This document shows positions 1 to 64,000 of a stretch of 64,000 bases of DNA, piece after piece. Positions within the stretch are counted from its first letter, which is position 1, and each line of letters begins with the position of its first letter. The stretch comes from Chloroflexota bacterium (GTDB taxonomy: Bacteria > Chloroflexota > Limnocylindria > Limnocylindrales > CSP1-4). The notes beneath the pieces were generated by a model, which was given only the letters and a program-made list of their open reading frames with translations, ran no database searches and was not told the origin of the DNA. The stretch is taken from positions 15,299-79,298 of the forward strand of contig JAKOQS010000082.1 in assembly GCA_029778235.1 (NCBI GenBank), in the 5' to 3' direction. The position numbers and the translations under genes are program-made.

Positions 1-401
1 ACGACGAGCGATGCGAGGACGAGCTGGGCCAGGAGCTGCCAGCGCGCCCGCAGGTCGAAGTAGTCGTCGAGCACGCCCAGGAGCGCCGCGAGGGCGCCGC
101 CACCGATCAGGGCGACCAGCTCCGACGTGGTCAGCGGCCCGATCCGACCCACGGGCAGCACGCCCCCGCGGGCGACGATCACCGCGATCCCGACCAGCAC
201 GAACGCCGCCGCGGCGGCCAGACCGCCCCCGCGCGGGATGGGAACGGGATTGACGCGGCGCGCGTCGGGCCGGTCGACGAGCTCGAACCGCAGCGCCAGC
301 CGACGGGCGAGCGGTGTCAGGACGAGCGCGAGGAGGGCCGCGGCCACGAAGGCGACCACGATGATGGGGAGCGCCTGGGACGTCCCAACGCTGAGCCTCA
401 C
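1..401 (-). CDS. Polyprenyl-phosphate sugar-phosphate transferase (MraY/WecA family, GT4), N-terminal part; continues beyond the window edge
   Basis: Own translation of the minus strand from GTG at 399-401: VRLSVGTSQALPIIVVAFVAAALLALVLTPLARRLALRFELVDRPDARRVNPVPIPRGGGLAAAAAFVLVG...LGVLDDYFDLRARWQL. The DRP-x-x-R-[RK]-x-x-x-x-P-x-P-x-x-GG and DD-x-x-D-L motifs are typical of WecA/TagO. Absent from the ORF track because no stop lies inside the window. Confidence 0.7.
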   Translation of the reverse strand, partial: MRLSVGTSQALPIIVVAFVAAALLALVLTPLARRLALRFELVDRPDARRVNPVPIPRGGGLAAAAAFVLVGIAVIVARGGVLPVGRIGPLTTSELVALIGGGALAALLGVLDDYFDLRARWQLLAQLVLASLV

Positions 402-447
402 GGCTGCTCGCCCGCCATCAAGCCGCGGAGCCGGCCCGCCGTCACGC

Positions 448-1722
448 CTACGGCAGGCCCGGCAGCGGGAACCGCGCGCACATGGCCCGGGTCTCTGCCC
501 GGAGCGCGGCTGCGGCCGTCGGGTCGTCGCGGTGCTCGATGGCGTCCACCACGATCCGCGCGATCTCGCGCATCTCGTCCGGGCCGAACCCGCGCGTGGT
601 CGTCGCCGGCGTGCCCACGCGGATGCCGGACGCCGTGTTGGGCGGGAGCGGGTCGAACGGGATGGCATTCTTGTTGACGGTGATCCCCACCGCGTCGAGG
701 AGCGTCTCCGCCTCGCGCCCGGTCACGCCGAGCGGCGTGACGTCAACGAGCATCAGGTGGTTGTCCGTCCCGCCCGACACCAGCCGCGCCCCGCGGGCCG
801 TGAAGGCGTCCGCGAGCACCGCGGCGTTCTCCACCGTCCGGCGCTGGTCGGCGCGGAAGTCGTCCGTCAGGGCGAGCCCGAACGCGGCCGCCTTGGCCGC
901 GATGACGTGCATCAGCGGTCCGCCCTGGATCCCGGGGAAGACGGCCTTGTCGACGGCCTTGGCGAGGTCGGCCTTGCAGAAGACCACGCCACCACGCGGA
1001 CCGCGGAGGGTCTTGTGCGTGGTGGACGTGACGATGTCCGCGTGCGGGAACGGGCTGGGGTGCACGCCGGCCGCCACGAGCCCCGCGATGTGCGCCATGT
1101 CCACCAGGAAGAGCGCGCCGACGTCGTGCGCGATCGCCGCCATCCGCTCGAAGTCCCAGATCCGCGGGTAGGCGGACGCGCCCGCGATGACGAGCTTCGG
1201 GCGGACCTCGGCCGCCGTCCGCGCGAAGACGTCCAGGTCGATCCGCTCGGTCCCCTGCTCCACCCCGTACGCGTGCACCTCGAACCACTTGCCGGAGAAG
1301 TTGACCGGCGACCCGTGGGTGAGGTGGCCGCCGTGCGCCAGGCTGAGCCCCAGGATCCGGTCGCCGTGGTCGAGCACCGCGAAGTACGCCGCGAGGTTCG
1401 CCTGGGCCCCGGAGTGCGGCTGCACGTTGACGTGCTCGGCGCCCGGGAAGAGGGCGAGGGCGCGCTCCTGGGCGAGACGCTCCACGATGTCCACGAACTC
1501 GCAGCCGCCGTAGTAGCGGCGGCCCGGGAGCCCCTCCGCGTACTTGTTCGTGAGGGCCGTCCCCTGCGCCTCCAGGACGGGCGCGAAGGCGAAGTTCTCG
1601 CTCGCGATGAGCTCGATGCTCCAGCGCTGCCGGTCCACCTCGGCGGTGATGGCGGCCCAGAGCTCGGGATCCACGTCGGCGATGCGGGCCCAGGCGGCCC
1701 CCGACGCGTGCGTCATGGACAT
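448..1722 (-). CDS. glyA: Serine hydroxymethyltransferase
   Basis: 424 aa with full-length SHMT signature (ELIASENF..., [33 protein letters not shown] with the PLP lysine). Confidence 0.95.
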
Positions 1723-1791
1723 GCGGCTCCCTCCCAGCGTGCGCGGCCCATCGTCGCACGAAGCGCCGCGCCGGGTGGTCCCGGGCGCCCG

Positions 1792-2676
<885 letters not shown>

Positions 2677-2724
2677 TCAAGTATGCCGGTCGTGACCGTC
2701 GGGCGCGGACGCCTCGCCCCTCGG

Positions 2725-3624
2725 TCAGGCGGGCGAGCGCTCCACGCGCAGGACGCGCGGGCGCCCGGTGAGGTCCGGCAGGATCTCGACGCCCGCTCCC
2801 GGCACGGCGGCCCGCGCCGCCTCCGCGGCCGTCTCGCCCTGGTCCGCACCGATCTCCAGCAGGGCGACGCCGTCGCGCGTCGTGACGGCAGGCAGGGTCG
2901 CGAGCAGACGTCGGATCACGTCCAGCCCGTCCGGGCCGCCGTCCAGCGCGACGCGCGGCTCGTGGTCGGCCGACCCGCCCAGGACGTCCACGGTCGCCGA
3001 CGGGATGTACGGCAGGTTGGCGAGGACGAGGTCCTGCAGCGGCGCGTCGGCGGGAACCAGGTCGGCGAGCTCGATGCGGACGACGTCGAGCAGGCCGTGT
3101 GCGGCCGCGTTCTCGCGCGCGAGCGCGACCGCATCGGGCGAGACGTCGGAGGCACGGACCTCGACGGCGTCGAGGACGCGCCGCCGGCGGAGGACGATCG
3201 CCAGGGCGATCGCCACCGCGCCGGTGCCCGTCCCCACGTCCACGATCCGGAGGCGCTCCCCGCGCCGCGCCCCGGTGCCGCGGGCGAGCCGGACCAGGAC
3301 CTCGTCCACGGCCGCATCGACGAGCAGCTCGGTCTCCGGCCGCGGGATCAGGGCGCGGGCGTCGGTGGAGAAGGCGACGCCGTGGAACTCCTTGAGCCCG
3401 CGGATGTACGCCACCGGCTCGCCCGCGGCACGCCGCTCCACGTCGGCAGCGAACGCGGCGGCCGCGCCCGGCCCGACCGGCGCCTCCGGGTGCGCGATGA
3501 TCCCGGTGCGGTCGGTGCCGACGGCGCGGGCGAGCAGCAGCTCCGCATCGAGGCGCGGCGTGTCGGAGCCGGCGGCCCGGAGCCGCTCGACGGCAGGAGC
3601 GAGAAGCTCGCCGATCGTCGCCAT
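2725..3624 (-). CDS. prmC: Release-factor glutamine N5-methyltransferase
   Basis: RLDAELLLA..., EPVAYI.G..EF.G, SAM motif VDVGTGTGAVAIAL, and catalytic NLPYI (NPPY-type). I placed the start at ATG 3624 (MATIGELL); the 377-aa track ORF has a non-homologous N-terminal extension. Confidence 0.9.
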   Translation of the reverse strand: MATIGELLAPAVERLRAAGSDTPRLDAELLLARAVGTDRTGIIAHPEAPVGPGAAAAFAADVERRAAGEPVAYIRGLKEFHGVAFSTDARALIPRPETELLVDAAVDEVLVRLARGTGARRGERLRIVDVGTGTGAVAIALAIVLRRRRVLDAVEVRASDVSPDAVALARENAAAHGLLDVVRIELADLVPADAPLQDLVLANLPYIPSATVDVLGGSADHEPRVALDGGPDGLDVIRRLLATLPAVTTRDGVALLEIGADQGETAAEAARAAVPGAGVEILPDLTGRPRVLRVERSPA

Positions 3625-3824
3625 GGCATGGCCACGGTAGCAGGGCTGCGTGGCTGGTCCCGCGCCATCCCGTCGACGACGGTCGGCGTCCGCGCCGGGA
3701 ACGGCAGGCGTCACCGAGGAGATACGGCTCTCGACGGACGCCCCGCCTCGGCCTATGGTCGATCCGGATCGGGCGCCCGCGCGTCCCCAGGTGCCCCTCC
3801 TCGCACGAGGAAGGGAGGCCGGCG

Positions 3825-4277
3825 ATGGCCATGTACGGACACCTGGAGACCATCCCACGCACGGGCACGGGGGGCCATCCCCGTTCCTACGTCCGTCCCG
3901 GATGGTTGATCAGGCTCTTCAACCCGATCGTGGTCGCTCGCGGCCAGAAGGCGGTCCTCCAGGTGCGGGGACGGACGTCCGGGAAGCTCTACAAGGTCCC
4001 GATGGACCCGCCGTTCGAGTGGAACGGGAACCGGTACCTCGTCTCTCCCCGCGGCGAGACGCACTGGGCGCGCAACCTTCGTGCAGCGGGCGAGGCGGAC
4101 CTGCGCACCCGCCGCGGCCTCGAGCACATCCGCGTGGTCGAGCTCTCCGGCGACGAGCACGACGCTGTCGTGAAGGCCTACGCGAGCACGATCACCTGCA
4201 ACTGCCGGCAGGGTTTCGAGATGCTGCCGGACCCGGCCGACCACCCCGCCTTCCGCATCGAGCCCCCCGCCGCCTGA
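3825..4277 (+). CDS. Deazaflavin (F420)-dependent nitroreductase-like protein (DUF385/Ddn family, split beta-barrel)
   Basis: 150 aa with the pattern LQVRGRTSGKLYKVPM...GNRYLVSPRGETHWARNLRAAGEADL, typical of the Ddn/DUF385 family. Strong SD GGAAGGGAGG lies 7 nt upstream of the ATG. Confidence 0.65.
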   Translation: MAMYGHLETIPRTGTGGHPRSYVRPGWLIRLFNPIVVARGQKAVLQVRGRTSGKLYKVPMDPPFEWNGNRYLVSPRGETHWARNLRAAGEADLRTRRGLEHIRVVELSGDEHDAVVKAYASTITCNCRQGFEMLPDPADHPAFRIEPPAA

Positions 4278-4401
4278 GGCGCCCGCGCCTGCCCGCATCG
4301 GCATCGGCGCCTGCGTGGGATCGCGGCGTTGGGGCGCGGGCCGCGGCGGACGGGGACCCGGCGCGCCGGCCCAGGGGAGAGGGAGTCCGAGGGATCGGGA
4401 G

Positions 4402-4914
4402 ATGCAGGACGCCGACCTGTTCATGTCGCTCGCCGAGATCGCCGGCGTCTTCGTGGGGTTCGGGGCGCTCATCGCGATCCGCAGCGGCGGCACGGGCGAC
4501 GTGTACGACGTCGCCTACATCGGGATGGTGGTCTGGGTCGCGATCCAGGTCGTCGTCTACGCGCTCGCCCCGGTCGTCATCAGCCGCTTCGACGTGACCG
4601 GCCACGCGCTCTGGGTGGCCTGTGCGGTCATCGCCCTCGTGGGGTTCTTCGTCGGGGACGAGGCGGTGATGCGGATCTCCGCGGAGCGGCGGGCCGTGCT
4701 CGCCTCCATGTCCAGGAGGGCGCGGGTGCGGATGGAGCTCGTCGGCGTGCCGTTCTGGCTCCCGGCCGTGATCGCGCTCGGCCTCATCCTGCTGGGCGTC
4801 CTGCCAGAGCACGAGTCGGCGCTCTACTTCGCGGCGCTCGTCCTCGTCCTGCTCATGGACGCGGTGCTCCTCCTCGTGGCGGTCAACCGAGCCTGGCGCC
4901 CGCAGGCGCCCTGA
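4402..4914 (+). CDS. Uncharacterised multi-pass membrane protein (paralog of 5792..6316)
   Basis: Start moved to ATG 4402 (MQDADLF), preceded by GGGAG. Four to five hydrophobic segments. Shares the motif GVFVGFGALIAIRSGG and overall architecture with 5792..6316. Confidence 0.6.
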   Translation: MQDADLFMSLAEIAGVFVGFGALIAIRSGGTGDVYDVAYIGMVVWVAIQVVVYALAPVVISRFDVTGHALWVACAVIALVGFFVGDEAVMRISAERRAVLASMSRRARVRMELVGVPFWLPAVIALGLILLGVLPEHESALYFAALVLVLLMDAVLLLVAVNRAWRPQAP

Positions 4915-5159
4915 AGCCCCCCCCCCCGATCGCCCGCACCCGTCGGCGTCGGGGCAGGCTGACGGTCGAGGCGCGCGGGCGAGAGTCGATGCACGAGCGG
5001 GCCGGGCATCCGCGGCGACGACCGGCACTGGCGGGTCAGCTTGGCCCGCCATACCGTCGATGGGCACGAGCGGGAGGCTCAGACACGCGGCCCACACCCC
5101 GGCCGCCGGGACCGCGCCGAGCCACTGGCGAGACCGACCCGCACGAGAAGGGGTCGGCC

Positions 5160-5606
5160 ATGGAGCACTACGAGAAGGAGATCCGGGTCGAGGCGCCCGT
5201 CGAGCACGTGTGGGCGTTCTACTGCGACACGTCGCGCTGGCCCGACTGGATGCAGGGGGGCACGCTCTCGGACATCAGTGGACCCTACGACCAGGTCGGG
5301 ACGACGTACGTCGGGACCATGCGCCTCCTGGGCCACGAGATGAAGGTGACCTACACGGTCACCGAGGTGCAGCCGCTGAAGCTCATCCGCGAGCACTCCG
5401 ACGACGGTCCGATGGACAGCATCGTGCGGTTCGAGCCCGACGGCGGGGCCACGCGGCTGATCATCGAAGGTGACTACGAGATGCCGCGCATGCTCCCGGG
5501 CTTCATCAAGGACCTCATGAAGAAGGGCTGGATGGACCGGCGCATGGACAACATGCTCGGCGACTTCAAGGCGCTCGCCGAGGCGACGGTCGCGGTGCCC
5601 GTCTGA
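5160..5606 (+). CDS. SRPBCC-superfamily protein (polyketide cyclase/dehydrase-like, START/Bet v1 fold)
   Basis: 148 aa, MEHYEKEIRVEAPVEHVWAFYCDTSRWPDWM..., the typical SRPBCC N-terminus. It is only the C-terminal part of track ORF 4329..5606. Confidence 0.8.
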   Translation: MEHYEKEIRVEAPVEHVWAFYCDTSRWPDWMQGGTLSDISGPYDQVGTTYVGTMRLLGHEMKVTYTVTEVQPLKLIREHSDDGPMDSIVRFEPDGGATRLIIEGDYEMPRMLPGFIKDLMKKGWMDRRMDNMLGDFKALAEATVAVPV

Positions 5607-5791
5607 GACGGCCGGCACGCGACGTTCGGCGCCCCGGCGGCCATCCCCCAGTCCCACGACGCCCGGAGCTCGCCCGCCGACCTCCGGGCGTCGGACCGTC
5701 CACGACGACGAGCGGCCCTGGCGAGGGCGCCCGGGCCGCGGGAGAGTGACCCCGGGCCGAGGGGAGTGACGGAGCATCGGAGGATGCACGG

Positions 5792-6316
5792 ATGGCGGGC
5801 ACGGAAGGCTTCCTCGAGCTGGCCGGGATCGGCGGCGTCTTCGTCGGCTTCGGGGCGCTCATCGCCATCCGGAGCGGCGGCAGCATGGCGGTGGATGAGA
5901 TCGCGGAGATGCGTGCCATGGTGTGGATGGGGGTGCTGGCGGTCGTCGCCGCTCTCGCCCCGGTGACCCTCGGCCGCTACGACGTCACCGAGCATCAGCT
6001 CTGGGCGCTGAGCAGCGGGATCGTCCTGGCCGGCGGCTTCGTCATGGTCGCCTCCATGGTCCGGACGCCGGAGTACCGGGCGAGCTGGGCCACGAACTAC
6101 TCGACGCCGCGTGCGCGATGGGTGCTGGCGATCGAGGGCATCGCCTACGTGTTCTGGATGCTCGCGGTCGTCCTCCTGCCGATCGTCATCCTGCTGGGCG
6201 CCGTCCCTGACCTCGAGCCGTCCCTGTACTTCACGTTCGTCGTTCTGCTGCTGCTCGGCGCCGCCTGGACCCTCCTCGAGCTGGTGCTCGCGGATCGGCG
6301 CCCGGCGGGCGCGTGA
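5792..6316 (+). CDS. Uncharacterised multi-pass membrane protein (paralog of 4402..4914)
   Basis: 174 aa, hydrophobic, with the same GVFVGFGALIAIRSGG motif near the N-terminus and the same ...LAPV...R[FY]DVT.H.LW... segment. Confidence 0.65.
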   Translation: MAGTEGFLELAGIGGVFVGFGALIAIRSGGSMAVDEIAEMRAMVWMGVLAVVAALAPVTLGRYDVTEHQLWALSSGIVLAGGFVMVASMVRTPEYRASWATNYSTPRARWVLAIEGIAYVFWMLAVVLLPIVILLGAVPDLEPSLYFTFVVLLLLGAAWTLLELVLADRRPAGA

Positions 6317-6327
6317 GCGGCACGGCG

Positions 6328-7419
6328 TCAGGCGGAGGGCGCGTCCTCCTCCACGAGCGCCTGCAGGCGCTCGGCCTGGTCGGCCATCACGAGCGCGTCG
6401 ATCAGCCGGTCCAGGTCGCCGTCGAGGACCCCCGGCAGGTTGTGCAGGTCCATCCCGACGCGATGGTCCGTCACGCGGTCCTGCGGGAAGTTGTAGGTCC
6501 GGATCTTCTCCGACCGGTCACCCGCCCCCACCATGCTCTTCCGGAGCGCAGAGCCCGCCTCGCGCTGCTTCTCCATCTCGAGGTCGAGGAGTCGTGAGCG
6601 GAGGACGGACATCGCCTTGGCCTTGTTCTTGTGCTGGCTCTTCTCGTCCTGGATCGCGACGACGAGCCCCGTCGGCAGGTGCGTGATGCGCACCGCGGAG
6701 TCGGTCGTGTTCACCGACTGGCCCCCCGGCCCCGTGGAACGGTAGACGTCGATCCGGAGGTCCCTCTCGTCGATCTGGACGTCCACCTCGTCGGCTTCGG
6801 GCAGGACGGCGACCGTGGCGGTCGACGTGTGGATCCGCCCGCCCGACTCGGTGACGGGGATCCGCTGGACCCGATGGACCCCGCCCTCGAACTTCAGTCG
6901 GCTGTACGCCCCGTCGGCGGAGACCTGGACGATCGCCTCCTTCATGCCGCCGATCCCCGTCTCGTTCGTGGAAAGCACCTCGGCGGGCCAGCGATGGCGC
7001 TCGGCGTAGCGGAGGTACATCCGGAGGAGCTCCGCCGCGAAGAGAGCGGCCTCGTCACCCCCGGCGCCGGCCCGGATCTCCATGATCACGGCGCGGTCGT
7101 CGTTGGGGTCGCGCGGCAGCAGGAGGACCTTGAGCTCCTCGAGGATCCGCGCCTCGGCGCCCTCCAGCTCCGCGACCTCCTGCTTGGCCATCGACCGGAG
7201 CTCCTCGTCGGGCTCCATGTCGCGCAGCTCGCGGGCACCCTCGAGCTGGGAGCGGACGTCCTGGAGATGGCGGAAGGCATCGACGACGGGCTGGAGGCGG
7301 GAGAGCTCGCGCCCAAGCCGGCGAAGGGCGTCGGGGTCCGACGAGACCTCGGGGCGGGCGAGCTCGGACTGCAGCTCGTCGTACTGGCGCGCGATGCCGG
7401 CGAGCTTGGCGTCGATCAT
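6328..7419 (-). CDS. prfA: Peptide chain release factor 1
   Basis: 363 aa with RIHTSTATVAVLPE and GGQSVNTTDSAVRITHLPTG (GGQ motif). ATGA overlap with the upstream DUF1385 gene. Confidence 0.95.
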   Translation of the reverse strand: MIDAKLAGIARQYDELQSELARPEVSSDPDALRRLGRELSRLQPVVDAFRHLQDVRSQLEGARELRDMEPDEELRSMAKQEVAELEGAEARILEELKVLLLPRDPNDDRAVIMEIRAGAGGDEAALFAAELLRMYLRYAERHRWPAEVLSTNETGIGGMKEAIVQVSADGAYSRLKFEGGVHRVQRIPVTESGGRIHTSTATVAVLPEADEVDVQIDERDLRIDVYRSTGPGGQSVNTTDSAVRITHLPTGLVVAIQDEKSQHKNKAKAMSVLRSRLLDLEMEKQREAGSALRKSMVGAGDRSEKIRTYNFPQDRVTDHRVGMDLHNLPGVLDGDLDRLIDALVMADQAERLQALVEEDAPSA

Positions 7420-8480
7420 CGGGACGGGTCGGCCGCGACCTCGGTCGGGGCCACCTCGGCCGCCTGGGCTGCCGGCGCGTCGTCGTCGCCCGTCACCGCG
7501 CGCTCAGCGGCGCCGTCCGTCATCGGGTCGGCGCCGACGGCCTTCTCCGCGGCGAGCGCCGCGAGAGCATCCTGGTAGTCCGTCCGCGGGAAGTCGGCCG
7601 AGCCCTCGGGGACCGCCTGCCCGTCGGCCTTCAGCGCCTCCTCCAGGCTGACGATGGCGACCTCGATCATGTCGTCCGTCGGCTGCTTCGTCGTGATCTT
7701 CTGCACCCAGATCCCCGGCGTGATGATCGCCCGCACCAGGCGGTTGTCCTCGTGGCGCGCGCCGAACTGGAGGACCTCGTACGCGATCGCCGCGATGATC
7801 GGGACCAGGATGATCCGGCTGGCCACCGTGACAAGGATCGGCTGCTTGCCGACGATCGAGAACGCGATGATCGAGATGATGATGACGACGACGAGGAACT
7901 CGGTGCCGCAGCGCGGGTGGGCCGTCGGGTAGCGGCGGACCTTCTCGACGACCAGCGGGTCGCCGTTCTCCAGCGCGTGGATCGACATGTGCTCGGCGCC
8001 GTGATACATGAACGTCCGGCGCACGTCCGGGAGGCGCGAGATCAGCAGCAGGTAGCCGAGGAAGATCGCGACCTGCACCAGGCCCTCGGCCGCGTGGAAG
8101 AGGATCCCCTCCTGGCTGGGCAGGGCCGCTCGCGTGATCAGGAGCGGCAGGAAGAAGAAGATCCCGATCCCGATGGCGAGCGTGATCGTGAGCATCAGCG
8201 CCACGCCGCCGTTCCCCAGCTCCACCCCCTCCTCGGAGGCGGCGAGATTGGCGGAGCGGATCAGCCAGCGCGTCCCGACGACGAGGGTCTCGTACAGCAC
8301 GACGAGGCCGCGCACGAAGGGGAGCTTGGCCCAGCGGGTGGCGCGGAAGGTCCCCGAGAGCGGCTCGGTCTCGCAGACGATGCGGCCGTCGGGCGCACGC
8401 AGCGCGACGGCGATGGCGCCGCGGCCGCGCATCATGACCCCCTCGACGAGGGCCTGACCGCCGTAGCGGAGGCGAGCCAT
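7416..8480 (-). CDS. DUF1385 (YqhQ-like) membrane protein
   Basis: MARLRYGGQALVEGVMMRG... is the canonical DUF1385 N-terminus, and HGAEHM is present. It sits in the conserved rpmE-DUF1385-prfA position. Start moved to ATG 8480. Acidic, Ala-rich C-terminal tail. Confidence 0.85.
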   Translation of the reverse strand: MARLRYGGQALVEGVMMRGRGAIAVALRAPDGRIVCETEPLSGTFRATRWAKLPFVRGLVVLYETLVVGTRWLIRSANLAASEEGVELGNGGVALMLTITLAIGIGIFFFLPLLITRAALPSQEGILFHAAEGLVQVAIFLGYLLLISRLPDVRRTFMYHGAEHMSIHALENGDPLVVEKVRRYPTAHPRCGTEFLVVVIIISIIAFSIVGKQPILVTVASRIILVPIIAAIAYEVLQFGARHEDNRLVRAIITPGIWVQKITTKQPTDDMIEVAIVSLEEALKADGQAVPEGSADFPRTDYQDALAALAAEKAVGADPMTDGAAERAVTGDDDAPAAQAAEVAPTEVAADPSR

Positions 8481-8527
8481 GGGTGGTGGGTGCGCGGCGA
8501 GGCGGTCGGCGACCGGCCGTGCCCGGG

Positions 8528-8743
8528 TCAGCGCCCGGTGGCCGCGCGCTCGAGACGCTTCTGGAAGCGCTCCACCTGGCCGGCGGTGTCGATGATCATC
8601 TGCTTGCCCGTGAAGAACGGGTGGCAGGACGCGCAGACGTCCACGCGCAGGTCGGGACGGGTGGACCCCACGGTGAACGCGGAGCCGCACGTCGCGCACG
8701 TGACGTTCGCGGCGTAGTACTTGGGGTGCGTGTCAGGCTTCAC
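8528..8743 (-). CDS. rpmE: 50S ribosomal protein L31 (Zn-ribbon type, CxxC...CxxC)
   Basis: MKPDTHPKYY...CATCGSAF...CASCHPFFTGKQ. Confidence 0.95.
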   Translation of the reverse strand: MKPDTHPKYYAANVTCATCGSAFTVGSTRPDLRVDVCASCHPFFTGKQMIIDTAGQVERFQKRLERAATGR

Positions 8744-8795
8744 TGGATCTCCCGGTCGGCGCGCCGCACGGCCCCCGCGAGGCGCGGGGCGGCCG

Positions 8796-9074
8796 TCAGG
8801 CCTTGGCCGCGACCTGCTCCGCGGCCGGGACGACCCGGACCCGCTTCTTCTTCGCCGTCTGGTGCTCGAACTTCACGTTGCCCGTGACGGTGGCGAACAC
8901 CGTGTAGTCATGCCCGAGGCCGGTGCCCGGGCCCGCGATGAACGTCATGCCGCGCTGGCGGACGATGATCGACCCCGCGGGGACGAGCTGGCCGTCGTGC
9001 GCCTTGATGCCCAGGCGCTGGCCGACCGAGTCGCGGCCGTTCTTCGAGCTCGAGCCCGCCTTCTTGTGTGCCAT
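8796..9074 (-). CDS. rpmA: 50S ribosomal protein L27
   Basis: [24 protein letters not shown]...IIVRQRG. Confidence 0.95.
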
Positions 9075-9076
9075 CG

Positions 9077-9736
9077 TCAGGCGTCCTTCTTCGTGCGGGT
9101 CCGCTTGGGAGCGGCGCCCTCGGTCTCGGTCTCGACAGGCTCCGCGTCCGCGGCCTCGGGGGCCTCGGCCGCCTCGGCCTCGGCAGCAGCCTCGGGCACG
9201 TCGGCGGCAGCCGCGGCGGCCTTCTTCGTCGCGCGCGCCTTCTTCGCCGACGCCTCGGCCTCGGCCTCGGCGGGGGCGGCCTCGGTCGCCTTCGCCTTCT
9301 CCGCGAGCTTCGCCGCGAGTGCGGCGTCCTCGGCGGCCTGGCGTGCGGCGGCCTCCTCGACCTTCGCGCGGTCGGCCTTCTTCGCGTCGGCCTTGGCGCC
9401 CGCGGCGGCGGCCGCGCTCTTCCCGTCGAGCGTGATGTCGGCGATCCGCAGGACGAGGTGGTCCTGACGGTGCCCCTTCTTCACGCGACGGCGGGCCTTG
9501 GGCCGGTACTTGAAGCTGATGACCTTCTCACCGCGGTCGCGGCGGACGACCTCCGCCCGGACGGTCGCGTTCTCGACCGTGGGGCGGCCGATCGCGGCCG
9601 TGTCGCCGTCGGCGACCAGGAGGACGCGGTCGAGGGAGATCTCCGAGCCGACCTCGACATCCAGGAGCTCGACCTCGAGCTCGGTGCCGACCTCGACGCG
9701 GTACTGCTTCCCGCCGGTCTCGATGACTGCGTACAT
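9077..9736 (-). CDS. rplU: 50S ribosomal protein L21 with a ~113-aa Ala/Glu/Lys-rich C-terminal extension
   Basis: [14 protein letters not shown]...KKGHRQ core (about the first 106 aa), followed by a low-complexity A/E/K tail to 219 aa. Confidence 0.9.
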
Positions 9737-9822
9737 GGGTCCTCGGATCTGGGACGAGGGCGACCGTCGCCGATCGCAGGGTCGTCGGGAGAGCGCCTCG
9801 GGCGGACCGGGCGCGAATGGGG

Positions 9823-9851
9823 ATGGTATCGAACCCGAGCGCCCCGGTCAA
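9823..9851 (-). promoter_or_regulatory. Candidate sigma-70-type promoter for rplU-rpmA
   Basis: Minus strand reads TTGACC (9851..9846), then a 17-nt spacer, then TACCAT (9828..9823). It lies about 90 nt upstream of the rplU ATG. Confidence 0.45.
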
Positions 9852-9982
9852 CCGCGGCCGGTCGCGTTCGCCGCGGCCGCTGGGCCGAGGATCGGATCGG
9901 TCGCTCGGCCGGCGATCGGACGGGGCCGCTCGGCCGGGAGCCGGATCGGCCCCTCGCGCCCCGGCCCCTCGCGCGCCGTCCC

Positions 9983-10717
9983 CTAGTACGACACGGACGG
10001 CGGCGAGGTCACCACGACGCAGCCGTCCACATCATCGAGGCTGATGACGCCGACGGTCACGCGGGCGCCGTGGTCCTGGGAGCCGTCGGCGATCGCGAGC
10101 ACGAGCGTCATCTGATCACCGGCCCCCAGCGCCACGGGCGGGAAGTAGATGTCGTTCGGGCTCATCGCCCTGGCGCCCGTCACGGCCGGGACAGCGTTCC
10201 TGCTGGCAGCCCACTCCACGACAAGTGGAGGGATCGCGACCGGGGACGAGACGACCATCACGCCCAGCCCGGAGGCGCCGTAGCACTGGACGATCACGTC
10301 TCCCCACGGGCCGCTGACGGGTGCGCCCTGGTGGAACGGCAGGACCGTCTGGGCGTTCGCCCCACCGACGGCGTCGGCCCCGGCAGGGCCCGTCGGGCCC
10401 GTGGGTCCGGTGGGGCCGGGATCGCCCGCGGGCCCCTGCGGCCCGGTGGCGCCCCGCGGCCCGGTCGCGCCCTGCGGTCCTGTGGGACCGGTGGGGCCGG
10501 TGGGACCGGGGATGCCGGCGACGTTGATCGGGACCAGTCGCCCGCCGGTGGGCAGCCGGCACGTGTTGACGTCGCTCATCCGGACGTTGCCGTAGACGTC
10601 GTAGCAGGCGTACAAGGTCGTCGGGTTCGATGCCGCGAGCGCACCGCCCGCCCCGACCGCGACGAGGATGAACGCGCTCGCGCCGACGGCGAGCATCCGG
10701 AGTCGGGAGGGGGTCAT
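9983..10717 (-). CDS. Secreted collagen-like (Gly-X-Y repeat) protein with a ~130-aa beta-rich C-terminal domain
   Basis: Start set at ATG 10717 ([30 protein letters not shown], a signal-peptide-like sequence with an AxA site). Fifteen uninterrupted GXY triplets follow ([49 protein letters not shown] 10382..10516). Confidence 0.8.
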
Positions 10718-10817
10718 CGGTCCAGGTCCTCCTGTGGCGCCGGCCGGGCGCTCGAGCGCATCGCCCCCTGCGGGCATCGTCGAGAGCGCGCGAGGGAGAC
10801 GTCAAGTGCCGAGGCGC

Positions 10818-10915
10818 AGGTGCCTCGGGCGCGCCCTGGTGTCGGGTCGCAGATGCCTCGGCGCGCCCTGGCGCCGGGTCGCAGATGCCTCGGCGCGCCC
10901 TGGGTGCCGGGTCGG
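10818..10915. repeat. Three tandem 32-33-nt intergenic repeats
   Basis: Copies at 10818-10850 (aggtgcctcgggcgcgccctggtgtcgggtcgc), 10851-10882 (agatgcctcggcgcgccctggcgccgggtcgc) and 10883-10915 (agatgcctcggcgcgccctgggtgccgggtcgg). Each contains the GGCGCGCC palindrome. They lie 100-200 nt upstream of the collagen-like gene. Confidence 0.85.
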
Positions 10916-11006
10916 AGAGGCCCAGCGCCCCGGGGGCCGTGCCCGGCCGACCGCACCGGGAGCCGGATCAGCCCCGCCGACCTCCCTGCCTCCCGTGCCC
11001 CCGTCG

Positions 11007-11807
11007 TCAGTCCGCGCCCTCGACGAGCGTGAGCCTCTCGCGGACGCCCTGCGTCACCGCCAGGTCGCGCCCGAGCACATCGCCGAGCGCCGCCACCACC
11101 TCGTCGGGACGTCCGGTCCCCTCGTCCTGGGAGTGCCGCAGGTCGACGCGGAGAGTGCCGGTCCCCCCGCCGACCGTCCCGCGGGTCGCGTCGCCGGCCG
11201 CGGCGACCGCCCCTCCGTTGGCCGCCCCGCCGCCCCCTCCGCCGTCCTCGTCCCACCGGAGCACCTCGATGCCGACGATGAGCGGTCGAAGGTCGTAGCG
11301 GACGATCCGCTTCTCCTTCCGGCGCTCACGGTCGAGCCGATCGGCGGCCAGGAGGGCGGCGACGGCCTCTCCCACCTCGGCGGCGCGCAGAGGCGGGCCC
11401 GGCGCCCGGCTCGCGACGTCGAGGCGATACGTGGCCCCTGCGAGCTGCGCCGCCACCGCGGGTGCGTGGAGCCAGACGTCGTGGAGGTCGACGAGCGAGA
11501 AGCCGTGGGGGAGGTCGCGCTCCAGGCGGCGGCGCATGTCGGCGATCGTCAGACGCTCGGAGAGGACGATGTCCACGATCTCCCGCTCGGCGAGCATCCC
11601 GAGCGGGAGGGGGGCCGCGAAGACGATGCGGGGCCGCGGGCTCATCCCCTCGGTGCGGGCGACCGGGATCCCGGCCCGACGGAGCGCGCGCTCCCAGAGC
11701 TTCATCGCGTCGAGGTGCGCGAGGAAGCGCGCGTCCTCGTCCCGGCGGAACAGGATCCGCCAGCGCTGGCGCGGCTCGGGGGCGTGCGTGCGACCGACGT
11801 CGGGCAT
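11007..11807 (-). CDS. TIGR03936-family radical-SAM-linked protein (DUF2344)
   Basis: QRWRILFRRDEDARFLAHLDAMKLWERALRRAGIPVA...SPRPRIVFAAPLPLGM matches the DUF2344 N-terminal pattern. Start at ATG 11807. Contains a Gly-rich insert (DEDGGGGGGAANGG...). Confidence 0.8.
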   Translation of the reverse strand: MPDVGRTHAPEPRQRWRILFRRDEDARFLAHLDAMKLWERALRRAGIPVARTEGMSPRPRIVFAAPLPLGMLAEREIVDIVLSERLTIADMRRRLERDLPHGFSLVDLHDVWLHAPAVAAQLAGATYRLDVASRAPGPPLRAAEVGEAVAALLAADRLDRERRKEKRIVRYDLRPLIVGIEVLRWDEDGGGGGGAANGGAVAAAGDATRGTVGGGTGTLRVDLRHSQDEGTGRPDEVVAALGDVLGRDLAVTQGVRERLTLVEGAD

Positions 11808-11833
11808 GGGCTCGCCTGCTAGTCTGCCCGAGG

Positions 11834-13045
11834 ATGGAGGAGCGCGAGCGACCGTCGACCGCCGGGCCGACGCACGGGACACCGGAGGCCGCGGAGCCCG
11901 ACGACCGGGAGCCGTGGGCCCCCGACCTGCGCCTGGGGGCGCCGACGCCCCGCGTCGCCCTGGTCGTCATCGCGGCCGTCGCGCTGGTCGCGATCCTCTA
12001 CGCCGGCCGCGAGGTCCTGGCGCCGTTCGTGCTGGGCATCTTCCTGGTCTTCCTCCTGGACCCGCCCGTCGAGTGGCTCGCCCGCCGCGGGATCGGTCGG
12101 GCATGGGCGGTCCTCCTCGTCTACCTGACCGTCATCGCGATCGTCGTGGTGCTCATCGCGATCACGGCCGCGCCCCTCATCGCCCAGGTCCGCAAGCTGA
12201 TCGACGAGCTGCCCACCCTCATCGAGACGATCCGCACGCAGCTGATCACCCTGCTCGAGCGCCTGGGGGTGCCGGCCGACGTCGTCGCGGCCATCAGGGA
12301 CGCACTCGCGCACCTGGACCAGACGCTGGGCGGGATGGACCCGTCGATGATCCTGCCCTTCCTGACCTCGATCTTCTCGTTCGTCGGCTCGGTCGTCGCC
12401 TTCCTCATCGTCCCCGTCTGGGTCTTCTACGTCGTCCGCGACCGGCCGGCCGTCACGGGCGGCCTGGAGGCAGGGATCCCGGAGGGGTGGCGGGGCGAGG
12501 TGCGTGCGGTCACGGCGATCACCACGAACGTCCTCGGTCGCTGGGTCCGCGGCCAGCTCGTCCTCGCCTCGGCCGTGGGGCTGGCGACGCTGGCCGGCCT
12601 GCTGGTCCTGGGCGTCTTCGTGGACCCGATCTTCCTGCGCTTCTCGATCATCCTGGCGGTGCTCGCGGGTTTCATGGAGATGCTGCCGATCATCGGCCCC
12701 ATCATCAGTGCGATCCCGGCGGTCATCCTCGGCGCCACGGTCTCGCCGCTCGCCCTCGTCGCCGTGTTCCTCCTGTACCTGGGGATCCAGCAGCTCGAGA
12801 ACACCTTCCTCGTGCCCAAGATCCAGGGCGACGCGGTGGAGCTGCACCCGGCCGCCGTGCTGTTCGTGATCGTGCTCGGCGGCGCCGTGTACGGCCTCCT
12901 CGGGGCGATCCTGGCCGTGCCCATCGCAGCCGCCGCGCGCGACGTCTACCGCTACTTCTTCCGGCGACTGTCAGACCACCGCAGCGACCTGGCCCGGGCG
13001 GTCGCGCGACCCCCGGGGAGCCTGCCGCCGGCCGAGTCCCCGTAG
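11834..13045 (+). CDS. AI-2E family transporter (PerM/UPF0118)
   Basis: Start at ATG 11834 (MEERERP). Multi-pass membrane protein with the C-terminal pattern MEMLPIIGPIISAIPAVILG...QQLENTFLVPKIQG, typical of AI-2E/PerM. Confidence 0.85.
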   Translation: MEERERPSTAGPTHGTPEAAEPDDREPWAPDLRLGAPTPRVALVVIAAVALVAILYAGREVLAPFVLGIFLVFLLDPPVEWLARRGIGRAWAVLLVYLTVIAIVVVLIAITAAPLIAQVRKLIDELPTLIETIRTQLITLLERLGVPADVVAAIRDALAHLDQTLGGMDPSMILPFLTSIFSFVGSVVAFLIVPVWVFYVVRDRPAVTGGLEAGIPEGWRGEVRAVTAITTNVLGRWVRGQLVLASAVGLATLAGLLVLGVFVDPIFLRFSIILAVLAGFMEMLPIIGPIISAIPAVILGATVSPLALVAVFLLYLGIQQLENTFLVPKIQGDAVELHPAAVLFVIVLGGAVYGLLGAILAVPIAAAARDVYRYFFRRLSDHRSDLARAVARPPGSLPPAESP

Positions 13046-13115
13046 GGCGGGGTCAGGCCGGACGCGGCGCCGGCCGAAACGGCCCGCGGCCTCGGCGCCG
13101 GCGCGACGCCCTGGG

Positions 13116-14384
13116 TCAGGCGGCGGCGGGCTCCGGCTCGTCCGATGCCTCGCGAAGCGCCCGCGGCACGGCGAAGCGCAGGAGGAACGGCGCCGCGACC
13201 GTCGTGATGACCACCGCCGCGAGCACCTCGTTGAAGCCCTCGGCGCTCAGCACCCCCAGGGAGACGCCCAGCCCGGCGACCACGATCCCCACCTCGCCCC
13301 GGGGGACCATGCCGAACCCGACCGCGACGGACGTCCAGCGGCCCGAGGTCCACGCGCCGACGATCCCGCCGACCGCCTTGGTGAGGATGCCCAGGAGCCC
13401 GAGAGCGAGCGAGATCGCGATGACCTCGGGCTGCAGGAACGCTGCGACATCCACCCGCGCCCCCGTGTAGGCGAAGAAGAACGGCACGAAGATCGTCACG
13501 AGGGTCCGCGTCTCGCGCTCCACGTCGTGCTGAGCCTCCGTCTCGGCCACGATCAGGCCGGCCACGAAGGCGCCGATGATCGCGGCCAGGCCGGCCACCG
13601 ACGAGACGATCGCGAGCGCGAGCATGAACAGGAACGCCGTCACCAGGGGGGTGTCGGCGAAGAGCGGCCACGTGAACACCCGCTTGGGGAGCCCGCGGAC
13701 CCGGCGCGCCACGACGAAGCCCAGGAGCACGAGGCCGATGCCGCTGAGCGCCACGAGGACCGTGGACGCGGAGAGGTCCCCCTGGACCACGCCGGTGACG
13801 ACGCCGATGAGGATGAGGGCGAGGATGTCGTCCACGATGGCAGCGCCCAGGATGATCCGGGCGAACCGCCGGTCGAGCACCCCCATCTCCGCGAGCGCGC
13901 GGCTCGTGATGCCGATGCTCGTGGCGGCGAGCGCGAGCCCGAACATCGCCGCGGTGGCCAGGCTCGCGCCGATGACGAAGCCGATGCCGACGCCGGCCAG
14001 GACGGGCAGGAACATCCCGATCAGCGCGGTCGCGAGCGCAGGCCTGCCCACGGAGAGCAGGTCGTCGGTCCGGACCTCGAGGCCCACGTAGAAGAGGAGG
14101 ATCACCGCGCCCAGCTCGGCGAAGACGGAGACGGCCCCGCCGGGCTCGATCGCCGCGGCGCTCACCAGCCCGAGCGCGTACGGCCCGACGACGAACCCCC
14201 CGAGCAGCTCGCCCACGATCCCGGGCTGGCCGAGGCGCCGGAAGATCTCCTCCCCGACCTTCGCGGCGATGAGGAGGACGAACAGGGCGAGGAAGATGCT
14301 GGTGGTCTCCGCGGCGCCGGCCGCCGGAGCGAGCGGGCCGGCAGCATGCGCGGGCGGGAGGAGGGCGAAGAGCGGGGTGTCCAT
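13116..14384 (-). CDS. Cation:proton antiporter (CPA2/Kef-type Na+/H+ exchanger family)
   Basis: 422 aa with ~12 TM segments and the N-terminal pattern AAKVGEEIFRRLGQPGIVGELLGGFVVGP. Confidence 0.9.
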   Translation of the reverse strand: MDTPLFALLPPAHAAGPLAPAAGAAETTSIFLALFVLLIAAKVGEEIFRRLGQPGIVGELLGGFVVGPYALGLVSAAAIEPGGAVSVFAELGAVILLFYVGLEVRTDDLLSVGRPALATALIGMFLPVLAGVGIGFVIGASLATAAMFGLALAATSIGITSRALAEMGVLDRRFARIILGAAIVDDILALILIGVVTGVVQGDLSASTVLVALSGIGLVLLGFVVARRVRGLPKRVFTWPLFADTPLVTAFLFMLALAIVSSVAGLAAIIGAFVAGLIVAETEAQHDVERETRTLVTIFVPFFFAYTGARVDVAAFLQPEVIAISLALGLLGILTKAVGGIVGAWTSGRWTSVAVGFGMVPRGEVGIVVAGLGVSLGVLSAEGFNEVLAAVVITTVAAPFLLRFAVPRALREASDEPEPAAA

Positions 14385-14396
14385 CCTTCCCCGATG

Positions 14397-16457
14397 CTAC
14401 CGCCCCGCGGCGGTCCGGCGCGGGTCGCCGGGCGGACCCATGTACGTCCACCGGCGGCGGACCCGGGGATCGTCGGTCCCCGGCTTCAGCGCTTCCACCC
14501 GGACGAGCGCCGAGCGCGGGCCGTCCTCGCCGGTGCGGCAGGCGAACCCGGTCGCGTCGGGGACGCCGCAGTCGTAGCAGGCGTCCCAGTGGCAATCGGG
14601 GATCGTCTCCTCCTCGCGCGACCGTCGCCACTCCTTCTGCAGGAAGGCGTCGGTGACGCCGCCGTCGAGGTGCGCCCACGGCAGCGTCTCGTCCAGCGGG
14701 ATGTCCCGCTGCGCGTACCACGCCGGGTCGAGGCCCTCCGCCGCGAAGGCGTCCATCCACAGGTCGAAGCGGAAGTGGTCGTTCCACGCGTCGAAGCGCG
14801 CGCCGGTCTCCCACGCTCGCCGGATCACCCGGCCCAGCCGTCTGTCGCCACGGGAGAGCGCCGCCTCCAGGATGGCGCTCTCGGCGTCGTGCCAGCTGAA
14901 GTCGAGGCCCTTGCCGCGAAGTGCCCGCTGGAGCGCGGCGACCTTCTCCCCGATGACCGCCATGGGGTCCTGGCCGTCCCAGACGAACGGCGTCAGCGGC
15001 TTGGGGATGAACGTCGAGACGTTCGCCTTGACCTGGGCGCGGTCACCGTGGTGCCGCCTGCCGATCGCGAGCACGCGCCGACAGATGGCCGCGATCCCGA
15101 GCACGTCGTCCAGCGTCTCGCCGGGGAGGCCGATCATGAAGTAGAACTTCAGGGTGCTCCAGCCCTTGCTGAAGGCGATCTCCGCGCATCGGGCGATCTC
15201 GTCGTCGCTCACGCCCTTGTTGATGACATCGCGCATCCGCTGGCTGCCCGCCTCCGGGGCGAACGTGAAGCTGGACCTGCGCGTGGGCGCGAGGGCATCG
15301 GTGAGGTCCACCGTGAACGCGTCGACGCGCGTGCTGGGGATGGAGACGTGCACGTCCGGGTGCCGGTCGCGGATCGCGAGCGCCACCTCCCGCACGCCCG
15401 TGTAGTCGGCCGTGGAGAGGCTCGTCAGCCCGATCTCCTCGTAGCCGGTCGCGGCGAGGATGGCGTCCGCCGCCTCGACGGCCACGGCTGCGGGTCGCTC
15501 CCGGAGTGGCCGGAACTGCATCCCCGCCTGGCAGAACCGGCAGCCGCGGGTGCAGCCGCGCATGACCTCCACCTGCGCCCGGTCGAAGACGACGGGGATG
15601 TTGGGGACCACCTGGCGGATCCCGCGGACGTTCGTCTCGAAGTCCGCGACGATGCGCCGGATGACCCGGGACGGCACCGAGGGATCGTGACGCTCGATCG
15701 CGGCGATACGTCCGTCCTCGTGGTGGACCGGCCGGTAGAGGCACGGGACGTAGACACCCGGGATCGCGGCGAGCGCGCGCAGGGCCTGCGCGCGCGAGGC
15801 GCCACGGTGGAGCGAGCCGTCCGGCCCGAGGGTCCGCTCCGTCCAACCGATCGCGCGAAGAGCCTCGCCGATCTCGACGACGACCTCCTCGCCCTCGCCC
15901 AGCACGACCGCGTCCAGGATCTCCGCCAGGGGCTCGGGGTTGAGGGTGGTGGTGCCCCCGGCGATGACGAGCGGATCGCCCGGGGCGCGCTCCGCCGTGC
16001 TCAGGCCCACGCCCCCGAGGTCTAGCATGGACAGGAGGTTCGTGGCGACCAGCTCGTAGCCCAGGCTGAACCCGATCACGTCGAACGCCGCCAGCGGCCG
16101 CCGGGTCTCCAGGCTCCAGAGCGGCAGGCCGTCGGCGCGGAGCACGTCCTGCAGGTCCACCCAGGGCGCGAAGCAGCGCTCGGCAAGGACCCCGTCGCCG
16201 TCGTTGAGGACCTCGTAGAGGATCTTGAGGCCGAGGTTGCTCATCCCGATCTCGTAGAGGTCGGGGTACGCGAGGCACCAGCGCAGGTCGCAGGCAGCCC
16301 AGTCCTTCGCCACGCTGTTCCACTCGCCGCCCGTGTAGCGTGCCGGCTTCTCGACGCGCGCGAGCGCCGCGTCGATCCGCTCGCGGGACAGGGACTCGGG
16401 GACGGGTGCGCGCGCGGCTGCCGCTCGCGGGAGCACGACGGTCATGGGGACGCTCAC
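14397..16457 (-). CDS. TIGR03960-family B12-binding-domain radical SAM protein
   Basis: 686 aa. EKPARYTGGEWNS N-terminus; CTRGCRFCQAG is the CxxxCxxC radical-SAM cluster motif. Partner DUF2344 gene lies nearby. Start is GTG 16457 or ATG 16445. Confidence 0.9.
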   Translation of the reverse strand: MSVPMTVVLPRAAAARAPVPESLSRERIDAALARVEKPARYTGGEWNSVAKDWAACDLRWCLAYPDLYEIGMSNLGLKILYEVLNDGDGVLAERCFAPWVDLQDVLRADGLPLWSLETRRPLAAFDVIGFSLGYELVATNLLSMLDLGGVGLSTAERAPGDPLVIAGGTTTLNPEPLAEILDAVVLGEGEEVVVEIGEALRAIGWTERTLGPDGSLHRGASRAQALRALAAIPGVYVPCLYRPVHHEDGRIAAIERHDPSVPSRVIRRIVADFETNVRGIRQVVPNIPVVFDRAQVEVMRGCTRGCRFCQAGMQFRPLRERPAAVAVEAADAILAATGYEEIGLTSLSTADYTGVREVALAIRDRHPDVHVSIPSTRVDAFTVDLTDALAPTRRSSFTFAPEAGSQRMRDVINKGVSDDEIARCAEIAFSKGWSTLKFYFMIGLPGETLDDVLGIAAICRRVLAIGRRHHGDRAQVKANVSTFIPKPLTPFVWDGQDPMAVIGEKVAALQRALRGKGLDFSWHDAESAILEAALSRGDRRLGRVIRRAWETGARFDAWNDHFRFDLWMDAFAAEGLDPAWYAQRDIPLDETLPWAHLDGGVTDAFLQKEWRRSREEETIPDCHWDACYDCGVPDATGFACRTGEDGPRSALVRVEALKPGTDDPRVRRRWTYMGPPGDPRRTAAGR

Positions 16458-16503
16458 CGTGCGGGACGGGCAGGAGGTGCAGGGGCCCGGCGACGGGCCG
16501 GCC

Positions 16504-17667
16504 TCACCACTCGGCCCGTGTCTGTCTGATGTTGATGCTCTGCAGGACGCCCAGGCCCAGGGCGAGGGTGATCAGCGACGCGCCGCCGTGGGTGATGAAC
16601 GGGAGCGGGATCCCGGTGATCGGCATGATCCCGATGACCATCCCCACGTTGACCGCGAGCTGGAAGAGGATCATCGATGCGAGCCCGGCACCGAAGAGGG
16701 TGCCGAACGGGTCACGCGAACGCCACGCGGACGTGAGGACCCGCCAGAGGAGTGCCACGAACAGGAGGAAGACGACCAGCGCGCCGAGGAACCCGAGCTC
16801 CTCCGCCAGGATCGCGAACACGAAGTCGGTCGTCTGGACCGGCAGGTAGTCGAGCTGGCCCTGGGTGCTGTTCGTCAGGCCCTTGCCGAGCAGCCCGCCG
16901 GCGCCGACCGCGATCTGCGCCTGGAGGAGGTGGTAGCCGGACCCCTGCGGGTCGGCGGCCGGGTCCAGGAAGCTGAGCAACCGCGCCTTCTGGTAGTCGT
17001 GGAGGATGAAGTTCCAGGCGACGGGCACGAACGCGACCACGGCCGCGCCCAGGATCGCCAGCCACCGCAGGCTCGCCCCGGACATGAAGAGCATGCCGGC
17101 CAGGATCGCCGCGAGGACCAGGGAGGTCCCCAGGTCCGGCTGGAGCATCACCAGGACGATCGCGGGCGCCATCAGGAGCGCCGCGCCGAGGATCGTGCTC
17201 AGCGAATCGAGCCGGGCCTCCCTCGCGCTCAGGTACCGGGCGAGCACGACGATCATCAGGATCTTGGCGAGCTCGCTGAACTGGAACTGGAGGCCGACGA
17301 TCGGGATCGTCACCCACCGCGAGCTGTTGCCCACGCCGTCGCCGATCAGCAGCGACACCCCCAAGAGCCCCAGGTTCACCGCGTAGAGCGGCCACGCGAA
17401 CGTCTTGAGCCACTTGTAGTCGAAGACCGTCGCCGCGACGAAGACGGCCACCGCGATGACCGCCCACATGGCTCCGCGGGTGAAGGTCGTGCCCCATGAG
17501 AACGGCGAGACGCCGTCGTGGACGCTGTTGCTGTACGCCATGACGAGCCCGAACGTCATGAGCATCAGTGCGTAGGCGGAGAGCTGCCAGTCGTAGGCGC
17601 GCCACGCAGAGCCGACGGCGCGAGAGGCGGCGCCCAGGCGAGCCGGCTCGGCGCGCAGGACCCCCAT
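16504..17667 (-). CDS. rodA: SEDS-family peptidoglycan polymerase RodA (FtsW/RodA/SpoVE)
   Basis: Start moved to ATG 17667. Ten TM segments, with the C-terminal pattern GIPLPFITHGGASL. Immediately downstream of the PBP2 gene. Confidence 0.9.
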   Translation of the reverse strand: MGVLRAEPARLGAASRAVGSAWRAYDWQLSAYALMLMTFGLVMAYSNSVHDGVSPFSWGTTFTRGAMWAVIAVAVFVAATVFDYKWLKTFAWPLYAVNLGLLGVSLLIGDGVGNSSRWVTIPIVGLQFQFSELAKILMIVVLARYLSAREARLDSLSTILGAALLMAPAIVLVMLQPDLGTSLVLAAILAGMLFMSGASLRWLAILGAAVVAFVPVAWNFILHDYQKARLLSFLDPAADPQGSGYHLLQAQIAVGAGGLLGKGLTNSTQGQLDYLPVQTTDFVFAILAEELGFLGALVVFLLFVALLWRVLTSAWRSRDPFGTLFGAGLASMILFQLAVNVGMVIGIMPITGIPLPFITHGGASLITLALGLGVLQSINIRQTRAEW

Positions 17668-17716
17668 CAGGCGGGACCCGGTCGGGCGTGCGTGGCGGTC
17701 GACATGACTCGGCGCA

Positions 17717-19606
17717 TCAGTTCCCGTAGAAGTTCCCACGCTCCATGAGCGCGGGGATCCGGTAGTCCTTCTTGATGCCGAAGTGTAGCTGCAGGTAGTA
17801 CTTGGCCACTTCCGTGGCCGCGTTCCCCACCGTGTTCGCCCCGTAGACGAAGGAGACGAACGCCAGCTGGGAGTCCGGCTTGCGGACGTCCCCGCTCTTG
17901 GACACGAAGCCCGCGTACCACGTGTGGTACGGCAGCCGCCCCTGGGCATCCTTCACGCCGAACTCCGCGGTGCCGGTCTTCCCGGCGACGACGATCGGCA
18001 TGTCCACCACGTTGTACGTGTGGCGGCTGGTGGAGACGTTGCGGGCCGCGAGCCGCATGGTCTGGAGGTTGGCCGACGAGATCGCGAGCTTCCGGATCAG
18101 CTTCGGGGCGAACGGCCGGGCGACCTCCCCGTCGGGGCCGATCACCTCGCGGACCACCTGGGGCCGGTAGAGCTTGCCCCCGTTCGCGAGGGCGGCGTAG
18201 GCGTTCAGGACCTGGATGGGCGTGGCGACGTCGAAGCCCTGGCCGATGCCAGCCTGCAGCGTCTCGCCGGTGAAGATCTGCTGCCCGAAGGTGTCCTGCT
18301 TCCACTGGTTGGTGGGGACCAGGCCCGTGACCTCCCCCGGGAGGTCGATCCCGGTGCGCGCGCCGAACCCGAACTGCTTGGCCCAGTACGCCAGCCGGTC
18401 GATCCCGAGCATCTCGGACAGCTGGTAGAAGAACGTGTCGCTCGAATGGCCGAAACCGGTGACGATGTTGAGCGGCCCCCAGCCGCGCTTGTTCCACTCC
18501 CAGTACTTGTCCGGTCCCACCTGGATGTACGGCTTGGACAGGACCTCCGACGACTTCGTGATCTTCTTGTCCTGCAGCGACCCGGCTCCGGTCACCAGCT
18601 TGTACGTGGACCCCGGCGGGTACTGCTCCGCGATCGCGTGGTTGACGAAGGGCGTGTCCTTGTCGGTCAGGTACTTCTTCATCTGGGCATCGGTGATGCC
18701 CTCGGCGAAGTCGTTGTCGTCGTAGGTGGGCAGGCTGACCATGGCGAGGATCTCACCGGTCTGCGGGTTCATGACGATGAAGACGCCTCTTCGGACGCCG
18801 GCCGCCTTCAGGCCCCACTCGAGCGCCTGCTGGGCGTAGCGCTGCTCCTTGAGGTCGATGGTGAGTCGCAGCGACGACCCGGGGACAGCTTCGCGCGCGG
18901 TCTCGAGCACGCGGATGACGCGCCCGGTGGCGTCACGCTCCACGGTCTGGGCGCCGTAGACGCCCCGGAGCTCGCTCTCGTACGAGGACTCGACGCCTGC
19001 CTTGCCGACGATGTCGTCCGGCAGGTATCCCTTCGCCTGGAGGTCGGCGAGCTGGGCGGCGTCGATCGCCCCGGTGTACCCGAGGAGCTGGGAGACCAGC
19101 GGCCCGTACAGGTAGTCGCGGCGCGATTCCACGGCGACCTGCACGCCCGGGAGCTTGAGGCCTTCCTCGGCGATGATCCGCGCGGTCGCTTCGGGCACGT
19201 CGCTCCGGATCCGGACCAGGTCGAAGCTCGACCCGACGTTGCTCTCGATGCGGAGGTTGATGTCCGCCGGCTTCATGTCCAGCAGCTCCGCCAGCCGCGC
19301 CACGACCGCGTCACGCTGCGGGTATGGCAGGTCGGCGGGGCGGATCTTCACCGTCCACGTCGGAACGTTCCGCACCAGCAGCTTCTTGTTGCGGTCGTAG
19401 ACGACCCCGCGCGTGCTGGGGATCGGCTCGGTGGCGGTGCGGTTCGCCTCGGCGAGCGCCTCGTACTGCGGCGCCTGCTGGATCTGGAGGAAGACCAGCC
19501 GCGTCGTCAGCGCTGCGACGACGACCGCGATGGCCACACCGAACGCGAGGAAGCGCATGGGGCGGCGAGAGCGGGCGGCGTCGTTGGGAAGAAGAGCGTC
19601 GTTCAC
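17717..19606 (-). CDS. mrdA: Penicillin-binding protein 2 (class B transpeptidase)
   Basis: Contains STYK (SxxK) and KTGT. I prefer GTG 19606, which forms a GTGA overlap with the mreD stop; the alternative is ATG 19558. The track ORF upstream of that has no PBP2-like sequence. Confidence 0.9.
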   Translation of the reverse strand: MNDALLPNDAARSRRPMRFLAFGVAIAVVVAALTTRLVFLQIQQAPQYEALAEANRTATEPIPSTRGVVYDRNKKLLVRNVPTWTVKIRPADLPYPQRDAVVARLAELLDMKPADINLRIESNVGSSFDLVRIRSDVPEATARIIAEEGLKLPGVQVAVESRRDYLYGPLVSQLLGYTGAIDAAQLADLQAKGYLPDDIVGKAGVESSYESELRGVYGAQTVERDATGRVIRVLETAREAVPGSSLRLTIDLKEQRYAQQALEWGLKAAGVRRGVFIVMNPQTGEILAMVSLPTYDDNDFAEGITDAQMKKYLTDKDTPFVNHAIAEQYPPGSTYKLVTGAGSLQDKKITKSSEVLSKPYIQVGPDKYWEWNKRGWGPLNIVTGFGHSSDTFFYQLSEMLGIDRLAYWAKQFGFGARTGIDLPGEVTGLVPTNQWKQDTFGQQIFTGETLQAGIGQGFDVATPIQVLNAYAALANGGKLYRPQVVREVIGPDGEVARPFAPKLIRKLAISSANLQTMRLAARNVSTSRHTYNVVDMPIVVAGKTGTAEFGVKDAQGRLPYHTWYAGFVSKSGDVRKPDSQLAFVSFVYGANTVGNAATEVAKYYLQLHFGIKKDYRIPALMERGNFYGN

Positions 19607-20103
19607 CAGGCGACTCGCTCCTGCTCGCCGAAGCGGCGGCGGAGGAGGATCGCGATCGGGAGCGCGGCGGCGTAGACCACGGTCGTGTAGATCGCGTCCG
19701 GGATGACCGACCCCAGCGGGTCGGGTGCCGGGACCGGCCCGGCGAGGGCACCATACACGACGAACCACAAAAGCGCCGTCGCCGCCGAGAGGGCGAAGGC
19801 CGCCAGGATCAGCAGCGGGATGCGGCTGCGCGCGCCCGTGCGCGCGACGAGCGACGCAGCCCCGGCCGCGAGCAGCAGGACGAAGGACGACGAGCCCATC
19901 GGGCGTGCCAGGAGGGCGTCGACGACGATGCCTCCAAGGAAGGCGGCCGTCATGGCGCCTTCCAGGGCCCCGAACGAGGCCCACAGGAGCACCACGACCA
20001 GCACGAAGTCGGGCGTCGCGTCACCGATCGTGATGTACGGCGCGACGCTCGCCTGGAGGAGCGCAGCGACGACGGCCGCGAGAGCCGCGAGAGCGAGGCC
20101 CAT
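19603..20103 (-). CDS. mreD: Rod shape-determining protein MreD
   Basis: 166 aa from ATG 20103, with 4-5 TM segments and the pattern PDFVLVVVLLWA...GGIVVDAL. Sits directly upstream of mrdA-rodA. Confidence 0.7.
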   Translation of the reverse strand: MGLALAALAAVVAALLQASVAPYITIGDATPDFVLVVVLLWASFGALEGAMTAAFLGGIVVDALLARPMGSSSFVLLLAAGAASLVARTGARSRIPLLILAAFALSAATALLWFVVYGALAGPVPAPDPLGSVIPDAIYTTVVYAAALPIAILLRRRFGEQERVAW

Positions 20104-20273
20104 GAGCGGTCGTCCCTCTCGTGACGGCGCCGCGTGCGGCGCGTGTGCCGCGGCGCGCCGACGGGGCGGGTCGATGATACGGGCGCCCCGGACGCCGGGC
20201 AAACGACCGACGAGCGAACGGGGCGCACGGACGCACCGCCAGCGCCCCCGCGGGGTGTGCCCGGCAGCCAGTA

Positions 20274-20287
20274 ATTGCGTACGCAAT
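20274..20287. promoter_or_regulatory. Perfect 14-bp palindrome ATTGCGTACGCAAT (candidate operator)
   Basis: Read directly from the sequence. It is the most AT-rich spot of the mreD/parA divergent region, about 170 nt upstream of mreD. Confidence 0.3.
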
Positions 20288-20358
20288 CATCTGGCCGAGC
20301 GGCGCCAGCGAACGAGCCGAGGCAGCATCGCCTCGACTCCCGTCCACGCCTGATAGCC

Positions 20359-20374
20359 TGTTGCACGTGAAACG
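20359..20374. promoter_or_regulatory. parS: parS site (ParB binding/loading site)
   Basis: TGTTGCACGTGAAACG matches the 16-bp parS consensus TGTTNCACGTGAAACA at 15 of 16 positions. Confidence 0.8.
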
Positions 20375-20550
20375 GCGTCGCGAGCCGGGTCGGCCTTCAC
20401 CCTCCCCCTGGCCGGCGACACCACATCGGCGTTGAGAGCGCTGCCGATCGCATACACCGCGGGAGGGCGGCCCCGAGCCGACACGGGCGGCCCGGGTGAT
20501 CGACCATCGGCTCGGTGAGGTGCGCAACGGCACGGAGCGGGCCGCCAGCG

Positions 20551-20566
20551 TGTTTCACGTGCAACA
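20551..20566. promoter_or_regulatory. parS: parS site (ParB binding/loading site)
   Basis: TGTTTCACGTGCAACA; its reverse complement TGTTGCACGTGAAACA matches TGTTNCACGTGAAACA at 16 of 16 positions. Confidence 0.85.
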
Positions 20567-20666
20567 CCTGCGATGCGTGTTCGCGATCACGCAGCGGCGC
20601 TTGTCAATCGGGCTCGCTCGACCGCGCCCGTTCCGTGGCATCCATAGCAGCTGCCCCCGGATCGTC

Positions 20667-20748
20667 CGGCCGCCCCGTCACGACTGCTTGCTGGAGCATG
20701 CGGCCGCCCCGTCACGACTGCCTGCTGGAGCATGCGGCGGCCCCGTCG
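20667..20748. repeat. About 2.4 tandem copies of a 34-nt repeat
   Basis: cggccgccccgtcacgactgcTtgctggagcatg at 20667-20700, the same with T>C at 20701-20734, then the partial copy cggcggccccgtcg. Confidence 0.85.
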
Positions 20749-20981
20749 AAGGTCGCCACGGCGGTCCCCGCGGCCACACCGGGCACCCGCCACCGTTCGC
20801 GGGCGAGGAACCCGGGATCGAGCCGCGCATGACTCCACGATGAGCGGCCTTCTCCATGATCCGAACATGCCGCGAGTCGTCGGCGCACGGGCGCGCCACA
20901 CCTCTCGCGGCCCCGCTCGCCGCGCCTGAGGACGGCCCTCGATGGTAGGATTCCCCTCGTGATCGCCCCCATCGCGCCCCC

Positions 20982-21820
20982 ATGACCGTGGGGCAGACGA
21001 TCGCCTGCGCCAACCAGAAGGGTGGCGTGGGCAAGACCACGACGGTCGTGAACCTCGCCGCGTATCTCGCCCTCGCCGGTGACCGCGTCCTCGTCGTGGA
21101 CCTGGATCCGCAAGGCAACGCCACGAGCGGCCTCGGCATCGACCGTTCGGCGGCGGAGCGATCCGTCTACGACGCCGTCATCGAGGAGGCACCGCTGGGC
21201 GACCTGGTGGTCACGACAGGCATCGACGGGCTCGCACTCGTACCTTCCTCCATCTCGCTGGCCGGGGCGGAGGTCGAGCTCACGCCGCTCGCGCAGCGCG
21301 AGAGGCGCCTCGCCCACCTCCTCGCGCCCGCTGTGGGCGAGTACGACTACGTCCTCCTGGACTGCCCGCCCTCCCTCGGACTGCTCACGGTGAATGCGCT
21401 GACCGCCGCCGACTCGGTGCTGGTGCCGATCCAATGCGAGTACTACGCGCTCGAGGGCCTCAGCCAGCTCATCGCCACCATCAACCTCGTCCGCGACCAC
21501 CTGAACCCGGACCTCGCGATCAAGGGCGTCGTGCTCACGATGTACGACGGCCGCACCAACCTCTCGGCCGACGTCGCCGCAGAGGTCCGGCATCACCTCG
21601 GCGACGCGGTCTTCGACTCGGTCATCCCGCGCAGCGTCCGGCTCGCGGAGGCGCCGTCCTTCGGCCGGCCGATCGTCGATCACGATCCCACCTCGCGAGG
21701 GGCGCTCGCCTACCGTGCCCTCGCAGACGAGCTGCGCCGCCGCGATGGCCGCGCACTCTCCGATCTCGCGGTCGCCGCCGCGGCGGCGTCGGACCGGGTA
21801 CCGGCCGAGGAGATCACGCA

Positions 21821-21824
<4 letters not shown>
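20982..21824 (+). CDS. parA: Chromosome partitioning ATPase ParA/Soj
   Basis: IACANQKGGVGKTTT is the deviant Walker A motif; VVDLDPQGNAT is also present. Confidence 0.95.
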
Positions 21825-25386
<3,562 letters not shown>

Positions 25387-25390
<4 letters not shown>

Positions 25391-26364
25391 CCGGCGCCTC
25401 CGCGTCCGTTCCCGGGGCTGCCACGGCCGCGGCGACGGCATTCGTCGAGGCCCATCGACCGGCTGCGACCGCACTCGGCGCCCGGCTGGGCGCGCTGATC
25501 GACGATCCCGAGGCGTTCGGTGTCGAGCTCGACGCCGGCCTGGCCGCGATCGCGGACCCGGTCCTCGCGAACGCGATGACCTGGGTCGCCCCGGGGGCGG
25601 CCGGCGTCATCGGCGTCCGGCAGCCGCTCATCACCGCGGTGGAGAGGGGCATCGTCCGGGCAGCGCGAGGCACCGGCCCGGCGCGACTGCTCGCGGTCGC
25701 CGACAGGGCGGTCCGGAGCGAGGTGGCGGAGTCCCGGTGGATCGCCATCCGCCTGATGGACCGGATCGTGGCGACGGACCCCGAGCGCACCTGGCAGCTG
25801 ATGCGCCGCGCGGCACGCGGCGCGAGCGACTGGGTCACCGTCGATTCGCTCGCGTCGCCGTATGCGCGCGGCGTCCTGCTGGAGCCCTACCGGTGGGCCG
25901 AGGTCGAGCAGGTCGTGTACTCGCCGTCCGCCTGGGAGCGTCGCCTCGCCGGGTCGACGGTCGCACGGATCCCCTTCGTGGACCGGACCCGAGGCCGCAC
26001 GCCCGAAGTCGCCGCGCACGGCCTCGGCGTCGTCGCGTCGCTGATCGGGGACGCGTCGCCGGACGTCCAGAAGGCCCTGTCGTGGGCGCTGCGGTCGCTC
26101 ACGCTCGTGGACCTGCCGGCGGTGACCGCCTTCTGCCGCGTGGAGGCGGACCGCGCCGCGGAGGACGGGGACGGCGCGCGCGCCTGGGTCGTGCGGGACG
26201 CTCTCGCCAAGCTCGACCCGGCGGACGCGGCCGCGCTCGGTCGTCGGCTGGAGGGGATCCGTCGCCGGCCGGGCGCCGTCTCGACATCCGACGCATCCCG
26301 GACCGCCGCCCTGTTCGGCGAGCTCCCGCCGCCCGACTCGCATCCGATGGCACCGTTCCCGTGA
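25387..26364 (+). CDS. DNA alkylation repair protein-like (AlkD-type HEAT-repeat family)
   Basis: 325 aa, helical repeat, with the pattern [10 protein letters not shown]...W.RR....... typical of PF08713-like proteins. GTG 25387 overlaps the preceding stop (GTGA). The call rests on pattern memory only. Confidence 0.55.
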
Positions 26365-26437
26365 GCCGCCCGCCCGCGGCCCGCCGGGCCCGCCACGCAC
26401 CACCGACCACCGAGACGACCGACCCGAGAGGCGAGAC

Positions 26438-28995
<2,558 letters not shown>

Positions 28996-28999
<4 letters not shown>

Positions 29000-30084
29000 G
29001 CTCCGCGCACGGGCGGGAGACTGCGGTGTACTCCGACCAGTTCGACGTCTACACCGGGAACGCCAACCCCGACCTCGCGCGCAAGATCTGCCGCTACCTG
29101 GGCGTGGAGCAGGGTCGGGCAGAGGTCTTCCAGTTCGCCAACGAGAACATCTTCGTCCGCGTCCTCGACAACGTCCGCGAGAAGGACGTCTTCCTGGTCC
29201 AGCCCACCTGCCGGCCCGTGAACCAGTCGATCATGGAGCTCCTGATCATGATCGACGCGTTCAAGCGCGCCTCCGCGGGACGGATCACCGCGGTCATCCC
29301 CTACTACGCGTACGGCCGCTCGGACAAGAAGGACCAGCCGCGCGTCCCGATCTCCGCTCGTCTCGTGGCCGACATGATCACGGTCGCCGGGGCCGACCGG
29401 GTCCTCTCGATGGACCTGCACCAGGGTCAGATCCAGGGGTTCTTCAACATCCCGGTGGACGAGCTGACGGCGGTGCACCTGCTGTCGAATTACTTCATCC
29501 ACAAGGGGCTGCGCGACGTCGTGGTGGTGACGGACCTCGGGTTCGCCAAGCGCGCGCGGACGTTCGCGGAGCTGCTGGACGCTCCCCTGGCGATCATCGA
29601 GAAGCGCCGCGTGGGCAACCTGGACCAGGCCGAGGTCCTCAACGTGATCGGCGACGTCGCGGGCCGCCGGGCGATCATCGTGGACGACGAGATCGACACG
29701 GCCGGGACCCTCATGGAGACGGTCCGCGCGCTCGAGCGCGAGGGCGTGGACGAGATCTACGCCACGGCGACCCACGCTGTCTTCTCCGATCCGGCGGTGG
29801 CGCGGATCGAGTCGTCCTCGCTGCGCGAGGTCGTGGTCACCGACTCCATCCCGATCCCGGCCCAGAAGCGCGTGCCGCGGATCACGGTGCTCTCCGTCGC
29901 CCCCCTCATCGGCGAGGCGATCCGGCGGATCCACCGCGGGGAGTCGGTCGGTGCGCTCTTCCAGAGCGAGGTCGCGTTCACCCAGGAGATGCTCCTCTGG
30001 GAGGACGGACTCGCCGTCCTGCCCCCCGTCGCACGCGAGACCGAGGCCGCGGAGGCACCATCGACGGTCGCCGAACTGACCTGA
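28996..30084 (+). CDS. prs: Ribose-phosphate pyrophosphokinase
   Basis: [13 protein letters not shown] and the PRPP loop [14 protein letters not shown] 28996 overlaps the gyrA stop (GTGA). About 40 aa of C-terminal extension. Confidence 0.93.
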
Positions 30085-30311
30085 CGGGCCCCCGACTCCG
30101 GCGGGGCCGGCGGCGCGGGCGCCGTGCTCGGCGGCGCGCCCAGGGCCGGTCGGCGATCCGTCCGCGAGTCCCCGGCCGGTATCCGGTGGTGGTGGACCGC
30201 GCGGACGAGCCCCGTCGCTGTCCGGGCCGCCGGTGGGCAGTGGACGGGCCGCGACCGGCCGCTCTGGCATAGGATGGTGGCCACACGCACCCGAAGCGAC
30301 GCGAGGCACGG

Positions 30312-30542
30312 ATGACGCTCCAGCTGCATCGACCGGACGGCGAGGGTGGGATCCAGACGGTCCCGCCGGCCGCGGACTTCCGCACGGAGCTGCGCTCCCC
30401 GCGATGGACCGTGGCGCGGCTCGCCAACCCCGAGATGAACCCCACCTCGCGCCTCCGCTCGGTCCTCTTCTGGCTGGCGCTCGCTGCCTTGACGTTCGTC
30501 ATCCTCCTCGCCGGCTACGGGGTCGGGCTCTGGAAGGTCTGA
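30312..30542 (+). CDS. Hypothetical small protein with one C-terminal TM helix
   Basis: 76 aa. GAGG lies 6 nt upstream of the ATG, third-position GC is strong, and there is a hydrophobic segment VLFWLALAALTFVILLAGYGVGLW. Confidence 0.45.
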   Translation: MTLQLHRPDGEGGIQTVPPAADFRTELRSPRWTVARLANPEMNPTSRLRSVLFWLALAALTFVILLAGYGVGLWKV

Positions 30543-30549
30543 TCACGGG

Positions 30550-30966
30550 GTGAGCAAGGAGCGCCGGCGGCGGCGCGGCGCCCCGCCGGCCGGGCGGGCG
30601 ATCGGCTGGTGGATCGCCGGGTTCGAGGAGCGCATCTACCCGCAGCGCGAGACCGTGGAGGAGCGCGTCCGCTGGGGGACCGAGACGCGGGCCGCGTCGG
30701 GCGAGGGATCGGGCGTCGTGGTGCGGTTCCCCGGAGGGTCCGCCGACCACGGCGACCCCGAGGCTGAGGGCGAAGCCGGGGGTCCGGCGGCCGCCGATGC
30801 GGACGGCGCCGAGGGCCCGGCCGCGGACGCGCACGGCGCCGAGGGCCCGGCCGCGGACGCGCACGGCGCCGAGGGCCCGGCCGCGGACGCGCACGGCGCC
30901 GAGGGCCCGGCCGCGGATCCATGCGAGCAGGGCGACATGGACGTGGACGGGGCGCCCGTGGCATAG
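30550..30966 (+). CDS. Hypothetical protein with a tandem decapeptide (DAHGAEGPAA) repeat
   Basis: 138 aa from a GTG start, with high GC3. Contains the 30-nt tandem repeat in frame. No recognisable family. Confidence 0.4.
   Translation: MSKERRRRRGAPPAGRAIGWWIAGFEERIYPQRETVEERVRWGTETRAASGEGSGVVVRFPGGSADHGDPEAEGEAGGPAAADADGAEGPAADAHGAEGPAADAHGAEGPAADAHGAEGPAADPCEQGDMDVDGAPVA
30796..30915. repeat. Four tandem copies of a 30-nt repeat (three perfect)
   Basis: gacgcgcacggcgccgagggcccggccgcg at 30826-30855, 30856-30885 and 30886-30915, all identical, preceded by a diverged copy at 30796-30825. Confidence 0.95.
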
Positions 30967-31035
30967 GCGGTCGCCCGGCGACGGACGGGCCGCCGGAGGG
31001 GGCCGTGGGGCACCCTCGCCTATACTTGGCCTCCC

Positions 31036-34064
<3,029 letters not shown>

Positions 34065-34080
<16 letters not shown>

Positions 34081-34706
34081 GCGACGGATCGCGGCGCGGC
34101 AGGCGCCTCGCCGACCTCGCGATCGTCGTCGCCTTCGCCGCGCTCGCCACGACCGGTGTCGCCGCCTACGCCACGTGGCGCATCTGGGCACAGGGCTACA
34201 CGGACGAGGCTCGCCCGGCGGACGCGATCGTCGTGCTCGGGGCGGCACAGTGGGACGGCGTCCCCTCACCGGTCTTCCGGAGCCGGATCGACCACGCCGT
34301 GGACCTCTGGAAGCAGGGTGTGGCGCCGTGGTTCGTGGTGACCGGCGGCTCCGCCGACGGCGACAGCTCCACCGAGGCCGCCGCAGCCCGCACCTACGCG
34401 ATCTCGCGGGGCGTGCCCCTCGAGGCGATCATGGGCGAGAACCGGGCGCGGAGCACCATCGGGTCGCTCGAGGCGATCAGGGACCTCTTCCACGAGCACG
34501 GGATCCGCAGCGCGGTCTTCGTCTCCGACCGCGGGCACATGCTGCGGGTGCTGCGCCTGGCGAGCGACCTGGGCATCGAGGCATACGGCTCCCCGGCAGC
34601 GGACAGTCCCAGCGACGCGACCGTCACGGCGCGCGCCCGCGCCACCGTGCACGAGCTCGGGGCGCTCGGCTGGTACTTCCTCTTCGGGCGCGAGAGCGGC
34701 GGCTGA
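34065..34706 (+). CDS. DUF218 (YdcF/ElyC/SanA-like) protein
   Basis: N-terminal TM segment, then AIVVLGAAQ...VVTGG...TEAAAARTYAISRGVP. Start uncertain: GTG 34065, ATG 34032 or CTG 34077, all overlapping the secA 3' end. Confidence 0.7.
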
Positions 34707-35054
34707 GGGCGGAGGCGCCGGCGCGGACGCCCGGTCCGGGCGGCCGGGCCAGCGGGTGGTGGACGGCGAGCCCCCGACGGAGCGGCGAGCATCTGCGTCA
34801 GCGCGGAGCCGCGGGGGTCGGGGGCCGCCGGCCGACAGGACCCGCCGGGCCGCCCTGACCGGACCGAGCCGCGCGGCGCGGCGCGGACCATTCAGACCAG
34901 TTTCCCTCTAGGCGAGTGGCCGACTCGCCCGTATACTTCGGGGCGACAGCCGACCGGCTGGGGGAACCCGGTCGGCGACCCCGAGACCATCGTCACCCGA
35001 CGCGTCCGCACCGCCCAGCCCTTTGGTGCGGCCGCGCAGCCGAGAGAGGGATAG

Positions 35055-35279
35055 GTGAAGCAGGTCGAGGATCCCCGGTTCATCGATCTCATCGCCTGCG
35101 AGCGAGATTGCCGGTCCTGCAGCTACGCCGCCGCGCTCGATTGCGACGGCAACTGCGGGGTCTGCGCCCACAACGGATACTGCCCCTGCGTGAACCCCGT
35201 CGTCGCCCGGAGCAAGTCGGCCATCCGGCTGATCGAGCTCCGGCCGATCCTCCTGCAGGACGCGCGAGCCCAGGCCTGA
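35055..35279 (+). CDS. Cysteine-rich 74-aa hypothetical protein (8 Cys, two CX3CX2C motifs plus CPC)
   Basis: GTG start preceded by GAGAGAGGGA. About 90% G/C at third codon positions. Its TGA (35277-35279) shares one nucleotide with the prfB ATG (35279-35281). Confidence 0.6.
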   Translation: MKQVEDPRFIDLIACERDCRSCSYAAALDCDGNCGVCAHNGYCPCVNPVVARSKSAIRLIELRPILLQDARAQA

Positions 35280-36401
35280 TGGACCTGGCCGCTCAGCGCG
35301 ACCTCGCGGAGAGGATCGCAGCGACCTCGGGGAGGCTTTGACCTCCCCACCAAGGAGAGCCACCTCGCGGAGCTGGACGCTCTGACGAGCGCACCGGGGT
35401 TCTGGGACGACCAGCGCGCGGCCCAGCGGATCCTCCGCCAGGCCGAGGGCCTGCGGTCGGAGATCTCGCTGTGGTCCGACCTGTCGGCGCGCGCCGCATC
35501 GCTGCTGGAACTCCGCGAGATGGCGGAGGACGCGTCCGACGCCGACCTGATCGCGGAGATCGACCGCGACGCACAGGCTCTCGCGGCGACGTTCGAGAAG
35601 GAGAGGTTCCAGCTCCTGCTCTCGGGCGAGTACGACGAGCGCAACGCGCTCCTCTCCATCTCGGCCGGCGCGGGCGGCACCGAGGCGACCGACTGGGCGG
35701 AGATGCTCCTGCGCATGTACCTGCGCTGGGCCGAGCGTCACCGCTTCTCCACGGAGATCCTGGACTCCACCGAGGGTGAGCAGACGGGCATCAAGAGCGC
35801 CACGATCGCGGTCGCCGGCCGGTACGCCTACGGCTATCTGAAGGCGGAGCGCGGCGTGCATCGCCTGGTGCGCATCAGCCCCTACGACGCGCAGAAGCGG
35901 CGTCAGACCACGTTCGCCCTCATCGAGGTGCTGCCCGAGGTCGAGGACGACGTGGAGATCGAGCTCGACTGGGACGTGATCCGGGTGGACACGTACCGCG
36001 CCACCGGCGCCGGCGGTCAGCACGTGAACAAGACCGATTCGGCGGTCCGGCTCACGCACCTGCCCACGGGGATCGTGGCCCAGAGCCAGAACGAGCGCTC
36101 CCAGATGCAGAACCGAGAGACAGCCACGAAGATCCTGAAGTCGCGGCTGCTGGAGAAGGCGCTCGAGGAGCGCGAGGCCGAGATCCGCAAGCTGAAAGGC
36201 GCGCACGTGGAGGCGGGCTGGGGGAACCAGATCCGCAGCTATGTCCTCCACCCGTACCAGATGGTCAAGGACCTCCGCACGAGCCACGAGACCAGCGACA
36301 CGACCGGGGTGCTCGACGGCGACCTGGACGACTTCATGCAGGCGGAGCTCGAGCGCGAGGCGACGGGCGCGCCGATGACCGAGGTGGGGGCGCCCGACTG
36401 A
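35279..36401 (+). CDS. prfB: Peptide chain release factor 2; requires a programmed +1 frameshift (35279..35338 joined to 35340..36401, 373 aa)
   Basis: Frame 0 gives [20 protein letters not shown] then TGA. The +1 frame continues [34 protein letters not shown]...[20 protein letters not shown] (GGQ) and SPF-type RF2 features. The track shows only the truncated 293-aa ORF 35520..36401. Confidence 0.92.
35329..35342 (+). other. RF2 autoregulatory +1 frameshift site
   Basis: GGGGAGG (internal SD-like) followed directly by CTT TGA C, the canonical CUU UGA C slippery/stop context. Confidence 0.9.
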
Positions 36402-36403
36402 GC

Positions 36404-37534
36404 ATGGACGACGGGACCGGCGCCGGGCGGACGAGCCGGCGCGCTGGCGCGGAACCGGCGGAAGGGCGTGCCGGCTGGGCGCCTGTCGGCGGCCCGGACG
36501 GCGCGGTGGTGCTGCGGCCCGCGACCGAGGCGGACATCGCGACGTGCGCGGAGGTGCAGGCGGTCGCGCTCGAGGACTACCTCGTGCCGCTCGGCCAGAC
36601 GCCGGCGCTCAACCTCCCGGCCCTCGCGGCCCTTGCCTCCCACCTGCTCGCAACGGACCCTGGCCGGTTCGTCGTCGCCGAGCGTGACGGGGCGATCGTC
36701 GGCTTCGCCTCGGCGTGGGTCCGCGGCGGGCTCTGGTTCCTCGCGCTCCTGTTCGTCCTGCCGGGCGACCAGGGACGCGGGCTGGGCCGGCGGCTGCTCG
36801 AGGCGGTCCTCCCACGGCCCGGCGAGCGTGCGCCGGACGGCGAGCCGTACATCCTGGGCGTCGCCACCGACAGCCTCCAGCCGATCTCCAACGCTCTCTA
36901 CGCCCGCTACGGGATGATCCCCCGGATGCCCGTGTTCGCCCTGCACGGCCGGATCTCGCGGCCCGATGCGTTCCCGGCACCGCCGCCCGAGGTGCGGGTG
37001 CTCGCGTTCGCGCCGGCGGGGATGGACGAGGGCGACGCCGTCGAGGGAGAGGGCGCCACGGGCGCCGCCGCGCCCGGCGCCGCACGGCGGCCGGGCCCCT
37101 GGGACGACCGGACGGCCGTGCTCGGGTCCGACGCGCGCCTGGTCGCGGACACGACCGCCACGGTCGATCGCGAGCTGCTCGGGTTCACCCGGCCGGCCGA
37201 CCACCGCTGGCTGGCCCTCACCCGGCGCGGGGTGCTCGTGACCGACGCGGACGGCGAGCCGGTCGGCTACGGCTACCTTCGCGGCGACGGCCGCATCGGG
37301 CCGGTCGGCGCGCTGGACCCCGCGCTCGTGCCCGTGATCGTGGGCGTCCTCGCGCTTGGGGCGCCGCCGGCCCTGGACGACCTCTCGATCATCGTGCCCG
37401 GCGCCGCCGGCCCGACGTTCCGGGCCTGCCTCGACGGGGGTCTCCGGATCGCGGACCCGCCCACGATCCTCGCCTGGGACCGCCCCTTCGCCGACTTCTC
37501 GCGCTACCTCCCGATCGGCCTCGCGCTCACCTGA
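36404..37534 (+). CDS. GNAT-family N-acetyltransferase (two-domain, 376 aa)
   Basis: The acetyl-CoA motif LFVLPGDQGRGLGRRLLEA (Q/R-x-x-G-x-G/A) lies in the N-terminal half. The C-terminal half is unassigned. Confidence 0.75.
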   Translation: MDDGTGAGRTSRRAGAEPAEGRAGWAPVGGPDGAVVLRPATEADIATCAEVQAVALEDYLVPLGQTPALNLPALAALASHLLATDPGRFVVAERDGAIVGFASAWVRGGLWFLALLFVLPGDQGRGLGRRLLEAVLPRPGERAPDGEPYILGVATDSLQPISNALYARYGMIPRMPVFALHGRISRPDAFPAPPPEVRVLAFAPAGMDEGDAVEGEGATGAAAPGAARRPGPWDDRTAVLGSDARLVADTTATVDRELLGFTRPADHRWLALTRRGVLVTDADGEPVGYGYLRGDGRIGPVGALDPALVPVIVGVLALGAPPALDDLSIIVPGAAGPTFRACLDGGLRIADPPTILAWDRPFADFSRYLPIGLALT

Positions 37535-37689
37535 GCGCGCGGGCCCGCGAGCCACCCGTGTGCGCGCGGGGCGTGCGCCCGTCCACGCGCGGCCCGCCCC
37601 CCGCGTGGGGTCGGCCGCCTGCCCCCCGGCGCCCCGGCGCGCGGGGGCGCCCCGAGCGCTCCGGCGGACTCTCGGGTACGCTCGCGCCC

Positions 37690-38445
37690 GTGGCACTCCT
37701 CGCGGGACCCGGCACCGACCGCCCGGCCCCTGCAGCGACCTTCGGCGCGGCGCGTCCCGTCATCTTCCTTCGCGACGTCACCAAGACGTACCCCGGGGGG
37801 AAGGTCGCGCTGCGCGACGTGGACCTCACCATCCGCGAGGGCGAGTTCGTCTTCATCGTGGGCCCGTCCGGCGCCGGCAAGTCGACGCTCCTGAAGCTGC
37901 TCATCCGCGACGAGGTCGCCACCGAGGGCCAGGTCTTCATCGACGGGACCGACCTCGCCCGGCTCGGCCGCCGCGAGATCCCGAAGGTGCGCCGGCACAT
38001 CGGGACCATCTTCCAGGACTTCAAGCTGCTGCCCACCCGGACCGTCTGGGAGAACGTCGCGTTCGCGCTCGAGGTCACGGGGATGTCGCGCAAGCGCATC
38101 GCGCCCCTCGTGGACCGCGTCCTCGCGCTGGTGGGCCTCACCGCGCAGGCCGGCCAGCTTCCGACGCAGCTGTCGGGCGGCGAGCAGCAGCGCACGGCGA
38201 TCGCACGGGCTCTCGTCCACGACCCGCGCCTGATCATCGCCGACGAGCCCACCGGTAACCTGGACCCGCTGATCAGCTGGGAGATCATCCAGCTGCTGCT
38301 CCGGATCAACGAGCTGGGCGTCACGGTGCTCATGGCCACCCACGACGCCGAGGTGGTGACGGCCCTGCGCCGCCGCGTCGTCGCCCTCGAGGAGGGGCGG
38401 GTCGTCCGCGACGAGCTGGGCGCCGCCTACCACCGCGAGGACTGA
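37690..38445 (+). CDS. ftsE: Cell division ABC ATPase FtsE
   Basis: GPSGAGKSTLLK (Walker A), LSGGEQQR (signature), LIIADEPTGNLD (Walker B). Start uncertain; GTG 37690 is the first plausible in-frame start. Confidence 0.9.
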   Translation: MALLAGPGTDRPAPAATFGAARPVIFLRDVTKTYPGGKVALRDVDLTIREGEFVFIVGPSGAGKSTLLKLLIRDEVATEGQVFIDGTDLARLGRREIPKVRRHIGTIFQDFKLLPTRTVWENVAFALEVTGMSRKRIAPLVDRVLALVGLTAQAGQLPTQLSGGEQQRTAIARALVHDPRLIIADEPTGNLDPLISWEIIQLLLRINELGVTVLMATHDAEVVTALRRRVVALEEGRVVRDELGAAYHRED

Positions 38446-38448
38446 GGC

Positions 38449-39333
38449 GTGATCCCCTTCGTGCTGTTCAGCTTCCGGCGCGCGTGGCAGGGCTTCTGGC
38501 GCAACGGCCTCATGAGCATCGCCGCCACCGCGACGATGACCTTCATGCTCCTGCTGCTCGGCGGCTTCTGGGTCGTGCAGGCGGGACTGTCCGCGGGCCT
38601 CCAGTACGTCGAGCAGAAGGTCCAGGTCGTCGCGTACATGAAGGAGGATGCGACGCAGAAGCAGGTGGACGAGGCCGTCGCGGGCGTCCGCCTGATGCCC
38701 GAGGTCAAGGACGTCGCCTTCGTCAGCAAGGACGATGCCCTCGCCCGGTTCCGCGCCAACCTCGCCGAGCGCGGCCAGCCCGACCTCACGGGGAGCCTGG
38801 ACACCAACCCGCTCCCCGCCAGCATCGAGGTCTACCTCGTCGACCCCAACGACTTCGGGGCGGTCGTGACGCAGCTCGAGAGCAGCGCGGGCGTGGACCG
38901 GGTGGACGACGTCCAGCAGCTCGTCGACCGGATCACGACGGTGACCACCGTCATCCGGACCGTCGGGATCGGTGCCCTGCTCCTCGTGGGCCTGACCGTC
39001 CTCTTCATCATCGTGAACACGATCCGGCTCGCGGTGACCTCGCGCGCCGAGGAGATCGAGATCATGCGGCTGGTGGGCGCGTCGGACGCCTTCATCCGCT
39101 GGCCGTTCATCTTCGAGGGCGCCCTCGTCGGCCTGCTGGGCGCGCTCGCCACCCTGCTCATCCTCGCTGCGGCGGCGACCCCCCTGTCGTCGCTCATGCT
39201 CGGGTTCTTCCGGGTCCTCCCGCTGGAGTTCGGCACGCTGGTCCGCGACGTCGCGGTCCTCGTGGTCGTCACCGGCCTGGGGCTCGGCGTCGTCGGCTCG
39301 TATGTCTCCGTCCGCAGCTACCTCATCCGCTGA
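38449..39333 (+). CDS. ftsX: Cell division permease-like protein FtsX
   Basis: 294 aa. FRRAWQGFWRNGLMS N-terminus, periplasmic domain, and three C-terminal TM segments. Directly follows ftsE. Confidence 0.9.
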   Translation: MIPFVLFSFRRAWQGFWRNGLMSIAATATMTFMLLLLGGFWVVQAGLSAGLQYVEQKVQVVAYMKEDATQKQVDEAVAGVRLMPEVKDVAFVSKDDALARFRANLAERGQPDLTGSLDTNPLPASIEVYLVDPNDFGAVVTQLESSAGVDRVDDVQQLVDRITTVTTVIRTVGIGALLLVGLTVLFIIVNTIRLAVTSRAEEIEIMRLVGASDAFIRWPFIFEGALVGLLGALATLLILAAAATPLSSLMLGFFRVLPLEFGTLVRDVAVLVVVTGLGLGVVGSYVSVRSYLIR

Positions 39334-39355
39334 CGGGACGCCGATCGGGGAGCCG

Positions 39356-40813
39356 ATGCCGGGTGACCCGACGGCCACGCCGGAGACGAGCGGCGCCCCC
39401 GGGGGGTCCGGCGCGGCCCCGGCGGACCCGGGAGCGGCTGCCGCTCCACCCGGCGGCGGTCAGCCCGTGGACGGAGATGGCCGGTCGGGCCGGGCGCGGC
39501 GTCGCCCGCTCGCCGTGGTCGTCGCCCTGCTGCTCGTCGCGGTCCTGGGCGGATCGGTCGTCTTCCTCTCCGGCTACGCGCTCGGCGCGCGGGTCGCCAC
39601 CACGCCCGGCACGCCGGCGGACGAGGCGGAGCTCTGGGCGCCGTTCTGGGACGCCTATCGGGCCATCACCGACCAGTTCGTCGGCGAGGTGGACCAGAAG
39701 CGGCTGGTCGAAGGCGCGATCGGCGGGATGGTGGACTCGCTCGGCGACCGCTGGTCGCAGTACCTCACGTCCGAGCAGTACCGCGACAGCCTCCAGGGGA
39801 TCTCGGGGCGCTTCTCCGGGATCGGCGCCGAGATGCAGGGCCAGCCCGCGCCGGGCGGCGAGCCGTGCACGCCGCTGGGGCCTGCGTGCCGGCTGACCGT
39901 CGTCTCCACGGTGCCGGGAGCCCCGGCCGAGAAGGCCGGCATCGTGCCCGGCGACGCCGTGCTCGCGGTGGACGGGGCCTCGCTCGCCGGCCTCACCAGC
40001 GAGGAGGCGACGGCGAAGATCCGGGGACCCAAGGGGACCCCCGTGACGCTCACGATCGCGCGCGGGTCGGAGCCGGTGCGGGACGTCGAGATCGTCCGCG
40101 ACTACATCGCCCGGCCCGAGGTCACCTCCAGGATCCTGGCCGACGGGACGGTGGGCTACGTGAAGCTCTCGGGCTTCAGCGACAGCGCGTCGAAGGCGTT
40201 CGCGGCGACGGTGGCGGACCTCGCCGGCCAGGGCATCACCAGGTTCGTGGTGGACATCCGGGGGAACCCAGGCGGGTTCGTGTCGGCGGCGCGCGACATC
40301 GCGAGCCAGTTCATCGCGTCCGGCCCCGTCTACTTCCAGGAGGACGCCCAGGGAACGCGCGTCGAGGTGGATGCGAAGTCCGGCGGGGCCGCGACCGGCG
40401 ACGACGTGCGCGTGACCGTGCTCGTGGACGGGAACAGCGCATCCGCCAGCGAGATCGTGGCGGGCGCGCTGCAGGACCGCGGGCGCGCGACGCTCGTCGG
40501 CGGCCGGACGTTCGGCAAGGGGACGATCCAGGAGTGGCTGCCCCTCCCCAACGACACGGGCGGGATGCGCCTGACCGTCCTGAAGTGGCTCACGCCCGCC
40601 GGCCGATGGATCCACGAGAAGGGGATCGAGCCGGACATCGCCGTGGACACGGGTGCCGCGGCGGGCGAGGCATCGGCCACGGGCGACGCCGTCCTCGACC
40701 GCGCCCTCGAGGTCCTGGCCGGCTCCCCGGCCGGGCCGGGCGGGTCGGCGACCCCGGCCGCGACGCCCACGCCGGCCGCCTCCGGCGGTCCGGGAGCCTC
40801 GCCCGTTCCCTGA
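39356..40813 (+). CDS. S41-family C-terminal processing peptidase with a PDZ domain
   Basis: Start at ATG 39356, preceded by GGGGAG. Contains VVDIRGNPGG, GNSASASEIVAGALQD (catalytic Ser) and TFGKGT (Lys). Confidence 0.9.
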   Translation: MPGDPTATPETSGAPGGSGAAPADPGAAAAPPGGGQPVDGDGRSGRARRRPLAVVVALLLVAVLGGSVVFLSGYALGARVATTPGTPADEAELWAPFWDAYRAITDQFVGEVDQKRLVEGAIGGMVDSLGDRWSQYLTSEQYRDSLQGISGRFSGIGAEMQGQPAPGGEPCTPLGPACRLTVVSTVPGAPAEKAGIVPGDAVLAVDGASLAGLTSEEATAKIRGPKGTPVTLTIARGSEPVRDVEIVRDYIARPEVTSRILADGTVGYVKLSGFSDSASKAFAATVADLAGQGITRFVVDIRGNPGGFVSAARDIASQFIASGPVYFQEDAQGTRVEVDAKSGGAATGDDVRVTVLVDGNSASASEIVAGALQDRGRATLVGGRTFGKGTIQEWLPLPNDTGGMRLTVLKWLTPAGRWIHEKGIEPDIAVDTGAAAGEASATGDAVLDRALEVLAGSPAGPGGSATPAATPTPAASGGPGASPVP

Positions 40814-40987
40814 CAGGTGGCTGCGCCTCGCCCGGATGGCCGGCCCCCCGGACGCGGCCGCCACGGGCCGGCGACGCCTGCGCTCGCCGGGCGATCCCGG
40901 CGCCGGCCCCCGGGCCGGCGGCCGGCCATCTCCGGTCCCCGGGCGGCCTCACCCGGTCGGCCGGGACCTCGGCCGGAAGGTGGCTCT

Positions 40988-41016
40988 TGCGGCATCGGGC
41001 CGCGTCGGCTATCGTC
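40988..41016 (+). promoter_or_regulatory. Candidate promoter upstream of the smpB leader RNA
   Basis: TTGCGG (40988-40993), a 17-nt spacer, then TATCGT (41011-41016). Confidence 0.35.
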
Positions 41017-41021
41017 CCCGG

Positions 41022-41149
41022 CAACGAAAGGAGGTGATGTGCAGTGATAGATCACAGTAGCTGCACCACCTCGCGGGAGACGAAGGCCTAGGACCTTCGC
41101 CCCGCAAGGTGGGTGAGCTTCGAACGCCGGCCCTCCCGGGCCGGCGTTC
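41022..41149 (+). ncRNA. Candidate structured leader or small RNA upstream of smpB
   Basis: Three hairpins read by eye: H1 41032-41073, H2 41068-41112 (shares CACCTC with H1), and H3 41122-41149. Bases 41027-41039 (GAAAGGAGGTGAT) are a perfect complement of the 16S rRNA 3' tail. Confidence 0.35.
41122..41149 (+). terminator. 12-bp GC-rich hairpin (possible intrinsic terminator/attenuator without a U-tract)
   Basis: GAACGCCGGCCC, loop tccc, then GGGCCGGCGTTC form a perfect stem. It lies 86 nt upstream of the smpB ATG. Confidence 0.4.
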
Positions 41150-41235
41150 GCGCGTCCGGCGCGACCGAGGCCGGACCACCGGCGAAGGGCGTCGCGCATC
41201 GCCCGCCGGCCCCCACCCAGACAGGAGTGACCCCC

Positions 41236-41700
41236 ATGGGCGAACAGACGATCGCCCTCAACCGGAAGGCCCGCCACGACTACCTCATCGAGGAGACACT
41301 CGAGGCGGGGATCGTCCTGACCGGGACCGAGATCAAGAGCGTCCGGGCGCACAAAGTGAACCTGACGGACGGCTACGTCCGGATCGAGCGTGGCGAGGCG
41401 TGGCTCGTCGGCGCGCACATCGCGCCCTTCGAGGCCGGCAACCGGTGGAACCACGAGTCGAAGCGGACCCGGAAGCTGCTGCTGCACCGCTCGCAGATCG
41501 TGACGCTCGGGGTGCGCGTGAAGTCGAAGGGGCTGACGATCGTCCCGCTCCGGCTGTACATCGACGACCGCGGGCACGCCAAGCTCGAGCTGGGGATCGG
41601 GCGCGGGAAGAAGCAGTACGACCGCCGTCGGGACATCGCCGCGCGCGATTCGCGGCGCGAGGTGGAGCGCGAGCTGGCCGACACGAGCCGGGGGCGCTAG
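41236..41700 (+). CDS. smpB: SsrA-binding protein SmpB
   Basis: Start at ATG 41236 with AGGAG 9 nt upstream. Contains NRKARHDYLIEETLEAGIVLTGTEIKS and LLLHRSQI. Confidence 0.95.
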   Translation: MGEQTIALNRKARHDYLIEETLEAGIVLTGTEIKSVRAHKVNLTDGYVRIERGEAWLVGAHIAPFEAGNRWNHESKRTRKLLLHRSQIVTLGVRVKSKGLTIVPLRLYIDDRGHAKLELGIGRGKKQYDRRRDIAARDSRREVERELADTSRGR

Positions 41701-42497
41701 GTCGTCTCCTCCGCGAGGCCCGGGCCCCGGAGCGGAGCGGGCCGCAGCGGCTCCAGACGACGCGCCGCAGCCGCCGCATATCCCGGGTCGATCTCGATCC
41801 CCACGAACCTGCGACCCAGCCCGAGGGCCGCCGCGCCCGTCGAGCCCACGCCCGTGAACGGGTCGAGCACGAGGTCCCCCGGCCGTGAGCCCCACTCGAT
41901 CAGCCGACGCAGGACGGCCACGGGCTTCTGCGTCGGGTGGCGGGGCTCCTTCACGCGCTCCGCGCCCATGCAGATCGGCGCCTCGATGAAGTTGTGCATC
42001 TCCCGCTGGCGCGTGAAGTTCCAGGTGTGCCCTCGGTCCCATGCGGCGACGATCAGCTCGCAGCTGTTGAGGAAGCCGGCTCGGCGGAGCTTGGGCGGCG
42101 GGTTGGTCTTGTGCCAGACGACGACCTGGAACGTGTCGAACGCGGGGTCGTACGCCGCGTGCCACCGGCCGAGCATGTTGTAGCTGGTGAAGGCGAACAG
42201 GTTGCCGGTCGGCTTGAGGACGCGCCGGATCTCGGGAAGCCAGGCGGCCGGGTCGAAGGTCTCCGCGTCCCAGTCCGCGACGTCGTTGTTGAACGGCGCG
42301 CGCCAGGTGGGCGCGATGTTGCCGGTCGAGTAGTGCGCGAGGTTGTACGGCGGGTCGGTGCAGACGAGGTCGACCGACGCGTCGGGGATCCCGCGCAGCA
42401 GGATGCGGGCGTCGCCCTGCCAGAGCTGGAGGGCGGCGGAGGGGTCGAAGACGGGCAGGGCCGGGGCGTCCGGCGCATCGCCGTGGTCACGAGACAT
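41697..42497 (-). CDS. Site-specific DNA methyltransferase (N4/N6, beta-class, PF01555-like); no restriction partner seen
   Basis: Start at ATG 42497. Contains SVDLVCTDPPYN (motif IV), then HPTQKPVAVLRRLI and VLDPFTGVGSTG (motif I), which is the beta-class order. Confidence 0.9.
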   Translation of the reverse strand: MSRDHGDAPDAPALPVFDPSAALQLWQGDARILLRGIPDASVDLVCTDPPYNLAHYSTGNIAPTWRAPFNNDVADWDAETFDPAAWLPEIRRVLKPTGNLFAFTSYNMLGRWHAAYDPAFDTFQVVVWHKTNPPPKLRRAGFLNSCELIVAAWDRGHTWNFTRQREMHNFIEAPICMGAERVKEPRHPTQKPVAVLRRLIEWGSRPGDLVLDPFTGVGSTGAAALGLGRRFVGIEIDPGYAAAAARRLEPLRPAPLRGPGLAEETT

Positions 42498-42657
42498 CGA
42501 TGGGATGGTACCGGCAGCAGGGTCGGGCGCGGTGGATCCTGCCGTCCGGCGACGATATGCTGGCGTGCACGCCATGGGGCGTGCTAGATTCGTTCTCAGA
42601 GCGCCGTCGAGGTCCGGAAATCGAACCTCCGGCCGGAGACACCCGAGGCGATCCGCC

Positions 42658-44211
42658 ATGGCGATCCTCCACCCGTCGAAGCCGTCCGAGCCCTCAGACG
42701 CCGGGGTGCCGCAGGGCGCGCCGCCCGCCCCGGCCGACCCCACCCCGGTCGACGCGTCCCCGTCGGGACCTCCGGCTGCCGCGGCACCCGCCCTGCGGTT
42801 CGCGCCCGTCCCCGCGCGGATGGAGCCGCCCGAGGGCCCCACGGTCTCGTTCGACCCCGATCGGATCGCCCGGCTTCTCGAGGAGGAGTCGCACCGCCTC
42901 GACGAGTCGACGCCGGGCTCCGCCGCGACGTTCGCGCGGGCGAAGCGGACCCTCGCCGGCGGCGTTCCCTCGTCCTACCAGGCCCGGAAGCCATGGCCCA
43001 TCTACCTCACGCGCGGCGACGGGCAGTACGTATGGGATGTCGACGGGCGCCGGTACCTCGACGTCCACAACGCGTTCGGGAGCATGGTCCAGGGCCACGC
43101 GCACCCGCTGATCACGGAGGCTGTCTCGCGCCGGATGGCGCTCGGCACCCACTTCGCGGCACCCACCGAGGACGCGATCGTCGTCGCGGAGGAGCTCGAG
43201 CGGCGCTTCGGGCTGCCGCAGTGGCGGTTCCTCAACTCCGGGTCCGAGGCGACGATGGACGCGATCCGCCTCGCACGGGCGATCACCGGCCGCGACACCG
43301 TCCTGAAGATCTTCGGCTCGTACCACGGCCACCACGACTACGTCATGGTCTCGATCGGGCTCTCCGAGGAGCACATGGGCGACCGCGAGGACTACCCGTC
43401 GGTCGCGTACGGCGCGGGCATCCCGCCGAGCGTCACCGCGATGACGGTGGCTGTCCCGTTCAACGACGGAGATGCCCTCGAGCGACGGATCGTCCGCCTC
43501 GAGGCGGAGGGCCGGGCGCCCGCCTGCCTGATCATGGAGGCGGCGCTGATGAACTGCGGCGTCATCCTCCCCGAGCCCGGCTACCTCGACCGCGTTCGCG
43601 AGATCACGCGCCGGCACGGGATCGTCTGGATCGTCGACGAGGTGAAGACCGGCCTCACGATCGCCCCCGGCGGCGCGTGCGAGTACTTCGCGATCCAGCC
43701 GGACCTCATCTGCCTCGCGAAGGCCCTCGGCGGCGGCCTGCCGTCCGCCGCGATCGGTGCGACGCACGAGATGATGGAGCCGGTCCTGACGGGCCGCGTC
43801 TGCATGGTCGGGACGTACAACGGGAACCCGCTCGTCATGGCGGCGGCACGCGCCAACCTCCTCGAGGTGATGACGCCCGCCGCGTACGACCACCTGGAGC
43901 ACATCAACCGCCGGCTCCTGGACGAGACCCAGGGGGTGATCGACGCCTACCGCATCGCGGCCTACCCGGTCGGGATCCGGTCGAAGGGGGTCGTCGCCTT
44001 CTCCGACTCGAAGCTGGTGGACTACGAGACGTTCAAGCGGGCGCAGGACGAGCAGCTCATGGCGCTCGCCTGGCTCTGGAACATGAACCGCGGGATCTTC
44101 GCCACGCCGGGCCGCGAGGAGGAGTGGACCCTGTCGATCCGGATGACCGACGACGACGTGGATCACTACGTGAGCGTCTTCGCGGAGCTGATCGACGCGC
44201 TGACACGGTAG
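42658..44211 (+). CDS. Class-III (PLP-dependent) aminotransferase, glutamate-1-semialdehyde aminomutase-like
   Basis: NSGSEATMDAIRLARAITGRD, DEVKTG, and DLICLAKALGGGLP (PLP Lys). The first ~55 aa are P/A-rich, so ATG 42820 is an alternative start. Confidence 0.85.
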   Translation: MAILHPSKPSEPSDAGVPQGAPPAPADPTPVDASPSGPPAAAAPALRFAPVPARMEPPEGPTVSFDPDRIARLLEEESHRLDESTPGSAATFARAKRTLAGGVPSSYQARKPWPIYLTRGDGQYVWDVDGRRYLDVHNAFGSMVQGHAHPLITEAVSRRMALGTHFAAPTEDAIVVAEELERRFGLPQWRFLNSGSEATMDAIRLARAITGRDTVLKIFGSYHGHHDYVMVSIGLSEEHMGDREDYPSVAYGAGIPPSVTAMTVAVPFNDGDALERRIVRLEAEGRAPACLIMEAALMNCGVILPEPGYLDRVREITRRHGIVWIVDEVKTGLTIAPGGACEYFAIQPDLICLAKALGGGLPSAAIGATHEMMEPVLTGRVCMVGTYNGNPLVMAAARANLLEVMTPAAYDHLEHINRRLLDETQGVIDAYRIAAYPVGIRSKGVVAFSDSKLVDYETFKRAQDEQLMALAWLWNMNRGIFATPGREEEWTLSIRMTDDDVDHYVSVFAELIDALTR

Positions 44212-44220
44212 CCTTGCCGG

Positions 44221-44610
44221 ATGCGGTCGGAGACGTTCGCGAAGGCACGGTACCTGTCGCTCACCACGTTCCGCCGGGACGGCCGGGCCGTGGCCACCGC
44301 GGTCTGGTTCGTCCCGGACGGAGAGCGGCTGCTCGTCGTCACCGGGGCGACGAGCGGCAAGGTGAAGCGGCTGCGCCGTGACCCGCGCGTCCTCGTCGCG
44401 CCGAGCGACATGCGCGGCCGGCCGAGCGCGGAGGCGATCGAGGCGACAGCGCGCCTGCAGGACGAGGCGGGCACTGCGGCGACGCTCGCGGAGGTGAAGC
44501 GCCGGTACGGCGTCCTCGGACGGATCTTCTTCCGTGGCGGCGCCGGCCAGGGCGACGAGGTCCGGTTGGTCGGGCTGGAGATCGATCTCGACGTTCACCC
44601 GGATGCCTGA
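44221..44610 (+). CDS. PPOX-class (pyridoxamine 5'-phosphate oxidase-like) probable F420-dependent protein
   Basis: 129 aa. ARYLSLTTFRRDGRAVATAVWFV...GKVKRLRRDPRV is typical of PPOX-class split-barrel proteins. Confidence 0.7.
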   Translation: MRSETFAKARYLSLTTFRRDGRAVATAVWFVPDGERLLVVTGATSGKVKRLRRDPRVLVAPSDMRGRPSAEAIEATARLQDEAGTAATLAEVKRRYGVLGRIFFRGGAGQGDEVRLVGLEIDLDVHPDA

Positions 44611-45586
44611 GGGCGCCGCCCCCGACCCCGCGTCCCGACTGCTCGCCCCGTGGGCGCTGCCGTGGCCGGTGGCCCGGACGGCGGTCGTCATCCTCGCCGG
44701 GCTGGCCGTTCCTGCGATCGCCGTCCTCCTCGCGTTCGGGGGACCGGCTGCGTTCGCGATGAACATGGCGTACGTCGCGTGCCTGACGGTCGCGATCAAG
44801 GACCGCGCCCGGTTCGCGCTGCTGCTCGCCGTCCCCGTCGCCCTCGCAGCGGCGGTCGCGGTCGGGCTGTCCGGCCAGCCGTTCGTGGCCGCCTGCTTCG
44901 CCGCCCTCGCGTGCCTTCTCGTCGCGCCGGCGAACCAGCTCGACAACGGCCTCATGGCCGGGCTGCCCACGATCGTCGTCGTCTACCTCGCGCAGTCGAC
45001 GCCCGGCGATCCTGCGGTCGCGGCCGTCGGCCTGCTCGCCGGAGCCGTGGTCGCGGTCGTCGTCCTGTCGCGGATCCCGAAGACGGGACGGCGCGTGCCG
45101 ATCGCCGGGAACGTCGCGTACCTGCACGCCGGGACCATGGCGGCCGCGGTCGGCGTCACGACGCTCGTCGTCATCGCGCTCGACGTACCGCACGGCTACT
45201 GGATCCCGATGACGATGACGATGGTGCTGCGGCCGGTCGGGTCCGAGACGCGGAGCATCGCGTACCAGCGCATCGCAGGCACCGTGATCGGCGCCCTGAT
45301 CGCGATCGCGCTCCTGGAGATCCTGCCCGGGACCGCGGCGGTCGCCGCGGCGGGAGCCCTGCTCGTCCCGGTCGTCGCGTACGTGCTGCTCGGCCGGTAC
45401 GGGCAGTTCGTCACGTTCCTCACGCCGTTCGTCGTCCTCAGCGCGGGCGGCGACCTCGACGTGGCGATCGAGCGGGTCGGGATGACGCTCCTCGGCGCGG
45501 CGGTCGCGGCGGTGATCGCGATCGCGCTCGTGCACGTGGAGGAGCGGCTCGGCTGGGCCGGGAGAGCGGAGCCGGCCCCCGGCTGA
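44603..45586 (+). CDS. FUSC-like or aromatic-acid-exporter-like integral membrane protein
   Basis: Start at ATG 44603, an 8-nt overlap with the previous gene. About 10 hydrophobic segments, with GYWIPMTMTMVLRP and RIAGTVIGALIA typical of FUSC-family proteins. Confidence 0.6.
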   Translation: MPEGAAPDPASRLLAPWALPWPVARTAVVILAGLAVPAIAVLLAFGGPAAFAMNMAYVACLTVAIKDRARFALLLAVPVALAAAVAVGLSGQPFVAACFAALACLLVAPANQLDNGLMAGLPTIVVVYLAQSTPGDPAVAAVGLLAGAVVAVVVLSRIPKTGRRVPIAGNVAYLHAGTMAAAVGVTTLVVIALDVPHGYWIPMTMTMVLRPVGSETRSIAYQRIAGTVIGALIAIALLEILPGTAAVAAAGALLVPVVAYVLLGRYGQFVTFLTPFVVLSAGGDLDVAIERVGMTLLGAAVAAVIAIALVHVEERLGWAGRAEPAPG

Positions 45587-45673
45587 CGCGGCGGCGCCAT
45601 CGGACCCGGGCATCGACGGCCGCGGTATGATGAGGTCGAGCCGGAGCCTGTGGGCGCCGGCCGACGTGTCAGT

Positions 45674-47477
<1,804 letters not shown>

Positions 47478-47498
47478 GCGGAGGGTGGGCTCGGCCAG

Positions 47499-49079
47499 AT
47501 GAGCCTGGACGGCCCTCGGCGGGCGTTGCGCGGGCTGCCGCGCTCGACTCGGGCATGGGGCGCGGTCGTCGTCGGCCTCGCGCTCTCGACGGTGGCGGTC
47601 GCCCTGCTCGAGCAGGTCGTCGCCGTCCCGTACGCTTCCCCGGTCTACCTGATCGCCGTCCTCGTCGCCGGCGTGACCGGCGGCATGCTCCCGGCGGTCA
47701 TCACCGCCGCCGCGTCCTTCATCCTGTACGACTTCCTCTTCGTCCAGCCGGTCTACACGCTCACCGTCTCCGACCCGACCGAGTGGCTGAACCTCCTCCT
47801 CTTCCTCGTCGTCGGCATCGTCATCGGCCGGCTCGCCGCGCTGCAGGCGGAGCGCACGCAGGAAGCGATGGATCGGGCGCACGAGGCGCAGGCGCTCTTC
47901 GCCATCAGCCGGACGCTCGCGACGAGCGGGACGCTCGACGAGGCTGCCGGACCGGTCGCGCATCTTCTCGCCTCCTCGGTCGCGGCCGATCGTGTCCGTC
48001 TGGGCCTGGGACCCACCCCCGGCGAGGAGCGCACCGTCGCCGACACGCGTCCGGACGAGCAGCTTCCGTCAGTGCCGATCCACGTGGTGCTGGAGAGGCG
48101 CCCGGGCGACGAGCCCGCCCGGTGGACGCGCACGCACGTCGCGACTGCACCCGGGACGCGAGGCGGGGCGGCGACCACCCTCTACCGCGTCCGGCTGGAG
48201 GGTCCCGAAGGGATCCTCGGATCGATCTGGATGACGCGCGGGGGCCGCTCCGTCGACCCCGGCCCCGCCGAGACGCGGATCGTGGCCGCGGCGGCGGACC
48301 AGCTCGGCCAGGCCGTGCGTCGCGACCGACTCCTCGCGCAGGCGCTCCACGCGGAGGTCGTGCGCCAGAGCGAGGCTCTCAAGAGCGCTCTCCTCGACTC
48401 CGTGTCGCACGACCTGCGGACCCCGCTCGCGACCATCCGGGCGACGGCGGGCAGCCTGCTCGACCACGAGGTCGCCTGGACCCCGGAGGAGCGGGACGAC
48501 GCGCTTCGGTCGATCGACGCGGAGGCCGAGCGCATGAACCGCCTCGTGCGCAACCTCCTCGACCTGAGCCGGATCGAGGGCGGCGCCCTCCATCCCGAGC
48601 TCGAGGCCCACGATGTCGACGAGTGCGTGGAGCGCGTGGTGCGGCGGATCACGCCGCCGGTCGCCACGCGGATCGGCGTCGAGGTCGCCGGCGATCTCCC
48701 GCCGATCCTCATCGACGACACCTACCTCGACGAGGTGCTGACGAACCTCGTCGAGAACGCGCTCCGCCACGGAGGTCCGACGATCCGGGTCGTCGCGCGC
48801 GAGGTGCGCGACCCGGCGGCGGTCGTCATCACGGTCGAGGACGACGGGCCGGGCGTCCCGGACGAGGACCGCGACCACCTGTTCGAGAAGTTCTACCGGG
48901 TACGCGGGCGCCGGGAGAGCTCGCGGCGCGGGATGGGCATCGGCCTGACCGTTGCGCGCGGGCTCGCCGAGGCGATGGGTGGTCGGATCGTCGCGCGTCG
49001 GAGTGCCCTCGGTGGGCTCGCGTTCGACGTCTCGCTCCCCGTCGCGCCGCGCCCCGACGACGCGGAGACTGGAGCGTGA
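47499..49079 (+). CDS. kdpD: Sensor histidine kinase equivalent to the C-terminal half of KdpD (DUF4118 membrane domain-GAF-HisKA-HATPase)
   Basis: TM region PYASPVYLIAVLVAG...LYDFLFVQP (DUF4118-like). H-box SVSHDLRTPLATI, N-box LVENALRHG, G-box DDGPGVP and GMGIGL. Confidence 0.9.
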   Translation: MSLDGPRRALRGLPRSTRAWGAVVVGLALSTVAVALLEQVVAVPYASPVYLIAVLVAGVTGGMLPAVITAAASFILYDFLFVQPVYTLTVSDPTEWLNLLLFLVVGIVIGRLAALQAERTQEAMDRAHEAQALFAISRTLATSGTLDEAAGPVAHLLASSVAADRVRLGLGPTPGEERTVADTRPDEQLPSVPIHVVLERRPGDEPARWTRTHVATAPGTRGGAATTLYRVRLEGPEGILGSIWMTRGGRSVDPGPAETRIVAAAADQLGQAVRRDRLLAQALHAEVVRQSEALKSALLDSVSHDLRTPLATIRATAGSLLDHEVAWTPEERDDALRSIDAEAERMNRLVRNLLDLSRIEGGALHPELEAHDVDECVERVVRRITPPVATRIGVEVAGDLPPILIDDTYLDEVLTNLVENALRHGGPTIRVVAREVRDPAAVVITVEDDGPGVPDEDRDHLFEKFYRVRGRRESSRRGMGIGLTVARGLAEAMGGRIVARRSALGGLAFDVSLPVAPRPDDAETGA

Positions 49080-49804
49080 GCGCCGGCGGGCCGGAGATCC
49101 TCCTCGTCGAAGACGACGAGCCCACCAGGATCCGGCTGCGCCAGTACCTCGGGCGACGCGGGTACGTGGTCCGCCAGGCTGCGACCGCCCGCGAGGCGCT
49201 CGCGGCCTGGGATGCGCACCGGGTCGACCTGATCCTGCTGGACCTCGGGCTCCCGGACCGGGACGGCATCGACGTGGTGCGGCGCGTGCGCCGGGACGGG
49301 ACGACGCCGATCATCATCGTCTCCGCCCGCGGCGACGAGCGCGACCGCATCGCCGGACTCGAGGCGGGCGCCGACGACTACGTCACCAAGCCGTTCGGGA
49401 TCGACGAGCTCCAGGCGCGGATCCGCGCCGTCCTCCGGCGCGCCGCGGGTCCCGCCGCCGACACGGAAGGCAGGCTGGCCCTCGGTCCGGTCGTGCTCGA
49501 CGTCCCACGCCGCACGGTCGCCGTCGATGGGGAACCTGTCCACCTCACCCCGCGCGAGTACGAGCTCCTGAAGGCGCTCCTGTCGAGCCGCGGGCGCGTC
49601 GTGACGAAGGCCCGGCTGCTTCGTGCCGTGTGGGGGGAGGCGTACGCCGACGAGTCCGCGTACCTCCACGTCTACGTGAACCGCCTGCGGCGGAAGATCG
49701 CCGCGGCCGACCGCACCGGCACCGCGCGCGACCTGATCGTCGCCGAGCCTGGCGTCGGCTATCGCGTCGCGGACCCCGAGGACATCCCGCCCACCGCTGT
49801 TTAG
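49076..49804 (+). CDS. kdpE: OmpR-family response regulator KdpE
   Basis: GTG 49076 overlaps the kinase stop (GTGA). Contains ILLVEDDE, LILLDLGLPDRDG, and the winged helix LTPREYELLKAL...YLHVYVNRLRRKI. Confidence 0.9.
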   Translation: MSAGGPEILLVEDDEPTRIRLRQYLGRRGYVVRQAATAREALAAWDAHRVDLILLDLGLPDRDGIDVVRRVRRDGTTPIIIVSARGDERDRIAGLEAGADDYVTKPFGIDELQARIRAVLRRAAGPAADTEGRLALGPVVLDVPRRTVAVDGEPVHLTPREYELLKALLSSRGRVVTKARLLRAVWGEAYADESAYLHVYVNRLRRKIAAADRTGTARDLIVAEPGVGYRVADPEDIPPTAV

Positions 49805-49872
49805 CGATCGTTCAGCGCCGCGCGCCGGCCGGACCCCTCTCGCCTCTTGGCGCCCCGGACGACGATCAGGAC

Positions 49873-50175
49873 ATGGGTGAGCGGACGGGACGACCGGCGG
49901 TGACGCACCAGGTCCGCGGCGACGGCGCGCAGGCGCTGGACGCCGACGCGATCCGGCGTCGCCTCGACCTCGAGGTCGCCGAGATCCGCGCGGCGGTGGA
50001 CCTCGTGGCGGCAGGCGCGGCGCGGCGGGTGGACCTCGCCGGCCTGCTCTACGGCGACATCCTCTGGCCACGGATGCGGGCCGAGGCCGCGGACAGGGGT
50101 GTCCGCCTCGAGCTCAGGACCGGCATGGACGACGTGGACCACGACCTCGTGGTGTCGGCGGCCGATGTCCCCTGA
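49873..50175 (+). CDS. Hypothetical 100-aa protein
   Basis: ATG start with high GC3. Its stop overlaps the start of the following receiver gene by 11 nt. No recognisable motif. Confidence 0.4.
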   Translation: MGERTGRPAVTHQVRGDGAQALDADAIRRRLDLEVAEIRAAVDLVAAGAARRVDLAGLLYGDILWPRMRAEAADRGVRLELRTGMDDVDHDLVVSAADVP

Positions 50176-50593
50176 TCCGGGCCGCGGCCCGATCCTGGTG
50201 GTCGAGGACGACGAGCAGCTCGCCTGGGTCGTCGCGCGGCACCTGCGCGCACGCGGCTACGCCGTCGAGAGCGCGACGTCGGTGGAGGAGGCCGAGTGCA
50301 TCCTCGCATCGGGCGTCCGGCCGTCGGTCGTGCTGCTTGACATCAACCTCCCGGGCGACACCGGGTGGGCGTTCCTTCGCTCGGGGCACCTGGCGGCCGC
50401 CGGCGCGCCTCCCGTCTACGTGGTGAGCGCCACGGCCGTCACCGCCTCCCGGCTCCGCGAGTTCGGCGTGGCGGGGTACCTGCCGAAGCCGTTCGCGCTG
50501 CCCACTCTCATGGAGATCGTCGAGCGCCAGGCCTCGGCGGGCGGAGAGCCGCCCGCCGAGGCCGACGGCGTGGAGGGGTCCGATGCTCGCTGA
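50165..50593 (+). CDS. Stand-alone receiver (CheY-like) response regulator
   Basis: 142 aa. [21 protein letters not shown] (phospho-Asp), YLPKPF (conserved Lys). No output domain. Confidence 0.8.
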
Positions 50594-50675
50594 CCTCGTC
50601 GTGCTCGTCCTCGGGACCGCGGCGACGCTGCTGCTCGCCGGCCTCGTGTGGCTCTGCGACTGGCTCGCCCGATGA
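50583..50675 (+). CDS. Candidate 30-aa hydrophobic peptide (KdpF-like position)
   Basis: [30 protein letters not shown]. Its ATG overlaps the receiver 3' end and its TGA overlaps the kdpF ATG (ATGA). High GC3. Below the ORF-track size cut-off. Confidence 0.4.
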
Positions 50676-50761
50676 ACGTCGCCGACCTCATCGGCGGGCT
50701 CATCGCCCTGCTGCTCGGCCTCTACCTGCTCGCGACCCTCCTCCGGCCGGAGGCGTTCTGA
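50672..50761 (+). CDS. kdpF: K+-transporting ATPase subunit F
   Basis: [29 protein letters not shown]: 29 aa, one TM helix, and the characteristic C-terminal L.RPE.F. Lies 2 nt upstream of the kdpA GTG. Confidence 0.75.
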
Positions 50762-50763
50762 CC

Positions 50764-52470
50764 GTGACCGCCGCGAACATCCTCCAGGCGGTGAGCCTGC
50801 TCGCCGCCGTGCTCCTCGTCACGCCGTTCCTGGGCCGATACATGGCCCGGGTCCTCGAGGGCGAGCGGACGATCCTCGCACCCGTCCTGCAGCCGGTCGA
50901 GCGGGTCACGTATCGGATCCTCGGGGTGGACGCGAAGTCCGAGCAGCGCTGGACCGCCTACGCGGTCTCGCTCCTCGTCTTCTCGCTCGTCTCGGTGGTC
51001 GTGCTGTACCTGTTCCAGCGCCTCCAGGGGTCGCTGCCGCTGAACCAGGCGGGCCTCGGCCCGGTGGCTCCCGACCTCGCGTTCAACACCGCAGTCAGCT
51101 TCGTGACGAACACGAACTGGCAGAACTACTCGGGCGAGACGACGATGACCCACCTCACGCAGATGGCCGGCCTGGCGGTCCAGAACTTCGTGTCGGCCGG
51201 CGTCGGCATCGCCGTCGCCATCGCGCTTACACGCGGCCTCGTGCGGCGGACGTCTCCGACGATCGGGAACTTCTGGGTCGACGTCACCCGGTCGGTCCTC
51301 TACATCCTCCTGCCGATCGCCTTCGTGGCGGCCCTCGTGCTCGTGGCCCTCGGCGCGGTGCAGACGTTCGCCGGGCCGGTGACGGTGACCACGCTCCAGG
51401 GCGCGACGCAGACGATCCCGCTCGGCCCGATCGCGAGCCAGGAGGCGATCAAGGAGCTCGGGACGAACGGGGGCGGGTTCTTCAACGCGAACTCGGCCCA
51501 CCCGTTCGAGAACCCGACGGCGCTGACCGACTGGTTCGAGATGCTCCTGATCCTGATCATCCCCTTCGGCCTCACGTACACCTTCGGCCGCCTCGCCGGC
51601 GACCGCCGCCAGGGATGGGTCCTGTTCGCGACGATGGCGATCGTCCTCGTCGTCGGCTCCGGCATCGCGATGTGGAGCGAGTCGCAGGTGAACCCGAACT
51701 TCCCGGCCGACGTCGCCGGTGCCCTCGGCAACATGGAGGGCAAGGAGGTCCGGTTCGGCAGCGCCACGGGGGGCCTGTGGGCGGCGATCACGACCGGCAC
51801 CAGCACCGGTGCGGTCAACGCGATGCACGACAGCTTCCTGCCGCTCGGCGGCCTCGTGCCGCTCTTCAACATGGAGCTCGGCGAGGTCACCCCGGGCGGC
51901 GTCGGCGCCGGCCTCTACGGCCTGCTCGTCTTCGCCATCCTGGCGGTCTTCATCGCCGGGCTCATGGTCGGCCGGACCCCGGAGTACCTGGGCAAGAAGA
52001 TCGAGTCGTACGAGATGAAGATGGCGATGCTCGTCGTCCTCGTCCTCGCGACGAGCATCCTGGTCCCGACGGCCATCGCCACGGTCACCGACGTCGGCCT
52101 CGCGGGGCCGCTCAACCCGGGTCCGCACGGCTTCAGCGAGATCCTCTACGCGTTCTCGAGCCAGACGGCCAACAACGGCTCGGCGTTCGCGGGCCTGACC
52201 GGCGACACGTGGTTCTACAACGTGGCGGGCGGCATCGCCATGCTCGCCGGCCGCTTCGCGATGATCATCCCGATCCTCGCGATCGCCGGATCGATGGCGG
52301 CGAAGCGTCGCGTCGCGCCCTCGCTCGGGACGTTCCCCACCACCGGCCCGATCTTCGTCGGGCTCCTGATCGGCGTCATCGTCATCGTCGGCGCTCTCAC
52401 GTTCTTCCCGGCGCTCGCGCTCGGTCCGATCGTCGAGCAGCTCCTCATGAACGCCGGGAGGCTGTTCTGA
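50764..52470 (+). CDS. kdpA: K+-transporting ATPase subunit A
   Basis: Start at GTG 50764 ([10 protein letters not shown]...). Contains [40 protein letters not shown], and NNGSAFAG selectivity-filter-like repeats. Confidence 0.95.
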
Positions 52471-54653
52471 TGACCATCCGCACGATCCCGGCCCCGGCCC
52501 GCCTGCAGGCGATCATCGACACGTCCCGTGGCACGCGGCGGGTGCAGCGCGCCGAGCGGGAGGCGCGCGGCGCCGGCGCCGGCGCTCCCGGCGGCGGCCG
52601 CGGGGCGTTCGACCGTCGCCAGCTCGTCGCCGCGCTCGGTCCCGCGCTCCGCAAGCTCAGCCCGCGCGAGCTGATGCACAACCCGGTCATGTTCGTCGTC
52701 GAGGTGACTGCCGTCCTGGTGACGCTCGTCCTCGCCGCCGACGTCGCCGGCATCGCGTCCGCCCAGGCGGACGAGGTCGGCCGGTCCGCCGGCTTCGAGC
52801 TCCAGATCGCGATCTGGCTCTGGCTGACGGTCCTGTTCGCGACATACGCCGAGGCGCTCGCGGAGGCGCGCGGGAAGGCGCAGGCAGCGACGCTGCGCAG
52901 GACGCGGTCGGAGACGATCGCGCACCGACTCCGTCCCGACCGCACGTACGAGGACGTCGGATCCTCGGCCCTGCGGGCCGGCGACGTCATCGTGATCCGC
53001 GAGGGCGAGACGGTCCCCGGCGACGGCGACGTCATCGACGGCGTCGCATACGTGAACGAGGCGGTGATCACGGGCGAGTCGGCCCCGGTCCTCAAGGAGC
53101 CTGGGACGGACATCCGGAGCACGGTGACCGGCGGGACGCTCGTCGTCAGCGACTCGATCAGCGTGCGCATCACCGCGAACCCCGGCGAGACGTTCCTCGA
53201 CCGGATGATCGCCCTCGTCGAGGGCGCGAAGCGGCTCCGCACGCCCAACGAGATCGCCCTCTCGATCCTGCTGTCCGGCCTGACGGCCGTCTTCCTCCTG
53301 GCGACCGTGACCCTGCGCCCGTTCGGGCTGTACGCCGACGCGCCGCTCGGGCTCGTCGTGCTCGTCGCGCTCCTCGTGTGCCTCATCCCGACCACGATCG
53401 GCGGGCTGCTCTCCGCGATCGGGATCGCGGGGATGGACCGCGTCGCGCGCTTCAACGTTCTCGCGATGAGCGGCCGCGCGGTCGAGGCGTCCGGCGACGT
53501 GGACGTCATCCTCCTCGACAAGACCGGGACGATCACCTTCGGCAACCGGCTCGCGTCGCGTGTCGTGCCGCTCGGGGGCGCCACCGAGCGCGAGGCGCTC
53601 GAGGCCGCGCTCATCGCGTCGCTCGACGACGAGACCCCGGAGGGCCGCTCGATCGTGGACCTGGCCACGAGCCGGCTGGCGGAGATCGCGCCGGAGGTCC
53701 TCGCGGCCGAGCGGCCCGGCGTGGACGAAGTCGTGCCCTTCTCCGCCGAGTCTCGGACGTCGGGCGTCATCCTCGCGGACGGGCGGCTCGTCCTCAAGGG
53801 CGCCGTGGACGCGATCGCCGGGGCCGTGGACGGATCGCCGCCCGACGACCTCGAGATCGTGGCCGACGGCATCGCGGCCCTCGGCGCCACGCCGCTGGCG
53901 ATCCGCGCGGACGGCCGGATCCTCGGCGTCATCGAGCTGAAGGACACGGTCAAGCCCGGCCTGCGAGAGCGCTTCGACGAGCTCCGCCGGATGGGCATCC
54001 GGACGATCATGGTCACCGGCGACAACCCCCTCACCGCGCGGACGATCGCCGAAGAGGCCGGCGTGGACGACTTCGTCGCGCAGGCGAAGCCCGAGGACAA
54101 GATCGACCTCATCCGCCGCGAGCAGGCCGAGGGCCACCTGGTCGCGATGACCGGTGACGGGACGAACGACGCGCCCGCAGTGGCCCAGGCCGACGTGGGG
54201 CTGGCCATGAACAGCGGGACCTCCGCGTGCAAGGAGGCCGCGAACATGGTCGATCTCGACTCCGACCCGACGAAGCTCATCGAGGTCATCGCGATCGGCA
54301 AGCAGCTGCTCATCACCCGCGGCGCGATCACCACGTTCTCGATCGCCAACGACGTCGCGAAGTACTTCGCGATCCTCCCGGCGATGTTCGTCGTCGCCTA
54401 CCCGGAGCTCGACACGCTCAACGTCATGGGCCTCGCGAGCCCGGAGAGCGCCATCCTCTCGGCCGTCATCTTCAACGCGCTCGTCATCGTGGCGCTCGTG
54501 CCGCTCGCGCTCCGCGGCGTCGCGTACCGCGCGGCACCGGCGGCCGAGCTCCTGCGGCGCAACCTCCTGATCTACGGCGTCGGCGGCATCGTCGCGCCCT
54601 TCCTCGGCATCAAGCTCGTCGACCTCATCGTCAGCGGGCTCGGGCTGGCATAG
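52470..54653 (+). CDS. kdpB: K+-transporting P-type ATPase subunit B
   Basis: [18 protein letters not shown] (phospho-Asp), [21 protein letters not shown]. The ATG overlaps the kdpA TGA by 1 nt. Confidence 0.97.
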
Positions 54654-54663
54654 GAGCGATCGG

Positions 54664-55245
54664 ATGCGTGCCTTCATCACTCGCCAGCTGCGTCCCGCCC
54701 TCGGCCTCATCGCGGTGATGACGGTCATCACCGGGCTCCTCTACCCGGGCGTCGTGACCGCCGCGGCCCAGGTCGTCTTCCCCTCGCAGGCCAACGGCTC
54801 GATGGTCGTCGCGGACGGCCGAGAGGTGGGCTCGGTCCTCATCGGCCAGTCGTTCACCGACCCGAAGTACCTCTGGCCGCGCCCGTCCGCGGCCGGCGCC
54901 GACGGCTACGACGCGATGTCGTCCGCCGGATCGAACCTGGGTCCCACGAACCAGAAGCTCATCGACGCGGTCGCGGAGCGCGTCGCCGCGCTGCGCGCCG
55001 CGAACGGTGACGGGCCGATCCCCGTCGACCTCGTCACGACCTCGGCGTCGGGCCTCGACCCGCATATCAGCCCCGCTGCGGCCGACTACCAGGTCGCCCG
55101 GATCGCCACCGCACGCGGGATGTCGCCCGACGCGGTCCGCGAGGTCATCGCGCGACACACCTCCGGGCAGGTGCTCGGCTTCCTCGGTGAGGCGAACGTG
55201 AACGTGCTGGAGGTGAACCTCGATCTCGACGGCCTCCTGCGATGA
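54664..55245 (+). CDS. kdpC: K+-transporting ATPase subunit C
   Basis: 193 aa. N-terminal TM segment, SNLGPTN, and SASGLDPHISPAAA. Confidence 0.95.
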   Translation: MRAFITRQLRPALGLIAVMTVITGLLYPGVVTAAAQVVFPSQANGSMVVADGREVGSVLIGQSFTDPKYLWPRPSAAGADGYDAMSSAGSNLGPTNQKLIDAVAERVAALRAANGDGPIPVDLVTTSASGLDPHISPAAADYQVARIATARGMSPDAVREVIARHTSGQVLGFLGEANVNVLEVNLDLDGLLR

Positions 55246-55272
55246 TGCGATGGAGCGAACGGAGCGAGGCGG

Positions 55273-56430
55273 ATGAACGCTGAGAGCGACCGGGCCGGAC
55301 GTCCGTCGGGCGACGAGATGCTCGCCCGACTCCGGGCGGAGGACCGCACGAAGGGCGGCCGGCTGCGCGTCTACCTCGGGATGGCGCCGGGCGTCGGGAA
55401 GACGTACCGGATGCTCGAGGAGGCGCACCGACGGCAGGACCGTGGCACGGACGTCGCGGTCGGCTTCGTCGAGACCTACGGGCGGCGGTTCACCGCCGCC
55501 CTCCTCGACGGCCTGGAGGTCATCCCCCGGGCGCGCGTGGAGCATCGGGGCGTCGTCGTGGAGGAGATGGACACCGACGCCGTCATCGCTCGGCACCCGA
55601 AGGTCGCACTCGTGGACGAGCTCGCCCACACGAACGCGCCCGGGTCGCCGCGCGAGAAGCGCTGGCAGGACGTGGCCGCGATCCGGGCCGCGGGCATCGA
55701 CGTCATCAGCACGTGCAACGTCCAGCACGTCGAGTCGGTGGCCGACGCGGTCGAGACCATCCTCGGCGTGCCGGTCCGCGAACGCGTCCCCGACGCGGTC
55801 GTCCGCGAGGCGGACGAGATCGAGCTGGTGGACATGAGCCCCCAGGCGCTCCGCCAGCGGATGCGCCATGGGAACGTCTATCCGCCGGATCGGGCGGCGA
55901 TCGCCCTCGAGAGGTTCTTCACGGAGACCAACCTCACCGCGCTGCGCGACCTGAGCCTTCGGTTCGTGGCGGAGGAGGTGGACGCGCAGCTGGAGGACAC
56001 GATCGCGGCGCGAGGCGACCGCCTGGGCCCTGTCACGGAGCGGGTCATGGTCGTCGTCGACGAGTCTCACGCGAGCCGCCGCGCGCTGAGGCGGGGTGTC
56101 TTCCTCGCGAGCGCGCTGCGGACCCGGTGCGTCGCGCTCGCGGTGGCCACATCGGGCGTGGAGCTCTCGCGGGACCGGCAGCTCGACCTGCAGGCGAACC
56201 TGGACTACGCGGCCGACCTCGGCGCGGAGGTCGTTCGCGGCGAGTCGGCGGACTTCGTCAGGGGCGTCGCGGAGGTCGCCCGCGCACAGAGGGTCACGCA
56301 TCTCGTCCTCGTTCACCACCGGCGGCACGGGCTCGAGCGACTGATGCGTCCATCCCTGGCCGGCCGGATCCTCGACGAGGTCCCCGCCCTGGAGGTTCAC
56401 TTGGTGAGCGACGAGCCGGGACACGCCTGA
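55273..56430 (+). CDS. kdpD: KdpD N-terminal sensor module only (KdpD-N P-loop domain plus USP domain), without a kinase domain
   Basis: 385 aa. LRVYLGMAPGVGKTYRMLEEA (Walker A), VDELAHTN, and ISTCNVQHVES, then a USP-like domain. Ends without a TM or HisKA region. Confidence 0.9.
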   Translation: MNAESDRAGRPSGDEMLARLRAEDRTKGGRLRVYLGMAPGVGKTYRMLEEAHRRQDRGTDVAVGFVETYGRRFTAALLDGLEVIPRARVEHRGVVVEEMDTDAVIARHPKVALVDELAHTNAPGSPREKRWQDVAAIRAAGIDVISTCNVQHVESVADAVETILGVPVRERVPDAVVREADEIELVDMSPQALRQRMRHGNVYPPDRAAIALERFFTETNLTALRDLSLRFVAEEVDAQLEDTIAARGDRLGPVTERVMVVVDESHASRRALRRGVFLASALRTRCVALAVATSGVELSRDRQLDLQANLDYAADLGAEVVRGESADFVRGVAEVARAQRVTHLVLVHHRRHGLERLMRPSLAGRILDEVPALEVHLVSDEPGHA

Positions 56431-56547
56431 CGGGCATGCTCGCCGGGGGGGCTTGACCGACCCGGGGAACCCCGATCTCCAGGGCGGTCGTCGGATGTCG
56501 CGTCCGGCCACCGGTGGAACGCCGCGTCCGCGAGTGCCGACTCGGAC

Positions 56548-56582
56548 GATGATAGCCGACTGGCAAGTAACCGGGTATCATC
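56548..56582. promoter_or_regulatory. 7-bp inverted repeat GATGATA-N21-TATCATC immediately upstream of marR (candidate operator/-10 region)
   Basis: Read directly from the sequence. It ends 8 nt before the marR ATG. Confidence 0.3.
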
Positions 56583-56589
56583 CCGTCCG

Positions 56590-57051
56590 ATGGAGGATGA
56601 ACGGCTCGCCGCGCTCGAACGCATCGCCCGCGGGGCGGTCGTGATGACGACCCGGGCTCTCGGCTCGGCGGCGCCTGGCGTGGACGTCACCTTGCCGCAG
56701 TGGCGCCTCCCCATCATCCTCGGGGACGAGCCGGCCGGGGTCCGCCTCGGCGATGTCGCCCCCCGCGTCGGGGTCACGTTGCCGGCGACGAGCCGGCTCA
56801 TCGACCGCCTTGCGCGGCGCGGGCTCGTCACCTTCGAGACGGACGCGCGCGATCGTCGGGCGAGGCGCGCGATGCTCACCGACCAGGGGCGCGAAGTGCG
56901 CGAGGCGATCCTGGAGCACCGGAGGGGCGCCCTCCGGGGGGTCGCAGCCACCGTCGGACGTGCGGACCCTTCGGATCGTCGGAGCGGCGAACCATCTTTG
57001 CTCGATCGGCTGCTCGAGGCGGTCGCGGCCGAGTTCGACCGGTTCGCGTGA
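56590..57051 (+). CDS. MarR-family transcriptional regulator
   Basis: 153 aa. Winged HTH LGDVAPRVGVTLPATSRLIDRLARRGLV...D.RDRR...L.LT..G. Confidence 0.85.
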   Translation: MEDERLAALERIARGAVVMTTRALGSAAPGVDVTLPQWRLPIILGDEPAGVRLGDVAPRVGVTLPATSRLIDRLARRGLVTFETDARDRRARRAMLTDQGREVREAILEHRRGALRGVAATVGRADPSDRRSGEPSLLDRLLEAVAAEFDRFA

Positions 57052-59153
57052 CCTCCACCCGTCCGACGGCGCTCGACCCGGCCCTCCGGGCGATGCGGCG
57101 CCGCATCCGCCGGGCCCCGTTCCTGCGCAAGTGGGTCGTCCTCGGCGTCGCGATCGGCATCGTCGGGGGCATCGGGGCGATCGCCTTCTACAGCGCGCTC
57201 GAGATCGCGACGTGGTTCTTCCTGGGAGTCCTCGCCGGCTACGCGCCGCCCTCGCCGGCCGGCGAGGGCGGCGCGCCGATCACGGCGGCCGCCAGACCGT
57301 GGGCGCTCCCGCTCGTCGTCGGACTCGGCGGCCTTCTCTCGGGACTCATCGTGTTCCGCCTCGCGCCGGAGGCCGAGGGCCACGGCACCGATGCGGCGAT
57401 CGCCGCGTACCACCACGACCCGCGCGGCATCCGCGGGCGCGTCCCGATCGTCAAGCTCGTTGCATCCGCCATCACCATCGGCTCCGGCGGCTCCGGCGGT
57501 CGCGAGGGCCCGACGGCGCAGATCAGCGCGGGCTTCGGCTCCTTCCTGGGACGAGCGCTCGACCTCGACGCTCGCGACGCGCGCATCGCCGTCGCCGTCG
57601 GGATGGCGGCCGGGATCGGGGCCATCTTCCGGGCGCCGCTCGGTGGAGCCGTGCTCGGGGGCGAGCTCATGTACCGCGACGACATCGAGTCGGACGCGCT
57701 CGTCCCGTCGTTCATCGCATCGATCGTCGCGTTCGCGATCTTCGGATCCGTCGAGGGCTTCTCGCCGATCTTCGGGGCGCAGGCGCGCTTCGGCTTCTCG
57801 GATCCCGCCCAGCTCGCCTGGTACGTCCTCATCGGAGTCGCCTGCGGCCTCGTGGGGATCCTGTACGTCACCACCTTCTACGGGCTCTCGGACAGGTTCA
57901 CGCGCTGGCGGATCCCGCGCTGGGCGAAGCCGGCGATCGCGGGGTTCCTCGTCGGGTGCATCGGGATCGTCCTCCCCGGTGTCCTCGGCACCGGTTACGG
58001 GTACGTGCAGGCGAGCCTGGACCGTGACGCACTCCTCGCGGTGCCGCTGGCGGTCGTCCTGGTGCTCCCGTTCGCGAAGATCCTCGCGACGTCGCTCTCG
58101 ATCGGATCGGGAGGCTCCGGCGGCGTCTTCGGTCCGGGGATGGTCATCGGCGGCCTGCTGGGCGCAGGGATCTGGCGGCTCCTCGAGCCTGTCGCCCCGG
58201 CGGTCCCGGCGGACCCTGCCCCGTTCGTGATCGTCGCGATGATGGCGCTCTTCGGGAGCGTCGCCCACGCGCCCCTCGCGGTCATGCTCATGGTCGCCGA
58301 GATGACCGGGAACCTCTCGATGCTGGCGCCCGCGATGGTGGCCGTGGGTGTCGCGATGCTCGTCGTGGGATCGCGGACGATCTACCGCAGCCAGCTCGCG
58401 ACGAAGGCCGACTCGCCGGCGCACCGGTTCCGGTTCGCGATGCCGCTCCTGGCCGCCGTCCCGGTCGGAGACGCCGCGCGCCAGCCGCGCCTCGTCCTCC
58501 GATCCGACCAGACCGTCGCCGCGGCGCGTGCAGGTCTCGCCGCGGCCGAGGTGCCCGGCGCGCCCGTCGTGTCGGAGGACGGGACGCTTGTTGGCCTCGT
58601 CGATGCCGAGGGGCTGGTCGCGGCGCGCAGCGAGGACCTGGTGGGCGGCCAGGCCCTCGTGCGGGAGCCGATCCTCCGTCCGGACGACGGCCTCGACGAT
58701 GCGCTGGGCGCCATGGCGGACCACGGCCGCGACTGGGCGCCGGTCGCCTCGGGGCGAACGCTCACCGGCATCCTCTCGTTCCGCGACGCCATCGCCGCCT
58801 ACCGCGCGGCGCTCAACGGCAACGTCCGCCAGGTCCGGGGACTCCGAGCCGACGGTGCCATCATCGAGACCGAGGTGGGCGCAGGGTCGGGGCTCGCCGG
58901 CCGGCGGATCGCGGATGTGCCGTGGCCTCGCAAGGCGGTCGTCGTCGCCATCGAGCGTGATGACGCCGTCCTCGTGCCGCGCGGGGACATCCGGATCGCG
59001 CCCGGGGACCGGCTGTCGCTCTTCGCCGACGAGTCCGCGCGGGCCGAGCTCATGGACCTGATCGCCCGCGGTCCGGGGCCGTCCGGAGACGACATCGAGA
59101 GTGACGACGCGCCGCTCGAGTCCGGTGTGGGGGCGAACGGCGGCCAGTCCTGA
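57048..59153 (+). CDS. ClC-family chloride channel/antiporter with C-terminal CBS pair and TrkA-C (RCK_C) domain
   Basis: GTG 57048 overlaps the marR stop (GTGA). Contains GSGGSGGREGP (GSGIP-type), GREGP and GGVFGPG selectivity motifs, plus CBS-like and TrkA-C-like tails. Confidence 0.9.
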   Translation: MTSTRPTALDPALRAMRRRIRRAPFLRKWVVLGVAIGIVGGIGAIAFYSALEIATWFFLGVLAGYAPPSPAGEGGAPITAAARPWALPLVVGLGGLLSGLIVFRLAPEAEGHGTDAAIAAYHHDPRGIRGRVPIVKLVASAITIGSGGSGGREGPTAQISAGFGSFLGRALDLDARDARIAVAVGMAAGIGAIFRAPLGGAVLGGELMYRDDIESDALVPSFIASIVAFAIFGSVEGFSPIFGAQARFGFSDPAQLAWYVLIGVACGLVGILYVTTFYGLSDRFTRWRIPRWAKPAIAGFLVGCIGIVLPGVLGTGYGYVQASLDRDALLAVPLAVVLVLPFAKILATSLSIGSGGSGGVFGPGMVIGGLLGAGIWRLLEPVAPAVPADPAPFVIVAMMALFGSVAHAPLAVMLMVAEMTGNLSMLAPAMVAVGVAMLVVGSRTIYRSQLATKADSPAHRFRFAMPLLAAVPVGDAARQPRLVLRSDQTVAAARAGLAAAEVPGAPVVSEDGTLVGLVDAEGLVAARSEDLVGGQALVREPILRPDDGLDDALGAMADHGRDWAPVASGRTLTGILSFRDAIAAYRAALNGNVRQVRGLRADGAIIETEVGAGSGLAGRRIADVPWPRKAVVVAIERDDAVLVPRGDIRIAPGDRLSLFADESARAELMDLIARGPGPSGDDIESDDAPLESGVGANGGQS

Positions 59154-59168
59154 CCGGCACCCCCCGAC

Positions 59169-60425
59169 TCACGCCGCGGGCGCATCCCCGGGGCCGGACC
59201 GGATGCAGGATGCGATGAGCGGCTCGATCGCGGCGGCGTAGACGGCCGTCCAGGTCAGCTGCGCCCGGACCCTGGACCGCAGCGCGATCCCGGCCTCCGA
59301 CGCGAGCCGCGATCGGACGGCGTCCGCGACCTCGCGGGGCGACGCGTCCGGCGCGAAGTACGAGGCGGCAGGACCAGCGAGCCCCCGGAGCGAGGGGAGA
59401 TCCGGGCACACGATCGGCAGGCGGCTGACGGCCGCCTCCAGGACCGGGATGCCGAAGCCTTCGTCGCGACTGGTGAGCAGGAGCACGTCCGCGACCCGGA
59501 AGAGGTCGGCCACGACGCGCGCCGGGGTGCCGGCACCATGGTCGATCGCGAGCAGATGGACGGCCCCGCGCAGCCCCTCTGCGTCGATGAGCCCGTCGAG
59601 CCGTCGGGAGTACGGCTGGAGGTCGTCCGACCGGTGTGGATCCGGCGGACCGGTGACGATGAGTCGTGCGTCCGACCCGTCCGAGCGCAGCTCGGCCAAG
59701 GCTTCGATCGCCAGCTCAACGTTCTTCCGCGGCGTGAGCCGGGCCGGCATGAGGAGGACGGGACCGTACGCCGGGAGTCCCAGGGTGCGGACGATCCGCC
59801 GCGTCGCCGGCGATAGCCCGAGGAACGCGTCCTCGTCGACCCCGGCGGGGACCACCGTGATGTCCGCCGGATCGAGCCGGAGTGCGCCGGCGACGTCGCG
59901 AAGACGAGCATCGGAGACGACCACGTGGCGGACACCCGGCCATGCCTCCCGGAGCAGCGACCACGGGCGGCCGGTGGGTGCGATGCCCGGCCCGAGGCCC
60001 CCGTCGACGTCGTGATGCCACGCCACGAGGCGCGGCGAGAGGCCCTGCTCCAGGAGCGAGCGGAGGGCCGCGGTCAACGCGAGGTTGAACGGCATCGAGC
60101 AGACGTTGTGGACGAAGACGAGATCGAGGTCCGCGAGGGCGTCCCTGAGCCCGGCTTCGAGGTCGGCGACGAGCCGGGGGAAGTCCTCCGGCACACGGCC
60201 CGCGTCGAGCTCCGCGCGGGCGGCGAGCACGCGCGGGTGTCGCGCGTCCGCGAGTGGGACCCGCACCAGCTCCACCCGGCGGTCCGTCGCCTTCCCGCGA
60301 CCCGCGATCACCCGCGGGCGATGGCCGGCGTCGGCCAGCAGGCGCGCGTGATGGCCGATGACGGCCTCGACGCCGCCAACGACCGGCGGCGCCGTGTAGT
60401 GGAGAAGCCCGATCGAGAGCGTCAC
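59169..60425 (-). CDS. Glycosyltransferase family 4 (GT-B, group 1)
   Basis: GTG 60425 forms a GTGA overlap with the upstream gene stop. N-terminal VVGGVE motif and C-terminal TSRDEGFGIPVLEA (E-x7-E type). Confidence 0.85.
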   Translation of the reverse strand: MTLSIGLLHYTAPPVVGGVEAVIGHHARLLADAGHRPRVIAGRGKATDRRVELVRVPLADARHPRVLAARAELDAGRVPEDFPRLVADLEAGLRDALADLDLVFVHNVCSMPFNLALTAALRSLLEQGLSPRLVAWHHDVDGGLGPGIAPTGRPWSLLREAWPGVRHVVVSDARLRDVAGALRLDPADITVVPAGVDEDAFLGLSPATRRIVRTLGLPAYGPVLLMPARLTPRKNVELAIEALAELRSDGSDARLIVTGPPDPHRSDDLQPYSRRLDGLIDAEGLRGAVHLLAIDHGAGTPARVVADLFRVADVLLLTSRDEGFGIPVLEAAVSRLPIVCPDLPSLRGLAGPAASYFAPDASPREVADAVRSRLASEAGIALRSRVRAQLTWTAVYAAAIEPLIASCIRSGPGDAPAA

Positions 60426-61804
60426 GTCGGCGGCTCCTCGCCGAAGCAGTCGGCGAGCAAGTCCGCGAGCCGATGGCGGAGGACCGTGAACGAGAAGTGG
60501 CGCGCTCCGAGCGCGTAGTTCCGGTCCGCCCACGCCGCGGCCTCGACGGGATCGTCGAGCAGGTGGCGCGCCAGCGCCATCGTCTCCTCGCCGATGTAGG
60601 TGTCGAACCAGACCGCACGGAAGCCGCGGGGCCGGATGTCCACCTCGTAGGTCGAGTAGTTGTTCACGAGGATCGGCCGGCGGTGGTACACCGCCTCCAG
60701 GAAGGCGTTCCCGAAGCCTTCGAAGGCCGACGGATAGGTGACGAAGTCGGCAGCGGGGTAGACGTCCGCGAGCGTGTACACCATCCGGCCGTCCGCGGTC
60801 CGGCCCGGCCGGTCGCCGACGATCTCAGCCTCGAAGCGCACGTCGACGCCGAGGAGCCTGGCGTAGTCGCGGACGCGGACCTCGTACTCGGGTCCCTCGT
60901 CGCCGGACGCGTGCGAGATGACGAGGCGAGCCGGCCTGCCGAGCCTGCGCGTGAACTCGATGGCGTGCTCGATGCCCTTCCGCTGGATCACCCGCGTGGG
61001 CTGGAGGATGAGCAGCTCTCCGGGGCCCACGCCCAGGTCCGATCGGACGATGGCGGGGTCGACCGTCGGGTGGCCGGGAGGACGCTCGAACTCCATGACG
61101 TTCGGGACGATCCTCGACGTCAGGCCGAGTCGCGATGCGAGCGCGAAGGCCTGCACCGAGTTGAGCACCACGTGCCGGATGGCGGGGTGACCGGGCGGGA
61201 ACGCGGCGCCGAGGATGTCCGGCACGGCGTTGACGAGGAAACGCTGGCGCTCCCAGTGGAAGTCGTGATGGTGCGCGATGGTGGGCAGCCCGGTCTCGGC
61301 GACGAGCTCCGCGATCGCGAGCCCGAGCGGAAGGTTGAGCGGGATCGCGCTCGCGTTCTCGACGACGAGGAGATCGATGTCGAACCCTGCGACGAACGCG
61401 TGCAGCTCGGCCTTGAGCATCGCCCGGATCTCGTGGATGCGGGACGTGGTCTCCGGAGGCCGCGTGCGGCCCGCCTGTCGCGAGGCGCTCGAGTCGCCGC
61501 GGGGGCCAGCCTGCCCACCGTGGCGATCGTCCGGGATCGAATCCCCGTGGTACGCATCCCGGTTGATCGCGTCGATGGTGGGGTGCCCGTAGAACGCCTC
61601 GGGCACGACGCGGCTGCGTTCCGGCGGCCGGTCCGACATGCCGGAGAAGTAGAAGCACGTGTGACCCATCTCCTCGAGGACGCGGGCCCACTTCGCGGTC
61701 TCCAGCGAGACGCCGTCTGTGCCAGCGAAGCGCGTCGACACGAACCCGACGCGGTGCAGCGAAGACCGGCTGATGTCGGCCGCGAGCCGCACGCCCTGAG
61801 TCAC
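60422..61804 (-). CDS. Glycosyltransferase (GT-B, group 1-like), 460 aa
   Basis: VGFVSTRFAGTDGVSLETAKW N-terminus and PSAFEGFGNAFLEA (E-x7-E). Contains a ~40-aa polar insertion. Donor and acceptor specificity cannot be called. Confidence 0.75.
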   Translation of the reverse strand: MTQGVRLAADISRSSLHRVGFVSTRFAGTDGVSLETAKWARVLEEMGHTCFYFSGMSDRPPERSRVVPEAFYGHPTIDAINRDAYHGDSIPDDRHGGQAGPRGDSSASRQAGRTRPPETTSRIHEIRAMLKAELHAFVAGFDIDLLVVENASAIPLNLPLGLAIAELVAETGLPTIAHHHDFHWERQRFLVNAVPDILGAAFPPGHPAIRHVVLNSVQAFALASRLGLTSRIVPNVMEFERPPGHPTVDPAIVRSDLGVGPGELLILQPTRVIQRKGIEHAIEFTRRLGRPARLVISHASGDEGPEYEVRVRDYARLLGVDVRFEAEIVGDRPGRTADGRMVYTLADVYPAADFVTYPSAFEGFGNAFLEAVYHRRPILVNNYSTYEVDIRPRGFRAVWFDTYIGEETMALARHLLDDPVEAAAWADRNYALGARHFSFTVLRHRLADLLADCFGEEPPT

Positions 61805-61986
61805 AGGCCTGCCTCCTGAGCGCCGCTTCCCTCGCGGTGGACGCCCACCGGGACCACATCCTCGGGGGCGGCCGCTCGCTGCCGGCTTTACTTGCCAGCA
61901 GGCAATTGTCGCACGCGGGGCGGACCGGCGCCATCAGGGCCCCCGAGCCACCCCCGTGGGCCGCCCTCCGCGGGCCGCTCCCCGCC

Positions 61987-62688
61987 CTAGCGCGTCGCGA
62001 GGGCCGCGAGCGTCGCCATGTCGGGGACCACCAGGTCTGGGGTCGCCTCCGCGGGAGGCGTCGCGCCGGATCCCTGCCTGCCGTGCCGGCGGTCCACCCA
62101 GACCGTCGCGAGGCCCAGCCGCTTCGCCGGCACGTGGTCGTGGAACAGGCTCTGGGCCACGTGCAGGATCCGGTCCCGCGGCACGTCGATGCGATCGAAG
62201 ACCATCTCGAACCCGCGCAGGCTCGGCTTGTACGCGCCCACCTGCTGGGCCGTCACCACCAGGTCGAACGGATCGCCCAGGCGCCGGCTGGATCCCGCGA
62301 AGAGGTCGTCGTCGCAGTTCGTGAGGACGCCCAGGCGATGGCGGACGTGCAGCGTGGCGAGCGCCTCGACGGAATCGGGGAACGCCGGCCAGTCCACGAC
62401 CGACCCGCCGAACGCCGCGGCGTCCTCGTCGGTCACCGCCGCGCCCAGGTCGGCCCCCACACCGCGGAGCGCGAGGCCCAGGACCTCGCGGTAGGTGCGG
62501 TACGGCCCCGCCTCGATGGTCGCCTCGTGGCGTGCGTACGTCTCGAGGAGCAGGTCGTCGGACGCGTCCACCCCGGAGCGTGCCATCACCTGCCGCAGCC
62601 CGGCGAGGATCCCGGCCTCCCAGTCGATGAGGGTGCCGTAGCAGTCGAAGGTGAGCCAGTCGAAGCGGGAGAGGTCCAGGTCGGTCAT
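61987..62688 (-). CDS. Haloacid dehalogenase type II-like HAD hydrolase
   Basis: Start at ATG 62688. Contains WLTFDCYGTLIDW (DxYGT motif I), LTNCD, and YKPS... Confidence 0.85.
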   Translation of the reverse strand: MTDLDLSRFDWLTFDCYGTLIDWEAGILAGLRQVMARSGVDASDDLLLETYARHEATIEAGPYRTYREVLGLALRGVGADLGAAVTDEDAAAFGGSVVDWPAFPDSVEALATLHVRHRLGVLTNCDDDLFAGSSRRLGDPFDLVVTAQQVGAYKPSLRGFEMVFDRIDVPRDRILHVAQSLFHDHVPAKRLGLATVWVDRRHGRQGSGATPPAEATPDLVVPDMATLAALATR

Positions 62689-62791
62689 GGCCCGGGAGTC
62701 TACCCGGCGCCGGACCGGGACGGCACGCCTGGCGGCGGGAGACCGGCGGACACGCGCGCGGGACCAGGCCCGCGCGCGGCCGCCGACGAGG

Positions 62792-63343
62792 TCAGTGAGC
62801 CTGCTGGGGGACCGCGCAGACGTCGCCGGCCGCGCGCCGGCGGAGCCTCCACACCACGGTCCCCGCGAGGAGCGCGACGGACGCCGCGCCCACGATCGGC
62901 TGGAGCGGCGCCCAGATGGACATCGCGCCGCTCGCGCCAAGGGCGACGAGCACGACCTTGTTGCAGAGCGGACACCCGATCGCCAGGAACGCACCGAGGC
63001 CCGCCACGGTCCCCAGGAGCGACCCGTCGCGCGCGGTCACGCCGCCACGCATGCCCGTGGCGACGGCGGCCGGCGTCGCGGGCACGGCCTCGGCCAGCCC
63101 CGGGGTGGGTCCCAGCGCCGCGGCCCCGACGGTGCTCGTCGCGGGGACCACGTAGGTGGCCGCGAGGACGCCCATCAGGGGGGCCGAGACGAGCCACACG
63201 AGGTATGCGAACGGCTCGGGCGGCACCGACCGTCCGAAGACCGGGTTGGGGATGACGGCCGACGTCAGGCCGAGTCCGGCCAGGGCCGCGACCGTCCACG
63301 CGGCCGACCACAGGAGAAGGCGGCGGTCGCGGATCGCGCTCAC
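62792..63343 (-). CDS. Integral membrane protein with a CPLC (CxxC) motif
   Basis: Hydrophobic segments and GAFLAIGCPLCNKVVLVALG. Start uncertain: GTG 63343 was chosen to avoid an 80-nt overlap with DUF302. Confidence 0.5.
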   Translation of the reverse strand: MSAIRDRRLLLWSAAWTVAALAGLGLTSAVIPNPVFGRSVPPEPFAYLVWLVSAPLMGVLAATYVVPATSTVGAAALGPTPGLAEAVPATPAAVATGMRGGVTARDGSLLGTVAGLGAFLAIGCPLCNKVVLVALGASGAMSIWAPLQPIVGAASVALLAGTVVWRLRRRAAGDVCAVPQQAH

Positions 63344-63404
63344 CAGATCGCGCTCGCGTCGGACGGCGGCGCCCAGCGCGCGGTGGGCGACGGCCAGGCC
63401 GTGG

Positions 63405-63812
63405 TCACGCAGGTTGCTCGAGCGAGGCGACGACGCGCTCGAGGCGGGTGCGCGCCTCCTTCGCGACCGCCGCGACGCCGGCACGCCCCACCACGCCCAG
63501 CATCGACAGCGGGTCGATGACCTCCACGAGGGTCCCCGTCCCCTCGTCCCGGAGGACCACGTTGCACGGGAGCAGCGCGCCCACCGACGGGTCGGCCTCC
63601 AGGGCGGCGTTCGCGAGCGCCGGGTTGCAGGCGCCCAGGATGACCATCGGCGCCCGGTCCACGCCGAGCTTCGCCTTCACCGTGGCCTGGACGTCGATCT
63701 CCGTGAGGACGCCGAAGCCCTCGGCCGTCAGGGCCGCCTCCACCCTCGGCCGCTCCTCGGCGACCGTCCCGGGAAGATGCGTCCCGAAGGTGAAGCTGGT
63801 GAGTCGCGACAT
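63405..63812 (-). CDS. DUF302 domain protein
   Basis: 135 aa from ATG 63812. EGFGVLTEIDVQATVKAKLG...ILGACNP matches the DUF302 pattern. Confidence 0.8.
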   Translation of the reverse strand: MSRLTSFTFGTHLPGTVAEERPRVEAALTAEGFGVLTEIDVQATVKAKLGVDRAPMVILGACNPALANAALEADPSVGALLPCNVVLRDEGTGTLVEVIDPLSMLGVVGRAGVAAVAKEARTRLERVVASLEQPA

Positions 63813-63890
63813 GGTCGGGCACCTCCTGTCGCACGACCATAGCACTGGGTTGCGTGTTTGCGCAAGTGCTGTAGCCACTGGGGAGGCGCC

Positions 63891-64000
63891 GTGTCGCGCG
63901 AGCGCGCGGCGGGGAACCGGCGCACGATGCACGACGTCGCGCGGGTGGAAGCGCCGGCGCCCCGCCGGCGCGCGACCGAGGTGCGCAGATGCACGGGTCG
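63891..64000 (+). CDS. Possible 5' end of a CDS running off the window
   Basis: GTG preceded by GGGGAGG at 4-5 nt. Only 36 codons are visible, so no function can be called. Confidence 0.25.
   Translation, partial: MSRERAAGNRRTMHDVARVEAPAPRRRATEVRRCTG

Follow-up and report, generated by a model that had tools for sequence, protein, structure and literature searches.

A constrained eight-cysteine protein family encoded directly upstream of prfB in Limnocylindria

In the stretch of Chloroflexota DNA analyzed here (64,000 nt, hereafter the window), a cysteine-rich ORF of 74 codons ends exactly where prfB, the gene for release factor 2 (RF2), begins. This arrangement raises the question of whether the ORF is a gene and, if so, what a small protein with eight cysteines might do beside a release factor. 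The only accessory proteins known to us for class-I release factors in bacteria are RF3 and the adaptors ArfA and BrfA, which serve in ribosome rescue.

Coding selection on the eight-cysteine ORF

The ORF occupies positions 35055-35279 of the forward strand (GTG start, TGA stop), and both this extent and the 74-aa translation given in the original prediction match the window sequence exactly. No 5' extension is possible, as a TAG lies in frame at 35052-35054, immediately 5' of the GTG. The Shine-Dalgarno (SD)-like sequence predicted upstream is GAGAGAGGGA at 35042-35051 (forward strand); across loci, the mean anti-SD duplex energy at this site is -8.4 kcal/mol, whereas just 4.5% of random positions reach -8 kcal/mol. 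The GC content of codon positions 1, 2 and 3 is 0.65, 0.49 and 0.89, the last value agreeing with the ~90% first noted, while third-position GC in the two other frames is 0.64 and 0.51. The cysteines are spaced as originally described (C-x3-C-x2-C-x7-C-x3-C-x2-C-x5-C-x-C), with two C-x3-C-x2-C triads placed 15 residues apart and followed by a C-P-C pair within a core of ~36 residues. This core module (residues ~11-46) precedes a C-terminal segment conserved within the clade (residues 47-69), and its two triads look like an internal duplication of the form C-[ED]-x-[DN]-C-x-x-C. By residue count, the protein is approximately neutral overall with an acidic Cys core, unlike typical rRNA binders.

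By itself, a 74-codon ORF says little in a window of 72% GC, where many long spurious ORFs occur in all six frames, and its inconsistent annotation by gene callers would also fit a chance ORF. It is conservation that takes this gene beyond chance. The window clade was represented by 80 species genomes plus the window (81 loci), and the reading frame, the eight cysteines (the conservation check proposed at the outset) and also the start position are the same at all 81 of them. The common start codon is GTG at 69 loci, TTG at 11 and ATG at one, with a GAGGGA-type SD upstream. Mean pairwise differences at codon positions 1, 2 and 3 are 0.062, 0.028 and 0.329, variation thus falling mostly at third positions, and pN/pS is ~0.10; in a more distant group described below (group B, 81 loci), pN/pS is 0.04 at a pS of 0.49. 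Each Cys codon was seen as both TGC and TGT among the 81 loci while the residue itself never changes. The low pN/pS values, the conserved start codon and SD, and eight cysteines invariant across hundreds of genomes together refute a chance origin, to which we give practically no credence, and the ORF is almost certainly a real protein-coding gene, as had been supposed.

The small protein is also at least as conserved as the release factor encoded behind it in 300 of 300 random locus pairs from each of groups A (the window's group) and B. In the same locus pairs, identity is 89% for the small protein vs 67% for RF2 in group A, and 98.5% vs 82% in group B. Divergence of the ORF is barely correlated with that of RF2 (r = 0.07 and 0.28), probably because the ORF hardly varies. 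The Cys core and residues 47-69 are the best conserved, and the most variable part of the protein is the last 5-8 residues before the stop codon. As a separate observation, codons 46-54 (35190-35216; GTG AAC CCC GTC GTC GCC CGG AGC AAG) are nearly invariant at the nucleotide level across the 81 loci, with CCC, AAC, AGC and AAG each found at 81/81, whereas synonymous change is common in the rest of the ORF; this invariance may reflect codon bias or an overlapping RNA-level constraint.

Members and distribution of the family

A protein search returned 430 relatives at 80-95% identity, all annotated as 'hypothetical'. Their annotated N-terminal extensions are unrelated among themselves, and the conserved part begins at the start codon used in the window. 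Gene callers usually lengthen the ORF to ~105 aa, with a non-conserved N-terminus drawn from inside the 5' untranslated region (5'UTR), or miss it (e.g., protein entries P0002-P0029 and others, and group B loci L088-L167); group B is represented by 391 metagenome stretches vs 32 protein clusters. When one genome per GTDB species was scanned, at least 304 species genomes were found to encode the ORF, and among the matches listed nearly all genomes bear the label Limnocylindria, Limnocylindrales or uncultured Chloroflexota. Searching 1.84 billion cluster representatives with a profile gave only 63 matches, which consist of the family groups, fragments and one spurious repeat protein.

Four groups can be distinguished. 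Group A, with the 74-aa protein of the window, belongs to Limnocylindria. Group B (65 aa, MKEWIVCEDNCLKCSYGATLDCDGDCPRCPRNTYCPCV...) is very common in soil metagenomes and has one member labelled Candidatus Limnocylindria; in group C, labelled Chloroflexota, the linker that separates the Cys core from the start is longer; and group D is a single contig of 52% GC. Neighboring proteins of groups B and D gave little taxonomic information. In the alignment, the proteins of groups B, C and D are 32-51% identical to the window protein, with group B reaching 56% across the 39-residue core. Fourteen positions are invariant in ten representatives of the four groups (C15, E16, C19, C22, Y24, L28, C30, D31, G32, C34, C37, C43, P44 and C45); in a larger alignment of 38 sequences, D31 and P44 fall to at least 90% while the eight cysteines stay invariant in all groups. 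His39 is not a family feature; groups B, C and D have Arg at this position. The C-terminus is a basic tail in group B (...FERPRKR) and in group D (...NGRNKRNIG). Tryptic peptides of the protein are QAEEASFVDLIACER and LIELRPILLQDLQAR, and for group B EWIVCEDNCLK.

Several unusual matches were set aside. Long 'RF2 fusion' matches (P0126, P0128, P0142, P0147, P0148, P0178 and locus L087) come from assemblies full of frameshifts, P0164 is a repeat protein that lacks Cys and matched spuriously, and the LuxR fusion P0163 lies on a 546-nt contig that is probably chimeric. At locus L086 (positions 445-456), the ORF stop TAG reads TTG, creating a clean in-frame fusion to the prfB leader that could, after the +1 shift, yield a Cys-rich-RF2 fusion, either as a real variant or through sequencing error; as a single metagenome contig, it was given no weight as a natural fusion. 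Three typical group A loci (L020, L042 and L043) lie on contigs labelled Anaerolinea sp., Candidatus Binatia and Patescibacteria, and since their sequences fall inside a Limnocylindrales subgroup, mis-binning is likely.

The prfB junction and the promoter

The gene 3' of the ORF is an RF2 gene with a programmed +1 frameshift. Its reconstructed protein matches TIGR00020 with 492 bits (cut-off 370; E-value 8.8e-148). A frame-0 leader of 20 codons (35279-35341) ends in CTT TGA and contains an internal SD-like GGGAGG (35330-35335) ahead of the canonical shift site CTT TGA C (35336-35342), after which the +1-frame body (35340-36401), the main part of RF2, provides the TIGR00020 match; all of these features are on the forward strand. 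CTTTGAC is kept in all related loci that contain this stretch of prfB, and prfB of all four groups carries it. In the window RF2, the stop-codon-recognition tripeptide 'SPF' reads SPY; in group A, SPY occurs at 29/74 loci and SPF at 42/74, and in group B SPF occurs at 64/65.

The ORF and prfB meet in a TGATG overlap (35277-35281, forward strand), in which the TGA (35277-35279) shares base 35279 with the prfB ATG (35279-35281), precisely as first reported. The tight join from which coupled translation had been proposed recurs throughout the window clade, where prfB starts between -1 and +2 nt from the ORF stop at 79 of 79 testable loci. In group A the junction takes the forms TGATG, TAGTG, TAGGTG, TGAGTG and similar, with offsets of -1, 0 or +2 nt. 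In group B the prfB leader follows the ORF at 79 of 80 testable loci and begins between -1 and +22 nt from the ORF stop at 78 of them, +6/+7 being the usual offset, with the one other locus at +78, whereas the TTG start of prfB overlaps the ORF end by 14 nt in group C and its ATG lies ~29 nt inside the ORF in group D. Taking all groups together, the distance from ORF stop to prfB start ranges from -29 to +22 nt at all loci but one, and the junctions occur in the same and in different reading frames.

In the window clade, no SD above background was found before the prfB start, its anti-SD energy being -3.9 kcal/mol compared to -3.45 for random positions and -8.4 for the ORF start. Both features that define a translationally coupled pair, closeness of stop and start and a downstream start without an SD of its own, are therefore present at this junction, and translation of the two genes is very likely coupled. 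Initiation at prfB would then depend on ribosomes that have just terminated on the small ORF. The stop codon on which they terminate is variable, being TAG at 59 and TGA at 22 loci of the window clade, and TGA at 39, TAG at 38 and TAA at three loci of group B. An RF2-specific feedback acting through the ORF stop codon was considered and rejected for this reason, as TAG, TGA and TAA are all used, and no conserved feedback of this kind is added by the ORF.

The same junction would be expected if the ORF acted purely in cis, loading or gating ribosomes at an SD-less prfB, with the peptide as a by-product or as a regulatory nascent chain (an arrest peptide or a sensor of cysteine supply). A prfB start without SD above background, always found at the ORF end, fits such a role; eight cysteines in 74 residues would make translation sensitive to the supply of Cys-tRNA, and ~30 conserved C-terminal residues would sit in the exit tunnel at termination. 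However, purifying selection extends over the whole 60-70 residues (pN/pS 0.10 and 0.04), and the non-Cys residues E16, Y24, L28, G32 and P44 are invariant across groups, a constraint for which a ribosome-loading ORF has no need. Arrest peptides of the SecM, MifM and ApdA type are conserved at a C-terminal arrest motif, whereas variability here is greatest in the last 5-8 residues, the opposite pattern, and there is no rationale connecting cysteine supply with RF2. A purely cis-acting ORF is thus an unlikely account of this gene.

Gene neighborhoods were compared across the groups. In the window, secA (31036-34080) and a DUF218 gene (34032-34706) precede the ORF, and prfB is followed by a GNAT acetyltransferase gene, ftsE and ftsX, with tmRNA further on. 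A 30-nt tandem repeat (4.3 copies, 97% matches; 30788-30917) lies ~120 nt upstream of the secA start. The upstream neighbors are DUF218 and secA in group A, lgt in group B, secA in group C and endonuclease V in group D. Adjacency has thus been kept through several rebuildings of the junction while other neighbors changed, which argues for selection on the pairing itself, and no copy of the ORF away from prfB was found among the ~160 loci examined. The standard frameshift-regulated prfB with secA nearby resembles the ordinary organization in many bacteria; it differs in an extra conserved gene that stands between promoter and prfB and supplies the sole ribosome-binding site.

These neighborhoods bear on another possibility, in which the protein is an unrelated housekeeping metalloprotein (a small ferredoxin-like carrier or a zinc buffer) that sits beside prfB for its expression level or because an overlap is not easily undone. 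Its acidic Cys core and internal pseudo-duplication are as in small ferredoxins, and the tie to RF2 rests on gene linkage. Simple inertia of an overlap does not sit well with junctions rebuilt repeatedly, from -29 to +22 nt and in the same or different frames, while adjacency persists, nor with an adjacency that holds across groups only 32-51% identical in which every other neighbor has changed; the lack of a copy elsewhere among the ~160 loci is a further point against it. We regard this explanation as improbable.

The pair also has its own conserved promoter (34904-34937, forward strand), composed of CCCTC, a -35 element TAGGCG (34909-34914), a 17-nt spacer and the -10 element TATACT (34932-34937). 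The hexamer singled out as -10-like in the original prediction is a genuine -10 element, conserved in 75 of 79 related loci, and a TTGGCG-like -35 is found at exactly 17-nt spacing in 76 of 78 (family consensus TTGGCG, window TAGGCG). The -10 element lies at a median of 98 nt 5' of the ORF start across loci. A generic sigma-70 scan did not pick up this promoter. Group B has a conserved and separate promoter, CCC[CT]C-TTCTCA-N17-TAAACT or TAAGAT. On these conserved elements, a single promoter is predicted to drive both the ORF and prfB. The CCCTC just 5' of the -35 is common to the promoters of group A (TCCCTC-TTGGCG) and group B (CCC[CT]C-TTCTCA) and, in combination with the -10, is not repeated elsewhere in the window; it may extend the -35 or serve as a regulator site.

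Two strong hairpins had also been noted in this region, and neither carries a conserved signal. The first (34911-34929) falls in the promoter spacer between -35 and -10, so it is not transcribed, and it is without conservation. The second (34949-34976) lies in the inferred 5'UTR of ~110 nt (34944-35054, forward strand; its start deduced from the -10) of the window and its closest relatives, with no structure common to the family. The window 5'UTR folds well (z = -2.75), whereas RNAalifold found no structure shared by 78 UTRs, and their mean z of +0.67 indicates no excess stability. Both hairpins are lineage-specific. In the window fold, UUUCCCUCU could pair with the SD, but this segment, being 5' of the -35, falls outside the transcript, and such pairing was discounted. 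An Rfam search of the whole window returned nothing near the ORF; its matches were a tmRNA gene (45674-46048, forward strand; RF00023, 99 bits) and a c-di-GMP-II-GAG riboswitch aptamer (5064-5148, forward strand; RF03169, 67.8 bits, gathering threshold 40), both elsewhere. The tmRNA gene indicates that trans-translation is present beside the ORF-prfB pair.

Comparison with known proteins and a possible role beside RF2

In the original prediction the protein was not recognized as a known family, with ferredoxin, WhiB and SCIFF set aside by name, and this agrees with our searches. No Pfam match was obtained with the window protein, nor at E<=10 with ten diverse members, and NCBIfam likewise gave no match at E<=10. 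At the level of sequence, this excludes detectable membership of the ferredoxin, WhiB, SCIFF, Csp/DUF326, ArfA, Trm112 and zinc-finger anti-sigma families. Sequence searches of the PDB with the family profile and two single sequences produced chance matches only (a structural protein, beta-galactosidase, Rpb3 and a trypsin inhibitor; E>=0.45). AlphaFold2 models made from alignments of 24 and 38 sequences had mean pLDDTs of 50 and 46 and showed no confident fold, and they thus give no structural support for a fold or a metal site. In the literature, we found no description of such a gene or of the ORF-prfB arrangement; the '26-aa peptide upstream of prfB' of a Synechocystis preprint is an ordinary frame-0 leader and not a homologue. 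Taken together, the family is new, narrowly distributed and extremely constrained, with an obligatory pairing with prfB as its defining genomic trait.

Judged by its invariant Cys pattern, the protein probably binds metal. Each triad, together with one Cys of the C-P-C pair, may form one metal site, giving two tetra-thiolate sites in total that could hold either two Zn(Cys)4 centers or two [4Fe-4S] clusters. Clostridial-type 2x[4Fe-4S] ferredoxins offer a likeness in their eight cysteines, short acidic segment, internal two-fold repeat and C-G-x-C and C-P motifs, but their arrangement is C-x2-C-x2-C-x3-C-P twice rather than C-x3-C-x2-C twice followed by C-P-C, and Fer4-type Pfam models did not match any of ten diverse members at E<=10. 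The Csp/DUF326 copper-storage proteins also place Cys at i, i+4 and i+7 on one helix face; the eight-Cys protein is much shorter, too short for their four-helix bundle, and has no HMM match at E<=10, and its second triad, rich in Gly, Asn and Pro, is unlikely to be a helix. WhiB-like proteins combine C-x(n)-C-x2-C-x5-C with a basic DNA-binding tail, whereas the Cys spacing here differs and no Pfam/NCBIfam match was found. SCIFF/ranthipeptides (TIGR03973) are ~45 aa with six Cys and a radical-SAM maturase; none of these features is found here, and no radical-SAM enzyme is encoded among the neighbors (secA, DUF218, prfB, GNAT and ftsEX).

A possible parallel from outside bacteria is Trm112, a small protein that binds zinc and activates Mtq2/HemK2, the methyltransferase that modifies the GGQ motif of release factor eRF1/aRF1. 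It is, like the protein proposed here, a small Cys-containing metal-binding protein tied to a class-I release factor, but it has one Cys4 site vs the eight cysteines here, and the Trm112 family model gave no match. To our knowledge, bacterial PrmC needs no partner.

Within bacteria, the closest functional parallel would be a ribosome-rescue factor. ArfA and BrfA recruit RF2 to non-stop ribosomes by a basic C-terminal tail in the mRNA channel, arfA is controlled via non-stop mRNA, and ArfA coexists with tmRNA in E. coli. An analogue of these factors, recruiting RF2 to ribosomes stalled without a stop codon, would be a special case of a partner acting in trans. The RF2-specific partners ArfA and BrfA are ~55-72 aa in length (PMC5378476, PMC8012679). 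The eight-Cys protein resembles these RF2-dependent alternative rescue factors of E. coli and B. subtilis in its small size and in the basic C-terminus of groups B and D, and its strict linkage to prfB would suit such a role; however, it shows no sequence relation to them, with no match to ArfA or any other family in Pfam/NCBIfam. We know of no Arf protein that has a Cys cluster or is encoded beside prfB. Moreover, the window clade has a C-terminal tail that lacks a strongly basic character and differs at its end between loci, the ORF is closed by a normal stop codon and has a constitutive-looking promoter in place of the non-stop control of arfA, and tmRNA is already present in the window. 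We therefore consider a rescue factor of this kind distinctly unlikely.

The reading we favor, at a probability of roughly 55%, is that of a small metalloprotein with two tetra-thiolate sites, translationally coupled with RF2 on one mRNA and acting with it. One dedicated promoter would transcribe the small ORF together with prfB, and ribosomes finishing the ORF would re-initiate at the overlapping or adjacent prfB start, as prfB in the window clade is without a ribosome-binding site of its own. Given re-initiation, each RF2 molecule would be preceded by the synthesis of one copy of the small protein, and RF2 output would then be trimmed by the usual +1 frameshift autoregulation. The small protein itself may act in trans with RF2, assisting or regulating termination or ribosome rescue. 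The ground for this partnership is gene linkage: a pairing with prfB kept in four divergent groups, from which, along with an evolution slower than that of RF2, we infer action in trans. As far as we know, RF2 of all other bacteria manages without a protein of this kind, which counts against a partnership. Redox- or metal-sensing, as raised in the original prediction, is a conjecture compatible with the data. The further proposal of an obligate stoichiometric subunit or regulator of RF2, in which a Zn or Fe-S center would tune termination or rescue to the metal or redox state, is tentative and rather unlikely.

Overall, the novelty lies in the protein family and the gene arrangement, with the mechanism inferred from them. 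Throughout Limnocylindria, an abundant and uncultured lineage of soil and freshwater, RF2 synthesis is firmly tied to a protein that surpasses RF2 in conservation, and this pairing points to an unrecognized component of translation termination or layer of its control. The case also illustrates that a gene under extreme constraint can be missing from curated family databases, and gene callers often give it a wrong start or overlook it. If an Fe-S or Zn center is bound, termination capacity would be linked to metal or redox status, and if the protein does serve as a subunit or regulator of RF2, it would represent an unrecorded class of release-factor accessory protein, limited to Limnocylindria and related Chloroflexota.

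Follow-up and report, generated by a model that had tools for sequence, protein, structure and literature searches.

A conserved, structured smpB leader with a predicted promoter of its own and a mini-ORF behind an extended Shine-Dalgarno sequence in high-G+C Chloroflexota

Little is known about the control of SmpB levels in bacteria, where this protein acts as the partner of tmRNA, and full-text literature searches found no description of a conserved cis-regulatory smpB leader. We analyzed a 64,000-nucleotide stretch of Chloroflexota DNA (the window) in which smpB (Pfam SmpB, E value = 1.8e-57) extends from an ATG at 41236 to 41700 on the + strand, the strand of all the features located below. 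Upstream of the gene, at 41026 to 41038, lies the sequence GAAAGGAGGTGAT, an extended Shine-Dalgarno (SD) sequence whose 13 nt are complementary to the conserved 3′ tail of 16S rRNA. Which start codon does such a sequence serve, and what has it to do with smpB?

We read from the sequence a promoter at 40987 to 41015, with a −35 element TTGCGG (40987 to 40992), a 17-nt spacer and a −10 element TATCGT (41010 to 41015), and with a predicted transcription start at about 41022 to 41024. This promoter-like pair had been pointed out in the initial annotation, and it is conserved in 117 distinct relatives, where its consensus is cTTGCgc-N17-gTAcGgT and its distance to the motif CGAAAGG is constant; a generic sigma-70 scan of the sequence did not call the pair. 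The locally AT-richer segment described in the same annotation was also recovered, the G+C content being 0.57 to 0.65 across 41020 to 41109 versus 0.75 to 0.92 upstream. A 138-nt segment of the region folded with a z score of −5.9 relative to shuffled sequences, and its opposite strand did so with a z score of −6.3; since both strands fold far better than shuffles, folding energy alone does not tell which strand is meant. Sequence comparison thus supports the view that the region is a conserved, structured smpB leader with a promoter of its own.

Next, we considered how widely the element is distributed and how tightly it is linked to smpB. A genome search based on SmpB placed it in all six of the closest relatives (L001 to L006), and a pattern scan of metagenomes yielded at least 120 contigs, all but one of the matches listed being members of the family. 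In at least 109 loci, smpB lies 3′ of the leader and in the same orientation, and 16 of the 18 loci without smpB end within 350 nt. The gap between the 3′ hairpin and the smpB start is 22 to 254 nt in nearly all loci and no more than 45 nt in over 25 of them, so it is often too short to leave room for a separate smpB promoter. In 65 more distant smpB loci, a covariance model detected no homologue, and no long SD was seen upstream of smpB. By its sequence distribution, the leader belongs to one clade of high-G+C Chloroflexota, and the element is abundant in the Chloroflexota of soil, sediment and sludge. What looked like a second leader copy in locus L136 (46 bits) proved to be a scaffold join (NN) to the partial leader of another strain and was set aside.

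The 13-mer itself occurs once in the window, where about 0.01 matches would be expected by chance even with one mismatch allowed; the 13-bp match is judged from the general conservation of the 16S tail, the organism's own 16S 3′ end lying outside the window. It sits 2 to 4 nt from the predicted 5′ end of the RNA. Among the six closest relatives, whose loci were found via SmpB and not via the motif, it is identical in L001, L002, L003, L005 and L006, and L004 carries the variant GAAAGGAGGTGGT. The initial annotation had recognized this anti-16S sequence, which it placed at 41027 to 41039, and had stated that the start codons nearby open only ORFs of 2 to 7 codons. The first observation holds once the coordinates are corrected; the second is contradicted by a 15-codon mini-ORF, MIDHSSCTTSRETKA, that runs from a GTG at 41044 to a TAG stop codon at 41089 to 41091 (41044 to 41091 in all). 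The GTG is nine nucleotides 3′ of GGAGG. The shorter ORFs of that annotation, one of 2 codons (GTG CAG TGA) and one of 7, were rejected: in many relatives the frame of the GTG at +4 runs on for tens of codons, and the short ORF is therefore not conserved.

The mini-ORF is present in every relative. Across 100 aligned members, its start occupies a single column (GTG in 97, ATG in 3), the first base of its stop codon does so as well (TAG in 71, TAA in 26 and TGA in 3), and its length is 15, 16 or 17 codons. Insertions and deletions within it come in steps of 3 nt only, and length outside it varies freely: coding segments measure only 16, 19 or 22 nt and 12 or 15 nt, versus 12 to 19 and 7 to 18 nt for noncoding segments, with all residues modulo 3 represented. 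This comparative evidence (fixed start and stop columns, use of all three stop codons and 3-nt indels) argues that the mini-ORF is translated and, by the same token, that the anti-16S sequence, far from being orphaned, serves as the SD of a conserved mini-ORF. The peptide is less constrained. The family encodes 58 distinct peptides, and at the variable codons the constraint on amino acids is weak (ratio of 0.76; the other frames gave 0.92 and 1.06); there is third-position wobble at an acidic residue 3, and the C-terminal residues track a covarying stem. To judge from these alignments, such weak constraint fits a leader peptide but offers no positive indication that the peptide stalls ribosomes. 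A conserved ORF of 15 to 17 codons that gene callers had missed would in any case be an addition to the annotation.

We then looked into the pairing of the SD. In helix H1 (41031 to 41072), GAGGUG (41031 to 41036) and GUGCAGU (41039 to 41045), which includes the start codon, pair with GCUGCACCACCUC at 41060 to 41072; the anti-SD core, CACCACCUC, lies at 41064 to 41072, within the mini-ORF. Downstream is an inner hairpin (41073 to 41105) that carries the stop codon of the mini-ORF in its loop and is built of helix 2 (GCGGG..G at 41073 to 41079 with CCCCGC at 41100 to 41105) and of P3 (CGAAGG at 41081 to 41086 with CCUUCG at 41094 to 41099). It is followed by GGUGG (41108 to 41112), an anti-anti-SD that pairs with CCACC at 41066 to 41070 to form the outer part of a second state, H2, in which the SD is free. 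The two mutually exclusive helices described around CACCTC in the initial annotation thus both exist and exclude each other.

The evidence for these helices differs in kind. H1 is part of the RNAalifold consensus, with 99.3% of cells paired and no covariation; as the pattern used to search the metagenomes already specified part of the SD and the anti-SD, the invariance of these bases is to some degree circular. GGUGG is nearly invariant although it lies outside the search pattern; it is 99 to 100% paired with the anti-SD, and L124 shows one compensatory G-C change in this helix. The inner stems vary more, with changes on both sides in four of the six pairs of helix 2 and in all five pairs of P3. 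Over the structure as a whole, covariation scored 0.200, compared with 0.03 to 0.055 in slid controls and with no shuffle as high among 500, and 19 pairs were changed on both sides (11.7 ± 1.4 in shuffles and 6 to 9 in slid controls). The covariation in relatives that had been proposed as a check was accordingly found for helix 2, P3 and the 3′ hairpin. MAFFT with RNAalifold alone lost the inner helices, since the variable stems were misaligned, and realignment with a covariance model recovered them.

The minimum-energy fold was H1 in 49 of the 100 members and H2 in the other 51, so that in these models the two states appear to be about isoenergetic. Blocking GGUGG gave H1 in all 100 members, and blocking the SD gave H2 in all 100. 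With a ribosome modeled at the stop codon, H1 formed in 97 of the 100.

Taken together, these results lead us to favor, with a probability of roughly 0.6, the reading in which the smpB mRNA has this region as its 5′ leader, acting through a translated upstream mini-ORF, control of smpB being what we infer from this arrangement. Through such a leader, ribosome traffic probably tunes the output of the rescue factor. The mechanism could run as follows. The predicted RNA start lies 2 to 4 nt 5′ of the 13-nt SD, and the anti-SD CACCACCUC can close the site by pairing with the SD and start codon of its ORF (H1) or leave it open by pairing with GGUGG (H2). A 30S subunit capturing the SD would trap the open state, the translating ribosome would melt H2, and as the ribosome nears the stop codon the anti-SD would pair again with the SD, so that the site would shut after each passage and admit about one ribosome at a time. 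Slow elongation or termination would keep a ribosome on the 5′-terminal ORF for long, and this dwell time would set the fate of the smpB message, by protecting its 5′ end or by altering read-through of a weak terminator-like hairpin. In its most specific form, which we advance tentatively and consider less likely than not, the leader would gauge ribosome status for the trans-translation system, as a self-resetting gate of 13-nt SD, anti-SD and anti-anti-SD whose occupancy would report slow elongation or termination and set SmpB synthesis, so that ribosome stalling would feed back on rescue capacity without a terminator/antiterminator pair. The ribosome-sensing leader suggested in the initial annotation would therefore survive in modified form, with translation of the mini-ORF as the sensing step. 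The least secure element is the direction of the response: judging from the leaders of ermC, whiB7 and hflXr, we expect a ribosome held on the mini-ORF to lead to more smpB expression. If traffic on the mini-ORF does control smpB, the state of translation would feed back directly on the capacity for ribosome rescue, by the unusual design of a leader ORF that gates its own ribosome-binding site.

This design has partial counterparts, two of which, rli80 of hflXr and whiB7, are precedents for the sensing of ribosome stalling by a uORF leader. The ermC leader combines translational attenuation with induced mRNA stability, and it is the SD of the gene downstream that its helices sequester. Like the smpB leader, it has a short ORF near the 5′ end and mutually exclusive helices involving an SD, and a further likeness may lie in the stabilization of the mRNA by the stalled ribosome; in contrast, what the helices of the smpB leader sequester is the leader ORF's own SD together with its start codon. 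We found no conserved pairing partner for the SD region of smpB, with CCACC-like motifs near it in 48 of 98 loci; pairing of GGUGG with such a motif near the smpB ribosome-binding site was rejected, as it would be available in those 48 loci only and the sequence is C rich.

In Listeria monocytogenes, the rli80 leader of hflXr (lmo0762) contains a 14-amino-acid ORF and is a ribosome-dependent transcription attenuator; the gene that it precedes encodes a ribosome-splitting factor (PMC6310831). As in the smpB leader, an ORF of about 14 codons in a structured leader covers the first element of an alternative pairing, and the gene downstream encodes a factor that recycles stuck ribosomes. However, rli80 has an anti-antiterminator, an antiterminator, a terminator and an RLR arrest motif (PMC6310831), whereas in the smpB leader no antiterminator and no RLR were found, and the switch acts on the mini-ORF's own SD; the sequences are unrelated and the phyla different. 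The whiB7 uORF of Actinobacteria, 83 amino acids long in M. smegmatis and coupled to a terminator/antiterminator, is another case in a high-G+C organism where the speed of uORF translation controls a translation-stress response functionally linked to trans-translation (bioRxiv 10.1101/2025.10.10.681568), but that uORF is long and the regulated gene encodes a transcription factor and not SmpB. In E. coli, arfA is regulated by trans-translation (PMC10107115), and expression of this rescue factor is set, as proposed here for smpB, by ribosomes on a hairpin-containing mRNA; there it is the truncated nonstop mRNA of the factor itself, whereas the mini-ORF of the smpB leader has retained a stop codon and stands apart from the gene.

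The alternative that survives best, which we nevertheless regard as unlikely, is that the leader is a constitutive 5′ stabilizer resembling the STAB-SD of cry3A mRNA, where 30S binding blocks RNase J1 and stabilizes the message (PMC4113751). Binding of 30S (or H1), together with the hairpins, would block exonucleases and give the smpB mRNA a long life without sensing, and the mini-ORF would be merely tolerated or would clear the bound ribosome. The cry3A element is likewise of the GAAAGGAGG type and is found at the mRNA 5′ end, far upstream of the main gene (PMC4113751); the leader matches this in its full complementarity to the 16S tail 2 to 4 nt from the predicted 5′ end, and no switchable output structure was found in it. 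Moreover, in a soil metatranscriptome, an adapter-joined contig of the homologue L083 ends 5 nt into the 13-mer, a few nucleotides past the predicted start, and an end inside the SD is also expected from a 5′-3′ exonuclease halted by a bound 30S. But STAB-SD directs no initiation (PMC4113751), whereas the leader has a start codon and an ORF at 9 nt and holds its SD within a switch. Conservation extends to the optimal spacing of the start codon, to the fixed stop and to the frame, which indels preserve, and a plain stabilizer needs no anti-SD and anti-anti-SD of equal energy.

A second alternative treats the element as an independent small gene, with a transcript of about 130 nt, terminated at the hairpin, that acts as a small RNA or encodes a functional peptide of 15 to 17 amino acids, smpB being expressed only by incidental read-through. 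The element's own conserved promoter, strong SD, maintained ORF and terminator-like hairpin with a U-enriched tail would all suit such a gene, as would the wobble at acidic residue 3 and the weak Rfam resemblance to the small RNA CC2171. The RNA data, which also count in favor of the mRNA-leader reading, come from metatranscriptomes. Contigs from two sludge metatranscriptome runs cover 41051 to 41235 of the window, with zero coverage upstream of the predicted start; three contigs from a soil run, belonging to other strains, reach upstream of it. For the 5′ end that the initial annotation had proposed to look for, these limited data show coverage that begins near the predicted start in sludge, and the adapter-joined end of L083 from soil also fits that start to within a few nucleotides. 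All of these contigs are assemblies of mixed strains, in which DNA carry-over is possible. One soil contig spans the leader, the hairpin and smpB at equal depth (about 18); we rejected RNA depth as a measure of termination, because many strains are merged in the conserved core of the contigs, whose depth therefore cannot be interpreted. Since RNA contigs pass the hairpin into smpB, a free-standing small RNA of about 125 nt, as envisaged in the initial annotation, is not the main product seen. This passage at equal depth, the near-universal same-strand linkage to smpB with gaps too short for a further promoter, a peptide poorly conserved beyond its RNA-pairing part (58 distinct peptides, ratio of 0.76) and C-terminal residues that follow the covarying stem make the small gene quite improbable.

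The 3′ hairpin (41117 to 41153) is the feature on which classical ribosome-mediated transcription attenuation would depend. Its 13 bp are formed by CGAACGCCGGCCC (41121 to 41133) and GGGCCGGCGUUCG (41138 to 41150) around the loop UCCC, and it may extend by pairing of GC at 41117 to 41118 with GC at 41152 to 41153. The initial annotation was right in placing the hairpin 86 nt before the smpB ATG at 41236 and had it one pair short (12 bp, 41122 to 41149). This very stable hairpin covaries, with changes on both sides in nine of 14 pairs, and its central GCCGG/CCGGC does not vary. G-U pairs are frequent, at 30 of 100 members in each of two positions, so that the hairpin fits an RNA read from the + strand. 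A DNA-level operator was rejected on this ground, as G-U pairs on one strand fit RNA and not a palindromic protein site, and on the variation in loop length (0 to 5 aligned columns).

In attenuation, as in hflXr, whiB7 and trp, a stalled ribosome would free an antiterminator and block this hairpin. The order of elements matches (first the leader ORF, next the alternative helices, then a GC-rich hairpin whose tail is enriched in U and, last, the gene), and hflXr and whiB7 provide functional precedents; the tail behind the GC core is 40% U versus a background of 17%. However, neither the window nor the variants richest in U gave a match in a scan for canonical terminators, the canonical U-tract being absent. 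With the P-site modeled at each position along the mini-ORF, the hairpin core stayed intact in 99 to 100 of the members modeled per position, and a ribosome at the stop codon cannot cover the hairpin, which lies about 30 nt further downstream. As the hairpin never opens in the ribosome-occupancy folds, classical terminator/antiterminator attenuation is unsupported and in our view very unlikely; in this respect the attenuator architecture proposed in the initial annotation finds no support either, the hairpin taking part in no terminator/antiterminator alternative at any modeled ribosome position.

Finally, we compared the leader with known RNA families. Rfam 15 at the gathering threshold returned for the whole window only tmRNA and a c-di-GMP-II riboswitch, both outside the leader, and a permissive scan of 40800 to 41300 gave subthreshold matches only; the scan called for in the initial annotation therefore turned up no known family that explains the leader, and the refuting conditions named there did not, on the data analyzed, overturn its idea of a structured leader. 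Least probable of all is a riboswitch or protein operator in which a metabolite or a protein (e.g., SmpB through tmRNA mimicry) shifts the H1/H2 balance: the design is bistable, and bases both single-stranded and helical (GGUGG and GCCGG/CCGGC) are invariant beyond the needs of pairing, but there is no Rfam family at threshold and no similarity to tmRNA, and a maintained reading frame is unexpected for an aptamer and speaks for a coding leader. Mimicry of tmRNA was rejected on a local alignment score between the leader and the window's tmRNA of 21, versus 19 ± 2.3 for shuffles, and no evidence for a ligand-binding riboswitch came to light in support of the riboswitch architecture once suggested for this locus.

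We regard the leader as a candidate new RNA family for Rfam and, at about 130 nt, as a compact element amenable to mutation. The best of the subthreshold matches was RF01867 (CC2171), an alphaproteobacterial small RNA of unknown function, which reached 18.5 bits where the gathering score is 75 (E value = 0.09; window positions 41018 to 41147, + strand). At the gathering threshold, CC2171 was absent from 11 alphaproteobacterial smpB loci. The middle of its model does not align with the leader; the ends do share features, as CC2171 also has a 5′ CGAAAGGAGGUGAU..CAGUG and a 3′ GC-rich hairpin.

Comparison of related loci shows the element between the S41 protease gene and smpB to be a clade-specific 5′ leader of the smpB mRNA, in which a maintained mini-ORF, a very strong Shine-Dalgarno (SD) sequence, an isoenergetic SD/anti-SD/anti-anti-SD switch, a stop codon in a covarying loop and a stable 3′ hairpin are combined. 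The window is high in G+C, and ftsX (38449-39333), the S41 C-terminal protease gene (39302-40813) and smpB (41236-41700, + strand) lie in that order. The protease has a C-terminal tail rich in Pro, Ala, Gly and Ser, and G+C rises to as much as 0.85 to 0.92 across the 3′ end of its gene and the spacer behind (40690-40960). The promoter-like pair proposed in the initial annotation was read in the window (TTGCGG at 40987-40992, a 17-nt spacer, TATCGT at 41010-41015), as was the lower local G+C (0.57 to 0.65 across 41020-41109 versus 0.75 to 0.92 upstream). The anti-16S 13-mer, GAAAGGAGGTGAT, occupies 41026-41038, so the position first assigned is one base too far to the right; the 13-mer occurs once in the 64 kb even with one mismatch tolerated, against a chance expectation of 0.01 matches. 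It is followed on the + strand by the anti-SD CACCACCTC (41064-41072), the sequence GGTGG (41108-41112) and a 13-bp hairpin (41121-41133 with 41138-41150) that ends 86 nt upstream of the smpB start codon (ATG). The protease-smpB interval also contains the inner stems GCGGG/CCCGC and CGAAGG/CCTTCG. Both strands of the leader segment fold far better than shuffled sequences (z = −5.9 for the + strand and −6.3 for the opposite strand).

The anti-16S sequence had been described as lacking a usable start codon; it has one after all, because GTG 41044, at the optimal spacing of 9 bases past GGAGG, opens a 15-codon ORF (MIDHSSCTTSRETKA) with a TAG stop at 41089-41091. GAAAGGAGGTGAT is therefore the predicted SD of this mini-ORF, its 16S complementarity being judged from the conserved tail in general. 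When 100 distinct members were aligned with a covariance model, the start codon fell in a single column (GTG in 97, ATG in 3). The in-frame stop (TAG in 71, TAA in 26, TGA in 3) likewise has its first base in one column in all 100, and the mini-ORF has 15, 16 or 17 codons. Within the ORF, two variable segments measure solely 16, 19 or 22 nt and 12 or 15 nt; right behind the stop, two further segments run through the full ranges of 12 to 19 nt and 7 to 18 nt, all residues modulo 3 included. The other two frames contain stops. Fixed start and stop columns, 3-nt steps inside the ORF and stops in the other frames argue for selection for translation, which would produce just such a pattern. The peptide is weakly constrained (58 distinct sequences), with a dN/dS-like ratio at variable codons of 0.76 (shifted frames, 0.92 and 1.06). 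Clear third-position wobble is seen only at the acidic third residue, the invariant Cys-Thr-Thr-Ser is the codon reading of the anti-SD, and the last five residues track a stem that covaries. These traits make up the profile of a leader ORF, one whose act of translation would outweigh its peptide product.

A SmpB protein search, restricted to one genome per species, gave 71 loci. The element is in the same place in all six nearest loci, which belong to Chloroflexota metagenome-assembled genomes with 67 to 88% SmpB identity; one of them has a variant SD (GGAGGTGGTG), the anti-SD CACCGCC and an ATG start. In the other 65 loci (distant Chloroflexia, Actinomycetota, Bacillota and Proteobacteria among others), a long SD upstream of smpB was absent and a covariance-model search gave no match. 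A metagenome search pattern (CGAAAGGAGGTG, 20 to 50 nt, GCACCNCCTCG) matched at least 120 contigs, and all but one (L173) of the matches listed are clear members. The gene smpB follows the leader, in the same orientation, at 109 loci; of the 18 listed loci without this arrangement, 16 break off within 350 nt, L173 is the false positive, and the last is L179. In L179, the sole long contig listed with smpB inverted, the leader (5804-5949, +) and smpB (6327-6866, −; Pfam E = 1e-56) are convergent and about 400 nt apart, a consequence of local inversion or of misassembly. In another contig (L157, + strand), an isochorismatase-family gene (581-1141, Pfam E = 7e-36) lies between the leader (320-472) and smpB (1357-1827). 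An apparent second, weaker leader copy in L136 (1049-1203, +; 46 bits) was rejected: a scaffold gap (NN) within smpB is followed there by the 3′ half of a leader from another strain.

We also assessed how the helices are conserved. Helix 2 (GCGGG/CCCCGC), the inner hairpin P3 (CGAAGG/CCUUCG), whose loop contains the stop codon, and the 3′ hairpin all covary in the model-based alignment. Pairs changed on both sides numbered 19, versus 11.7 ± 1.4 in shuffles and 6 to 9 with slid partners, in an alignment that was fitted to the structure and whose sequences are related, such that counts are not independent events. The covariation score was 0.200 versus 0.03 to 0.055 in slid controls (0 of 500 shuffles as high), and the G-U pairs frequent in the 3′ hairpin are consistent with a + strand RNA. 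The closed helix H1, in which SD and start codon pair with the anti-SD, is invariant and thus neither supported nor refuted by covariation; part of this invariance was imposed by the search pattern, which prescribed 12 SD and 10 anti-SD nucleotides. The anti-anti-SD GGUGG, although outside that pattern, is nearly invariant, and its pairing with CCACC in the open helix H2 holds in 99 to 100%, with one compensatory G-C (L124). By thermodynamic folding, the minimum-energy fold is H1 in 49 and H2 in 51 of 100 members; blocking the SD, which mimics a bound 30S subunit, gave H2 in 100/100, blocking GGUGG gave H1 in 100/100, and a ribosome footprint placed on the stop codon gave H1 in 97/100. A few flanking bases suffice to switch the window's own minimum from one to the other. 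The mutually exclusive helices of the initial annotation are borne out as a conserved, bistable three-part switch.

The attenuator suggested there fared less well. With a ribosome footprint at every ORF codon, the core of the 3′ hairpin stayed paired in 99 to 100 of the members modelled at each position, and these folds yielded no attenuator-type antiterminator, which is absent, at least thermodynamically. The stop codon, some 30 nt upstream of the hairpin, is too distant for a ribosome there to interfere sterically. The tail past the GC core is enriched in U (mean of 4 in 10 versus a 17% background), yet neither the window nor the U-richest variants pass a scan for a canonical hairpin plus U tract. 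A conserved UGC after the stem is able to pair with a conserved GC before it. The central GCCGG/CCGGC (41126-41130 with 41141-41145) is invariant in 99 to 100 of 100 members, with covarying flanking pairs; this conservation exceeds what pairing needs and may mark a protein or nuclease recognition site.

Across 117 distinct upstream sequences, the promoter consensus is cTTGCgc-N17-gTAcGgT, with the −10 ending 10 nt ahead of CGAAAGG, a spacing that predicts a transcription start at about 41022-41024. The gap from hairpin to smpB start is 22 to 254 nt in nearly all loci and, in more than 25 listed loci, at most 45 nt; this leaves no room for a separate promoter, so smpB transcripts there must originate at the conserved promoter and pass through the hairpin. 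In the subfamily with MSEHSR... mini-ORFs (for example L125, L127, L185 and L168; 22 to 34 nt from hairpin to smpB), no recognisable SD was seen before the smpB starts that tblastn places just past the hairpin, which are perhaps a few codons off. In the window, GTG 41113, within the segment GGUGGGUG, would extend smpB in frame by 41 codons (41113-41700, +), probably by chance, as spacer length is free to vary among relatives.

Two sludge metatranscriptomes each contain one 181-nt contig, identical to 41051-41231 and 41056-41235, respectively; the protease gene 3′ end and spacer were uncovered in both. In a soil metatranscriptome, a contig of the common soil variant L083 ran from the mini-ORF interior through the hairpin into smpB at a depth of about 18, equal to that of the leader contig. 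In the same run, sequencing adapter was joined directly to an L083 contig end, the junction being the first G of GGAGG, a few nucleotides past the predicted start; loss of the extreme 5′ nucleotides during library making would give such an end, and so would processing. A dominant short sRNA was not shown by the sludge and soil contigs. Because contigs of other strains in three other soil runs reach upstream of the predicted start, read-in from upstream and DNA carry-over are both kept as options for them; the remaining runs, with many strains pooled, were uninformative. On balance, the RNA contigs, limited evidence from assemblies in which DNA carry-over is possible, agree with transcription that begins at the predicted promoter and continues into smpB.

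We propose that 30S capture of the SD would select the open state, that a translating ribosome would melt H2, and that upon termination the anti-SD would re-close the SD site, making initiation self-limiting; ribosome dwell on the 5′-terminal ORF would then decide the fate of the smpB mRNA. The nearest functional precedents are the leader ORFs that sense ribosome stalling, namely rli80/hflXr, which serves a ribosome-splitting factor, whiB7 and ermC; the STAB-SD stabiliser is the nearest precedent for a 5′-terminal perfect SD. Unlike the stall-sensing attenuators, the smpB leader has no antiterminator, and the SD it sequesters belongs to the leader ORF itself, not to the downstream gene as in ermC; in contrast to STAB-SD, a conserved start codon follows the SD. 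Full-text literature searches found no description of an smpB leader. Since the defining tests of each precedent came out negative, we file it as of the leader-ORF type, outside every described family.

Downstream of smpB, a convergent N6/N4 DNA methylase gene (41697-42842, −) overlaps its end by 4 nt (41697-41700). The tmRNA gene (45674-46048, +), which encodes the tag peptide GNRQPALALAA and lies about 4 kb beyond smpB, was compared with the leader and is without sequence similarity to it. The window also carries a c-di-GMP-II-GAG riboswitch aptamer (5064-5148, +; Rfam, 67.8 bits versus a gathering score of 40).
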